Assembly (NCBI GenBank): GCA_046563655.1
Contig: CM102286.1
Location: forward strand, 11,408,001-11,472,000
Origin: Yuukianura sp. NJ FZ-2021
Lineage: Eukaryota
Length of the DNA: 64,000 nucleotides
Reading direction: 5' to 3'
Positions 1 to 64,000 of the stretch are shown one piece after another. How positions within the stretch are numbered: the first letter of the stretch is position 1; each line of letters begins with the position of its first letter. The position numbers were made by a program, and so were the translations under genes. Under the pieces are notes generated by a model that saw only the letters and a list, made by a program, of their open reading frames with translations, did not search any database and was not told where the DNA came from.

Positions 1-87
1 CAGGTAAATGACGTTAACGAAAACTAGGCGGAGAACAACGCTTCTTCCTTACACATTTAAGAGTAATTTTTTTTTAAATTCTTGAAG

Positions 88-285
88 GGCTATATTCTAT
101 GCGTCCTCGACTATGAGTTCCACATCCTGGACAATGCTTTTTTAATTCATCGTCCTGGTATCAAGAGAACTGTGACAATTCCGTCCAAAACTCCAGTCGT
201 CTCACGCCAAAACACAGTAATCGCAAAAATAATACTTCCTGAGTTGAAGCAGCTTTTTGGAACAAGACCCGGTTGCTACGTATGA
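88..285 (+). CDS. Last exon of a beta-1,4-glucuronyltransferase 1 (B4GAT1/iGnT, GT49)-like gene; gene starts before the window
   Basis: GYILCVLDYEFHILDNAFLIHRPGIK matches the GT49 C-terminal motif. A GT-AG intron runs 4-87 and the stop is TGA at 283-285. Confidence 0.8.
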   Translation, partial: GYILCVLDYEFHILDNAFLIHRPGIKRTVTIPSKTPVVSRQNTVIAKIILPELKQLFGTRPGCYV

Positions 286-719
286 TAAGAGAACAACGCT
301 TCAGGCACGATGCACTTAACTACAACACTCCTCCGTCTCGGAAACTTTAACTATTTAGAAAGACAAAATGTGTCAAATATATCAAAGCAGTATCTACAGT
401 AAAGAGTAAAAGTTCTGGACACGTAAATGAGCTTATTTTTTCCGTTTCCACCTAAAACTCCCGTCTTCCGGCGTGAAGTCTGCGTACATCTAATCCTAAA
501 GATTACGACGACGGATGCATTGACGACCATTTGAAAACAAGAAACTGCGTTTTTTTTCTGTTCAAGCCGATGGTGCAGTGCGGCAAAATTTATATATTTA
601 TTATTAGGCAATTCTATGTTGACGCACCTAAGTACAGGAAAATAAGAAACGAAGGCATTGTGGTGAAACTCGGGATTTTGAGACAGCCTTCTCCAAAATA
701 TGTTCTGACGCCATGAGCT

Positions 720-2946
720 TTAGTGGGCGTTTGCATTGAATGGGCGCTTAGAAGGCGGTATCAGATGAACTGGCAACGTTTCAGGTAAGTCGTGTCCATC
801 TAACTTCACACTGATTAAATGCAGCGCCAGAGCGAACTCATCATTGTCAAGCATTCCATCCTTGTCGACATCCGCCAGCTTCCAAACCTGCAATAAATGA
901 TAATAAAAATCGCAATGAAGCTTTGTTCAAGAGGTTTAAGCCGATTAAATTAAGAGATCCTTCAATTCCGTTTATCTCATCGCGGGAAGATGTGAAGACT
1001 TGATTGAATTTCGTTCAAAAACCTTACCTTTGCCAACACTGTGTTTGGTAACTTTGACTTTTGCATCTCCTGTTTTGCCGCAGCACCCGACACCTTTCCA
1101 TCGGGACCACAGAGGCTTTCGAACACCCCGTCGTATTTCTCCTTGTCTTTATGAACGATCCATTCGGATTCCCCGCGACCTGCCTCGGCTCCTTCGAATT
1201 GCTTGAATCCAAATGGTGTCGTGGTGTCCTGATGTCCGGAGAAAACTCCTCCCTTGACATTGGTGGTCCCCTTACTTGCTGAAGTTATGTCTTCTAGTGG
1301 TATTTTTGCCATCAACTTGGCAATATCCAAGGCCAACATGGAATCAACTGCTTCAATTAACTTCGGCTTCATGATGTTGAATTTGGTAAAGTCTTGGTTC
1401 ATAAGTTCCGCCTAGGAAAAATTACAAATCACATGAGACTTTGACGACTAGTGTTTCTATTTACATCTTTTGCGGTACAATGTTACTGCAAAGCATTTCC
1501 TCAGAAATCTGAGAATCGATATCATTTAGTATGTATTTTAGTGTTTAGTGATGTAGCAACCTGCATCTTCTTAATGTCGGGGAAGTCTCCCGATGATATT
1601 TGGTGTTCTCTTTGGATCTGCGTGTAAATCTGATCTAATCCCTTGATCAGATCTTTCTTCTTGGAATCCTTACCGAAAACTGACGGCATGTCTTTACGCA
1701 GGGTACTTATAATATAGGCATGTACCTGAAAAATAATAAAATCCATATCACCTTAATAACAAAATGTAAATCAAACCTTCCTTTGAGAAGGTTTACCTTT
1801 GCAAGCCTAGCCCGTTTGATCAAATCATTGAGCTTGCGTAGTGCCGCATTGCGTGGAAGTTGTGACAAGTCCTGGAAAAGATCCTGCTCCTCCGCTTCGA
1901 ATAACCTGGAAACAAAGTGCTTTTGTACTACTCATCTTATCTCGTGGTAGTATTTGTATTTCAGAATTTCGTTACGCACTTTCTGTTTGAATCGTATCTC
2001 AAGGGTTGATCCCAAAATGATCCTATGTAAACTCGAGCAACTTCCGGCGTCTGCAATACTTTTCCCAAAGACCACATCAATGCACCGTAAACACGCATCA
2101 ATTGCTGGTGATCCACCATGTCGGCCTGAAAAAAAAATGAGCAAATGCTGTATAATTCAAAACGTGCATTGGGTATTTAGATATTTACATAGTATTTAAG
2201 TTGTAATTTGGTTACAAGGAAAGTATCTTGTTAGTCTGTTTGTTTATAATCGGGTTTTAAGTTGAAAGTCGGTTAGGCTATTGTACCTTATTCAGAATAA
2301 TCCGGATTTTATCATCGTGCCCTTTCAGTGCTTCAATTGACCGACGAAATTCATCCGAAATATCTAACTTGTGAGCATCGAAGAGCAGTATAATCCTATC
2401 CACTCTCTCAGCAAACCATTCAAGGATTCCCGTGAAGTCGTACCCCCGATCAACCCTTTGCTTCTCACCGGAAAGAATTCCAGGAGTATCCACAATCGAA
2501 ATACCTTTCAGCACCTCCGAGTTCACCATAGAACACTGGAATCTGTTCAGGAATGCGTTTCCAAATTTTGAAAGAGGTCTGAACTGTTTCTTGGGGTCAA
2601 CCACCAAGGCGTTTCCAGGAACGATTCCGTCTTTCTCTCCATACATCACAGCAATAAAGCTATCCGTAGTTGGTTCGGGTCCTATTCGGATGCCTGGAAA
2701 GTCACGTTCCAGTAAATAACGGATGAACGTCGTCTTTCCAGTGGAATATTGTCCAACCAGCATAATCATCGGCTTCGCATCGAAGTCGGGATCATCCAAT
2801 GCTGGAGAATGGAAGTCATGGAAATTGTAAGCAGTCTCCAACGGCAGTAGTTTAGTTTTGTAAATGTGCCTAAGTTCACTGGCCACATTCTCGAAAACTT
2901 CGGCCGTTTTCCGTTTAGAATCATCATTGGTTAGCCAGCTGAACAT
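720..2946 (-). CDS. EHD1: EH domain-containing protein (EHD1/Past1). Exons: 2946-2287, 2125-1980, 1905-1797, 1725-1561, 1411-1028, 887-720
   Basis: MFSW start, P-loop [20 protein letters not shown], and a C-terminal EH domain ([24 protein letters not shown]). GT-AG junctions keep the frame. Confidence 0.96.
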
Positions 2947-5912
2947 TTTTCTCGGTTATCCTGTGGAAAACAAAATTCACAAATTATAATTCAAACATAT
3001 ACATACTCTCAATACAAAAAGTGATTGTGAAGAGGTATAGCGAAAGCAACACATATGTTCTTATGTCAAATTTCAAATATAAGTTGAGTAATCAATATTG
3101 AATAGTCGATACTGACAACGCCCCCCTCGGTTACATCCGCAGCCTTCCGTCGTAAGTTTTCTTTACACAAATAGGAGAAATTGGACTGCAATATGTCTTC
3201 AACACAAATATTATTCGTTTCTAAATATTGTCTACAGAATTTCAAAGGGCTTACAAATCAATGTGATGTTTACAATCTCCGTTTTCCAAGATTTCGTCCT
3301 TGGTTGGAATCCGGAACCGTATGGATGGAAAAAATTACTGAATGAGATAACACCAGAAAAAGGCGTGACTAATCGTCATTTCGTCATAAAAGCAGATACT
3401 GCCGTTGCCGTATAGCATTTACGGGGGTTTATGTTTCATTTATCTTTTTTTTCAACCGCAGCTTTACTGCTATGTCGCAGGCTTACCAGGGAAGTCTGTG
3501 ATCGTCTAACATAATCGGTGCATCGAAACTCTCTGACTCTTCCTCTTTGGAGTTAATTTAGGAAAGCGTTGTTGGCTCATTTCGGAGGGATAAGAATTTT
3601 CATTATTTTCCGAATTCTAAATTAATAGGATCAGGATGATGTTAAAATCCCTAACTTGTCGAAAGAGCTTTATGAAATGATTGGGTACACCACTGGGACG
3701 TAAAGTTTACTTCAACGACGTTGGAAGTTAAATTTGACTTCGTTCAAAGGGGGAAACTTTTTGCAGTTATGCGCATGTAGGTGTCTTTTCTCTACGGGCA
3801 AAGTGCAAGTGGATATTTGTAATGTAAATTCTATTTTTTTTATATGTAGGAATCATCGGCCGGCACATTCGGCTCGGCATCGGCTAGGATGGCGTTTCCT
3901 CCGAATGAAGTTGACTTCCCCTCGTCACTGCTTTTTAGCAGGATCCATCCCGTTCCAACTTCCACCTCTGCTTAAATCGTGGAGAATTGGAACGCGCTCA
4001 CCATGGTTCGGTTTCTAATTGCCAATTTTTATTTTGTTAATTAAATTATTTAACTTTTTATTACCGTTTACCGTATAGTAACGGCAAGAAATTAATAGAG
4101 AACAGTGTTTTGCTGGGCATAACATTCGGAAACGATCAAAATCGTTTTTGACATACTACAAACTTAATACAAACTAATTAGGTTGATTTTTTAACTTCAA
4201 GTAATTTGTCTGACATAATTTTTCACCAAAGTTTTACAGCTTTATAAGTCATAGCCAATTTTTTTTTTTGAAACTGAAACTTCAAAAAAAAAAGATGGTT
4301 CGCATAATTCGTTTAGTGTTATTAACATAGTGGCTCCCATATTTCTCAAAAAAATTTATTGCACTTTCTAAAAGTCCAAAAGAAAACAGTCGTTAAAGAT
4401 TAACATCAAGTTTCGCCGACGGAGTAAACGAATTGAGCTTCCGATTATCCGATTGTAGCACTGTTAAGGGTAAACAAAACTGTAGGAATTTGCTCAAATA
4501 TAAATAGAAAACGATTGTTGATTAATGACGTAAGATAGATGACGGATGAAATACATCCTTTGAATAACTATTTGCATTTAGATGTTAATCATTGTTCGAT
4601 ACGACCGACCGCGCTGGAAAGTATCATGTCGATAGTGATGTGACGTTCACAAATTTTGTCGAGCCGAAATTTTACATGTGTGGGAGTAAGTAAGTCCACT
4701 TCCTCTCCTTTCGGAAACTGAGACTACCCTCCTGTCCTGTCCTATCCTTACAAATGATCCGTGTCGCTGATAATTGATAACTCGGAATTCTTCCTTCACC
4801 GTTGTGCTAGTGTATATAGGTATAGGTAGTCCAGGTCATCAAGAAGATGGTCAAGTTAAGAGTTGTAAACATGTACAGATTGGAAGTCACTAGTTAGAAA
4901 CTGGGTTTACGGTTACTTAAGTTCCCATAGTTCAATTTCAATAGCTGAAAAAACTCCGAATTTGATTTTGGACAGATCTAGCCGCAACTGATTTCCCAAT
5001 TCAGTGAAAGGATTCGGTGTTGTTCAGTTTCCCCAGTCGGCCGGACCTCAGGAAGCGTACTGTATTCTTTCAGGCCTACGCAAGGAACGACATTACTACC
5101 ACCTTCGAGTCATGATATGGCGATGAATCTATGCCTGACCTTCCTTCAATTAAATTTTTACTACATAGAGCGCTGATGCTCGGGAACTAACGGGAACTTG
5201 CAATGGTATATAACAGATTTCCATACATTTACCTTCCATACATTTACCAAGCAAAACCAAACTTACAAGAGCTGTGTAATATTTTTTAGGTTTTTCTGTT
5301 TAGTTAATTTAGAGACTCCCATCATCACTGTCAATTACCAATCATCGTCGACAGGCGAGAAAGCAACGTAGTCAACGCATACCAACCTCTGTTGTTTTTG
5401 GGAAAGAATACTGCTGAAGTACGAGTAACTGAATACTAAATAGGATATCTTATACTTTAGAGGCAAACGTGGAGCACCTGACTGAACTGAAGGTACGTTA
5501 TTTTGAATTTTAACGTCTCACTCAATAGTTGGTAAATTGATTGGCAAATATTATCTATCCTCTTAATTCCAATTATTGATCCGCCCAGGTCTCAGCGCTT
5601 TGGTTAGATCAAAAAATAATCTAGTCATTAGCGGAACAACTTTCAATGGTCATTTTTTTTGGGTTGTCCATCCATGGGTTATGCTAGACAAAAAAAAATC
5701 AACTATAAATCAAACTAGCCAACTGTCGCAATTTGTTGGCTAAACATATGTAGTAAACCTTACATTTTTTAAATTACAGGATTTCTTGTGGAGTATCGTT
5801 AAATTGGGGTAAGCTATATAGCATCAACGAAAAGGTGAAGACACTACAGACTACTAACTGATACGAACACAACTGTTGTACCTTCGCGATCAGTTGACAA
5901 TTCGCCAGGACA

Positions 5913-8301
5913 ATGAAACCATCAACTAACGACGGTGAGTTAATAACTCACTGAGTTATGTCCGTCTCTTGGAACGAAGATTTTATGATTTTGTTAATAA
6001 ACCTGGTAATTTACATCTAGACGACTCCAAGGATGGGAATCACACTCGGAGTTCGGAGTTAGTACATCCCAAGCCACATTTCTTGAAGCCGAACCACTTA
6101 GAGTCGATCGCAACTTCGAATGCAACTTTCTTAGACCGAATTGACCCATTTGCAAAGAGGTCTCTAAGGAAAAATAAGAAGCGCTCACAAGGATCCTCAA
6201 GATACCACCAGGCAGGCGATGCTGATTATGTACCTTTACCGCCTTTCAAAGGTATGGCCACGGTCTACAATTTCTTATCTGGGGTGACTTAGAGTTTATG
6301 TAGAAATACAAACTAAATGCGAACGCATAACGTCGAAACTTTCTTCATTTTCAATCTTTTGGTTCTGTAGATGTTCCTGTTGGAGAACATGAAGAGTTAT
6401 TCATCCGGAAGTTACAACAGTGTTGTTTTTCATTTGACTTCCTTGATCCTGTGGCTGATTTGAAAGGGAAGGAAATCAAACGCGCGACCCTGAATGAGTT
6501 GGTGGACTACATTACGGCCAATCGAAGCGTTCTTACCGAATCTAGTTATCCAGAAATAATTCGAATGGTAACCTACCATATCCGATCTACTTTTATTGGG
6601 AATTGCATGTACATGTACTTATGCATCATTATCATACGTTACGTTATGATACGTCTGTATCATAACGTGGTAAATGGAAAAGGAAGACAATTTGTATTTT
6701 AATATTCCTTACAGATAGCCCACAACTTATTCCGTGCATTGCCTCCTAGTGACAATCCTGACTTTGACCCAGAAGAAGATGATCCAACTTTTGAGGCATC
6801 TTGGCCTCATTTACAGGTTAGCCTTGGTCATGGTCTCACAATAAAGTTTTTGATCCTAATACTAACTAATTTGTGTTAGCTGGTGTATGAGTTTTTCTTG
6901 CGGTTCCTGGAGTCGCCAGATTTTCAGCCGAGCATAGGGAAGAAAGTCATCGATCAGAAGTTTGTATTACAGGTAAGTCAAAGGATAGTAAGTTCAGAAT
7001 GATTAAACCTGGAAATCAGTATGTTTATGTCATGTAATCTGTTTCTCCTAGTTGCTGGAGCTTTTTGACAGTGAAGATCCAAGGGAACGGGACTTCCTCA
7101 AAACAGTACTTCACAGAATCTACGGGAAATTCTTGGGTCTGCGGGCATTCATTCGGAAGCAGATTAATAACATCTTCCTCCGGTTCATATATGAGACGGA
7201 GCATTTCAACGGTGTTGGAGAACTGCTGGAGATCTTGGGGAGCATTATTAATGGCTTTGCACTCCCCCTCAAGCTTGAGCACAAACAATTCCTTGTCAAA
7301 GTCCTCATCCCTCTTCACAAGGTAGTACTATTATCCCTCAACTTTGGAAAACTAAAATGTTTAGTGCCGATATTACGTTTGGTTTTTTTGAATACAGGTG
7401 AGATGCCTTGCGTTGTATCACGCTCAATTGGCATATTGTGTAGTGCAGTTCCTGGAAAAAGATGCCACATTAACTGAGCCAGTTGTTCTCGGTCTTCTCA
7501 AATTTTGGCCGAAGACGTGCTCTCAAAAAGAAGTGAGTTGCGGTCTAAGATCCTATTTTAGTTAATAGTTGCCGTGTCGCGTTAATCATACAGTAGCATT
7601 ATGTATATAATACAGTTGTTCTTGATTTTTGATTAAACTGATTATTTGTTATCAAATAGGTCATGTTCTTGGGGGAGATTGAAGAAATACTGGATGTCAT
7701 CGAACCGACTCAGTTCGTCAAGATACAGGAACCTCTATTCAGACAAACCTCTCGTTGTGTTTCCAGCCCGCATTTCCAGGTTTAACATACAGCTGAACTT
7801 GGAATTTATATAGATTATCATTAATGTTTTGCGTTTATAGGTGGCTGAAAGAGCTTTATATTTTTGGAACAACGAGTACATAATGTCACTCATTGAAGAG
7901 AATAACTCGGTAATAATGCCAGTGATGTTTCCAGCACTGTACCGAATATCAAAAGAACATTGGAACCAAACAATTGTCTCTTTAGTCTACAATGTTCTGA
8001 AGACTTTTATGGAAATGAACTCTGAACTATTCAACAGTCTCACAACCTCTTATAAGGCGGAGCGACAAAAGTACGTGGATAACTTAAACTTAATAGTTGA
8101 AGTTGCCAGGTCGGATTTTTACAACTGATTCTGTTTTTTTTTTACAGAGAAAAGAAGAAAGAGAAGGAGAGGGATGAGCTATGGAAACGCCTCGCGGAAT
8201 TAGAGATTACACATAGACATGAGCAAGACACCGTATTCAGTAACAACACCAATGCCCTTTCTCAACCGCTTGGTACCAGATCAGGTCCATCGTCAACATA
8301 A
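5913..8301 (+). CDS. PP2A 56-kDa regulatory subunit (B'/B56, PPP2R5 family), multi-exon
   Basis: [58 protein letters not shown]. Spliced frame ends at TAA 8299-8301. The start ATG at 5913 is inferred. Confidence 0.95.
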
Positions 8302-9332
8302 GAATTGTAATGTTAGCTTTATTACAAACTATTTAGTTGAACCATGATGATAAATGTCATGAAAGAGTCATGTTACGTTACAACACTTCTGGCCGTATAT
8401 AAGTCGTGAAGCCAAGTACTTTATTGAACATTTCGACCATGGAGCAAAAAACGACAACACCTAACATCGAAACATCGAACGAGAAATATTTAACACATCG
8501 TCGATATTTCTTGGGCAAGTGAGAAAGTGCAATGTTGGTTGGACAAATCCGAACTTGGCATTACAAGGCAGGAACCACCGGAATTATTTATTGTTTCGCT
8601 TTGTTCTGTTTTTTGATTTTGACCACTGAAGCATTAGTGCGTTTCCTTTGCTCAGACGCTGAATATGTTTCACACTATTCGGTGACTTTGAAGCTTGACC
8701 TGTCCGTCTATCTAATTGAGTTAATTAGTGCCATGCTTGCTAAAGTTTACAATGACTTAGTTAACTCTAATTAGGTTGATTAGATCATAGTACGAAACAC
8801 TGTTATTGTAATGCTAATTTCAGTTTCGCCAGGAAAAGCGGTAACTGGCAACTGAGTAGCGCATGGGTTATTGAACCATGACTGATTTACACAGTAATAA
8901 CACACGTTCGAAAACAAGACAGAGCTCAAAGATTCCAGTTTATTTATTAAGCGTGCTCCAATCTTAAAATGGGCATGGACAGACAGACGGTGTCTTCGTA
9001 AGTCGTATCAATAGTCTTCTTTACCATGTCGTGGACATGTGTCTGACGTGGGTTCGAACCCGCGTCCCACTCCGAAGGAGAGAAAACGGAAGTCGAATTC
9101 GACGTTCTACTAAATAATGTACATAATACGTATTTAGGACGTCGATTAAACGTTTTCTCAGCTATGCGCCGCAAATCTATGACTTTTACAGTAGTGAGGT
9201 CTACCTAAAAACTAATAGTAAGCTTTACGGTATTCGTTGTAGTAAAGTGGAACTTTTATTCAACTTCTTCTTTAATAATAACGTATCATTAAATCTTCAT
9301 TACAAATAGTGATTGAATTAATTAGTTAGACA

Positions 9333-10625
9333 TCAATCCAGCGTCATTGTCTCCACATTCGAGGATTGCCGTGATTCACTTTGGGAAAAAGCAGCTAACA
9401 AGTTGTCCATCAACCCGTTTCCTTTTTCATTTTTAGGGATTTTGAATACGATGTTTCCAAGCGACAGAAATAAACGAAGCACTTTCGGATCACGGTTGAG
9501 ACTAGGCCAGTATATCTGCTTCAAAGACAAGTAGGCTGCTGTTTCGTGCCTGCATGAGAAACAAACGTTCCTTTGGTATCAATTGGAAGAAATAAACGAG
9601 GTTACTTACGATTTGCAGGCGTCAATAGTAAATCTCATCCCATTAACCAGGGGAGTTACTGATGTCATATGTGCAGTGAGTCCAACGAATAATGCTTCTG
9701 CTTCAGCTAGCCGATTTTCGGCGAGGAAGGATAGGATTAGGATGGCAAGTACTAAATCCTGCTCTTCCTTGAGTACCGCCGCTTTCGAGATGATCCGCAG
9801 GGTCATTTCCACAATCGCATGTGAATCATGGATCCGAAGTATGTGCTTCCAAGCCTCTTGATACGTGTCTTCTATAAATAAAATAATATCTTTACTGATT
9901 TCAGAAGACCAAAAAAGAAGAAGAAAAGAAAAACGATACCTTCGAGGTAGATACCAGCGACGGTGTAGTTAAACTGGCCACTGAGCGATGCATTTTCAGC
10001 ATCAGCTAACCAGGTAATGGCATTTCCAATAAATTTCATCCTATCAGGGGAACTGCGCATCTTCTTTACAAGCCTAGACAAATGAAAACCATATTTAGAT
10101 CAATTAGAGTTCGCTTTAATCTCATTCCAAGGATAAACAGTCATAATTTTAGTCATCACGGATTTTAGTCCTAACAAACGTGATTGCACGGTGATAATGA
10201 CGACTCAACACAACATTTAAGCAATTCCGGCGTAATCACTTTACACAAAGTTGTACTTAACAAACTGACCTTGATAGAATACTGATTCGGGTCCCGTCTG
10301 CGATGATCTTCTTCTCCAGGTACAAACTCGCCAGCATGTTACCAACATCTGTACCACTTTCATATTGATCGGCTTCCAGAAGTAAATTTGCTACTTTAAC
10401 AAGCGTGGCCTCGAGCTCTAATATTTTATTACAGCTTTGATACCTAAAATAAACGGAGACCGTGTGCATCTACTCTATTCCAGATTGTAGACTAAATTGT
10501 ATACAATACCTGAAATTAATTGTTCGCATGAGTTGATGGGCTTCATAATACTTCTTCCCTATCAGGGCTTCCTCCAGTTTCAGTATTAGACGTCCTGTTC
10601 CGCCGTCTCCAGAACCTGAAGTCAT
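9333..10625 (-). CDS. GET4: Golgi to ER traffic protein 4 homologue, multi-exon
   Basis: N-terminal YYEAHQLMRTINFRY, SGTDVGNML, EQDLVLAILILSFL, and C-terminal YWPSLNRDP...GLMDNLL are GET4-like. Confidence 0.8.
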
Positions 10626-11396
10626 CCTAGCCCTTTTTGGTTCAATTTTGTTCAATTCGTTGGTGATAGGGTCGAGTACTAGGACTTTATCGGTTTAGTT
10701 AACAGGAAACTCGAAATTACGACGACTATCACTGTGCTACGTCACTTACTAGTAACTGCTAAAATTTAGTTAAAGAAATAGCCCGAGTCAGTCGAGGGGT
10801 TTTTTTGGATGATTTGGGGTTCTGTGAATCCTCTGACTTTACTCACAAAGTCGTCCAAGCTAGGTAACGTGCGCGCAGCTTACGGCGATTGTATTTTAGA
10901 GTGATTTCATAGGGGGAATGCGAAGCGTCTGAATTTACAACCCTCTCAAGGTTGGTGTAAAGTTTAATGTCCATCATTGTAGTAGCACATTGTATCGTAT
11001 CCAGTGTTTAGACTTTAGGTTAAGTCAAGTGGCTATACAAGAGTTGACAGTCATATGTCGCCACAAGAGGTGGCTGCCGTTTATGAAAACTGGCAGCAGA
11101 TTACCTTGGGTGGCAGCTCGATGGCTAAACTAATGTACTAGCAATTAGAAAGTACCATAGAGTTGATGAAAAATTATGTAGGCTGTTGACCAACAATCAT
11201 ATATACGGGTTATTCCTTGCAATTTGATTTTAATGTGTGGGTTAACTGTAGATAAAATCAAACAATTACTAATTAAATTATGTTAAAGCAAAAACTGAAA
11301 AATAAATCGTAAATTTTTGCTTGATCAAAAAATTGTTCCCTCTGTAACAGTAAAGCGTAGTGAAATAGCCTGGCTGAAGAAAATGAATATTTTCTG

Positions 11397-12631
11397 TTAC
11401 ATTTCAATAATTGTCCGAATGGATTTGCCGTTGACCAACAATTCGACACCTTCGTTGATCTTGGACAATGGAAGCCTATGCGTCACCAGTTTCCCAGCTC
11501 CATCCAACCGTCCGTTCTCAATCTCCCGAATTAAAATGTCAATTCCGTCCCTAGCCTTGTAGCCACCGTACAAACCCCCGTTACCGTCTGACCCATCAGC
11601 AACTTCTCAGCCAGCATAGGAACTTGGACTCCCGGTTGATACAGTCCCACCACCACCAAAGTACCCCATGGGGCAAGCAACTTCTGCGCCTGTTCCAAAC
11701 ATTCCGGCGACCCCGTGCATTCAAATGCATAGTCCAATCCAGTTTGACCTTTCAACGCTTCCATGACATTTTCCGCTCCAATTTCCTTGGCATTGAGGGT
11801 GTCAGTTGCACCCAACTCCAGAGCGAGGTCCAGTTTGTGTTTGTGTTTGTCAATGGCAAAAATCTTGGCAGCACCGCCTGCTTTGCAACCGATAACAATG
11901 CACTGGCCGACGGCTCCCATTCCCCAGACGGCGCATGTACTCCCCTTTTCCACCTTGGCAAGTTTCATAGCACTTCCATAGCCAGTTGCAATGCAGCATC
12001 CCATCAGAGCAGCGACATCTAGTGGAATGGAATCCGGAACTTTGCAAACCATCGTTTCTTCCACCACTGCGTATTCCGCAAAAGCCCCACCAGTCATCGT
12101 CAGAAGGGGAGTTCCGTCTTCAACGAGCTTCACTCTAGAAGTTCCGTCCTTCCGGACCACCGACGTCTCCAGGTTCCCCGACATGCAGAAGTTGGTCATT
12201 GGTTTCCCTTTACAGAGGAGGCACTCGCTACACATTGGCATCCACAGCAGAATGACATGGTCACCCTGCTTGACCTTTGACACGCCTGACCCAACAGACT
12301 CAACGATTCCTGCTCCCTCGTGCCCAGGAATAACGAGACCTTCTATTCCTTTGAATTCTGTGAAAAATAACAATAACTGAAAGAATCTCATAAAATCTAA
12401 AAATGTTGGACGTTAGAAGAAATATTTTAGATGCATATAAATTAGAATTGCTTTACTTGCACCACCACGTTCAATTCCCTTTATAGAATACAAGTCAGAG
12501 CGGCATAGTCCAGTGGCCTTCATTTTGATCCGAACTTCTCCTGCCTTGGGCGGTTCAAAATTTACGTCCACCACTCGGAGGGGAGCGTCCTGAGAAAATA
12601 CGGCGGCGGCCTTTCCTTGGATAGTTGCCAT
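11397..12631 (-). CDS. Zinc-dependent alcohol dehydrogenase (MDR family). Exons 12631-12457 and 12357-11397, with an apparent 1-bp frameshift at 11575-11579
   Basis: GLCRSD, GHEGAG, structural-Zn CxxCxxC...C, GMGAVG. The C-terminus (LYGGYKARDGID...GKSIRTIIEM*) continues in another frame. Confidence 0.9.
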
Positions 12632-13769
12632 GATTTGTTAATTTTGAGAATACTTTTTTGAAACTATTAAGGTTTTTAACTTTTCGTTTTTCAAAAGCTT
12701 GGTGATTTAAAGTTGCGCACAGTTGATATCGACGGAAATCAGTGACAAGCTGAAGCGGAGGTTACTGCGGACTATATGTACAATCAGATTCTGAAATCTG
12801 TGCAAATTAATTAAGTTGAGTTTTCTCACGCTACATTCGGGGTTGATATACGTCATAAGAATTAAAACTCAAACAATGTTTTACTTAAATTCCCCATGTT
12901 GTTGTTCTTTTGACAGGTTGGCCTTCTGGTGATACAAATCATCCTTCACTGTAATCCCACAATGCTAATTATTTGCTTAAGTAGTCTCCAAAGACGTGTG
13001 ATGAACTTAAAACCTCTGATAATAATTCTCATTTTCGAAAAAGTAAAATAAAATAAAATGAAGGTCGCAAATTTTTTTTTATTTCAAGGTCATATTCCCA
13101 TTCGTTATTTTTTTTTTATATATTTCTGGTTTTAGATTAGATATAACATAATAACCTAGAGATGCCGTAGAATTTGAGGTGTAATAACACGGTGTAATTA
13201 CACCTTGGCTACAGCTTTTTTCAATAATTAAAAAAAAACAAGAATAATAATTCTTATTTCACAACGCCAAAAGAAGATAATTCTTTTTTCGGTTGCCACT
13301 TTACGAACGATTAGATATTCAGCGACGCGTAACTTAGTCCTTGAATTCCTCAATTCCATTATTCTGTGCAAGATTTCCTAACGTTGGTTTTGGAAGATTC
13401 CTCGGCCAAATGAAGCATTGTTTAAGTATATTCTGTCCAGCACAATAAATTTAATTAATGCTTCGAAATAACTCAAATATGATAAGTTTTCAAGCACGCA
13501 CACACTTTATATCAGCGTGTACTTCATTTTAAGTAACTTACACAATCATGTTTTGGTGAGTGTATCACAGATTGATCAGATCAGAAAAGCCATTGACTAA
13601 ATCATAGTTTCGGAATGCCCAGTTGGCTTATCAGTCTGATAACATTTGATTCTGTTGTCTAAAAACTGCAATCCCTTGTAGTATTTATAATATGAGGAAG
13701 CAATTTGTCCAAGAATTCCCAAAGAGCTGATTTCATCGACACAAAGTAAAACACAGGTTTCTGCTTACC

Positions 13770-15589
13770 ATGGGTGCTACTTGGGGATTCTTACGTGGTG
13801 GCAATTTGTTGACAATCTTGACGGTTGCGGCAGTGGGTGCTGGTCTTGGGCTTGGGTTTGCACTGAGAGCCACTACTGAGTCACGGTGGACGCCACGGAA
13901 TGCCATGTACCTCCGACTACCCGGGGATCTCTTCCTAAGGACGTTAAATGCTCTCATCCTGCCACTGATCTTCTCAACACTGGTGTCTGCATTAGGGTCG
14001 CTTGACATGAGTCTGAGCAAGAAGATCGGACTCAAAGCGCTCGTGTACTATCTGTCTACTTCCGTCCTGGCAGCTACCATAGGAACCAGCGCCGTCCACT
14101 TCATTGCACCCGGGAATATGGCGGAGCCAGACAACTCCTGTGGTTCAGCCCCAGACGGATCCACCATCGACACTCTCCTCGACCTCCTCAGAAACATTTT
14201 CGCTCCAAATATTGTAGGAGCTGCAACGCAACACACAGAAACCATCGTCACTCCCAATGACACTTTGCGTAAGAAATACACTTGAAAACACATAAATGTA
14301 CAAACAGACGCAAAACGAGTACATTTTTGCTTCAGCGTTTGAGGAAAGGCTGTTCACTATAACACTGGTGGATGGTACGAATATGTTGGGCATTATAACA
14401 TTTGCTCTTGTCCTCGGGGTCACGCTGGGTCAAATGGCAGAAGCAGGGTCACCATTACTCGTCGTGTTCTCCACAATGGGAAAAGCAATGCTCAAAATCG
14501 CAAGGAAACTCATTTGGCAAGTATATCGCAATTGGAAATCAAAATGTAGAGGACAGAATTTCAATAATTAATATTGTAAACTTCTATTTTCAATGTTAGG
14601 TTTGGTCCCATAGCCACGCTGTTCTTGATTGCAGTTCCAATCGTTGAGCAGGAAGACATTTACGCCGTGTTTAGCAGCTTAGCGTGGTACATTGCGGTAA
14701 TGGTTGGCACCTATTTGGTTCACGGATTCGTGGTTCTCCCCATCATTTTCACCATTTTCACCAGAGAACTACCGTTTGCTTTCATTCGTGACATGGCGGA
14801 AGCCATCTTCACTGCCTTCGGAACCGCTTCTAGGTAAATCACTCACGTTTTTGAAGTTAAACGCTTAATTTATAAACAAGCGAAGTCGTCGAATTCAAAC
14901 ACTATCGTAAATTTTGGCAGCTCAGTTACTCTTCCGGTTACACTCAAGTGTTTAGAAGAAAAGCGTAAGCTAGACCCTCGAATTACCCAGTTCCTCATCC
15001 CGATTGGGTCCACTGTTAACATGGATGGCGCTGCCATTGGTGTTCCCCTCAGAGTCATCTACATTGCACAGATTTGTGGACGTCAGCTCAGTTTTGGAGA
15101 ACTCGTTTCAATTACGTAAGCCCCGCAAAGTAAAAATTTGTGTTCAAAATCTAGTTTTGTTCAAGCAATTCCTTTCTTTGAATTCAGCGTCACCTCGGTC
15201 GCTGCTAGCGTCGGTCTGGCTGGAATTCCTGGTGTAGCAATGATTGTGACCATGACAATCCTCGGAACCATCGGAATCCCAACGGATAAAATCGCTTATG
15301 TTTTACCAGTCGACTGGCTTCAGTAAGAATAAAATCAAGCAACACCCTAACCTGAAGTTGCGTATACTTTCGTCTGACCATGCTTTTGTTGTGTAGAGAT
15401 CGCGTCGGAACTGTCATCAACGTCATTGGTGATGCATATGGAGCCGCAATTATTGCTCACTTGAGTAAAGCAGATCTTCGCAAGCTGGATATGTCATCTT
15501 CTCGTGAATATAATCCAGCGCCTGCTCAGGAATCAAGTACCAGGAGAACCTTGGAGTTGGAAATTGAAAAGAAAGAAAATAAGTCCTGA
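13770..15589 (+). CDS. SLC1 (EAAT/ASCT family) amino acid transporter, multi-exon
   Basis: PGDLFLRTLNALILPLIFSTLV, FGTASSSVTLP, GSTVNMDG, ASVGLAGIP, DRVGTVINVIGDA. Confidence 0.92.
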
Positions 15590-15687
15590 CCGAAGTTCCG
15601 CTTAAGTGTAATTAACTAATAGTTATAAATAATTCAACAAAAATTAACAACTGGTTTGGAAAAATAATCATAAGAAGCCTAATTGTT

Positions 15688-18600
15688 TTAGTGTCGTCCA
15701 CGCTCGTTTCTGACTGGTGTGCCCCAGCGCCTCAGAACCATGTCAGCTCCTTTCTCTCCTATCAGATACGTACCTGTCAAGGGCAAAATCAAACACGGAA
15801 TTCATCCGAATCAAAATTTGTATAAAACTTACATATCAAAAATAAAAGTTGTCAAAAATAACTTAAAGTTAACCTAAAATTTTGAATTGCTTACCGGCTT
15901 GCGTGTTTGTGACCGGGATGAGTGGCATTACAGACGCGTCAATTACCCTGAGGTTTTGTATTCCCTGAACTCTCAGCTCCGAATCAACCACTGAAAGTGG
16001 TGACCCACGCGGTCCCATTCCCGCAGTTCCACAAACATGGTGTACCGTCACCGTGTATCGTCTGATGTAGCAAATCTGAACAATCAACAAATTCAAATCA
16101 AAAAGTCGCAACAACATTCTGATTAGTTTGCGGATTTACCCAGTAGGCGTCACTCCTAAACGGTAAATGTTCACATCCGGGAAGAGGAGTTGTACTCATC
16201 CTGGCACCAATTCTTTGCATAGCTGTGGTGTTTTCGAAAATGTGGAGAGTGGCCTTGACCCCTTCCAGGAGAACCCTCAAGTCGAGGTCGTTTTGGTCAG
16301 AAAGATAGTTGGGGTCAATGATTGGTGCGTCATGTGCACTGGATCCTCCAAGTTCAATGTACCCACGGGAATATGGTCTGGCCCCTGCAATTAGCACTAA
16401 AACCGACTCCTTCCCTACACTTGGAGCGTAGAATTTCCGTAATTCGTCTTCCTTGAGTGAAAAAGATTTGGCAAATGTTTCATAGAACGTCCTGTGCACA
16501 GAGGAGCCAACCAGAAATAGCTGAATGTCTGGCCAGTTTCCTTCTCCGCGCGCTTTTGCAAATTCTGATGAAAATACCGCCGACGCATGCGCCCCAGAAG
16601 TGCCGAGTGGACCAGCTCCAGTCGTGAACCAGTTGATGAAAGCAGTTGGGTGGATGTCACGATCAACAAAAGCAGTTTTGGGAGGATCGATTATAAATGG
16701 CGGAGAGTAAACGGCAATGTGGTCTTGCAAGTTTCTGCCAACCGGAAGATTATGCTTAACTGGAATCTAGCATAGAGATATCAAAATTTGATTGATGCAT
16801 AACTGTCAATGTTAAGTAAGCAATGGTTCATATAAAGTCGTTTGATTTTACGTTCAAGCTTTCCAAATGACGTGCTGGACCAATTCCGGACAACATCAAA
16901 AGTTTAGGTGTGGCGATAGCTCCTGCTGAAAGAATTACTTCCTTTGACGCAGTCGCTCGCTGCACCTGCCCATGTCGCTCGTATTCAACTCCGTACACCT
17001 CTCGATTCCCTTTTTTAAACAAAACCTAAACAGAAACAAAAGCAACTTGGATTTTTTTGAACCTCCGAGAAGAAAAATATTGCGTACTTTGGTAACGAGA
17101 GCATATTTGACAACGGTGAGTGACTTGCGTTTCCGAATGGGTTTGAGGAATGCTCGATACGATGAATCCCGAACCCCATCTTCCGCGGTGTGATACAACT
17201 TGAAAAATCCCTCCCCATGTCTGGCATTAATGTCGATCTCGGAGTAGCCCAGCTCTCGCCCAGCCTCCAAAAACTCATCAGCAATCCCAGTGAAATCGGG
17301 AACGGCAACATCCAGCTCACCATCAAACCCATGGTATGTGGCTGTAATTTAAAACGTTAAAAATGTCTAATCTAATTCAAATGGGTATAGCACAAACATC
17401 GTTAGAAAGTCTGGTCGGCGCGATCCGACTTTAATTTTTTATTACCTATCAGGAATGGTATGAAGGTCGAATTCAGGAAATATATATTTGTTACTAGGAA
17501 TTTCTGACTTTTAGTTCAAAAGTTATATGGTGTCAACTGCTACGGCATCGCTTTTCGCTTGACCTAAAATTAACTTTTGTACTGAAAGTCAGAAGTAGCA
17601 ATATACATACATTTTCTGAATCAAGGGATCAAGGGCGTCCAGTTGCATGGAATTACCGTAAGTCTCAATGTTGGCGTTTTTTTGACGCTAAGTTCATGTT
17701 GGTCGTACGAAGTTGAAAATTTGGTCCATTTACCTCATACCATTTCGAATAGGTGGTAAAAATTAAAGCCGGATCCCATCGACATCGACTTTGTTATGGG
17801 GTTTGTGTCATACCTTTTCTGGAGTTACCTTTATGTGCATAAGAAATGCAGTCGTAAAAGAATTTTTAGAGTACTTTTACGAAATTTTTAAACCACTACT
17901 ACAAAACTAGATCTGCAACACGGATTCGTTTTTTTCCTCATCGTGGGCTTAATTAAAATGCTAAATAGTTGACCTGGTTAACCTTGGTCAGATGAATATT
18001 ATGAATTGTGCTTAAATTGCTCTTACTGTCGCCATCTGGATCCCCGTACTTTTCGTGCTTTTTGAAATACGGAATCAAAGCTTCGTAGCCCCAAGATGGA
18101 TCCTGCGTGATGTTGGCCCAACTGTCGTAATCACGAGGATTACCCCGCAAATACAGCATTAAGTTAAGGGTAGACGTTCCACCAAGGCCACGACCCGCCG
18201 AAAAACTTGCACGCTAAAAATCGTTGAAAAAGGTTTTGAAAAATACAGTTTTGGAAAGTAAAACTTTATTTTTGAAAAAAAAATCAGACTAATTAAATAA
18301 AAAAATAACCTGAGGTAATTGCATTCGTGTTTATGGTTTTCATTTTACTACGAACCTGATTGACTGAGTTAAGTGAAGCATACTTCTGCGGAACCGTGAG
18401 ATGACCCCAGTCTACCTCAGGGTAGTTGAGTAAAAATACCGTGAAGCCTGGAATATTTTGCAGTGGGTGTGGTTCTCCGCCTGCCTCCAGCAGTAACACG
18501 TTGTAATGGCGGGATAGACGATTTGCTACTAAACATCCCGCAGTGCCGGCCCCTACTAAACGCCAAAATTTCTTTTATCAAGAACCCTGAAAGCCTATGG

Positions 18601-21600
18601 ATTTGAGCTCCTAACCAAACCCAATTTGTTTGACTAGAAGAGTATTTGACGTATTGTTTTGAATCTGAATGTCTCGAAGCGGTTCCAGGTCAATTCGTAA
18701 GCTCAAATTCATAAACAGTCAATTCGTAAGCTCAATTTCGTAAGCCGACAATTCGTAAGCACGGTCAATTCGTAAGCATGATCAATTCGTAAGCAGCCCA
18801 ATTCGTAAGCAGTGCTTTCGTAAGCCTACTAAAACCTATTTCAATTTCAAAATTTTGAAGAAAAAATAACCTAACCTAACCTAGCCTAACACAACATAAT
18901 CTAAATTCAATTAAAAGCTTAAAAACCTAACCTTACAGAACGGAAAAACAACCATACGGAAAGATTTGCTTACGAAAGGAGAATGCTTACGAATTAACCG
19001 TGCTTACGAATTTGCCATGCTTACGAATTTTCTGCTTACGAATTGTCCATGCTTACGAATTGACTGTGTTTAGGAATTGGTCTGCTTCGCTCGAAGCAGC
19101 AGAGCTCGGAATTTTGTTAATAGGTTGGTAAACAAGCAGATTGTTTTTTCTGCAATCGGCTATTCGTTAACCCCGTTTTCTGACGCAAAATTGTAGCAGT
19201 AAACATGTGCAAAAATGACGCAAAAAATTGTTTTCACTCCAAGCTAAATAGAATATTTTACTATTATTTATTAGGTACGCCCATAAAAAATTATAAACAT
19301 TTTTTGTCGATTTTTTCCCCCTCGGCGACGTCATTTCTACAGTGAGCTTCGGCATGCTCAATTTCTGCTGTTTCAGTTTCCCTCTGTTAACGATTTCATT
19401 ATTATAATAGCAAAGCTATTATTTTTAAGTCAATAATTATAATTCAAAATTTTTAAAGGTAAAAAACATTTTTAAATCCTCAACCTGCCATTGGCAGGTG
19501 CATATTATCAAAGTAGTAAAATCACTGAAATTCGAAAAAAAAAAAATAATTCGAAATTTGGAGGGCGTTCAAAATTTAAAATTTAACCAAAATAATTGGA
19601 AATAATTAAGCATTGAACATCCTGATTGAAACTTTTTCCTAAATTAGAAATCACAAAAAATATTTTCCCTTTATGACGCCATGGATTTTAATTTCTTTTT
19701 TGTCGGCATCAATATATCGCTATCGCTGCCACCCTTCTTACCATCCGTAAATATTTTGTGAATATCCAGAATATTTCGTAAATAAACTGTTTGGAATATA
19801 GCGTGATTCGTTTTGCATTGCCATTTATGCACTTAAATGGTTCGGATTTTTTGTATACTGATACCTCAGATATTTAAAAAGTATACAAAATGCACTTAAA
19901 TTGTCGCAAATAAAACCTTCGGAAATAATCCGTACATATTCAGCGCTTCTTCTGCACTCATGCACATTGGTGTGAGATTTATGTGCGGTTTATGTGAGTG
20001 ATTCTCATTTCTCTTTCTGAGAGTATTTAGTGGTGAATTATAGGTGCTGAAAAAGTATATAACAGAAGTTCGTTTGTCCGTTAAGTTTTAAACAAAGTGG
20101 TTTAGTTTTGTCTTCAACTCGTCCGTGATGGGGACCACACACTACGAAAACTTTTCAGTTGTGTTTTTCAAAGCGGAAAATAGGTTTTCAGTTGTTCCCT
20201 CATCATGGGTAGCGTTTGATGACGACCAAATACGGTGTCACTGGCCATCAAAACTAACCAAAAACGTAAACGAACTGGCTGCATCGGCTGAGTCCAAGCC
20301 AGAGAAGGACTGCAGAAAGTACGACATTGAATACGTCAAATCATTTGGTAAGCTAATTAGTACTTTAGTTGTTATTGAACTACTAACTATTCTATTAACC
20401 AACCTTCCTAGGATTTTGATTAATAAACGCTTGTTGATTATTTTTTTCAGTTTCACATGAAAAAGCGTTAAGAAAATCCAACTCTCTGCGAACTTCAAAA
20501 GTGGAGCTGAATCTGGTCTTCACACATTTGACCATAACTTGACGGAGTCACAAGGTGAGTGTCATGCAACAGTTTGACCTCATTAAACAAACAAAACTTT
20601 AGTTGTGTTGTTGTTTATTTTAGGAGCAGTCAATGAAGCAGCTCCACTGAATCTTACATCTGTCAATACTGTATCTATCGATGAACTGGAGCACACGATT
20701 CAGCAACTGCAATATAGCATCGAGGAAGAACAATACGAGTTTCGAGGTAAATTCTTATGTTATTACGCTTATCGTACTACTCAATTTCGTATTCCCAGTT
20801 ATGACTGTTCTTGTTTACTTTTAGAATTCCAACAAGCTGTCCTTGAGAATCAGGCTACTTTGAGCAGAAATTTGCCGAGTTACTCCAACTGGTCAGACAA
20901 GCATTGTCAACAAAACAAGAAACTGTTAGTAAACTGTTAGTCCTTATCCCCTGTCTCATCCACTCCCGGCAAAGTGTCTATTACTTAAGGACAAAGTGTA
21001 TTTGTTTATCCTTTAAGAGAAAGATGTTTTGTATTCCACTGTGTAATAATTAGTATTTTGTTGATACTTTATCTTTCACAATATTGATTAATAAAAATTA
21101 ATTTGATCAGAAACCGAGTAGATCTTGCTATCATTTTAGTGGATATTTCGCGTACAAAAGCTAAATGAATTGTATTCACAAGAGCAGTGCCGTTTATATG
21201 CAGAAATTTTATGTACCGATTCGGTAAGGCATTCTTATGCAGCGCTCCTTTCTCCGTGCATTTTGTGTACAAAAGTTTACGCACCGAAAATGCATATGAA
21301 ATTTGGGCAAAACCTCACTCGAGCATAACGCACTTATATTCACTAAGTATGTACATATTCCGTACGACTTGGTAACATGGGCACCTATTTGCACTCAACA
21401 TTTATAAGACATGGGATTATTAAAAAACCTGTTGTAGAAAATTTAGTTGTCACAGGAACCTTGGTTAAAAGAATTTTTTTTATGCTAAACATTTTCTGAA
21501 AAACGCTACAATATTTTTGCCGTCCTTACCAATAATGAAGTCGAACTCTTGGTCTATGGTTCTGGTAACTGCCTGCCTTCTGTCGAGACTAATATCTGCT

Positions 21601-21716
21601 TGTCTCCAGAGCGACATAAGGAGTCCAAGTGACGCCATTACGGAATATATGATAGGAACAACGACTGCTGTCTGAAATGACCCAGCATTTCTCAGCAGAG
21701 AACCACTTCCCGCCAT
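15688..21716 (-). CDS. GMC oxidoreductase (FAD glucose dehydrogenase-like). First exon is separated by a ~3-kb transposon-filled intron
   Basis: [84 protein letters not shown]. Confidence 0.93.
17383..17814. mobile_element. Degenerate MITE-like element in a GMC intron
   Basis: Imperfect terminal inverted repeats of about 80 bp (ggtatagcacaaac...ggaatggtatga vs tcataccatttc...gtttgtgtcatacc). There is also an inner inverted pair near 17502-17524 and 17571-17594. Confidence 0.6.
18681..19089. mobile_element. Foldback-type non-autonomous element with AATTCGTAAGC sub-repeats and a central CCTAA tract
   Basis: Arrays of aattcgtaagc on the left and gcttacgaatt on the right. The 8-bp direct repeat CTCGAAGC flanks both ends. 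Confidence 0.8.
19732..21381 (+). mobile_element. Internally deleted CMC/EnSpm-like DNA transposon carrying a spliced accessory-gene remnant (from ~20128)
   Basis: Imperfect ends cccttcttacca...tggtaacatggg are flanked by CA on both sides. The ORF FSVVFF...FSVVPSSW...CHWP resembles the N-terminus of transposon-borne DUF4806-type proteins. Confidence 0.55.
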
Positions 21717-22929
21717 GACAGTAAGCCAATCTCCGATGTCAGTTCAAACTAATCCAACAAGAAGTGAGCACCCGCGCTTTTTTAACAGTCAAGAACTACC
21801 GGCGATTTATGTCAACGTCGCAAAAAAAGTTGATGAAAAGACGAATGCTACATGAGGCAAAGACGTAATACAAACTGGATCGTGGTCACAAACATGAAAC
21901 TTTTTATACTATGTACTTCTTCTTCGTCCAAATTAAAAAACAAGAAACTTGAACTCAATAAAAAATTGACTCTAGAAACCTGACAGTACTTAAGTACAGT
22001 TTGGCGTTCAATTTAAAGTCTTCATTATTACTCAAGGACGTTCACACCTGCAAAATAGCTGCCTTACAAAGTATTCTGCATCGCAGTGCACGGGGTTTTT
22101 GCCCTTTGAAAAGTCATCTTCACCTTCATCTTTCTTCTGTTTACAAGGTAGGCGTACGGCACATTCCAGTGAGGCTATTAATGAAAAACATTTTCACCTT
22201 GTCCGCTGCTGTACATGGCTTCTACTAGACATTATGAAGGAATCGTTGTTTTGGAAAAGCATACGCGCAATGTCGTCGGGACACTACAACCCGTAAATTC
22301 AAACATTGACGGGCATTACTATATAGACGGCAACAAAAAACGATTTGTGCACAACATTGCCCGTGAAACCAGATTCAAGCTAACATCGTTATTCAAGCTC
22401 TGGTTTCAAGTAGTTCACTGGGGTTTGAATTAATTTTAGCTTCGAATAACGCTTACTTCAGCTGAATATTTTATAAATGTAATTTAGTCATCTTTGTACA
22501 ACTGTGTTTACTCTCAGGAAATCAATTTATTATAAACAGCGCATCGATTGAAATAATCAACTTATTTACAAAATCAATCCACAACTGGTTCTGAATCCTA
22601 ACTTCAGGCTATACTTAAAGCGTGTATAATTCAAATTCTTACCAGTTTTGCAGTTGATCCGAACTCAAATTCAACTTAATCAATGTCAGGGCGTTTCCCA
22701 AGAGGATGATTCGCATACACACCTGAACGAAGTCATTTTTTTAATGTGTTCGTTCGCCAACCTAAGTGACACAGGCTAACCGTAATTTGAAACTTAGCCT
22801 TTCGCCTCGAATAAAGTAAACAAATATGATCGTAGCCCGGAGTGTACGAAAGTAGCGAAGCACTGCATTAGCAAACAACTGCTAATGGCAGAGTATTTAT
22901 GATGAACTAATAGTGTTTTATAGTTACAT

Positions 22930-23170
22930 CAAATAAAAACAAAGTTTACCTTGACCCAGCAGAAGGTCATTTAGGGTTACAAGATACACATAAAAGTTAT
23001 TTGTCTCAATGAGATGATCAACTTTTGTAGCCATTTTTTTTGTTACCGGGAATAAAGCAGGTCGACCTTCACCTTTGACCCGAAAGTTGATGCTCATTAG
23101 AAAATACCCCCGGGACTCCTGAGTTAGTATGTTATGGCCATCCAAGATGGCGATGGCGTACGGTGCCATA
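22930..23170. repeat. Degenerate fragment of the GACCTT-motif (HINE-like) repeat family
   Basis: accttgacc, acctttgacccgaaag, caacttttgtagccatt and caagatggcg resemble 40690-41030 and 61500-62045. Confidence 0.45.
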
Positions 23171-23785
23171 ACATACTAACTCTCCTGGTAGCAAATCCAG
23201 TAAATGTTGTTGAGCCGTGTCCGAAATAATTCTTGCTGACGGCCAGCCGGTCAACAAGACACACAGACATGGAAATTCATAAAGTAGCTTTCGCTACTTA
23301 ATATAATAATCGCACCTGAGAAGCCCCAGAAATACGGGGTAGTATAAGAAGCGTTTACAAGCGTTTCAAAAATAACCACAAATCGTTCATAAATTAGACG
23401 CCAACTTTTAACAAACTGTGCCAACTTGAAAATGTTTGGGGAGTTCCAGCAGAAGTTCGCCGAGCTAGTGCCCACTGCATCCGTTGTTCCATATTCCAAC
23501 TTAACTTAACCTTTCAATTGGCTTTTACCATGCATGTTTTTGTTTCCATTTCCCTCTCAAGTTAAATTAGTATGTACATGTTGCACCTGCTGTTATTTAC
23601 TCTGGACAAAAGTGTCAAAACAATTTGCACAATGTACATTGGAGTAAGTAAATATAATTCTAAGGGCTGCAAGGTCAGATGAAATTGTAGTGTCGTCGAG
23701 AGAAAAGCATTTAAGGCAAGTCTAAGTTAGGATCAGCCTTAATTCACAAAAGCTCAGTGCATCGAAGTCAACTGAAAAATGCAAA

Positions 23786-25053
23786 ATGCTGAGTGAGTTT
23801 CAAAAGAAAGTTTTTGAAACCTCGCTCAAGAAACTATCTCAGTTGAGGGTTGTTCCCATCATCTGGGAAGAGCATCGGCTGTCAAGAAGGCGCAGTTGGA
23901 CGCAGAGTATTGCCAGCGCACTGTCACTGTTGACGCTGCTACTGAATGGCGCCTGGTTGTGTAGAGAGGCTCAACTACAATTTGATGCCAATAACCCCAA
24001 CCTTGGGATCCTCTGCACGCTGATGGGCGTAACCTCCATTGCAGGTTGCATCATCATACTGTCGCTGGAGTTGTGTCCAGATGAATGCTGTATTTTGGCC
24101 AACCATCTCATCACAGTCAATCATAAGTTCGGTAAAAAAATGAAAAAAAAAACACGTAATTGAGCTTTGTCTCAAATTTTTTAAAATTTACACAACTAAC
24201 AATGTTGTAATCACAGGACGACGCTATTTTGGAGCCGACTATATGCAAAGACCCTGGGCTGAAAAAATGTACGCTGGGATCATTTTCACAGCGGCAATTG
24301 CTGGACCTGTTTCGTCAACTCAATGCGTATTATTTTCGTTCAAATTTTCAACGGACCTGGCTATAACGGTGTGTTACCAAATTGCTGTGGTCGCTTCGTA
24401 TGTCGTTGCGTCGACGTTTCTTACTCTTGAAGCAACACTGTATGTCATCACCATACAAACAATTAAGTTCTGGGTTGTACAATGCGGGTGAGTTTCTCTA
24501 GAAGGTCAAGGTCAAGTTAACACAATTCTCACCATGAAAAGTTTGCTTTTTTGTTAGGAAAGTGTGGAGTGGAAAATTCACGAAACTAAATTCCGTAGAC
24601 ACGCCGTCGTTTCTGGTATACGAAACCATGACTTTATTGAACGATCTAAACAACACAGTTTTTGGAAAAGTGTTGTTGCCTGGCTGCAAACTAGCAGCAG
24701 TACAAGTATTCTGCATCGCAGTATACGGAGTCGTTATCCTGAGGAAGGTCATTCCCATTTTTACATTCATCTTCCTTTTGATGAATGTTTATATGGTTGG
24801 CTTCGCTCTTATTCCGGCGGGACAACTAATGTCCAGCGTTTACGAGGTTTCTTCAGACGCCCTTCGGAAGTCGGCTAGTCACGTTCTGGAAAACGGAGTG
24901 AACCAACCACAGAGTCGTAGACGTCAGAGGTCGCTACGCCTGCTAAAGTCCGACATTGGTGGACTGTACTATATGGAGTCAGAGGCAAAGCTCACGTTGT
25001 TTGACAACATCACACGAGGGATTTGTTTTATGCTCGTTTCATATAAATTATAA
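23786..25053 (+). CDS. Putative gustatory-receptor-like multi-TM chemoreceptor. Exons ~23786-24131, 24217-24488, 24558-25053
   Basis: About 370 aa with many hydrophobic segments. C-terminus RSLRLLKSDIGGLYYMESEAKLTLFDNITRGICFMLV resembles the GR/OR TM7 region. Confidence 0.65.
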
Positions 25054-25459
25054 AAACTTAGTATTAATTCCTTTAGTATTTGCCAATCATTCGCTTTGTT
25101 TTGGTGTAGTGAAAATACATGATTTGAAAGAAGTGGGCGCAAGTGGTACAAGTTGAAAACCACCATATTAGTTTATTTAAGACGTACATATAGTTAATAA
25201 AACAAGGTAACAAAAGCCAAGTACGAAGTTAATACAGCGTAATACAGTGTAAGTAGATGACATTATAAACATAAACATCAAAGAAAATGTCAAGGTTAAC
25301 TGAAGGAGCTAATTTCACTCTCTTTCAAAAGTTTAACCGAACGATGCTCCGGATTTAAACAATTCCTAGTGTTGTGAACACGTAACATGGCCGCAATATC
25401 TAAATAGATATAGCAGTCTTTTGATATTTGGTAAAAGTTGGCAGCAATTTGCCTTTCTA

Positions 25460-28400
25460 TCATTCGTCAGACTCCGTGTCATTCATAGCAATTTTTCCAT
25501 TTCCAACTTCCGTGTGCGTCTGTTTAAAGTTTAAAAAAAAACAAAATTAAAAAAAAACTGTCGTATTTTTGTAGAAAATGAAATGTGTTTTTTGTTATTT
25601 GTGAGATTATGGCTAAAAAATTTACCCGGAAAAATCCCCTATGACTTCTACGGTAGTGAGACAGGCGTTCTCCAATGGCAATGAAAATGGCCAAAATAAT
25701 TCCAGTGCAGAGTAAAGTCAATGGTCCAATGAATGCGATAAATGTCAATTGCGGTTTTCCAGGAGCAACTGCGCATGTTGACCTTGGGAGCCACTTGTTC
25801 TCCAATTCCTTCAAGATGCCGTTTTCAGACAGAGTCAAAAGGGCATCGGAAATGCGATCACGCAGTAGTGAACCTAAGTATAAATTCACAGTACTACAAC
25901 AATTCAGGCGACTGCAACGTCGTTTGGATCATTTCAAAGTCACTTCACCTTTCTGAACTGCGACTGCGTAAGAACGGGTTTGAAGTCCGGACAAAATGCG
26001 AAGCGAGCAGTCCTCGGAAGCTGCTGTGTTCAAATGCATTTCTTCCGTTACAAAGGCAAAGGAACCATCGGATTCCCTAACTTCTCGGATTCCTTCAGCC
26101 AAGCTCTCCTGATAACTTTTGTCGCTGCTCGATTTTTGAATTTCCCATTGAATTTTTTGAAGGTCGCCGTCTTGGGCATTCTGCAGCAAGTAGTTCGTGG
26201 AACTGCTTTGAATTGTTCCAAACACCAAGTTCTTCCGATTGATTAGTGAGTCCAATGAGTCGCTTTTCGAAGTCACTTCTGGGTAGAACCAATGGGATAC
26301 AAGACTTGCGTATAGGATGAGTACGACCAAGGAAAAGAGCCACCATACGACTGCGATTGTTCTGGAAGACAAAGCCTGTGATTGCACATTGAAAAAGAAA
26401 AGGGTTTTTAGCAATTTGGCGTTTGAATCGAATAAATTGCACTGAAAAAAGATGCATAACCTTGATTCGAATTTCGGTGCCGCGGAGGACAAGCGAGCTG
26501 GCCAAAATCCACATGCTGTTGAATAGTGACAATCCTGCGCTGCTTCCTCCACGCTCGGCACTGGCTACTATCATTTCTTGTTTCTGAATTGGACTCAACC
26601 AAGCCACGAATCGAAGCGAAATGGAGGTGACGAAAAATCCAACCAAAATGCTCAACCACACCCAAGAACAAAATGGGCTCAATAAGGTTCCCATTTCCTC
26701 AATTTTCACGTTATTGTCCTGTTTTCAGAATGAACCAAATTGTTTGAAATTGAATTCAAAAAATTTGAAAATATAAATTGTGTTTCAATTTTAAATGGCA
26801 TGATTGGATTCCAAAATTAGTCAATGAGTTTTACCTTGTACAAAATTCCAATGGAAGTTTGCCGAAATGGAATCGAAAAATCCACGACGCTAGATCTAGC
26901 ACTAGTTATTGTTAAGTCTGCCAATGCCATATCAGCTTCCTGAAAATTCAACAAGGTTTGAGAATTAATCGGATTACTTCAGGCAGCAACTTCTCATTTA
27001 AATTGTTTCGTACTCCTCTAGTGATCTCTCCAACCATTCCATCCCAAAACCCAGTGACGCCGTCTGGTTTTCCATAGAATCCATCGCTGACGACCTTGAA
27101 CTTATACGTGAATCCCACCATTTTGGCGATGTGTTGAGCCAATTCGACGCAGTAACCTTGTTCCACTCCTGTGCCAGACTTGGAGTAGCACGAAGGACTC
27201 TCGATGGTGGTTATGACAAGACTCTTGTTTACTGCTGGGCGCTCATTGGTCAGTTGCCATTTATCTCCAATGAGTAGCCCTTCGTAGTCATAACTGAGGC
27301 CCTGTGACCAGTTCCCAACTGCAACGATTATGGGCCCCTCTGAACCAAATTCATAGTCCAGCTTCAGCACCTCCACAAACAACTTCATACGACTGCCACT
27401 GGAGATACTAATGGGACCAGTGAGGCCATCAAACGTCACCTAACGCATAAGGTCAAAGGTCAACTTTGCTCTCAATGTTTTTTAAAGGCTAACGTTACAA
27501 CTTTGGTAGTGAATAGAATTACCGATGAGAAGGCATCCACTAGTTCCTCTCCCATGTCCCATCTCCTTTCTTCGGAGCAGGAAATCGGAGAAGGTGGTAC
27601 AAACTCCGTTGCGGATGAGTCAAAGGCTTCAAGTCCTCGCGCCATCAATTCCACCGAATCCAGAGTCAGAGCCACTTTGAGCGTATCTCCCACGTCTATC
27701 TGACCCTTCAAACCAAATATATCTTAAGACATATTCAGCAATGCATTCAAGTGTGAAACTGGATCCTTACAGAAGGGACTGAGGCAAGGGAGTCCTGGAA
27801 TTCCTGGAGCTTCCGTTGATCCAGAAGATTGAATCCAAAGACGAGTGCTTGGGAGTAGGCCAGACGACTCCAGTTCCCGTGTTTCATGTCCTAGGACCAG
27901 AGGGTACTTAAACACAAGGCAGATGTGACTACTAAATCAAAACTACCCTCCGCCCCCTCCATTCATTCCGGAGACAAATGATGCATTGCCTTCCTTCTGT
28001 GGGCTTACCAACACGGTGAAGATGTAAGTGTAGTCTTTGCTCATCATGCCCGTGTCCAGGGCAGCTTGAGTCACACTCTCCAGTTGATCCGAACTCGTGT
28101 CGATCAGGATATTACGAGAGCCGCGCAGTCGTAGTTGGACCAATGTGGCTCTCAAGTCAACCGAAATGGAGTGGACACTTACAGGCCCCACGAATTGAAG
28201 GCTTTCTGCCACCAGTGAAGGGTCAATAATTCCTGGAAGTACAAAGTATGGAAATGACCTTTGACCTGTTATTTTGTATCCTACAACGTTACCATGTTGT
28301 GCATCATGAATGATGGCGACATCTTTCCACTGCAATTCTCGAACGAGGTCTTTCAACAGTCCAATCATTTGGTTTTGTGTGGGGTGAAGTGAGATTCTGA

Positions 28401-28795
28401 CTTTGGATTCTGCTTGTCCAATGGAAGCCAATGGTCGTGGAGCAGTTGAAATGTAGGGCACTCCAAGGTGTGAACTGATCGACTCCAGAGTGACATCCAA
28501 GTTCTTGTCACTTGGTCCAAACAAGGAGATGATTCCATAGTTAACTTCTAAACAAGCTGAAAGAAAATGCAGAAAGTTTGCCAAATTTCAATAAAGTCAG
28601 CGTGAAATGCCAAGTTGACCTTTGACCTCCTGTAGAGTTACCTCGTGTGTACAGGTGGAAATAGTCTTGAGCCTGGGCATATTGAATGTCAAACTCAATT
28701 GCAGTCCCATTGAGAAAATCCCTGGCAGGAAGAGATTCAATTCCAATTCGAAAGGCACGATGAACTTCCTGATCTTGTTCCAAAAAGACGCTTCC
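25460..28795 (-). CDS. Divergent ionotropic glutamate receptor (non-NMDA-like, with ATD); signal-peptide exon not located
   Basis: GYCVEL, DGFYGK...WDGMVGEI, ADMALADLTITSARSSVVDFSIPF, LLSPF...VW, LSENGILKELENKW. Confidence 0.88.
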
Positions 28796-31700
28796 TGCAA
28801 ATCAATCAACACATTGCAAGTAACATTTTACATTAAACATTGCATCCAACTGCGGAATGCCAAGAATGTTGGCGCATCTTCCCCATTTTCCAACTGCCTT
28901 CACAACATGTCGTTACGGGCCGTTTGAAGTGCGTGAAGTTGTGTATGAGTTGCGTGAACAGAGAGAGTGTAATGTGTGGAGTCTAATCTATTTTAAGCCT
29001 CCCCACAAGAATTGTTCCAAACCTTAAGTGGATTCGACTGATTTCCACAAGATGTTTGGACCAACACGACCTTAAGTGCCGTTCAGAAACCGAATCGTGT
29101 GCTGTCAAGTGTCTGGAAACGTGAGTGATTACACGCTTCTCACCGGAGGAGATGCATCTCCATTGTCTCCCGGGTGGAACTCCACATCATTATGGCTCCA
29201 ATGAATCACTTATCAGATCCATCGCTGCATTCCTCCGGTTAAAACATGAGTTACTTCGGATCCTGGCCCACAGCCAATCCAAATCCGATTTCCAGTTAGA
29301 CTCGAAAGTGTCATAACTCAACTAGGACAGTCAAAACAGAGGTTTCCAGTTTGAGGAATGGGATAAAATTTTTCAAGAGTGGGGTGTCAGTGGGAAATAA
29401 AAACATGAAACAACAACAAGATTGAAAAAAAAACTCCACTCATCTTCTAAGTTCAACTCAAATTTGCATCAAGTGGGCGTGGTTAGGTTTTCCTTCAAAT
29501 AGAAAATTAAAAACCCCTTAGCCTTATAGCACATAGGAAAAATGATTTGAAAATCTAACATTTTGAAAAATAATTTCCAGTTTTTGAAAAAGGTGAGTAA
29601 TTGAAAATTAGCATAGTATAATAACAGGGATTTATGAAATATTATGGTTAAGAGATGAATTAGAATTTCAGATTCTTTAAAAAATCTTCTGATGCTGATA
29701 AGCTGATGGGCAAAAAAAAACTTACTCCTGAGTGGTGAATTGGATAGAAAGCTTATGAATTTTTCGATACTAAAATAAAAGTTGAATGGCATTAGTGGTG
29801 ACAGGTTAAGTGGTTATATTGAGTTGCACTTTTGGATTGACTAATTTGTAGTGGCCTCCCGTCGACTAGATGTTTATGCAACAACGAAACAGTGGCACAA
29901 ACGTGTTGATTTTTTAAAATGACAAGTTGCTTTTAAGCAAGAAACTTTATAGTGACATGTCTTAAATCCTGACACAGAATAAATAAGCAATCTCTTCTTT
30001 ACTCCATTTGGCATCAATATCCAGGAAGTTCGAAACTTAACTTTTCTAGGAATTTCAAATGGCCGCAAATCCTTGTCCCAAAGAGTGTTGAGGTTAAACA
30101 TTTCAGAAGTACCTCAAAAGAAAACACTCAAATTGAAGATGATGTATGGAATTCAACTTGGTTGATGATTTTGTTTTGGGGCCCTTGAGATACAACAGAG
30201 CAGGGGATGACTTCATCTGTTAGGAAATTGACAGATTCAGTGGCACGCCACAGGGAACTCCAGTAAATTTCCTAAATGCATTGGAATATTCGCCATAACT
30301 TACAAATTGACATGTTCTTCATGCTCCTTACGAATTGCGATCCGCTACGTAATGTTTTATAATAATGCACCGCCCTGTCACGCATCAAAAGCCGAATATT
30401 CTGGATGCACAAATGCATTAAGAATTTATATTTTTCAGTACGTATTTTCGTCTCCACCGCCTCCACTTCCAAACAACTCAATTAATCAATACGAACTTTC
30501 AATAATTCAAACGTCACAACTTCATCTGCCCAACGACCACGTTGAAAACTCCCTCTAAATGCAACACGCCGAATACGACTCTTGGGCATGTTGGGGCAGA
30601 TGCATTTCCGAGGCAGTACAAAACTGCGTGTGATTTGAAACTTTTGACCTTGTGCGAAGTACACGCTATGAGTTAAGAGCGAGTATGATGAATGAAGGGC
30701 CCAGGCCCTTTATTAAAACCTCTCCCTCAAGTACGTCAAACTTCATCAGAATAAATCAAGGTGTGGCTCATTATTCACTGTCATCTGATATCTCAACCCT
30801 TGTGGATCGTCTATTGTGATGAGAACTTCAGATTGACCTTTGACCTATCTTCCAACTTAGTCACTGCCCGTCAATGGCGTCTAATTTTTATAAATGAGCC
30901 ACTGATCAAAAAATCAGGCCAATTTTTTCTACATGAGTTGAAAAAACATAATGAAGTACTTTACCAAATTTTATGTAAACATCGCTCAAGCATTTTTGAA
31001 ATGTTATTGAACTCACCTACGCGCAGTTGCGACGGCAAACTTGCGTGAGATTCGTGTACTGTTGTGGCGACGAGGACGGTAAAGAGCAGAGATGCTAAAG
31101 TGGAGTCCATTTTGCGGAGCTTGGGCGCGTCAATTCAAAATATCCAACTGAAATCCACAGAATGTGATTCTGCTGATTGTGATAGCATGTAAATGTTGTT
31201 TACATAAACAAAAGGACGGGAGTTGGCAGGCAGAACACTAAATAGTCAGATTCCTTCCGGTTTCCGCTTCCAACTTAGCAACTGAAAACACTGCTCACAA
31301 CAATCCTCTCCTCGCTCTGACGCTTACTGTTTCTGCAAAAGCTTCGTTTCCCCCTTTTGAAAGAAGTCTAAAAAAATCAGAGATTTGAGCTCACTCGGAT
31401 CTTGTTAAAAACTGGTCCATTTCTTTTGAAACTAAAAATACTGGCGGAAGTGTCGCATGTTGAGAAGCGATAAGGAAACGCTCAAGCCCTCTCTGCTCGT
31501 TTTGTTTTTAAACAAACTGGAATCCCAGTGGGGCTAAACTGAAGTAGCACGAAAGATGCGTGGGTGGTTGTTTGGATGGAAACAATAGTGCAGATGATGG
31601 AGATGCAGTCCGACGAAGATCTCGTTCCTCTCTGAACTCGTCTTCCGAGATTCAACTAAACTCCAAACATCTTCATCCATTTAGGATAGAGTAACCACCG

Positions 31701-32312
31701 AATTTGTAACCAGACATTTATGAACGGTCACCTATGGGCCAGGATTCATATAATGGCCGGTCACCTTATGGACATGAAATGCTTGACAGACCTAATGGAC
31801 ACTGACTAACCGATATCCTTAAGGGCGGTCATGAATACGCGATCAATATCGGATGGTCAACAATGTACGTAACCGGACAGTTGAGTATTATGAACGGCGA
31901 CCAATGCATATTTTTATTTTAACTTTAGGTTCTGTATGCAGTTCATAAGAGTATAATGTCCATGAAGAGTCCTCAAGAATTCGCTTAACCAAACCGTACG
32001 TTTTTTCACCTCTGGGCTCCACTCGTCCTAGCGTGGGCGCTAATTGAAGCACCCTTTCGCTTTACGTACATTTTGAATTCTGGATTCTGGGATTTTGGAG
32101 ATGAATAAAAAAAAAGTTAACAGACGGGAAAATTGTTGTTCCAGAAAAGGACTTGAAGGGTACCTAAAGTAATGCCTTTATATGGACTTGGCGTTTGTTG
32201 GGGAGACCTTAAGAATCAAATTTCACTTCGCTCTTTACTCTCGAACTTCCTCTCCCAAGTGTCACTGGAAATGGAAAATGACGACGGTAGGGATAAGGCT
32301 AAGGCTTTTATT

Positions 32313-33024
32313 AAGTATCGTCAGATACTTATAGGGATCGTATTGTCCGTCCGTCTGTCCGTCCGTCCGTCCGTCCGTCCGTCCGTCCGTCCGTCCGTCC
32401 GTCCGTCCGTCCGTCCGTCCGTCCGTTCGTCTGTCTGTCCGTCCGTCCGTCCGTAATGCTTATAACTCGATAAGCATTGCACTGATTTTTAAGCAGTTTT
32501 TTTTAATTAGTAACTACTGACCAGGTGACCAAAAATCAGTTTCTGGATTCACTTCAAGTGACCTCTATTGGTGTCAAAGGTCAAGGTTATTGTCCATTTA
32601 CATGACGGGAACGGATGGACAGACTCGAAAGGGGTTTGCGGAGATTCAATTTTGATGACCTTGAGTGATCTCTAAAATGGTCAAATGTCAAGGTCATCTT
32701 TTTCTTGTACAAATTGGGAAACGGATAGACGGATTTGGAAGCGGTTTACGGGGATTCGAATTTGATCACTTCGAGTGACCTCTAACAGGGTCAAGCGGTC
32801 AAGGCTCATGATCCTCCTTTTCTCTACAATTCGGAAAAGGATGGACCGATTTGGAAGTGGTTTCCAGGCATCGCTGTTAGACGACGCGAGGACTGATTCG
32901 GAATTTTGTTTGACCTCAAGTGACCTCTAACAATACCAGAAATCTAGGTCAACAATATCCCGCGCGGAAACTCCCTATAATTGATCTGACGATACTTATT
33001 TACATCGTCTTTGCAAGAAGTTTA
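32313..33024 (+). mobile_element. HINE/DINE-1-like (Helentron-associated) non-autonomous element, family A
   Basis: Sub-terminal inverted repeat AAGTATCGTCAGAT / ATCTGACGATACTT, a (GTCC)n microsatellite near the 5' end, a short 3' hairpin, and T-rich flanks. Confidence 0.75.
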
Positions 33025-33799
33025 TTGTATTTAAAATACATAATACCAAAATAACACAAACTTTTTCTAAAATTGTATCTGCTTTCCAAATTTGGACGGG
33101 AAGTGTAGGTTAGGAATGACGACTCATTACGGTTACCTAATTATTGTTATTCGCCGGTAGCAACTAACGATGCTTAAAAATAAGAAACCTGTTGTCGATT
33201 ATTGTTGAAGTACTACTCTCTATATGAAGTTTATGAAAAATGCTTATAAAGAATCCCTGCCATACGCAATCCTTTTGACCTGAAAGAAACCTGTGACTAA
33301 CTTCAGTGTGTAAACGGAACGGATTTTGTAGTGGGATCTGCTGTAGAATAGACAGGCAGTTGTACAAACCAAAACGTAGTCAACTCTTTTGTCTTCTCCG
33401 CTTACTTTCCCTACAACAAGGTTGAATAAAAGCTAACAACTTTTCTCCTTCCTCTAAAAGTATTACTTCCAAAATTACGACTACCGTTCACCCTACCAGC
33501 TTCAGAATCCTGACTTGGTCTTATTCGCGCGTCTTCACGAAGCATAAATACACAAACGAAACCGAACACTTTGACCTAAACCTGCTCGTCGTGGCATTAC
33601 ATAAACTTCTGTAAAGAACTGTTTATATTTAAAAAAAAACATCCTTTAGAAATAAAACTTTGAAAACACATATGTAGAACCTGTTACAGTACACCGATCG
33701 GTGTTGATGGTTTGTAATTCCGCTTGACCAATACTTTTTCAGTTTATTAAAAGTAATTTTCATTTCATGCTGATTAAATATAAATTGTATAAATTTGGA

Positions 33800-34054
33800 T
33801 GTTATTGGCTGGCGGAAAATTCACGCGTACTCTACCGTCTCGAAATGTTCACCTGTTCTCTAACTTTTCAACGTGACAAAATTTTGAAAAATTTACTTTT
33901 ACACTTACTTTTTGAGGAATTGGAATTTTGAAAAATTCGGCTGAAATTCAACCTTTGGGTGTTATTGGCTGGCGGAAAATTCACGCGTACTCTACCGTCT
34001 CGAAATGTTGGTCTCGTGAAAAATTCACCTGTTCTCTAACTTTTCAACGTGACA
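33800..34054. repeat. Local direct duplication of about 80 bp; second copy has a short insertion
   Basis: tgttattggctggcggaaaattcacgcgtactctaccgtctcgaaatgtt occurs at 33800 and 33960, each followed by cacctgttctctaacttttcaacgtgaca. Confidence 0.85.
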
Positions 34055-34309
34055 TTTTTCCCGTGGCTACCGCGTTTTGAAAAACATTTTTTCCGGATTA
34101 TAGCAATAAGTAGCCTATTAAAAGTCTATGAATTATTTGGGTTTTAGTGAACCCGAACTTTATTAAAAATTTGGTAGTGTCGTGTAACGATCATAAAGAA
34201 CATCGAAAAATTTGAGAGTAAAAGTTGATAGAAACTGAAAATTGTCGCTACTTTCCATGAATGCATAGATTTTGAATTTTGATGGACGATCTTACATTGC
34301 GTGTATTGG

Positions 34310-35744
34310 TTATGGCGTATACTTAAAGTTGAGAAGTAAGTTGATGACTGATCCTATGACGATTGAAATTACCTCTAGCAGGAAATGCTTATATTCGATT
34401 TTAATCAACTCTCCTACACGTAGGCATAGCGGCTTCTGACCCTTCCAGTACCTCAACACCTCCTTTTGCTTCATGTAGTCAAGGTTTCTTGCTGGATTGG
34501 TGATGTTGAGTACTAGGAAAGTTCGTGAACAGGTACTGATACTGACTGATGCTTTGAGGGTCAAGAACAGCGCCACTCCAAAAACTAGGTCGATGATTAC
34601 AGCGAGGCCGAAGAAAATCCCGGATAGATGCATCTTGAGAATCACAAATGTCATCAAAATTACTTGACCCAAGCAGCAGTAGTATTCGAACAACAGTAGA
34701 TAGTAGTAGTTTGTGTTCACGTCCTGGACGACTAGACGCAGACCGGTGTAGGATAGACACCAATCAAGGTTATCTTGCATCTTTACTTGCTGACTAAATA
34801 GAAGGTCGTAGAAGTTTTAGTTTAAAGCGTCATCGACATCTGACTTCAAGAACTAAACCTTTGTCACTAATTTTTGAGTTGACTAAAAGACCTTTGACCT
34901 AAGACCTTTGACCTGACCTTTTGACTTTGACCTTACCAGAGTTGACGAACCCATTTGTTGACTATGTTGACGAAGAAGATTGCTAGTTGGCAGAGAAATA
35001 GCATGTGACATGCCCCATGGGCGTTTGCACATAGCATTGCGACTGACATTCCAATACGAGCAAGTACCGTAACTACGCGTGCCACGTCATTGGTCATCTG
35101 CATCACATCGTTGGTTTCCTCTACAAAGAAGAAGTTTATCAGTGCAACTTCCACAGCTTCCTGCATGCTTGAAAAAGGATGCTCAATGTAGAATCCAATG
35201 AAAGGTACAGGAATCGCCAGAACGCAGAAGCAGACCATGACCAGTGTTTCCAGAAATAACAACGTTTCCAGACCATCAGGCTCATCTAGCGATCCATGAT
35301 GGTACTTCACACCTTACACAAAAAATGTTTCCAGTAAGTTGACACCATAATTTTAATTTGTAGTTTTGAAAGCTCACTAGATAGATGGTTGAAGTACAAA
35401 TAGCCGTCCATGCCCACGGCGTACCGAGGGAAATTCAAGACGAGGAAAATTTGAATGAGAAGTATTGTGAAAAAGAGAGTGGCAACAGAAAGCATCAAGA
35501 AACGCTCCGACAGATTAAGTGACACAAGGAGCGTTGCAGTGAGGATCAAGAAGGTGATGGCCACGACTTGGAAGGAAATTGCACAAAAGGAGATGAGTCT
35601 GGACATGCGGATTTTCTGTTTGGACGTAGATTGGACGCAGGAGCATCTTCCGTCAACAATTGCAAGATGAAATGGAAAAACACAGAAGAAGGATGGTATT
35701 TTGCAGGCGAAGATTACGTATTTGAATGATTCTCGGGAGATCAT
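34310..35744 (-). CDS. Second putative GR-like multi-TM chemoreceptor, 3 exons
   Basis: Three hydrophobic ORFs joined by short introns. C-terminus YWKGQKPLCLRVGELIKIEYKHFLLEVISIVIGSVINLLL. Layout parallels 23786-25053. Confidence 0.65.
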
Positions 35745-36454
35745 TCCGAGTAGTTGGACGTCGGTGGAGCAGAAGGGATCTGGTTAGAATGTTAATATAT
35801 CGATGAATGTTAAATACGATGCTTATTTCCTTCCCTCGAATTTTATTCTCGAGTTGGTTTAATGTTCTGAAACACTTAAAAAATTGAACACTGGCCCTGT
35901 GCCTCTCGTTACCGCTCGATATTTCTTTTCCAGGACTAAGGAGTCTTTATTTTTTAATTCCAGCATGCAATAAAAATATTCTGAGAAACATACATCGCTT
36001 TTTTTCTGTAAGAGGATACAGTTTTTAAGCACGCTTTTTTTTAATCAATTTTTTTTGCAGTTGAAAACTGAATTCCGTTGAATACTTCACTGCAATCATA
36101 CTAGTTTTAATACACATTGGCACACATATTCATGCCTTAAATAGATGTGTCTCTGACGCCGAATTTAACTATTTTCAAAGTATGCTGTCGAATAACATGT
36201 ATTGCAAATACACGATAAACATAAGCCAGAAAATTGAGCACCACCCACCACCACACTGGTTTCATTAGAAACAAGGTTACTGAAATATACACAATCCCCA
36301 GAGACGTTAGCACAGATTGAAGGACGATCCATGTTTTGAGGCGACAAATGTTTCTCTAAATAATAAATACAAAATTTATTTAATTTAAATCTAGTTGTCC
36401 CAATTAAAAAATTTCATTCCTAAGAAGATAGTTTCCGCATTTATTCGCATTACA

Positions 36455-36880
36455 TCAGTCAGTCCAGTTTTGAGGAAGAAGAGAGTCACACAATGGCAAA
36501 TGAACATCGAAGCTGTAAGAAATCCGTAAGATTTTTTTTAAATCCACTTCTAGGATTGTGTTGTGAAAGTGATACATGTGAAATTGCCTACCCCACATTG
36601 CGGAGACGACATTGATGGTCATGGCGTTGACCTCGCCGTTGTCCTTGTCTGGGTTGTGGTCATTTGTAAAAATTGACACGAACTTCTCTGGAGCTTTCAC
36701 CATTAGGATAATGCTGACAACGATGACTGCAATCAACAAGGGCAGGATTGCCTGCGCACAAGACATAACTGCAAATTTCATTTATATAATTTGATGTAAA
36801 TTTGAAAACATTACCAATTCCAGCACAAAAACAATCCTCACTCTTTCCACCAATCCCATTCTTCCGTTGGTGACCTTGAC
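36455..36880 (-). CDS. Possible small spliced membrane-protein gene; start and end unresolved
   Basis: Hydrophobic stretch AILPLLIAVIVVSIILMV, with candidate splice sites near 36769, 36815 and 36880. Confidence 0.3.
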
Positions 36881-37279
36881 CTACAAAACTGTATCTCTGA
36901 TTTATGTGAAATCGAGACCGTCGTAATAATTGGAATGGCTAGCATATTAACCTCAGGGGGACGAAGACATAGCACAAAATGCATTGCAATGACACTGAAT
37001 GAATGTGCTTAAGGGTAATCTATAACCACGTTGTTAATCAAACAGTGTTATCTTCTTCCTCACCATTATTGATTTATTTTGAATTTTAGTTTCTCAGATG
37101 TGAGGAATTCAGCAATTGAGCCAGTGCACACACAAATGGGCACGAGAAAGTACAAACCAAAAACTAAAAAAAAATTTGAACAATACGAAGCATCAAACAG
37201 CAGCAAACTTTATTCCAATTCGTCTAACATCAAGGTGAAGAAAATATTTAACTTGACGCATGCAGATCTTGCGCAAATT

Positions 37280-37880
37280 TTATTCGGCGTAAGCGGCAGT
37301 TGTGCTTTCCGGGACATGAGGAACTTCCTTGATGATCTCCTTCGTGATGACCACTGGCTTCTCAATTACCTTCTCTACGATTTGAGTGCCAGCGACTACG
37401 TTTAACACAAAAATTTAAGGTCAGTCACTCAACCATATCTTATGAATGACCAAGAATCATACGATTCGCAGCCTGATGTGATTAGATGCAAAGACTTACC
37501 GCACATTTTGCAAGACAAACGACAGTGAACCGACATGTAGCTTGGATTGGCAGAGCACTCTCCGCTCTTAGCCCATCCACCACACCGTTTGTCGTTGTCC
37601 CCGCATCGGCCTGCGTAAGTTTATTGAAGCAATATTTAAAAAAAACGCAATTAAATGTTTCTTTTTTGCAGTATATCTCACACTGGTGACAGGAACTCGG
37701 GCAGTTAGGGAGCATGTAGGCTGCGTTGTCGTGGCATCCGTTGTTGATTTTGCCATCTTTCTTCGTAATCATGGCGGCTGCCCATCCGGCACATCTACTG
37801 TCTTTATCCAGACACTCTCCGTTTACGCCAATTCCCCCCAGACACCCAAGCAGGGTGAAAACAAAGAACAAATTCGCCAT
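37280..37880 (-). CDS. Secreted protein with two ShK-toxin-like domains and a V/E/K/P-rich tail. Exons 37880-37682, 37610-37500, 37395-37280
   Basis: Signal peptide, then CLDKDSRCAGWA...C...YMLPNCPSSCHQC and CGDNDKRCGGWAKSGECSANPSYMSVHCRLSCKMC, then tail IVEKVIEKPVVITKEIIKEVP. Confidence 0.85.
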
Positions 37881-38579
37881 TTTGCAAACCATTTTTAAAA
37901 CAAATTTTTCTAAGCACAATAGCTGCTTTCACTACAAATTGAATACAGTATTTCAATCATTTAGAGGTATATTTATACTTTATTCAACCAAATCAAGCTT
38001 TAACTCGAACGATTATTCTGTGGTAACATTTTAATTAAATTAATTAATTTATCAATCAAGGAAGGCAAACGTTGGTTACAAGTGTGCTTCGAGGAACTGT
38101 TCACACATCATAAGAAGCAGACGCTTCTACCACAATTTGAATACACGTTGCATAACTGACGCCATCTAAGAATTCAAAAACCAATTTTCTAAGCTTTGAC
38201 CTCACTGAAAGTTAAATTTCTAAGGAACAAAATTTCTAAGGTTTTTCAGTGTCAAAATCATGATGCGGAATAATACAAATAAACATGGCGTCACTTTTAT
38301 AGTAGACAATTCGGAGAGTTCACGGATGGAGGTTTGTTCAAGTGTACAGGAAAAGGTTGTGCGCTGTAATACATTAGAGGTATTGCTCACTTTTCATGGA
38401 AAAACAATGAGTTAAGGAGTTTGAACATTTAACCTAAAGCTTTTGCAAAACCACGTTCATGGACTTTGAGAAAGGCAACCGCAAATTATACTTAACATCA
38501 ATTAAGATCCACTTATAACTTCCAGTTCTCATATTTCAGGAAGTACGGAAAGCAAACTGCATTTTTAAAAAGATTCAAT

Positions 38580-39121
38580 ATGGTACCATTTCAAGTGTTA
38601 CTGTTAGCATTTTTTCTTGTTTGCGTTTTGATTTATCCAGTTAAAGCCATTGTAAGTTTTAAATTCCAAAACCTTTTCTTTTTTACATAAACGAATTATT
38701 TTTGGTAAACGAATTTTTTATTTTAAATTTCTGCTTAAAGCAATGCAGCCTTCCGTCGCCGAAAGGAAGTATGTATCTCAGCGATCCAGACGATACGGCT
38801 GAAGTGATTCGTGAAAATTGTCCAGAACTTAGAGATCGCCCCCCTTCGTCATGGATCAAAGGAATTCAAATAAAGGGGAATTGCTTGGATGTTCCTCCGC
38901 TGACGGCTATTGCCACTTTCGAAGGTTCTGATGGAACGACGTTTGGTGGCGGAGAGTTCCAAAATGCCGCTATTTTTCTTGGTAGATGCAACTCTCATGG
39001 ATTCCACATCGTCGATCTACGGTTCGGATCTAACGGAAAACCTGTACGAGTGGAGAATCGCTTCTTGCGATATTCGGGAAAAAATGGGGATGGCGGTAGG
39101 CACTACTACGTCATCCAGTAA
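38580..39121 (+). CDS. Secreted Tae2/Dae2 (BPSL0067-like) peptidoglycan amidase homologue with apparent catalytic substitutions. Exons 38580-38651, 38741-39121
   Basis: Signal peptide MVPFQVLLLAFFLVCVLIYPVKA, then SWIKG..IKGNC..VPPLTAIATF, NAAIFL..C...GFHIVD, R.LRY, YYVIQ, following the Tae2/Dae2 motif order. Confidence 0.8.
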
Positions 39122-39271
39122 AACTAACTTTTCATGCGGTTTTTTATTTGGTTTTTCTCGTTTTTCCGGGTTTTGTGCAAGGTTTATTGTTTTGTTACCA
39201 AAATTAAACAGTGAAGTAAATTTTATTTATTTTTGTTGCACCTATTTCCACTTTATTGGACATTATTAAGT

Positions 39272-39540
39272 GGTAGCACGCCATTGTATCAATTGAATTG
39301 TATCAACTGCCATTGCATCAACTGAATTGTGTCAATTTGAATTGTATCAACTGGTCAATTGTATCAACGACTAATTGTATCAACGAGTGTAATGCTTAGT
39401 TCAGCTTAGGTTAGGTTAGGTTACGTTGGTTGATACAAGTAGCCGTTGACACAATTGAGCGTTGATACAATTCAAATTGACACAATTCAGTTGATGCAAT
39501 GGCAGTTGATACAATTCAATTGACACAATGGCATGGAACC
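39272..39540 (-). mobile_element. 269-bp foldback MITE with TTGTATCAA sub-repeats and central (TTAGG)n
   Basis: 8-bp TSD TATTAAGT. Near-identical reverse complement of 60111-60379. Confidence 0.92.
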
Positions 39541-39763
39541 TATTAAGTAAACCCCACTTTTTTTCTAGAATTGTGAGGAAATTCGATTACAGGAAAATCC
39601 AGTTTCTTAATGGTTTCTTGGAATAGTAAAAATCAGTCAAATTTTTTTTTGGTGCAAGTACTTAAAGCTTTTCCTCCAAACGAACTATTACAATTAACTT
39701 TTCAGCCGTTTGCCAAAAGGTCGTAGAATCCAGAAGCAAGAACTTTTCTTTAAAGTAACCAGC

Positions 39764-40072
39764 ATGAATTCGTCAATTGTTCGGTTTGCAGTATTGACTG
39801 TCGTACTAGTCATTTCATTTTCAGGAAACAATGGTAAGGCTATACTAAAAATAGATATTCTGAACAGTGTGTTAGACTATTTTGATCTTTTGTTTTATGC
39901 AGAAGTGAATGGGGATATGTCGACGTGTACGCAGAACTACGTGGAAGCGTGTTCCAGGTATTGCGGCAGTGGACTGGATACAGTGAGGCGCTGTTGTAGA
40001 AGATATGGCCATGGAGGAGGCCAATGCAGTGGAACCGACGACAGTGGGATTGGAGATGTTTACTGCTGTTAA
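39764..40072 (+). CDS. Diapausin-like secreted cysteine-rich peptide. Exons 39764-39833, 39903-40072
   Basis: Signal peptide, then VEACSRYC...RRCCRRYGHGGGQC...VYCC, which follows the diapausin C-x3-C-x9-CC-R-x-x-G...C...YC pattern. Confidence 0.75.
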   Translation: MNSSIVRFAVLTVVLVISFSGNNGKAILKIDILNSVLDYFDLLFYAEVNGDMSTCTQNYVEACSRYCGSGLDTVRRCCRRYGHGGGQCSGTDDSGIGDVYCC

Positions 40073-40090
40073 TTAACATTTCATTCAAAA

Positions 40091-40684
40091 TAAACTTCTT
40101 GCAAAGACGATGTAAATAAGTATCGTCAGATCAATTATATAGAATTCCCGCGCCGGATATTGTTGACCTAGGCCTCTGATATTGTTAGAGGTTATTTGAG
40201 GTCAAACAGCATTCGGCATTATATTAATATTAATGTTAATATTATATTAATTAATATTAATATTATTTATATATTAATATGTACATTAATATTAATTAAT
40301 ATAATTAATATTAATCCTCGCATCGTCAAACATCCATCCCCGAATTTCTGAATTGCGGGGAAAAAAAAGATGACCTTGACCTTTGACCCTGTTAGAGGTC
40401 ACTCAAGCTCATCAAAATCCGATCCCCGCATATCCCTTCCGAGTCTGCCCATCCGTTTCCGTAATGTAAATGGAGCATAACCTTGACATATGGCACCAAT
40501 AGAGGTCACTTAAGGTGAATCCAAAAACTGATTTTTAGTCATCTGGTTTGTATTTAGTACTCATTAAAAAAGCTGCTTAGAAATCAGTGCAGTGGTTGTC
40601 GAGTTATAAACATTACAGACAGACGGAAAGACGGACGGAGGAACGGACGGACAAGACGATCCCTATAAGTATCTGACGATACTT
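40091..40684 (-). mobile_element. HINE/DINE-1-like family A copy with an internal AT-rich expansion (~40220-40315)
   Basis: Same sub-TIR, 3' end and GACG microsatellite as 32313-33024, in reverse orientation. Confidence 0.8.
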
Positions 40685-41216
40685 AAAAATGTACTTGACC
40701 TTGACCTTTGTCCCGGAATTTGGCCACTTCCGATCAAACCAGAAACCGATTAGTCACCCCTGTACCATGTGAAGGTCATCTGCGAAGACAGGTTGAAAAT
40801 CGGTTCAGGGGTTCCTGAGTTATAGACGCTCGTAGAATGAGCGACGCCATTTTGCAACTTGCAGCGTCTATATCTCCAGAACCGTATGTCAAAGGTCAAG
40901 GTCACCTGCAGCAAAGTTGTTCCTCTCATTGAAATGAACAACTTTTGTGGAGGCCATTTTTCCAAATTCCGTCGAAAATGTACTTGACCTTGACCTTTGA
41001 CCCGGAAGTTGGCCACTTCCGGTCAAACCGGAAACAACTTGTTCACCCCTGGACCATGTGTAGTTCATCTGTGAAGACAGATTGAAAATCGGTCCAGCGG
41101 TTCCAGAGATATTGTGGCTAGTATAGTCGGACGGACAGACGGACGGACAGACGGACGGACAGACGGACGGACAGACGGACGGCCATTACGATCCCTATAA
41201 GTATCTGACGATACTT
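40685..41216 (-). mobile_element. HINE-like element with a family A 5' end and a family B-like body; truncated at the adjacent copy
   Basis: Ends in acgatccctataagtatctgacgatactt. Internal units resemble the reverse complement of 61490-61920. Confidence 0.7.
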
Positions 41217-41292
41217 AATAATTGCAATAAAAAATGTTGTTGTTTTTTGAGAACATCTTAAATTTGGCTTGAAGTACCTGCCTGAAGTTATT

Positions 41293-41745
41293 AAGTATCG
41301 TCAGATACTTATAGAGATCGTCTTGTCCGTCCGTCCGTCTATCCGTCCGTCCGTTTCTCCGTCCGTCTGTAACGCTTATAACTTGAGAACCGCTACACTG
41401 ATCAATATTTGAATTCACCAAAGGTTTTGCTCCATTTATAATACGGAGACGAATATGGACAGCCTTGGAAGAGGTTTGCATTGATGGACTTTTGGTTACC
41501 TCGAGTGACCTCTAACAGGGCCAAGGCTCAAGGTCATCGTTTTTTCTACAATTCGGAAACGGATGGACCGATTCGGAAGGTGTTTCCGGGGATGGATGTT
41601 TGACGATATGAGGACTAAAATTACAAATGTTGCTTGACCTCGAGTGACCTCTAATAATATCAGAAGTCAAGGTCAACAATATCCTGTGCGGGAACTTTCT
41701 ATAATTGATCTGACGATACTTATTTATACCGTCTTTGCAAGTTTA
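41293..41745 (+). mobile_element. HINE/DINE-1-like family A copy, shorter
   Basis: aagtatcgtcagatactt, GTCC repeats, then atctgacgatactt and gtctttgcaag. Confidence 0.8.
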
Positions 41746-42397
41746 TTTCTTCTAACAAACATGTAGTATCAAGCATGTGGTTAGTTTTACAATAACCATG
41801 CTCTATGACGTCGATGTTAAGCTTGATTACTAGTTTTGCTTCAATTTTTTTAAAAACCAGAATATATTTGCGTTTCAATATATAACAAGTTTTGACTCTG
41901 ATTTTTTCCCTCGATTACTAGTTTGGAAGTGTTACACGTGTCTGTAATTGCATACATGCAATTACATAAAAACAACTGCATAAAACTGAACAATTACAGA
42001 TTGAGAAGACTGAACTATCGCTAATAAAAAATTGACTAATAATAATAAAATTGCAAATTCCATCTTGTCCACTGCTTTAATTGTTTTTTAATGTATTTTC
42101 TTCAGTTAGGAGATTATGCATGGGAATTTGGAAAATGACGAGAGAAGTGGAAGTGCAAGCTACACTAACTCATTAATTTTCAAATTTATTTTTGTGTTGA
42201 TTTTCCTCAAAGAATTTTGTTTTGTTGTGTCAGTCCAAGGTTATTTGGTCTAAAGGATTCTAGAGATTAGATTCCATTTTTATATTCCAATTTAATTACA
42301 GGTAATCAATTATACTTAAATTGAGGAAAATTGAACAAAGCGTTCAGTATATTTTCAAATTGTTCCGGTTTAGGTTGTCAGCAGAACGTTCACGAAA

Positions 42398-43773
42398 ATG
42401 CATTTTACAAATTTTAGCAGTGCCCTTGCAGCGTTTCTCATCCACTTGCTTTTAATTCCTGTTTCAACAAATTCTCAGCAACGGGAAAAGTATTCAGAAA
42501 AAGAACTAGCCGCGTTGCAATCGGTACTTAACGAACAACATTGAAACATTTTTATACATTTATAAATGTAAAAATACATTTTATATAAATAGTTCCGTTC
42601 CGCAGTCAATAGCTTCTTGTATTTGGAATACCAGCACGAGGATGCCTATCTCATCAATTGGCTTCGAAGTGAGAACATAATAAACCGTATTATAATAGTA
42701 GAATTGTATTATTTCGTTTTAACAAATTTTTGAAAACAAATACATATATTTTATTTTCAGCGAAGAACTTGGATGTAGAAAAGGCCAAAGCTCTATTGGA
42801 AAGAGTAAAAACTTTTTTTTATGCAATTTTGTTATAAAGTTTTGTAAATTGTTTTTTCAAATTTGCTTTTTTGTTTCCCCCCAGAGTTTGAAATTTCGAA
42901 AGGAAAATGGGATTGACAAAATTACAAGTTCAAATGAAATGAGGGAATTAGAGAAGTCGCTGCCTTCCGCTCTAGGGTCTGCCGTTGACAAGGAAGGAAG
43001 TCCCGCGTGTATTCAAATTTTTTCCAAGTGGGACATTCGGAAGCAAATGCTTTCTGGCAAGGGCGAGGCTATGCGTCGCTTTCCGTTTTACGTATTCGAA
43101 TCAATGACGACGCTCATGCGCAACAGTAATTCTACCCAATGGGTTTTGTTGGTAGACCTCAGCAACTTCAATCTAAGGACACACGCATGCATTGCGTGTA
43201 ATTTATTAAAAATATGCGTTATATAATAATAGCTTAAGTAAAAGATGACATCCAAAGGCAATTGATTCTGTTAATTTTCATAGGTCTTCCTTTTTACGTG
43301 GACATTGTCACAACCTATGAAACACATTACCCCAGCACTGCAAAATTATTATTGGCCATCAACGGTTCGTTTATTTCTTCATAGAAAATATTTTGCTTGA
43401 GAAAATTTGTTTTAATTTAATTTTGGTTTCTTTTCAGCACCAAGCGTTTTTGAAAGTGAGTCAACAAATTCTAAAAGCCAAAGTTATACAATCTAATGTA
43501 TCCGTACAAATGTATATTAATCGAAATCGTTTCAATAGCACCACTAAGATTGATGACTCCACTCATGACTCCACCCACAAAGAAAGCGTTTAAGGTCAGG
43601 ATTAATTTATTTCATTCGTTATTTGGAGAGATTGATGAATCTTCTGTTGGTAGGTTTTTGGCCTGGATAGAGCAGAATGGCAAAGTTTCCTTTTGCAGCA
43701 TTTCAACCCAGATCAACTCACAAAGAAACATGGTGGAACAGCACTGAATTACCCGCCTTCACGACGGGTTTGA
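42398..43773 (+). CDS. SEC14/CRAL-TRIO lipid-binding protein with a signal-peptide-like N-terminus; multi-exon, including an 18-nt exon (43438-43455)
   Basis: DAYLINWLRAKNLDVEKA, SLKFRKENGID, DKEGSP, YETHYP...INAPSVF, DQLTKKHGG. Confidence 0.85.
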
Positions 43774-44172
43774 ATTTGACCATATTAATGAAGAGGAAGT
43801 AAGCCGACAGACAACATGAAAATTAAAGAGGAAAACATGATTGTCTTAATTGACCATTAATTTTTAGGAGACTACGCGTTAGGATTCTTGCTTGCTAACA
43901 GCTTGGTTATGTTTAACATTTTTAGTTTAGTTTAGTGTAGTTATTTTTATAATTTTTAGTGAAAAAGAAATTAATCAACGAACATTGAACTTGAGTGTTT
44001 GACACTTATGAAAATAAGTATGAAGGTAATACTATTTCAAGCGACTCATCTTTGATTGTAAGAGCAGGAAAGAGAAGTTTTCTTTTATTTGGAAATCCAG
44101 AATTCTAAATGTGTCACAATAAAATTGTAGTTTCCAATTTTCAAAATTATTTTTGAAATTCTGAAATAGGAA

Positions 44173-44487
44173 TTAGTCGCAGCAGCATCGTTGCTGGATA
44201 AGATCTCCTCTGCATCCGAAAGCAGAAAAGGCACAACTCTCGGGACATATAATGTCGTGTCCACAAGCTGAGAGACGACAACCATGATGGCGGGATGGTT
44301 GCTTCGCGTGTCCTACCGCAGCGACCACATCAGAACCTATATGTCCAGAACATTTATTGTAGTTTTCAATTTACGACAGAACAGCAGCTTTAGTTACTAA
44401 TCACTTACCGTCACAAACGGTGATTCCCAACAAAAATACAACGAGGAAGCCCAAAACGAAAAACGACTGTCGAGTACATCGTTCCAT
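44173..44487 (-). CDS. Secreted 8-Cys defensin-like peptide, absent from the ORF track. Exons 44487-44409 and 44336-44173
   Basis: MERCTRQSFFVLGFLVVFLLGITVCD, a gtaagt donor, then GSDVVAAVGHAKQPSRHHGCRLSACGHDIICPESCAFSAFGCRGDLIQQRCCCD*. Confidence 0.72.
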
Positions 44488-44679
44488 TTCAAAATCAGGG
44501 TTCCGACCAAAATTTCCAGAGTTTGTTTTCAGAATTTGTTTCTGGAATGATGGTTTTAGCGAAACAACTCAGTCCTTTTAATAGGATTTGGTCCCGGGCA
44601 AACACACAAGTGTCGAAATCCGCCATTTTTAGAATTTCAATTCAAAGAAGTCTTTGTTTTGCCGCTTGGGATTTACGTA

Positions 44680-46338
44680 CAGTGGCGGCCAAAATTATTG
44701 GGACACCCAGTGTAAAAATTTTTAAACAACGATAACTTTTTAACGAAGTGTCATAATTAATAACTCGATACGTCATTTTATTCAGAAAATAGTTCTTTCC
44801 AATCTCCCAAGTTTTTAGAACTTGAAGTCAAGCGGTTTATTTTATGGAATTTTTTAAACTCAAAACGTCAAAATTCTCGCGGACAAAATTATTGGGACAG
44901 CTGGGGTTTTGGAGCGAAATCAACAGTTATTGGCATTAGTTTTCCATCGGTAAGTCACCTAACTTAATTTTTAGTACTTACTAACACTTGTAGTTAATTG
45001 TTGATTAGTTTTTCAGAGATGGTTGGCAATATCAAGGAAGTTCCAGGACCGATACGCGACCTAATCATTCAAGGTTGGGTTGGTGACGAAAATGGTACAA
45101 GATCAGTTCGTCAGCTGTCCGAATTGTACCACGTACCCAAGTCAACAGTACATAACATCATACAAAGGTACCTCAAGACCGGCCATGTCGAAAACAAAGT
45201 CGGAAGGGGCCGTAAACCAATTCTTACTGAGAGGGAAGTTCGCCTGATCACCAAGAAAGTGAAGCTGGACAATCGAGTAAGCGCCGTAGAACTGTCCAAA
45301 ACACTCAAAAGTGACCTTGACACCGAAGTCAGCCCCCGTACTGTTCAAAGAGTACTTTGCAATTAGAATTTGAGAGCTTTCAAGCCGTTGCGAAAACCGT
45401 TTGTGTCAAAGAAGAATGCAGCCAAGAGATTGAAGTTTGCAAAAGAACACGTTATGAAGCCGGTATCGTTTTGGGAAAAAATTTTATGGTCGGACGAGTC
45501 AAAGTTCAACGTTTTGGGGTCAGATGGACGAAAATATGTGCGAAGAGGTACTGGTGAAGCCTTAAAACCAAAGAACCTCAATGTGACTGTGAAACACGGA
45601 GGAGGCAGTGTCATGGTTTGGGGCTGCATGGCTTCAAACAGGGCTGAAACCTTGGAATTTATTAACGGAATTATGGATAAATTCGGCTCACTTCGTGTCA
45701 AGGTCACTTTTGAGTGTTTTGGACAGTTCTACGGCGCTTACTCGATTGTCCAGCTTCACTTTCTTGGTGATCAGGCGAACTTCCTACTCAGTAAGAATTG
45801 GTTTACGGCCCCTTCCGACTTTGTTTTCGACATGGCCGGTCTTGAGGTACCTTTGTATGATGTTATGTACTGTTGACTTGGGTACGTGGTACAATTCGGA
45901 CAGCTGACGAACTGATTTTGTACCATTTTCGTCACCAACCCAACCTTGAATGATTAGGTCGCGTATCGGTCCTGGAACTTCCTTGATATTGCCAACCATC
46001 TCTGAAAAACTAATCAACAATTAACTACAAGTGTTAGTAAGTACTAAAAATTAAGTTAGGTGACTTACCGATGGAAAACTAATGCCAATAACTGTTGATT
46101 TCGCTCCAAAACCCCAGCTGTCCCAATAATTTTGTCCGCGAGAATTTTGACGTTTTGAGTTTAAAAAATTCCATAAAATAAACCGCTTGACTTCAAGTTC
46201 TAAAAACTTGGGAGATTGGAAAGAACTATTTTCTGAATAAAATGACGTATCGAGTTATTAATTATGACACTTCGTTAAAAAGTTATCGTTGTTTAAAAAT
46301 TTTTACACTGGGTGTCCCAATAATTTTGGCCGCCACTG
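44680..46338. mobile_element. Palindromic Tc1-family element with two left arms (~655 bp each) and a defective transposase
   Basis: TA|CAGTGGCGGCC...GGCCGCCACTG|TA. Tc1 motifs GRGRKP, WSDESKF and KHGGGSVMVWG are present. Confidence 0.95.
45019..45684 (+). pseudogene. Truncated Tc1 transposase
   Basis: HTH region and first catalytic Asp are present. There is an in-frame TAG at 45364-45366, and the frame is cut before the D34E portion. Confidence 0.9.
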
Positions 46339-47093
46339 TACCCTTATTTCTTGAAAATCCTATATATTTTTACTCTTTTATAACTTTTACTTCGCAGTTG
46401 GAAACCGAAATGGTTTTTCCAACTAGTCACATGCCACAGCACTGTAAATTGACCCCAGGACACTGACTTATGAGTACTTGAAGGAAAAGGAAGTACAGGA
46501 ACCCTCTCTCGGCTAATGCAAGGAGAAGACGCTGCATCTACATTTCTGGTGGCAATGCCCTTATCACTGACACGATCTTAGATTTATGATAGTTTCGTCC
46601 AACGCTTTTACTTAATCAAAAGATCTTCACGCTACAAACTGAATGAGTAGAAAAAAAGACATTTCGTTTGGTTCCTGTGTAACTATAAGTAGAAACCTCC
46701 AAAATTTAAATTGGGTCTCTTCTAACTACAGGTTTTCAATCTGACACCACAGTTAGACGGTGTATCAAATTTGTTAGACGAAGAAGATTTCAATGATTCT
46801 AGATCGTAACGTTAGGTCAACGCCCAACTTCAAAACCCATTTCGGATTTCTCTCTGTCAAACGATGCCTTCATCTACAATCTATTCGTAACTTAACCAAG
46901 GCTCAACTAAAAACCAAAGATAATATTCCTTGTGGATCAACAACGCAGTAGCCGAAGCGCAGGCGCAAACATTTAAATGACATATATGTTTTATTTCATT
47001 TTTTTCCGGAATTTTTTTGTAAATCAATCGTCAGGGAAGTGTAAAAATCTGCTGGAGATAAGCACCAATGTATCCGATTTCCTTCTTAAATGT

Positions 47094-47466
47094 TTAGACA
47101 GTTTCGGTATTCTGCTGAGTTGTCCGTGGTGAAACAACTTTGACTTGGTTGAGGTCGGTGGGGTAGTCTTCTATCGGCTGCTTCCGATGAACGCGATGAC
47201 CAATAGCCACCACAGCACCAATTCCGGCTACCAGAACTCCACAAGCAAGCATTACTGGAAGCATCGGAGTTTGTCCAAAAATCATTTGCTGGAAATAACG
47301 AAAAAGAACAACTTAGAAGGTGTTGTACCCATCTAATATTGTTAGCAGTGGATTTAATTCATATTAAATCAGAATTTAAATTTTGAGAGACTAAACTTAC
47401 ACAGAAACCAGCAGTTGCTGGATTCATAAGAGCTTCTGGGGGACAGCTTGTCATTGATGCGCCCAT
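47094..47466 (-). CDS. 86-aa single-pass membrane microprotein. Exons 47466-47401, 47288-47094
   Basis: ATG, gtaagt donor and ccag acceptor are in frame. TM segment PMLPVMLACGVLVAGIGAVVAIG is followed by basic HRVHRK. Confidence 0.6.
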
Positions 47467-48375
47467 GATTCGGTTTTAGTTTTTAGAGAATCGTCTCAAC
47501 GCAATCCGAATTGAAAGTAGTGCGAGTTTCGGTGTTCTTTCTTCCTTCAAACTGTGAGTTCTAATAAACTTTTTTTTTTAAAATTCTTCGTTTTTAAAGC
47601 AAAATCAAACAAAGGAGTATAGGAGGTTGGAAATTTTGGACTTATTTTTAAAGGACCCGTCGCCGAGAACTCGGAGCTTTTTGAGAGTTAAAAAAACCCT
47701 GTGGACGATATTTTCTAAAACGTCCATTCAATTATAGTCGCAAAGGACTTCCCATCCTTAGTTTATATTTGGCTTATGAACAAAAGATATATTAAAATGA
47801 TTTTCCATTTCCAACGAAGGTTTCAGATATATGAAAAACCAGCCTTACGACTTTTCTTTGAAATTCTTTACTCAGAAAATTACACATAATTTCGTCAAAT
47901 AAAGTTTAACCTTTACCAGTATGCAATTGCAGTCACATTTTTTTTTAATTAAAAACATGAATTGACTTAATTAATATACGAATTGGTGGGTTAACCTAAG
48001 CATGTCCTTGACCATTCCAACTTTAACCTCCACAAAATTTCGTTGTTCAAGGTCCATACAAAGGCGTAAAGCGCATAACGTGTGAAGCTACACAGACCAA
48101 GAAATTGTGATGAATTAATTTTTAGTTTAAAAAAATCTCATATTAAATTTAACTGGTTTTGACATTGGGTAGGATTTTGCAAAAATTATTCCCAAAAACT
48201 TTCCGAATCCTAAGTAGAATTGTGCCAAGGAATTCATCACTTTGTATTAGGATTTCCCTGTTTAATCATGAGGATCATGTCATAAATGGGACTCGCTTCT
48301 AATTTTCGTGAAAATCTTTGAGCTTAGCGTAACGCGCGTGCAGTTATTCAAGGTCCAAAAACCACAACTTCAACA

Positions 48376-50487
48376 ATGAGTCTGAATTTTGAAGATATTT
48401 TGGAAAATACTGGTACGTCTGGAGGGAATACGCATTAATTTCTACTTGAATTTACGCATTTTTGAAACATCTTGCTTAAACTAAATGAGACTGGAATTTT
48501 TTGAAAAATTTTAGGCGGATTTGGAAAATTTCAATTTTTGGTGTTGGTAATCGTCCTCGGTTTCGAAATTCCCATCGCTTTTGTTGGATTTGTTCCGATT
48601 TTTACTGGAACACTTCCAGAGTATTGGTTATGTAATGGCGTTCAAATTGGAAAAATGGAAGCTTGTAACTGTAATGGCACACTAGCGGCTCCGGCCCCAT
48701 TTACTTCCGTTGTTGCAGAGGTTAGTTGAACTTACAAAACCAAATTTGAGCACATGATTTAATTTTTAAAAAAATTATTTTTGGTTTGATTTTTTCGCTA
48801 GTGGAACCTCGTGTGTGACTATGCATGGATTCCTGACTTTATTAATAGTGCTCAAATGATGGGAATGATCGTCGGAGTTTTGTCGGCTTCACAACTTTCT
48901 GATTGGTTAAAAAAATTTGATATTCATGTTCAATATTTAAAAACATTACTCCACTATTTCAATATTGTGAATGATATGATTGTTACTAGGTATGGCAGGA
49001 AGTACTGTACTTTTGGTTCCGCCGTATTTCTGGGACTCGGTTCGTTCATTTCCGTCGTAGCGCCATATGCCCTTGTTTATGCTATTGGACGTGTAATTTG
49101 TGGAGCTGCATTTGCTGCCCTTTTAAATCTAACCGGAATTTACGCCATGGAGTTCATGCCAGTGAATAGGAGAGCGTTGTGCGGATGCGCAGGACCGTAT
49201 GGATGGGCTACCATGTCACTCGCAATTATTGCCTACTTTGTTAGACCATGGCGAACTTTGTTTTGGATCACAACCTCACCTCTACTGGTTTTTTGTCCAC
49301 TTCTGCTAATGTAAAAAAAAGTTTAGGTAATTTTAAAATATTAACAAGTTTTGTTTAAAAAATGATTTTTATAAGATTCATGCCAGAGAGTCCAAGAATT
49401 CTTATGCGTCAAGGAAGATTTGAAGAAGCAGCAAAATCAATCAATGTCATTGCGAAAATCAATGGCTGCCAAGAAGTCGGCATAGACGTGATACGCCAAG
49501 TTGCCGAAAACGAAAAGAGCAACTCCGTTGACAATCAACTATCTTGCATTGATTTGTTTCGGCAAAGTGACCTTCGGAAGAAAACATTATGTTTTTCATC
49601 CATTCTCTTTTCTTGGGCTATGCTCTACTTTGGCATTTTTTTCAACATCAAGAACCTTCCAGGAAATATTTACGTAAGCGCAGTATGCTTGGGCGTTTCT
49701 GACGTAGTTGGTTTTCCTGCAGCGTCTCTCATCATGGACAGGTAAATGAATAAGCGACTTTGACGTCTTGTTTTGTGTTCATCCAGCAAAAATTAACTAA
49801 ATTTTGTGTTTTCTTTTAATGATGAGCAGGTTTGGACGAAGCAAGTCAGTAGTTCTGACCATGTCGCTTGCAGCAAGCGTCATGGTGATTTTGGCGGGAC
49901 TTCAACTAATTCTAGAACTACCGTCTTTGCCAATTGTTGTCCTCGTGCTATGTACCGCCGCTAAATTTTTTATGGCCATGGCACGAAGTGTTACCAAATG
50001 TTTCGTTGGAGAATCGTATCCTACTGACATTCGAGCTATTGGTATTCGAAATTACAAAAAATACACGATATACGTCGTCAGTCACAAGTTGGGAAAAAAA
50101 TATACAATGGTAATGCTGGGTATTGGTTTTCAGCGGGTGCATTCATTGCCATTCCATCATCAACAGGAGCCGCGCTGTCACCTCAAGTCGCTTTTGTTGG
50201 TACAGGTAAGTTCAACAGCTTCATGTTTTCCACTTTTTAGATGTTTTGATTTTATAATACGGATTTTGATTAAAACATTTTTTTCAACAGTTGCACCCTC
50301 AGTGCCGTTCTTTGTGTTTGCTGCAATTGGAATCAGTGGATCTATCTTCTCCCTATTCATTACTGAAACCTCAGGAAAGCCATTACAAGACTCAATTGCA
50401 CGGAAGCTGAGTCGACGCATTAGCATCATGACATCAGTGTTTTCGCCAACTAAGGAAGACCAGAAGGAAAGCGTCTTGAACAACTAG
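48376..50487 (+). CDS. SLC22 organic cation transporter (MFS), multi-exon
   Basis: FEDILENT|GGFGKFQ, SVVAE|WNLVCD, SDWYGRK, PESPR, ESYPTDIR, ETSGKPL. Confidence 0.92.
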
Positions 50488-51875
50488 AATTTTCCGAGGA
50501 CGTTAAATTTCCAAAAAGATTGAATATTTAACATTTAAAATTTCCAAAAGTGAATCACTTTTCGAATTTTGCGAATCAAATAGCCTTTAAATAAGCAATT
50601 GGTATTCGGAATATTAACATAGTTTTGGAACTTACTGTTGAACAATTCGTGATTTTGAACGCATGGCTTAAAATCCTCTGATTGTAGAGGCAATTCCTTT
50701 GCAATTTCAATGTGAGACTCAAGTCATATTGTATTTGATACGGAAAAGTTCCAATAAACTTTCATTATGCTTTCACTAATGTGTTTATTCCAGTTTAAAG
50801 GAGGACGTTTCTGCAGAGGCGATTTTCCGATTCATGCTGCCAAGTATGAATCGGAAAATTTTAATCATTTTATTATCGTCGTTTCTAAATGTTCGGAATG
50901 CCACAATCGTGTATTGGTTGAATTATGATTGGTTTTTAAAGAGAATATACTCAGCAATAAAAGCAGCGCTTACGTGATTCTTTTTCGACAAATGTGATTT
51001 GTTCACCGGTCAAAACTGGGACGACTGCTTAGAACTAATTTTTTCCAGACTGCAATCGGCACAACCAAAGATGGCACAAATTAATTGAGCATGTGCGTGT
51101 TTAGGAATTGGCGTCATTAGGAACTGATTTACTGAAACGGTTATGCTCTAGCTAACTACTTCAAATTTGCTTAACAATTATTAGCTGACAGTTAAGTTTT
51201 AGTATTATAGCCACTTCGTTAACGTTGGTTGTCAACACTTTTTCCAGACAAATCTGGTTGTGATTGTGAACCAAATAAGTCAGCTTATTCTTATGGAAAT
51301 TAAGTACTGCTCAATGGGCAATCTTTAGAAAACATTCTATTAGCTTTTCCACCACTATAATTGTTATCGTCAAACGTCAATTCCGAATTCAGAATTCAAA
51401 TCTGGATGGCTATTTGTTCATGTTGTTGCAAAGCTTTATGAAAATTTAATTCTAGAACATTGCCCTCTAAACTAACATACCCTTGCATATGATGTAATTG
51501 CTTAGAGAAACTACGCATGCGCTGCCGTTGTGTGTCCGATAACAATTTGTCGATCTACAAGTAGTACTTAACTAATGAAATATTAATGAGCACTGATGGA
51601 TAATTATGGGCGATGATGGCTTCCTAGAATGCCAGTTGAAATCGAAGCACCTAAAGTCGTCGATTCAGAATACAAATTGCTCCTGCTTCTGGAAAGTTTT
51701 AAATAAATTTTGAACTTTTTAACAAAGCGCAAGTTTTGCCGTTGGATGCTGAATTGCCAGACGGCATTTATTCGCTCTACAGTCAACAACAAAAACTTGT
51801 TTATATAAAAAAAATTCGCGAACTTGAAAAAAGCAATTTGGAACTAGCGTTTTGCCCAACCACCCATAAGTTACC

Positions 51876-54800
51876 ATGGTTTTGAGCATTCTTGATCCGC
51901 ACGACTACGCCGCCGATAAGGTCATGGCCAACCTCACGACACATTCGCACAACGTGACTACGGCTGAGGGCGGGTTTCTGTCAGGTCGTTCACCGTTTCT
52001 TTTCAATCCGAAGTCACCGCTTCCAACTTTCATCATCCAACTTCTGATCATCATCTGCATGTCACGAGTGGTCAAATTCATTCTTACTCCCATCAAACAA
52101 CCGAGTGTCATCAGTGAAATCATCAGCGGAATTCTACTTGGACCAACCGTATTGGGACATGTGCCTGGTTTTATGGAGACTGTTTTTCCGCCAGCATCAC
52201 TCCCGTTCCTTGGACTCGTTTCCAACTTTGGGCTCGTTCTGTTCCTGTTTCTGGTTGGGCTGGAACTGGATCCGCGCATGCTCAGGAAATCAGTGAAGAA
52301 GAGCCTAGCCATCTCCCTGGCTGGAATGATGCTGCCATTTTCATTGGGAATGGCCACAAGCTACGCTCTATACGTGTGGGTAGAGCACCCGTCACATACT
52401 GCCTCATTTACAACGTACTTCCTGTTCCTTGGAGTGGCCATGGCAATAACGGCTTTCCCTGTCCTGGCTCGTATTCTGACGGAACTTGACCTTCTGAAAA
52501 CAAAAGTCGGAGGAATAACTGTTTCCGCAGCGGTAAGTTTACAATTCGAATAAGGAACGCATCGGCACTGGACCTATTCCATGGCGTTTTAATTTAGCAA
52601 CCATAAAAATCATCCAGTTTTTCATAGCAATTACAACCGAGGGAAGTGCATTGACATAATTTCTCTAAAAGTGTAAATGCTGATGCTTCTGTTTAGGCCG
52701 TTGATGACGCTACGTCGTGGTGTCTTCTGGCGCTTGTTATCAGCCTCATCAATGCTGGTTCTGGAATGGTGGCTCTTTATGTGTTTCTGATCGGATTGGG
52801 CTACTCGTTGTTCCTCATTCTGGGCGTGCGTCCTCTGTACATTTGGGCTCTTCGCAGAAGCGGAGCATTCCAGAGTGAACCCAGTCAGTTGGTCATGTTC
52901 CTCACGCTGAGTCTGGTCTTCATCAGTGCTTTTATCACGGACGCCATTGGGATACATGCCATTTTTGGTGGTAAGGAATAAACTTATTGTTAATTGTGAC
53001 CGTAGGCATATTGTAGAAAAAAAACTCCTGTATCGACGAATTTTACACCGGCTTTGAAATTGAAAGAAAAATCCGACGTTTCATTATAGTATGCAAAATC
53101 AGTCCAAATAACGATAAAATAATAGCTTGGTTGAAGCTAATATAATATTTCAATTAACCTTCGTTCGTAATTAAATTAATGCTCAAGTACTTCCAATAAC
53201 AAAATGTTTTGTGACCAGGTTTTCTGGCTGGAATTATTATGCCGCATGAAGCTGGTTTTGCGTACCACGTAACATCAAAACTGGAGGATATCGTGAGCGT
53301 TCTGTTTCTCCCACTGTACTTTGCATTGTCTGGACTCAAGACGCAAATTGGCACTTTAGATGATGCGGTCAGTTGGGGTATGGTCGTCCTTGTCATTTTC
53401 GTTGCCTGTTTTGGTAAAATTTGCGGGTGCACCATAGCTGCAAGAGCATCGAAGATGAACTGGCGTGAATCCTTCACCGTTGGAGTTCTCATGAACTGCA
53501 AGGGGCTGGTTGAACTGATCGTCCTCAATCTTGGATACGATGCAAAAGTCATATCAGAGAAAACATTTGCTATCATGGTAAAATTCGAAGGCTCTACTAC
53601 ATAAATCTACATAAATATAACAGTTAATTAAACCGCTGCTTTTTGGCGTTTTTAATTAGGTTATCATGGCACTTGTCACGACGTTCCTAACGGTCCCGTT
53701 GGTAAATTATATTTATCCGCCAAAATATCACGACAAATCAGAAGATGCCTACAATATAAAACATCCAACAGAAACGCAATTACCATTGGAACCCAGCATC
53801 CTCGTTTCCGTCAATAAAATTGAGCAAGTACCTTCTGTTTTGAGTGTAATTGACCTCTTGGAGTCACGCTACAAGATACAAGGGTCAGAAACTCCGAAGG
53901 TTCATGATCACATAGCCTGTATCCCTGTTCCTCACAAAAACCTCAAAGATGCTAAGCAGAGTTCCAGGACCAAACTGGTAGTTAACGCCTTGCGACTTAT
54001 TGAAATTACTGAGCGTGACTCGTCTGTCATGCTGCAGACAAGCTCCGAAGCCTTGCGCGATGACCCAGTAATGAAGATGCTGCAAACATTCTGCGAAATT
54101 ACGTCACTTGATATTCGCGGCTTTATACGTGTCGTTACCATGCAAAACTTTGCTGACACATTGGCAAACACAGCTGTTGAGGTCAACGCGTCCTACATCA
54201 TTGTGCCATGGGCTGGAAGTGGGTCCCTTGTCGACGACATGGCGTCGCCGGTTCAACAACTTTTCCTAGAAATGCGCAGACAACTAACCTTGACAACGCC
54301 TGTCCAACACGCTAATTTTATTCAGGATTTGATGAACACTGTTCAGCAATCGGCAGTCCTTATTCTAGTGGACCGTGGACTCGAGATTACCAATGCAAGG
54401 GACAAGATTGAGCGCTTGGTACCCTACTACCAGCGCATTTTTCTTCCATTCTTCGGCGGAGTTGACGACCGTGCTGCTTTGGATATTGTGCTCGGAATGG
54501 CTAGCTGTAATGTCATGATTAATGTCATTCGGTTCAAACCGGCACAGTCGACCAGGTCCAACGAGTCAGATTTGGCCTGTGTTGGAAGCGAAACGCATAT
54601 CTTGGGTTTTCCCGAGTGGAATGCTCCTCTGGGCACACCAGATTCTATGGACGACGAGCTACTGCATCAATATTTCGGAAGTACAGAAGCCCGGTCGTGC
54701 TACACAAATGTATCCTACATGGAAGTGGAATCCGGCACTCCGCACTCAAGCATGTTGCGATACACGGCTGACTTAACTACGCGTGACCTGATTGTAGTGG

Positions 54801-54952
54801 GAAAGGGAATGTCAAGTTTCTGGGGCGCAAGCTCGGCCCGCGGTGGGGATGTGGAAAGAAGAAAGGCTTTGGGAGACACGGCTGAAGCAATTATGACATC
54901 TCCATGCTCCGCCAGCCTACTTGTTGTTCAGGGAAAGAAAATAAAGACATAG
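51876..54952 (+). CDS. CPA2-family K+(Na+)/H+ antiporter of the fungal Kha1/plant CHX type. Exons 51876-52532, 52698-52970, 53219-53577, 53661-54952
   Basis: QPSVISEIISGILLGPT, FLFLVGLELD, AITAFPVLARILTEL, AAAVDDATSW, GIHAIFGGFLAG, LMNCKGLVELIVLNLG, and a CHX-type tail with PFFGGVDDRAAL and DLIVVG. Confidence 0.93.
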
Positions 54953-55685
54953 AGCCCTTTAACTTCACATTATGTAGTCGAAATTACGCTTGGTAAAGAG
55001 TTTGTTTGAATTCTGTACGATTACGATATATGTCATTGCTGATTAAACACGTCTGATTAACATAACATTATAAATCCTAGAATAAAATCCGATTAGTGAC
55101 ATATTTGTAAAGGCTGTCAAAAAAATTTTTATGCGGTTGGCATAGTGATAGTTTTATGTTCTGGCCATGCAAATGAGCTTAATCTAAGCCACTCCTCCAT
55201 GTCTCGGAAAAACTCCCCATCGATGTTGTTTCCCGCCGAAAGTTTGTTTCGGTTAAGAAGTTAGCGCGGCAAATAAAAGTCAACCGACGCTTTTTCTTTG
55301 CTTCTTGGCTATCAGTTTTGCTCTGCTGTTTTCTAGTAAAAGTTCACTAGTTAAACACTAAATATTATTGAATTAAGTTGCCGTACGACAATTAAAAAGT
55401 GATCTGTACGTGAATTGAGCGAGAATAACTTCAATTAAGGTGAGTGAGCCACTTCTATTGTTTTCTAATTCAGTTATTGGTACTACTGCATTGTGAGAGG
55501 GGATTTATGTCGCAAAACGAAAAAAGTTATTTGCTAATGGCTACTATTTTATTTTGTTTTGGCAGTTAAGGTATGCCTGTCCATTACTCGGAAGAGCAGC
55601 GCCTTTGCATAATTAATCTTCGGTTGGAGTACAAAGATGAAACCAGTACCGAGCTCATGCACAAATATTTTTTAATATTTTTTTA

Positions 55686-55847
55686 CCGCCAAGACCTGCC
55701 ACTGCGTTGGACTTAATGCGACGAATTGATGATTTTTTTCGTGTGCATGTTACGCCTGAAAAACTCAGAAATGTAAGAGACGATTTTCGTAAACGTTTAC
55801 AACTTTGTCTTTTGGAAAATGGGAGTCATTTTGAATATTTAAAATAA
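55686..55847 (+). pseudogene. C-terminal relic of a Tc1/mariner-superfamily transposase
   Basis: Manual translation PPRPATALDLMRRID...RNVRDDFRKRLQLCLLENGSHFEYLK* matches the typical RL..C...NG.HFE terminus. Confidence 0.65.
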
Positions 55848-57265
55848 TCTGCTTGCTACCCCTCCATATTCTGCATATTTTTTTTCCATTTCCATGTGTT
55901 TCTTGGTCAAATGTCAATGTAAAGCCGATTACTGTGGTTTACAATTTGTTATTTTAAGGCAATAAATTCACCTTTACAATATCCGTAAAGCTTAATTAAT
56001 AATTAATATTTCAAAACTAATGTTTTAATACAACTTCTGGTAGGCGCAACACTCCACTGAATCTAACTTTCCGACAGAATGAACGAGTATTTAGGTTGGG
56101 TTAAGCTATAGTGGCCGTCATTTAATCCGCACAGTGTAAGCATCCGTGATTTTTAGTGGCTACAACGGGTGGTGGCTACTCTATGTCAACTTTCGTTGCC
56201 GCTTTATGTTAGGTAAAAGTGGCAAAATTTCAGATGCCACTCAGGTGTAGCCATTATTGTAGTGACTAAAATAGCGGGATGCCTACACTGTGCGGCTACA
56301 ATGACGATCGTTAATCCTTACGGCGACCAGTATTTCCGAACCGAGAGGGGGAGTTGTTCCGAGACATGGAGGAGTGGCTTAGATGAAGCTCATTTGCATG
56401 GCCAGAACATAAAACTATCACATACTACTTTATACATTTTTCTCCTTTACTTACCGGGCTAGGTTAAAGCTAACAATCAAAGGTAACAATGAGTAGTAAA
56501 CTGCAAATTCTTTAACTCGGGATAATAATATTTAACTGGAGATAACGTCTGCAAAGGCGGTGACAAGGTGATAGCTAAAACAAAAAATGTAGCTACTCAT
56601 TGACCTAAACTACTTGTGTAGTGGTAGTTTGTTGGGTAGTCAGAGGTTATGTGTATGTCATTCGGAATTTTTTTTTCTACATAATTGGACTAGATACCTT
56701 CAATACAACTAGGTAACTTAAGAATACAAATAAGAAAAGCTTTACCTAGGTGTATATTTTTATCTGGTGATGTTTTTGGGAATGATTTCCCCCCATACGT
56801 TTGTCGTGTCCGACATGGAACCGCAATCAGCTTTTTATTCCTACCCTACTATTCAATGTAACTTTGAATTACGGTAGTAGATTATATTTATGTACAATAA
56901 TCTGGGAATTTAATATATTATGTACATAATATGTTTATAGTGGTTGGATTGGAAAGGCACACTGCTTTTCTTTCAAACTTACTTTCTTGAATACAATTAT
57001 GGGTGCCCATGGCTAAAGGCATTGGCGGAGTGTCCAAGTTCAACTCCTACCACGACTTCCAAAAAACAAAAACAAAAATATTTGTCTCGATGGTTGGGTT
57101 CTTATTTTCAGTGTTCTGTTTAGTTAGTTCTTTAGCTGATTGAGAGGTAAATTTTTTTTATATCATTCTCATTCATGTTATCTTGAAGTTAAATGTCTGG
57201 CGATCTACGATTGCTAGTCTTCAATTTCTCTGAAGGTGGTGTTCAAGATCACGGCGAAGAAGAGG

Positions 57266-59652
<2,387 letters not shown>

Positions 59653-59890
59653 CACCTTCTTCTGCTTTAAAATCTTTACGCATTACGTAACTAATTCTTA
59701 TGTTGCTGCTAAAATATATAAATGCGATACTACTATAACATATGTACTGAGAGAGGGTCAAGAACCCAGATTAAGCTTTCCGAAAATCGTGGGGATTCCC
59801 AGTTTCGTCGAAGTAAACAGTGTAAAATACGTTTTATTATGTCGTTGTACTTGAATGATCTTGATATCTACACCTCATTCTCTAAATACT

Positions 59891-60002
59891 AAACTAAAAA
59901 CCTCAATCCTTTCTCCATTTCTTGTCGTGGGTCTCGGTGAGGCTTCGTCTATGGCCGCACTACATTGAAAAGAAATGGAGAAAGGTTTGAGGTTTTTAGT
60001 TT
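59891..60002. repeat. Near-perfect ~33-bp inverted repeat downstream of the STK11 stop
   Basis: aaactaaaaacctcaatcctttctccatttctt / aagaaatggagaaaggtttgaggtttttagttt, one mismatch. Confidence 0.85.
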
Positions 60003-60110
60003 CTAATTCAGAGAACGTGCTGTAATACTAAAGCTTTGGAGTAGTAAGTAACCGTAGATCTACTACTACTTTATGAAGCAGAAGCCAGAACCCAGACCTA
60101 TACAATACAC

Positions 60111-60379
60111 GGTTCCATGCCATTGTATCAATTCAATTGTATCAACTGCCATTGCATCAACTGAATTGTGCCAATTTGAATTGTATCAACGCTCAATTGT
60201 GTCAACGGCTACTTGTATCAACCAACGTAACGTAACCTAACCTAAGCTAAATTAAGCATTACACTCGTTGATACAATTAGTCGTTGATACAATTGACCAG
60301 TTGATACAATTCTAGTTGATACAATTAAGTTGAGGCAATTGCAGTTGATACAATTCAATTGATACAATGGCGTGCTACC
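60111..60379 (+). mobile_element. 269-bp foldback MITE, same family as 39272-39540
   Basis: 8-bp TSD CAATACAC, ends GGTTCC...GCTACC, central taacctaacctaa. Confidence 0.92.
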
Positions 60380-61392
60380 CAATACACTACTAGTCAATAA
60401 ACGGTTGTAAACCGTATCTAAACGTTAGTGACGAAATATTGACTGACGTTTGAGCCGGTAATTTTAGGCATCATAGACGCACGGCACTGGGGAATAGAAG
60501 CGTTAAAAACGTTTGAAACACGTTGGGAACCAATCCTAGTACATCAACTTTACGCAGATGTAGTACTAGAACCAGAAATCTAGATCATCGCCATTATCCA
60601 TGCGGTCTACGAATTTAGCTAAAATTTTATCTTTAAAGTTTTATAGTCTTCTAGCCTGCTTTCATTCTTTGTTGTTGCTTTTTTTTTTTATTTACGCATA
60701 ATGCTTTACGCTGTTACAGAATTCATTCATTGACGCCTTTATTTTCAGAGTTATCTTTATGCATTCCAATTTCAGATTAAGCTTCAGTAAGCATTGGCGT
60801 AAATGATCTATGGATGCTTCGTTATATTTGTTCAACCTCAAAACTTCAACCCTTAGAATTTGGATCCTCTTTTGCTGCTAGTATTGACGCTGCCTTGTAG
60901 TTCACAGGTCCATAGACATACAGCTGGCGATAGTCTTCGTCGGCATAGTCCAAGTCTACTGTAGTTGGCCGATATGGCTAGAAATATCAAGATACACATT
61001 AGGCTAGAATACTTACGAAACCCGAAAACGTACAACCGAATGTACTTTTAGAGGAGTATTCAATCGGTGCTAATCTATCAGGCAAATGTCTGTTTACAAA
61101 AAAATTAATAAAACAACGCGTCATTTAATTATATTAATTATGAGCAACAATCATTTAAGAGAGTTAATTGCCCGAAAGCTTGGGTCTTTTTTTTTCAATA
61201 AAATTAGATTCCACAAATGGTGTATATCCGAAAAATGCAAACTAAATCATTTACGATATTTGATTCGTTAAATCAAAACGAGAACTGTGTTAGTTTTGTT
61301 GTTACCAAAACGTAAGCATTTGTTTTTGAACAAGGGTAATACATTTATTCTACCAAACACTTTTGGTCAATCGGGGTAATTTCTCACTTATT

Positions 61393-62304
61393 AAGTAGCG
61401 AAAGTATGAGCTACTTTATGTTTTTCCCCGAGTCTGTCTGTCTGTCTGTCCGTCCGTCCGTCCGTCTGTCCGTCCGTCTGCTGGTCAAGCTAGCTCTGGA
61501 ACCGCTGGACCAATTTTCAATCTGTCTTTACAGATGAACTTGCCATGGTCTGGGGGTGTACAATCGGTGACTCGTTTGACCGGAGGTAGACCCCTTAAGG
61601 GTCAAAGGTCAAGGTCAAATAAATTTTTGACAGAAATCGAGAAAATGACCTCTACAAAAGTTGTTCATCTCATCGAACTGAACAACTTTTGTATAGGTGA
61701 CCTTGACCTTTGACCTGGGGTTCTGGAGATATAGACCTTAGAAGTTGCATAATGGGGTCGCTCTTGCTATTCGCGTCTATAACTCCAGAACCACTGGAGC
61801 GATTTTCAATCTGTCTTCACATTTCTACTTCACATATTCCAGGGATGTCTAATCAGTATCCAGCTTGACCGGATGTTGTCCAGGTCCGGGTCAAAGGTCA
61901 AGGTCAAGTACTTTTTTGACGGAATCAAATAATGACCTCTACAAAAGTTGTTCATCCCATTGTGGTGAACAACTTTTGTTAAGGTGACCTTGACCTTTGA
62001 CCTACGGTTCCAGAGATACTGACAATTTAAGTTTCGAAATGGCGCCCCTCGTCCTACTCAGGAAAGTATGACATACTTTGTGTTTTCCTCCGAGTCTGTC
62101 TGTCTGTCTGTCGGCCTGTCTGTCTGTCTGCACTAGAACTAACTATACCCTCGACACCATTGGACCGATTTGCAATCTGGCTTGCAAATCAGTTTATCAT
62201 AGCCTGGGGGTGATTAATGCGGCTCCGGTTTGACCGGAAGTCGACAATTTCCGGGTTGTCACTAGCTTCCTTTCGCTACTTACGTACGGCGTTTACAACG
62301 GTTT
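61393..62304 (+). mobile_element. HINE/DINE-1-like element, family B
   Basis: Sub-TIR AAGTAGCGAAAG / CTTTCGCTACTT, GTCT/GTCC microsatellite, internal ~300-bp repeated units, and a repeated 5' module near 62063. Confidence 0.75.
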
Positions 62305-63216
62305 ATTGGTAAAAGGCTCACTCAACGAAAATTGTTCTTCTTCGAAACGCTTGAAATTACCTACTGCATTTTTGAAACGTGATAACAAAAATTTTCAGTT
62401 TTTATATAATATTTAAATCAAAGTCAAGCAGCGATTTTCCGAAGATATTGCAATAATTGTATAAATATTTTTAATCACTATTACCCGGATATTTAATCAA
62501 TTAATTGCGCGGTTGAATATAATATATAAGGTGGGTAACATAATTTTTGATGTCCCTAATAAACAACAAAGCGAAAATGATTAAAAAATATTTGTGTTTA
62601 CTGCAATGATACTCTTGCTAAAACAAACCAACTTAATAGTACTGCACTAAAGAGTTATTAGTTGTGCGTGAAGTTTTCAACAAGTACCTAGAACAATAAG
62701 GCATTCAAGAATAAAGCAAAATGATATGAACAAAATCACTATTAAATGTATTAGCCTGTGCAGAAAAGTCCACTTAACTCTATGTACAAATATTGTTGAC
62801 TTCTAATGCCAGCTAAAATGGTTGTAGGGTAGCCATATTGTTGTCAAACTGCTGACATATTTTGCTGCCGGAGGTACGCCGTGCTTCCCGTTAATCATTC
62901 ACCGAAACAAAAAATCTATTCAATACTTTGACAATTTAATAGCTGTTAGCGGTATAAGGCGTATTAGGTTGACGCCTTCAATATCATTAATGTTTGTGAC
63001 ATTAGCATTACAAGGTGAAAGTTGAGATCGTTTTACGCACATGCGTACAGAGTAGAGAATTTTTTTTAAAATATCTTTTAGATTTTTAAGGTTTAAGTCT
63101 TTCCATATCTGCATATTACACAACGTGTTATATTTACGTCTTTTAAAAAACAGGCTAGGTGACTATACAAGTTACGAGCGTTGGTTTTACTCTAGAATTC
63201 ATTTTAGATAATTCAA

Positions 63217-64000
63217 CTATACCATTGACCGTGCAGTTTTTCGTGTAAACGGTATATTTTGGTAAGTATGTCGCCGTGATTGCCGAAGCGTTTGAATTCT
63301 AGGCGCAGGAAGAGGCGCTGGTTTCCACGATTCCATTTCCGTTGCTGCAACAATTTGAGAAATATTGGGATTATCATTACCCGTGTTTTCTGCATAAGTG
63401 TCTAATTTTCGTTCGCTTGGAAGTTCCTTGGTACGAGTTTCACTCATGCCATATTTGGAAGGTGATACCAACACTTCCGGCTTCTTCTGCTTTGGTGACA
63501 AGTTTGTTTTCGTGGGTATGCGGGATTTCTTACAAAGTTCCCTTGTGGGACTCATACTATGAACAATCGGGGGAGGCCTTTGACCTGTACTATTGTTACG
63601 CCTAGCTCTCAAATGACTAACACTTTGCGAAACGGTGGACGGTTCTACAGTATCCAGCATATTTGAACACGAAACAGGTTCTTGTCCATGGAATACATGA
63701 GATGAACCTTTGAGTTTTTGATTGTTTTGTGCAGAAATAGAAGAAGCTCTCCGTGGCATAACGGTAGCCAATTTTTCGTATTTTTTGTAAGGAAGGGTGG
63801 GTGTGGAAGATGTGGCGTTGAACGTAAAAGTACTTCCCCTTTTGATACCATTCTTAAGCATTGGATCATTGATGTGCTTCGATTCAGTATGAACTGGAAT
63901 GCCATTTGATTTGTGCTGCATCTCGACAACGCGAGTAGTAGGTAGTTTCGGCGTAACGCCAGAAGTGGTATGGACTTTTAAGCCGTCATTATCATTATGA
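63217..64000 (-). CDS. 3'-terminal exon of an unidentified gene; S/P/T/K-rich, probably disordered
   Basis: Frame is open from the window edge to TAG at 63217-63219 (about 260 codons). Ends PAPLPAPR...RRHTYQNIPF. Confidence 0.65.
   Translation of the reverse strand, partial: HNDNDGLKVHTTSGVTPKLPTTRVVEMQHKSNGIPVHTESKHINDPMLKNGIKRGSTFTFNATSSTPTLPYKKYEKLATVMPRRASSISAQNNQKLKGSSHVFHGQEPVSCSNMLDTVEPSTVSQSVSHLRARRNNSTGQRPPPIVHSMSPTRELCKKSRIPTKTNLSPKQKKPEVLVSPSKYGMSETRTKELPSERKLDTYAENTGNDNPNISQIVAATEMESWKPAPLPAPRIQTLRQSRRHTYQNIPFTRKTARSMV

Follow-up and report, generated by a model that had tools for sequence, protein, structure and literature searches.

Several unrelated secreted genes lie side by side within about 7 kb of a springtail-like chromosome. 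Do they form a set with a common defensive purpose, or does each gene have a history of its own? The first-pass annotation had proposed the former: a multi-family antimicrobial island with ion channels, bacterial walls and fungi as possible targets, and not a tandem array of paralogues. We analyzed the block (gene intervals within positions 37280-44487) in the context of the window, i.e. the whole stretch of 64,000 nucleotides of DNA.

Layout of the block and its mobile elements

The block comprises five adjacent intron-bearing genes, A to E, each of which opens with a signal-peptide-like exon; ordinary animal genes are present on both flanks. We identified signal peptides by inspection and took splice phases from the sequence itself. 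None of the five reading frames is interrupted; their signal exons are canonical, their GT-AG introns match in phase, and the products of the five genes are probably secreted. The genes described previously are real and their positions are correct. When every exon was compared with the 64-kb window by tblastn, the only matches other than self matches were those between the two ShK domains of gene A; there is no paralogy among the five genes, and the view that the block is not a tandem array holds. A crude scan for a signal exon followed by an intron and a cysteine-rich exon found three such models in the window, all of them within the block. The same scan found none in 11 control sequences, which were composition-matched or reversed.

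Gene D (42398..43773, plus strand) has about eight exons and encodes a CRAL-TRIO/SEC14-like protein with a hydrophobic N-terminus that resembles a signal peptide or an anchor. One exon (42885-43196) matches Pfam CRAL_TRIO with 24.9 bits (cut-off 22.6), and the remaining exons were read from the sequence. This agrees with the earlier description of a signal-bearing SEC14 gene.

The mobile elements reported for this region were likewise recovered. A palindromic MITE-like element at 39266..39546 has 86-nt arms, which are 93% complementary and 109 nt apart. Three non-autonomous HINE/DINE-1-like copies occupy positions 40098..41741 (approximately 40098-40690 and 40686-41222 on the plus strand, and 41283-41741 on the minus strand), an interval with the repeat families D1-D4 and the inverted pairs I1 and I3-I6. 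At the end of every copy stand a (GTCY)n-type microsatellite and a hairpin of the form AAGTATC..GATACTT. The copies resemble HINE/DINE-1-like Helentron derivatives (PMC4067079) in three features: terminal inverted AAGTATCGTCAGAT / ATCTGACGATACTT, a (GTCY)n-type microsatellite in the interior, and a hairpin at the 3' end. Together the MITE and the HINE-like repeat make up 27% of the 7.2-kb interval. A Tc1/mariner-type element with Tc3/Sleeping-Beauty-type HTH transposase domains adjoins it at 44677..46341; this element is rearranged to a perfect palindrome, with 647-nt arms that are 100% complementary and 371 nt between them.

We tentatively favor the interpretation that the block is a neighborhood of five genes, lineage-specific and each of its own origin, whose products are secreted or belong to the secretory pathway, in a gap of non-autonomous transposons between animal genes. 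Gene B would be a pseudoenzyme in this neighborhood, and its product likely a binder that does not cut. The amount of repeat DNA also suits another scenario, in which a transposon-rich and fast-evolving interval has collected young or decaying orphan genes that have no function in common, with gene B as a relic that is turning into a pseudogene. The lack of detectable relatives of genes C and E and the lack of a common promoter motif (see below) fit this scenario. However, intact frames and phase-matched introns in all five genes are not what it predicts, nor is the finding that models of this kind are absent from the 11 controls. We consider such a chance assembly rather unlikely; gene B provides evidence on both sides.

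A Dae2-family protein without the catalytic dyad

Dae2 is a textbook example of a bacterial weapon that was domesticated by an animal, and it has been reported so far as a gene of Acari. Gene B (38580..39121, plus strand; 150 codons) consists of a signal-peptide exon (38580-38651) and a second exon (38741-39121), and its intron uses an AAG acceptor. In an exhaustive phmmer search 18 homologues passed E ≤ 1e-3, with 7.9e-30 as the best value; the named ones include 'domesticated amidase effector 2-like' proteins from ticks and horseshoe crabs and a protein from the springtail Allacma fusca. The family profile matches PDB 6WIN, 'Type 6 secretion amidase effector 2', with an E value of 1.4e-19, and all 19 aligned sequences of the family match NCBIfam BPSL0067_fam, which stands for papain-like peptidoglycan amidases. 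Gene B as a single query gave no match to 6WIN, and alone it scored 22.6 bits against BPSL0067_fam, which is under the curated cut-off of 27. With a profile from the 17 other homologues, from which the copy in the window and its sister P0001 were left out, gene B scored 104.6 bits (E 3.4e-31; search of 1222 ORFs from the window). P0001, the closest relative of gene B, is located on contig L001, and the two genes have the signal exon and the position of a phase-0 intron in common. Judged by these sequence comparisons, gene B is a true homologue of the Tae2/Dae2 family.

The homology to Dae2 of ticks and other chelicerates, which derives from the bacterial T6SS effector Tae2 (PDB 6WIN), is clear at the sequence level. 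Like Dae2, gene B has an N-terminal signal peptide, a eukaryotic gene structure and a mature protein of about 125 residues, with the conserved TAIATF and AAIF core and the structural cysteines. Unlike Dae2, it belongs to a springtail-like hexapod instead of a chelicerate, and it sits on a long branch. A 2026 preprint placed a single springtail sequence in the dae2 clade and considered that contamination or a secondary transfer might account for it. Gene B occurs in the secreted eukaryotic form, with a signal exon (by inspection), a GT-AG intron and animal genes on either side; the fact that it bears an intron and is embedded among animal genes of a springtail-like chromosome argues against contamination.

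The catalytic residues of the family, C23 of Tae2 (equivalent to C43 of Dae2) and H73 of Tae2, are named in bioRxiv 10.1101/2020.04.10.036376, and we located them in the family alignment to 6WIN. The column of the nucleophile, which is Cys in 13 of the 18 homologues, contains Thr in gene B; MAFFT and hmmalign gave the same result. The column of the catalytic His, conserved in 17 of 18 homologues, contains Asn. Hence in contrast to Dae2 and Tae2, gene B has lost the catalytic dyad in these alignments, and its DQW motif no longer has the Gln. The sister P0001 has Ser at the nucleophile position, and some horseshoe-crab and tick homologues also lack the catalytic Cys.

The rest of the protein is better preserved. 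Gene B keeps all four structural cysteines and 24 of 35 conserved columns, compared with 27 of 35 in P0001, and the pairwise dN/dS between the two is 0.16-0.30, with dS saturated. A dN/dS below 1, as well as the preserved cysteines and columns, speaks against a gene that is decaying in a chance assembly, while the loss of Cys, His and the DQW Gln and a terminal branch of 1.53 (0.28 in P0001) would be expected from it. The long branch as such suits relaxed constraint or decay equally well as a new function. Because both catalytic residues are gone while fold-defining residues are kept, the protein is most likely a non-cleaving pseudoenzyme. For the same reason the bacterial wall fails as a target by enzymatic precedent; what stands of the previous Dae2-like assignment is membership in an immune-effector lineage.

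The sequence data suggest the following course of events. A bacterial type VI amidase toxin, Tae2, would have given rise to the arthropod Dae2 lineage, and from this lineage a pseudoenzyme would have emerged. This protein would have retained its signal peptide, its four structural cysteines and most of the residues that define the fold, while the nucleophile changed from Cys to Thr and the general base from His to Asn. Since the secretion signal and the fold are retained and the dyad is lost, the most likely role of the protein is to bind, in what was the substrate groove, peptidoglycan or some other ligand without cutting it. This binding role is suggested by analogy. Non-catalytic PGRPs are recognition proteins that are derived from amidase PGRPs and act as binders or sensors. 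They serve here as a working analogy only: in both cases a peptidoglycan amidase fold without its catalytic residues is retained, in gene B as a predicted secreted protein. The fold and origin of gene B are different, however. If the protein still binds the cell wall, it would parallel the path of the PGRPs from enzyme to receptor.

Gene B is a natural copy of the Dae2 family that lacks the catalytic dyad. In literature searches on Dae2/Tae2, pseudoenzyme and catalytic inactivity we found no published account of naturally occurring Dae2 proteins that are catalytically dead. A more far-reaching proposal, which we regard as decidedly unlikely, is that the springtail Dae2 lineage lost the nucleophile before the split of gene B and P0001 and was then retained in secreted form to bind peptidoglycan without cleaving it, as a sensor, opsonin or decoy, and that the locus brings unrelated secreted peptides together in a single defense neighborhood. 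If true, a bacterial toxin would have become an immune enzyme and then a receptor-like pseudoenzyme. Since homologues from horseshoe crabs and ticks have lost the catalytic Cys too, Dae2 proteins without catalysis might on this view form a class that recurs and has gone unrecognized.

Predicted cysteine-rich products of genes A, C and E

Gene A (37280..37880, minus strand; exons 37682-37880, 37500-37610 and 37280-37395; 141 codons) is predicted to encode a secreted tandem-ShK protein. A signal-peptide-like start is followed by ShK1, ShK2 and a tail rich in Val, Glu, Lys and Pro. The earlier tandem ShK label is confirmed, with both domains exceeding the cut-off of 20.9 bits for Pfam PF01549 (25.1 and 33.5 bits; E 2.5e-5 and 6.3e-8). 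By inspection of the translations each domain has six cysteines, and ShK2 matches the ShK-like domain of PDB 2MCR (E 2.6e-4). At what we take to be the position of the channel-blocking Lys-Tyr dyad of the sea-anemone toxin, both domains have, by eye, the Tyr, preceded by Ser or Ala and not by Lys. A weak match of the tail to IMCp (E 0.0011) is below the cut-off.

Gene C (39764..40072, plus strand; exons 39764-39833 and 39903-40072; 79 codons) and gene E (44173..44487, minus strand; exons 44409-44487 and 44173-44336; 80 codons, ending in CCCD) are each predicted to encode a secreted 8-Cys peptide. The two models share a hydrophobic signal exon, a GT-AG intron with a strong GTAAG donor and a phase-matched acceptor, eight cysteines within about 55 residues and a downstream AATAAA, which in gene C lies just past the stop. 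No homologue of either was found in the word-based search, so these two models rest on gene-model logic. One or both could be chance open frames beside real genes. The absence of a homologue, a family or a confident fold is what one expects of such frames, and so is the Atlas recognition value of gene E, 2222, which is below 2300, the level attained by 91 in 100 known-family proteins. Yet three models of this type occur in the window and none in the 11 controls, and the features listed above likewise speak against chance frames. We therefore regard this explanation as very unlikely.

The labels given to the two peptides, diapausin-like for C and defensin-like for E, derive from cysteine spacing, and neither was recovered by profile, sequence, Atlas or fold searches. 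Gene C shares with the collembolan diapausins (PMC10051947) a signal peptide, a small size, the spacing C-x3-C-x9-CC-x9-C and a CCR..G stretch. It fits five of the six positions of the published frame, i.e. the part C1-x3-C2-x9-14-C3C4-x9-11-C5, which also fits 1322 of 200000 (0.66%) composition-matched shuffles. Unlike in these diapausins, 12 residues precede the next Cys where C5-x6-9-C6 is required, so the full six-Cys motif is not matched, and there are two extra cysteines. The published peptides were recognized via InterPro and Phyre2 against 2E2F (PMC10051947). Gene C gave no diapausin match among PDB sequences at E ≤ 10, 2E2F included, and nothing in the Atlas search; in Pfam, a copy that may not include a diapausin model, TSP_1 alone appeared at E ≤ 10. 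This match to the thrombospondin type 1 repeat (E 0.065) and one to PDB 7R84 (E 0.088) are both below threshold, and in sequence gene C appears to match the thrombospondin repeat core about as well as the diapausin frame. Its AlphaFold model is of low confidence (pLDDT 54.6) with no Foldseek matches.

Gene E loosely fits a generic cysteine frame of the type of CS-alpha/beta defensins and scorpion short toxins, C..CxxxC..C..CxC, as do 1.3% of shuffles. It differs from them in its unusual terminal CCC and in having no Pfam defensin match; Pfam gave no family at E ≤ 10 and PDB no defensin. In the Atlas, gene E comes nearest to scorpion short toxin (Toxin_5), with the best score of 0.80 in a range (0.75-0.80) that shuffled proteins often reach, and to an arthropod cluster with 20% gamma-thionin members. 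The AlphaFold model is again of low confidence (pLDDT 51.2), with a single Foldseek row at E 8.9.

Promoters, synteny and the antimicrobial interpretation

A co-regulated antimicrobial island, whose genes would be induced together by infection and aimed jointly at bacteria, fungi and ion channels, had been expected to show shared NF-kB/GATA sites and conserved synteny. Neither appeared. We scanned the promoters of genes A, B, C and E with kB and GATA consensus motifs. The kB-like motif GGGRNYYYYY is not enriched in the window (27 found, 20.2 expected) and does not occur in the four promoters, which contain one WGATAR (1.5 expected) and no 8-mer in common. Contig L001, the one related contig compared, has a homologue of gene B and none of A, C, D or E. 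We know of no antimicrobial precedent for ShK and SEC14 domains of themselves.

Hence the proposal of an island is only partly borne out. The unrelated genes and the member of an immune family stand, while the catalytic target is gone because gene B lost both of its catalytic residues, and the diapausin and defensin labels, the promoter sites and the synteny found no confirmation. With no shared kB/GATA sites and no conserved synteny found, the island stays a conjecture, which we consider unlikely; co-regulation of the block and an immune role of genes A, C, D and E would be part of it. The following points speak for an island: five neighboring genes with secretion signals, the restriction of cysteine-rich secreted models in the window to the block, the partial diapausin frame of gene C, and the relation of gene B to a family of proven tick immune effectors (bioRxiv 10.1101/2020.04.10.036376). 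A further point in favor of an island is the divergent arrangement of genes A and B, with 699 bp from start codon to start codon.

A block of unrelated genes for putatively secreted proteins

The window has a GC content of about 40% and consists of eukaryotic sequence. When both strands were read between 36.8 and 45.2 kb, five adjacent genes were found, here called A to E. Gene A (37280-37880, minus strand) has three exons and 141 codons. It forms a divergent pair with gene B (38580-39121, plus strand; two exons, 150 codons), the two start codons being 699 bp apart. Gene C (39764-40072, plus strand) has two exons and 79 codons, gene D (42398-43773, plus strand) about eight exons, and gene E (44173-44487, minus strand) two exons and 80 codons. 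The short first exon of all five genes encodes a hydrophobic, signal-peptide-like segment, as judged by eye. The block is flanked by ordinary animal genes for EHD, PP2A-B56, ADH, an SDF transporter, a GMC oxidoreductase, an ionotropic glutamate receptor and an MFS transporter. At its border several long open frames with multi-pass hydrophobic segments, which have no Pfam match (34310-35783, minus strand), may represent a divergent chemoreceptor-like gene.

The first-pass annotation had described gene A as a tandem ShK gene. This description is confirmed by two ShK domains with 25.1 and 33.5 bits, both of which exceed the Pfam gathering score of 20.9; the second also matches the solved ShK-like domain 2MCR (E 2.6e-4). 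The C-terminal tail of gene A (37283-37395, minus strand) is rich in Val, Glu, Lys and Pro and repeat-like (VEKVIEKPVVITKEIIKEVPHVP), with a weak, sub-threshold match to IMCp (E 0.0011). The identification of gene D as a SEC14 gene with a signal-like start also holds, with a CRAL_TRIO domain of 24.9 bits (Pfam cut-off 22.6) and a first segment that is hydrophobic by eye. Proteins of the SEC14/CRAL-TRIO type are mostly cytosolic. The N-terminus of gene D (42398-42523) contains a hydrophobic signal-like or anchor-like segment, which precedes a CRAL_TRIO_N-type region.

A tblastn search of all exons against the window returned only self matches and the pair formed by the two ShK domains of gene A. 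The absence of cross-matches between genes agrees with the earlier view that they are unrelated rather than tandem paralogues.

Gene B and the Dae2 family

Gene B has no Pfam match, and a word-based homology search was blank. An exhaustive phmmer search recovered 18 homologues, the best of them at E 7.9e-30. The named ones include sequences from the springtail Allacma fusca, a Bradysia cluster, a scorpion, a mite and a Haemaphysalis protein; the tick and horseshoe-crab homologues are annotated as 'domesticated amidase effector 2-like'. For the remaining 10 no organism is given, and two of these bear only the label 'hypothetical protein'. A profile of the 19 aligned sequences matched the bacterial amidase effector Tae2 from Salmonella Typhi (PDB 6WIN; E 1.4e-19), and NCBIfam BPSL0067_fam was matched by 19/19 of them. 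Gene B alone reached 22.6 bits against this family, under the cut-off of 27, and 104.6 bits with a profile of 17 homologues from which gene B and its sister P0001 had been left out. The same 17-homologue profile found no second copy among 1222 ORFs in the window. Judged by these homologues and by the 6WIN match, gene B is a member of the Dae2 family, as had been claimed. Ticks and mites are known to carry Dae2. A 2026 preprint (10.64898/2026.03.13.711553) already groups sequences of Allacma, Bradysia and Centruroides within the Dae2 clade, and mentions that contamination or secondary transfers might explain them.

We compared the catalytic residues, which, according to an earlier preprint (bioRxiv 10.1101/2020.04.10.036376), are C23 and H73 in Tae2 and C43 in Dae2. 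In the 6WIN-profile alignment C23 falls on the Cys of the profile string 'ecvalv' and H73 on the His of 'qhaAiF'. Gene B has Thr in the Cys column and Asn in the His column; MAFFT and hmmalign agree on both. The Cys is present in 13/18 homologues and gapped in one (P0008). It is replaced in four, by Ser in P0001, in P0009 (Tachypleus 'dae2-like') and in P0018 (Haemaphysalis), and by Pro in P0010 (a Logan sequence). The His is present in 17/18; the exception is P0018, which has Arg alongside its Ser. Cys loss is recurrent among eukaryotic Dae2 homologues, and non-catalytic Dae2 proteins may be widespread. We found no description of natural Dae2-family proteins without the catalytic dyad in the literature, bioRxiv supplements, possibly with relevant alignments, being outside the scope of this search.

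The main rival explanation for the locus is a chance neighbourhood with a decaying gene B. In the tree gene B is paired with P0001 (support 98/93), and its end branch is 1.53 versus 0.28 for P0001; 56 of 125 aligned residues (45%) are identical between the two. Conservation in the other 17 sequences reaches 70% or more in 35 columns; gene B keeps 24 of these, including all four structural Cys, and P0001 keeps 27. The dN/dS ratio between gene B and P0001 is 0.16-0.30, with dS saturated. From these sequence comparisons gene B looks to be under constraint. We consider it most likely that gene B is a Dae2-derived pseudoenzyme, predicted to be unable to cut peptidoglycan; by analogy its putative role would most plausibly be peptidoglycan binding. 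Under parsimony the loss of the nucleophile would predate the split of gene B and P0001, and the loss of the His would have followed later in the lineage of the window.

A P0001-based metagenome scan returned one soil-metagenome contig of 5.7 kb (L001). The P0001 gene, the closest relative of gene B, lies at 262-784 of this contig and has Ser at the nucleophile position with the His kept. Its signal exon is like that of gene B, and its phase-0 intron lies one codon ahead of the first conserved Cys; the exon-intron layout matches that of gene B. No homologues of A, C, D or E occur on the 5.7-kb contig, and it has no nucleotide match to the window.

The diapausin and defensin labels of genes C and E

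Genes C and E had been labelled diapausin-like and defensin-like, respectively; neither label was recovered by Pfam, PDB, Atlas or Foldseek. At E <= 10 in Pfam, gene C matched TSP_1 alone (E 0.065-0.38) and no diapausin family, and gene E matched no family. The PDB sequence search returned a thrombospondin repeat for gene C (7R84, E 0.088) and chance rows for gene E. The word-based homology search found no homologues of either gene; these blanks are weak evidence, because the same search was blank for gene B, whose relatives were seen solely by the exhaustive search. The Atlas gave no usable match for gene C and weak leads for gene E, all below 0.9: a scorpion short toxin (0.78-0.80) and an arthropod cluster (0.75) of which 20% is gamma-thionin. 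AlphaFold single-sequence models (pLDDT 54.6 for C and 51.2 for E) were too poor for use; Foldseek against PDB with these low-pLDDT models gave 0 rows for C and 1 meaningless row for E.

Gene E fits a generic CS-alpha/beta frame; 1.3% of shuffles do likewise. Collembolan diapausins and defensins have already been published, in a paper that gives the diapausin motif as C1-x3-C2-x9-14-C3C4-x9-11-C5-x6-9-C6 (PMC10051947). Gene C fits this motif from C1 to C5, as do 0.66% of composition-matched shuffles. However, 12 residues precede its next Cys, and the full six-Cys motif is not matched. By eye, a CCR..G stretch is common to gene C and the published peptides; gene C matches the thrombospondin core CSxxCGxG...RxC...GGxxCxG about equally well. 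Since the Cys-spacing fits are partial or generic and shuffles also fit, both labels remain leads.

Clustering, promoters and repeats

A scan of the window for Cys-rich open frames gave credible frames confined to 37.4-44.4 kb. A crude gene-model scan (signal exon, GT..YAG intron and open frame), post hoc and on one window, gave 16 models, of which three contain at least six Cys. These correspond to C, E and a read-through version of A. The scan missed gene B because of its AAG acceptor. When applied to eleven controls (ten Markov-1 sequences and one reversed sequence), it gave no Cys-rich model.

The block had also been proposed to be a multi-family antimicrobial island, with shared NF-kB/GATA promoter sites as a check. 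Across the window the kB-like motif GGGRNYYYYY has 27 occurrences, versus 20.2 expected. Its two sites within 37.2-44.7 kb lie in a repeat and in a SEC14 exon, and none lies in the four promoters. The GATA-type motif WGATAR was found once in the 1106 bp of these promoters versus 1.5 expected, and no 8-mer is common to the four. A co-regulated antimicrobial island is possible but unsupported. The most likely reading of the block is that unrelated, lineage-specific genes for secreted proteins lie side by side in a gap rich in transposons. We found no springtail locus joining Dae2 with other secreted peptides in the literature.

The repeats were found where they had been reported. A MITE at 39266-39546 has 86-nt arms that are 93% complementary. 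A single element is present three times at 40098-41741, twice in direct and once in inverted orientation. Each copy ends in (GACG/GACA)n, which reads (GTCY)n on the opposite strand, followed by an AAGTATC-TGAC-GATACTT hairpin, and carries the inverse of the terminal sequence at its 5' end. The copies thus carry the microsatellite and 3' hairpin hallmarks of HINE/DINE-1-like Helentron derivatives, whose defining features, in the published description, are a (GTCY)n-type microsatellite, a 3' hairpin and a terminal inverted sequence (PMC4067079). An autonomous partner was not seen within the window. Rfam gave no match at E <= 1 in 36-47 kb. The Tc1/mariner-type element at 44677-46341 encodes transposase HTH domains. 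It is a perfect palindrome, with 647-nt arms that are 100% complementary around a 371-nt centre, and results from a very recent rearrangement or else from an assembly artefact.

Follow-up and report, generated by a model that had tools for sequence, protein, structure and literature searches.

A Kha1-type cation/proton antiporter gene of probable fungal origin in a springtail genome

The window, a stretch of 64,000 nucleotides of DNA, contains an intact four-exon antiporter gene of the CPA2 superfamily (51876-54952, forward strand; 860 codons and a stop codon). It is very probably a springtail nuclear gene that derives from a Kha1-type CPA2 antiporter of a fungus close to Entomophthoromycotina, and that is integrated in the host genome, carries three introns, is intact and is held under purifying selection. 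A fungus-to-animal transfer had been proposed in a preliminary description of the same DNA. This proposal is supported by the tree position of the gene, AU tests, genomic linkage, read depth and repeats, and is refined here to a springtail host and a donor near Entomophthoromycotina.

Gene structure and genomic surroundings

The exon limits of the antiporter were set by reading four stop-to-stop frames (51870-52553, 52697-52981, 53215-53604 and 53660-54952) against the DNA, which gave the following model:

51876..52532, + strand: exon 1, 219 codons, N-terminus and first transmembrane helices; PF00999 positions 6-142, E 1.6e-20
52533..52696, + strand: intron 1, 164 nt, GTAAGT..TTTAG, phase 0, GC 0.37
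52697..52970, + strand: exon 2, transmembrane helices, opening at the Asp-Asp ion-binding motif; PF00999 positions 145-234, E 4.9e-08
52971..53218, + strand: intron 2, 248 nt, GTAAGG..CCAG, phase 1, GC 0.30
53219..53577, + strand: exon 3, last transmembrane helices and the conserved Lys; PF00999 positions 236-353, E 7.6e-20
53578..53659, + strand: intron 3, 82 nt, GTAAAA..TTAG, phase 0, GC 0.29
53660..54952, + strand: exon 4, 430 codons and TAG; last helix, then a cytosolic C-terminal tandem USP-like (CHX17-type) domain
55081..55086, + strand: AATAAA, candidate polyadenylation signal about 130 nt past the antiporter stop codon, proposed from its sequence

Translation starts at the earliest ATG in its frame (51876, context ACCATGG), the spliced coding sequence of 2583 nt has no internal stop codons, and all three introns are AT-rich and of the GT..AG type. 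The PF00999 (Na_H_Exchanger) profile is matched over positions 6-353 of 375, with scores of 73.8, 32.7 and 71.5 bits in exons 1, 2 and 3 (cutoff 26.2). Because this match runs consecutively through the three exons, far beyond chance, the splice model is confirmed. Frames, splice sites and the PF00999 match thus bear out the intact four-exon CPA2 gene of the preliminary description, and the four motifs quoted there are all present in the exon translations. Intron 3 is polymorphic, with a 13-nt indel at 53593 in contigs of the DNA runs X1, X2 and X5.

The antiporter gene is flanked as follows:

48505..50487, + strand: multi-exon MFS transporter (SLC22-like), upstream neighbour; Pfam Sugar_tr/MFS_1, weak SLC22A6 match
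55145..56421, no strand assigned: high-copy element, 1277 nt, with 77-nt terminal inverted repeats (55145-55221 and 56345-56421) that are 96% complementary
57218..59700, + strand: multi-exon STK11/LKB1 kinase, downstream neighbour; Pkinase

The gene order SLC22-antiporter-STK11 had been given previously. Comparison of the exon at 58098-58352 (+) gives E 2.1e-33 with human STK11 and just 6e-09 with the second-best kinase family, so that the STK11 part stands, whereas the SLC22 assignment is plausible rather than firm (SLC22A6, E 8e-4). Other genes of the window are clearly animal and encode EHD, PP2A-B56 and an ionotropic glutamate receptor (ANF_receptor and Lig_chan). An EHD exon (2278-2955, - strand) has 90% identity to Orchesella cincta, 89% to Folsomia candida and 79-86% to other named arthropods. 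The window is thus animal DNA and, judged by this one marker gene, its host is most likely a springtail. The 1277-nt element, which begins about 190 nt downstream of the antiporter gene, is a polymorphic host transposon: it is missing from another haplotype, in which X1 and X3 contigs join 55143 to 56422, and its read depth is 5-30x that of its flanks.

Protein family, domains and predicted function

Animal NHA1/NHA2 (SLC9B) and TMCO3 belong to the same CPA2 superfamily as the antiporter. Neither NHA nor TMCO3 proteins occurred among the best 120 relatives of exon 1, and no NHA2 or TMCO3 chain was matched at E <= 0.01 when the antiporter family profile was searched against the PDB. A CPA family paper places the animal proteins in a separate clade and reports the CHX/KHA1 clade to lack metazoan genes (PMC3355601). 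Fungal Kha1 proteins (Neoconidiobolus thromboides, Conidiobolus coronatus, Entomophthora muscae and Massospora cicadina) have the two-part architecture of the antiporter, and those of Neoconidiobolus and C. coronatus align with it from end to end at 47-52% identity. Unlike them, the antiporter has its gene in an animal genome, with animal neighbours on either side. Plant CHX proteins of the AtCHX17 type likewise combine a PF00999 membrane domain with a CHX17-type C-terminal domain, but are just 33-37% identical to the antiporter. The sequence comparisons support a fungal Kha1/plant CHX type rather than a metazoan NHA/TMCO3 type. The Kha1/CHX assignment made earlier thus holds in full-length alignment, at 35-53% identity to fungal proteins, several of which are named K(+)/H(+) antiporter.

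The nearest solved structure by sequence is the CPA2 Na+/H+ antiporter NapA of Thermus thermophilus (4bwz, 5bz2 and 5bz3). In a PDB profile search, the antiporter family profile matched NapA (4bwz) at E 9e-36 over the entire membrane domain; exon 2 alone gave no PDB match at E <= 1. A residue-level alignment (5bz2) pairs the conserved Lys of exon 3 with a Lys of NapA. The Asp-Asp (DD) ion-binding motif, which NapA also has, is conserved with relatives in the helix that corresponds to TM5 of NapA/NhaA, and the Lys lies in a later helix. NapA differs in being bacterial and in having no C-terminal USP-like domain, and its ion selectivity is probably not that of the springtail antiporter.

Neoconidiobolus has exactly the same residues around the DD motif as the antiporter. 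The motif also occurs in homologs from Entomophthoro-, Kickxello-, Zoopago-, Glomero- and Blastocladiomycota, and the Kha1 proteins of Entomophthoromycotina fall in the same clade as the antiporter in all trees. In contrast, Dikarya Kha1, including proteins named Kha1p, have ND at this position, as does Dillenia, the sole plant row of the motif alignment. The antiporter has DD instead of the ND of Dikarya Kha1 and plant CHX, and is therefore placed in a DD-type early-fungal subgroup.

Exon 4 alone matched no significant Pfam family. Its AF2 model (pLDDT 80.6, pTM 0.80) had tandem universal stress proteins as top Foldseek matches (3loq, 3cis and 3ab7; E 7e-10 to about 1e-9), and atlas features place it with CHX17_2nd/CHX17_C clusters (scores of 0.91-0.94). 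According to these predictions, the C-terminal region is a tandem USP-like fold of CHX17 type.

The protein would act as a K+(Na+)/H+ exchanger, with a membrane domain of NhaA/NapA fold that carries the DD motif and the conserved Lys, under the control of the cytosolic tandem USP-like domain. Yeast Kha1, which is located at the Golgi, and plant CHX17 suggest by analogy that it would serve K+ and pH homeostasis, with endomembranes as the probable site. A contribution to osmotic or K+/pH regulation, as suggested in the preliminary description, may be envisaged in the same way. Plant CHX17 complements yeast kha1, according to the CPA family paper (PMC3355601).

Relatives and origin of the gene

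All eight named sequences among the 11 matches of an exon 4 search are fungal, with Neoconidiobolus thromboides and Conidiobolus coronatus the best. The best 120 relatives of exon 1 include 110 named sequences, comprising 105 fungi, four plant-labelled entries, one nematode-labelled homolog (Plectus sambesii, P0330) and no arthropods. Within these 120, the top named identities are those of Conidiobolus (67%), Neoconidiobolus (66% and 70%), Entomophthora (65%) and Massospora (65%), followed by Kickxellomycotina and Dimargaris (about 60%) and the remaining fungi (50-58%). Over the full length, identity is 51.9% to Neoconidiobolus, 47.1% to C. coronatus, 40.7% to Rhizophagus and 35-39% to Dikarya. 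No ortholog from the annotated springtails F. candida or O. cincta was seen in the exon 4 matches, the best 120 relatives of exon 1 or the supplementary files searched for the two genomes, which suggests that the gene does not occur throughout Collembola.

A metagenome scan with exon 4 alone gave 66 pattern matches and no relatives, and a scan with alignment A1 found one locus, on contig L001, where an intron shares its position and phase with intron 3 of the antiporter. Comparison of the antiporter with L001 gives a dN of 0.08 for the membrane part, with dS at saturation (about 21 by ML, and no NG86 value for exon 4), so that dN/dS is usable only qualitatively. On this qualitative reading, the membrane part appears to be under strong constraint.

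In maximum likelihood trees, the antiporter falls into a single clade with six unnamed environmental sequences, which adjoins Entomophthoromycotina, and the remainder of the tree follows fungal taxonomy. The 53-row tree (LG+C20) gives SH-aLRT support of 100 both to the seven-row antiporter clade and to a 14-row clade that unites it with Entomophthoromycotina. The split of these two groups from the rest has support of 99.8/100 in a 35-row tree (LG+F+G4) and 99.9 in a 39-row tree with five plant units as outgroup, where the plant root attaches at Allomyces, matching the species tree. The 35-row set leaves out 18 of the 53 rows, being long branches, near-duplicates and fragments, and also for speed (Plectus, Dimargaris cr2, P0162, P0015, Sporobolomyces, Furculomyces, Lipomyces, Auricularia, Glomus cerebriforme, Linnemannia, Allomyces arb2, Melanopsichium, Aspergillus rambellii, Ramicandelaber, Spinellus, Coemansia spiralis, Entrophospora and Dissophora). 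The phylogenetic check of the transfer proposal thus places the antiporter inside fungal diversity. Rather than being robustly nested among the sampled Entomophthoromycotina (internal support 26-38 SH-aLRT in the 35- and 39-row trees), its clade is their sister group, and it stands on a separate long branch (0.35-0.41 in the 53-, 35- and 39-row trees) with only unnamed relatives. The six environmental members could be unsampled fungi.

Neither contamination nor a chimeric assembly is likely, and the particular case in which a contig of a contaminant fungus, for example an infecting or ingested one, was fused to springtail sequence is exceedingly improbable. Such an artefact would fit with the closest named relatives, which are fungi living with or on arthropods, and with the runs that contain the stretch, which come mostly from one sample. 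It is opposed by a separately assembled contig of run X3 (contig 18, 7898 nt, depth 29.6), which covers 51015-55143 and then 56422-59992, tying the antiporter and its 3' flank to STK11, and by the depth on the antiporter gene, which equals that on its animal flanks in X1-X3. The assembly and the DNA runs behind this linkage probably share one sample. X5, a run of a different study, contains pieces of the antiporter and of both neighbour genes at similarly low depth (3-5x). High-copy host repeats lie on either side of the antiporter (39272-39540 with 60111-60379, 96%; 40685-41111 with 61491-61917, 79%) and immediately beside it, which agrees with the earlier argument that repeats common to both sides speak against contamination. 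Furthermore, the nearest named fungus is just 52% identical, and the GC3 of the antiporter (0.51) is near that of the pooled host exons (0.47).

Ancient vertical inheritance, by which a Kha1/CHX gene of the opisthokont ancestor was kept in few animals including springtails and lost in nearly all others, is very unlikely. The depth of the antiporter clade (paths to P0001 and P0003 near 1.1 substitutions per site in the 53-row tree) and the nematode-labelled homolog would suit it, but Plectus falls outside the antiporter clade in the same tree. When all fungi were constrained to be monophyletic without the antiporter clade, AU tests (IQ-TREE, site-homogeneous LG+F+G4 on reduced row sets) gave a marginal rejection with a single plant outgroup, the constrained tree being 27.9 lnL units worse (p-AU 0.040), and rejected this vertical topology with five plant outgroup units (dlnL 34.4, p-AU 0.002). 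Vertical descent is also opposed by the clade joining one particular fungal subphylum, by the lack of arthropods among the named relatives of exon 1, by the reported absence of Metazoa from the CHX/KHA1 clade, and by the very many independent losses needed. A real transfer from another source has a small chance of being correct, whether the source was an unsampled zoopagomycete, a non-fungal eukaryote that was itself an acquirer, or another animal in the soil through later animal-to-animal movement. The sister position on a long stem and the unnamed state of the remaining clade members are compatible with it, as is the varying intron content within the clade, where the frames of P0014 and P0016 begin or stop inside a continuous exon of the antiporter. 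However, all named sequences on the clade's side of the 99.8-100 split are Entomophthoromycotina, which are favoured also by the top identities and the identical DD-motif stretch.

A donor near Entomophthoromycotina remains the preferred reading. These are soil-dwelling fungi that include arthropod pathogens. They infect Collembola, according to one paper (PMC10386553). A Kha1-type gene would have passed from such a fungus into a springtail, with donor and timing placed by inference, and would then have been kept intact between native animal genes under purifying selection.

Significance for springtail biology and the CPA2 family

In F. candida, 809 foreign genes have been described, of which 32.8% are fungal, and fungus-to-springtail transfer is already known as common (PMC5490193). 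Like the antiporter, the springtail foreign genes described there have introns, are linked to native genes and are in many cases fungal (PMC5490193). The probable transfer of the antiporter adds one further case to a known phenomenon. Since such transfer is frequent in springtails, the case is less surprising and leaves the general picture unchanged. The described foreign genes are mainly carbohydrate-active and secondary-metabolite enzymes, whereas the antiporter is an ion transporter. No Kha1-type exchanger was found among the foreign genes in the supplementary files searched for the F. candida and O. cincta genomes: two F. candida files have no antiporter, exchanger, PF00999, KHA1 or Conidiobolus entry, and the O. 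cincta files searched have just NHX-type exchangers and oxalate/formate antiporters. In the literature searched, no horizontally transferred antiporter in Collembola and nothing relevant on KHA1 transfer to arthropods was found.

A broader scenario, doubtful but conceivable, is that all seven members of the antiporter clade are animal. They would then represent a hitherto unrecognised family of DD-type K+/H+ exchangers that arose by early transfer from an entomophthoralean pathogen, was inherited and diversified in soil microarthropods, and was recruited to balance ions and water, for instance in the springtail ventral tube or gut. If so, the clade would be a third CPA2 lineage of animals beside NHA and TMCO3.

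The springtail gene adds an ion transporter to a set of foreign genes so far made up mostly of enzymes, and its donor side points to a fungal group that infects springtails. If expressed, it would provide an animal with a Kha1/CHX-type exchanger, a family reported absent from Metazoa. It is also a tractable case for the domestication of a transferred polytopic membrane protein, including its introns, regulation and targeting.

Gene structure and closest relatives

The Kha1/CHX-type CPA2 antiporter gene comprises four exons, each a stop-free frame read against the DNA:

51876-52532 (+), exon 1
52697-52970 (+), exon 2
53219-53577 (+), exon 3
53660-54952 (+), exon 4 (430 residues)

All three introns (164, 248 and 82 nt; 29-37% GC) open with GTAAG or GTAAA and close with AG, and the spliced coding sequence of 2583 nt (860 codons plus TAG) contains no internal stops. 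No other ATG precedes the start codon in its frame (context ACCATGG), and an AATAAA lies about 130 nt 3' of the stop codon. Exons 1, 2 and 3 follow one another along the Pfam profile PF00999 (Na_H_Exchanger; positions 6-142, 145-234 and 236-353 of 375), which independently confirms the splice model; a Pfam match of its own was sought for exon 4 and none was found. The frames and DNA reading bear out the coordinates, exon number and motifs of the preliminary description.

Among the best 120 of 7402 exon 1 matches, 110 are named: 105 fungi, four plant-labelled, one nematode (Plectus sambesii) and no arthropods. The leading named rows are all Entomophthoromycotina (65-70% identity). Exon 4, compared with longer proteins alone, gave 11 matches within E 0.001; all eight that carry a name are fungi, with Neoconidiobolus thromboides and Conidiobolus coronatus at the top. 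When exon 4 was run exhaustively with HMMER against 1.84 billion representatives, 549 matches reached E ≤0.001, the nearest being short fragments (P0012, P0013, P0014, P0016 and P0018; 46-66% identity) from metagenome or run assemblies. When 10 of the closest proteins were looked up, an organism was given for three, all fungi (Glomus, Geosiphon, Dimargaris).

Full-length identity of the spliced antiporter protein
P0001 (environmental relative): 53.0%
Neoconidiobolus: 51.9%
C. coronatus: 47.1%
Rhizophagus: 40.7%
Dikarya: 35-39%

Phylogeny and intron history

In a quick IQ-TREE analysis (LG+C20+F+G4; 53 rows, 890 columns), the antiporter grouped with P0012 and P0013 (support 98), and these three joined the environmental relatives P0014, P0016, P0001 and P0003 in a seven-row window clade (support 100). 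This clade, all five Entomophthoromycotina proteins and two unnamed C. coronatus-like rows formed a group of 14 (support 100). The remaining rows (Kickxellomycotina, Zoopagomycotina, Blastocladiomycota, Mortierellomycotina, Glomeromycotina, Dikarya) were placed in line with fungal taxonomy. A 35-row tree (LG+F+G4) recovered the window clade at 100/100 and its union with Entomophthoromycotina against the rest at 99.8/100; in a 39-row tree (838 columns, LG+F+G4) with five plant units as outgroup, the same split had 99.9, and the plant root attached at Allomyces (95.1), as in the species tree. Forcing all fungi into one clade with the window clade outside was rejected by the AU test (LG+F+G4), marginally when a single plant outgroup was used (p-AU 0.040, dlnL 27.9), where the best constrained tree merely shifts the plant root beside Entomophthoromycotina, and more strongly when five plant CHX units, cut out of three fused plant models, took its place (p-AU 0.002, dlnL 34.4). 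Branch order inside the Entomophthoromycotina plus window group had an SH-aLRT of 26-38; as far as these alignments go, the window clade is sister to, or within, Entomophthoromycotina, and placed no more finely than that.

P0330, labelled Plectus sambesii (nematode), is Kha1-type with 54% identity in exon 1; its branch in the 53-row tree is very long and lies close to Allomyces, apart from the window clade. Either an independent transfer or a contaminated assembly could account for it. P0339, labelled Carpinus fangiana (a tree), is also Kha1-type, falls among ascomycete-like rows and is probably fungal contamination of a plant assembly.

L001, the 1761-nt metagenome contig encoding P0012, contains the end of exon 3 (89% amino-acid identity), a 112-nt GT..AG intron exactly matching antiporter intron 3 in position and phase, and an exon 4 with 59% identity. 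The two genes differ by a dN of 0.08 over the membrane part and of about 0.3 over the C-terminal part, and dS is saturated, which indicates an old divergence under constraint. The called frames of P0014 and P0016 begin or stop with unrelated residues where the antiporter has one unbroken exon, which suggests additional introns and hence variable intron content within the window clade.

Host genome and integration

Further features accompany the gene:

in the window, EHD, PP2A-B56, EAAT-type transporter, GMC oxidoreductase and CRAL-TRIO protein genes
in the window, ionotropic glutamate receptor gene (ANF_receptor + Lig_chan)
in the window, Tc1-like transposase remnants
directly upstream of the antiporter gene, MFS transporter gene
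55145-56421, between the antiporter gene and STK11, element of 1277 nt bounded by terminal inverted repeats of 77 nt (96% complementary)

The 225-residue EHD exon shows 90% identity with Orchesella cincta and 89% with Folsomia candida, against 79-86% with other named arthropods and 91-95% with three sequences lacking an organism name; judged by this single marker, the host is most likely a springtail other than those two species. The preliminary description named STK11 and SLC22 as neighbours. The downstream kinase is indeed STK11 (human STK11 E 2.1e-33; next family 6e-09); the upstream transporter matches SLC22A6 weakly (E 8e-4), so that only "SLC22-like" is a safe label. Most window genes are split into short exons; an unbroken frame of 293 codons at 11531-12412 (-) encodes the ADH_N and ADH_zinc_N domains of zinc-dependent alcohol dehydrogenases.

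Five DNA runs contain the stretch; four share a sample and the fifth belongs to another study. Four of the five were compared over 47500-60500, most of the runs probably being from the assembly's own sample. Contig 18 of run assembly X3 (7898 nt) covers 51015-52541 and 52618-55143, skips to 56422 and continues to 59992, thereby joining the whole antiporter gene to STK11 on one independently assembled molecule. Depth is alike on gene and flanks (165-360 versus 145-330 in X1; about 25-32 throughout in X3), and in X5, from the other study, all three genes (MFS, antiporter and STK11) are represented by fragments at 3-5x. Repeat families have copies to either side of the antiporter (39272-39540 with 60111-60379, 96%; 40685-41111 with 61491-61917, 79%), and GC3 is host-like (0.51 versus 0.47 for pooled host exons). 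A chimeric fungal-animal join is therefore very unlikely. Intron 3 also contains a 13-nt indel polymorphism.

The element at 55145-56421 has 5-30x the depth of its flanks and is missing from another haplotype, in which X1 and X3 contigs connect 55143 directly to 56422 (1278 nt skipped); it is thus a polymorphic, high-copy, non-autonomous host DNA transposon insertion. Relative to the window, the X3 contigs show about 4-7% divergence over the MFS gene and antiporter (88/1704, 46/616, 64/1527 and 114/2526 letters; 47500-55143) versus 0.4% over STK11 (15/3571; 56422-59992). Since this shift falls at the insertion site, a divergent haplotype block appears to meet a near-identical one there. Elsewhere, 44677-46341 is a rearranged, palindromic Tc1-like element, with two 647-nt arms (100% complementary, 371 nt between) that encode parts of a Tc1/mariner-type HTH transposase on either strand.

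Predicted function and origin

NapA and NhaA perform electrogenic exchange. The family profile matches the solved CPA2 antiporter NapA over the entire membrane domain (E 9e-36), and KefC weakly; NapA has a Lys aligned with a conserved Lys of the antiporter. The helix-5 motif is Asp-Asp, as in Entomophthoro-, Kickxello-, Zoopago-, Glomero- and Blastocladiomycota homologues, whereas Dikarya Kha1 and plant CHX (one row in the alignment) have Asn-Asp and Mortierellomycotina Gly-Asp; in Neoconidiobolus the surrounding residues are identical. By analogy, the motif hints at electrogenic exchange like that of NapA and NhaA. Exon 4 (59 aligned sequences; pLDDT 80.6, pTM 0.80) is predicted to form two alpha/beta domains, with best Foldseek matches to tandem universal stress proteins (3loq, Rv2623 3cis, UspE, TTHA0350; E 7e-10 to 1e-8) and further matches to cation-chloride cotransporter C-terminal regulatory domains; its Atlas features match CHX17_2nd/CHX17_C clusters (0.94). 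The protein may thus be a cation/H+ exchanger, by analogy one preferring K+, which the cytosolic tandem USP-like domain would regulate; it would act in K+/pH homeostasis, probably at endomembranes, like yeast Kha1 and AtCHX17, whose roles PMC3355601 covers in part.

The trees, AU tests and genomic integration support the fungus-to-animal transfer proposed from the sequence alone, and it is probable that the gene entered the springtail lineage from a fungus near Entomophthoromycotina. These fungi infect Collembola (PMC10386553), which provides physical contact between donor and recipient. That the transfer is genuine but had a different, unsampled donor or took a different route is rather unlikely. 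Vertical inheritance is improbable: the constrained topologies were rejected, and PMC3355601 describes a CHX/KHA1/NhaS4 clade without metazoan genes and a single KHA1 in fungi. Least credible is an assembly artefact, given contig 18 and the even depth.

According to PMC5490193, F. candida has 809 foreign genes (32.8% fungal), 330 of them common to O. cincta. No Kha1-type exchanger is listed in the supplementary files searched for this study and for the O. cincta genome, and a literature search found no paper joining Collembola, horizontal transfer and an antiporter. The antiporter, with putative expression and a predicted function, is a solid, somewhat unusual new case inside an established phenomenon: fungal genes in springtails are well known, but what was carried over here is out of the ordinary, being a polytopic ion transporter whose family is not otherwise known from animals.
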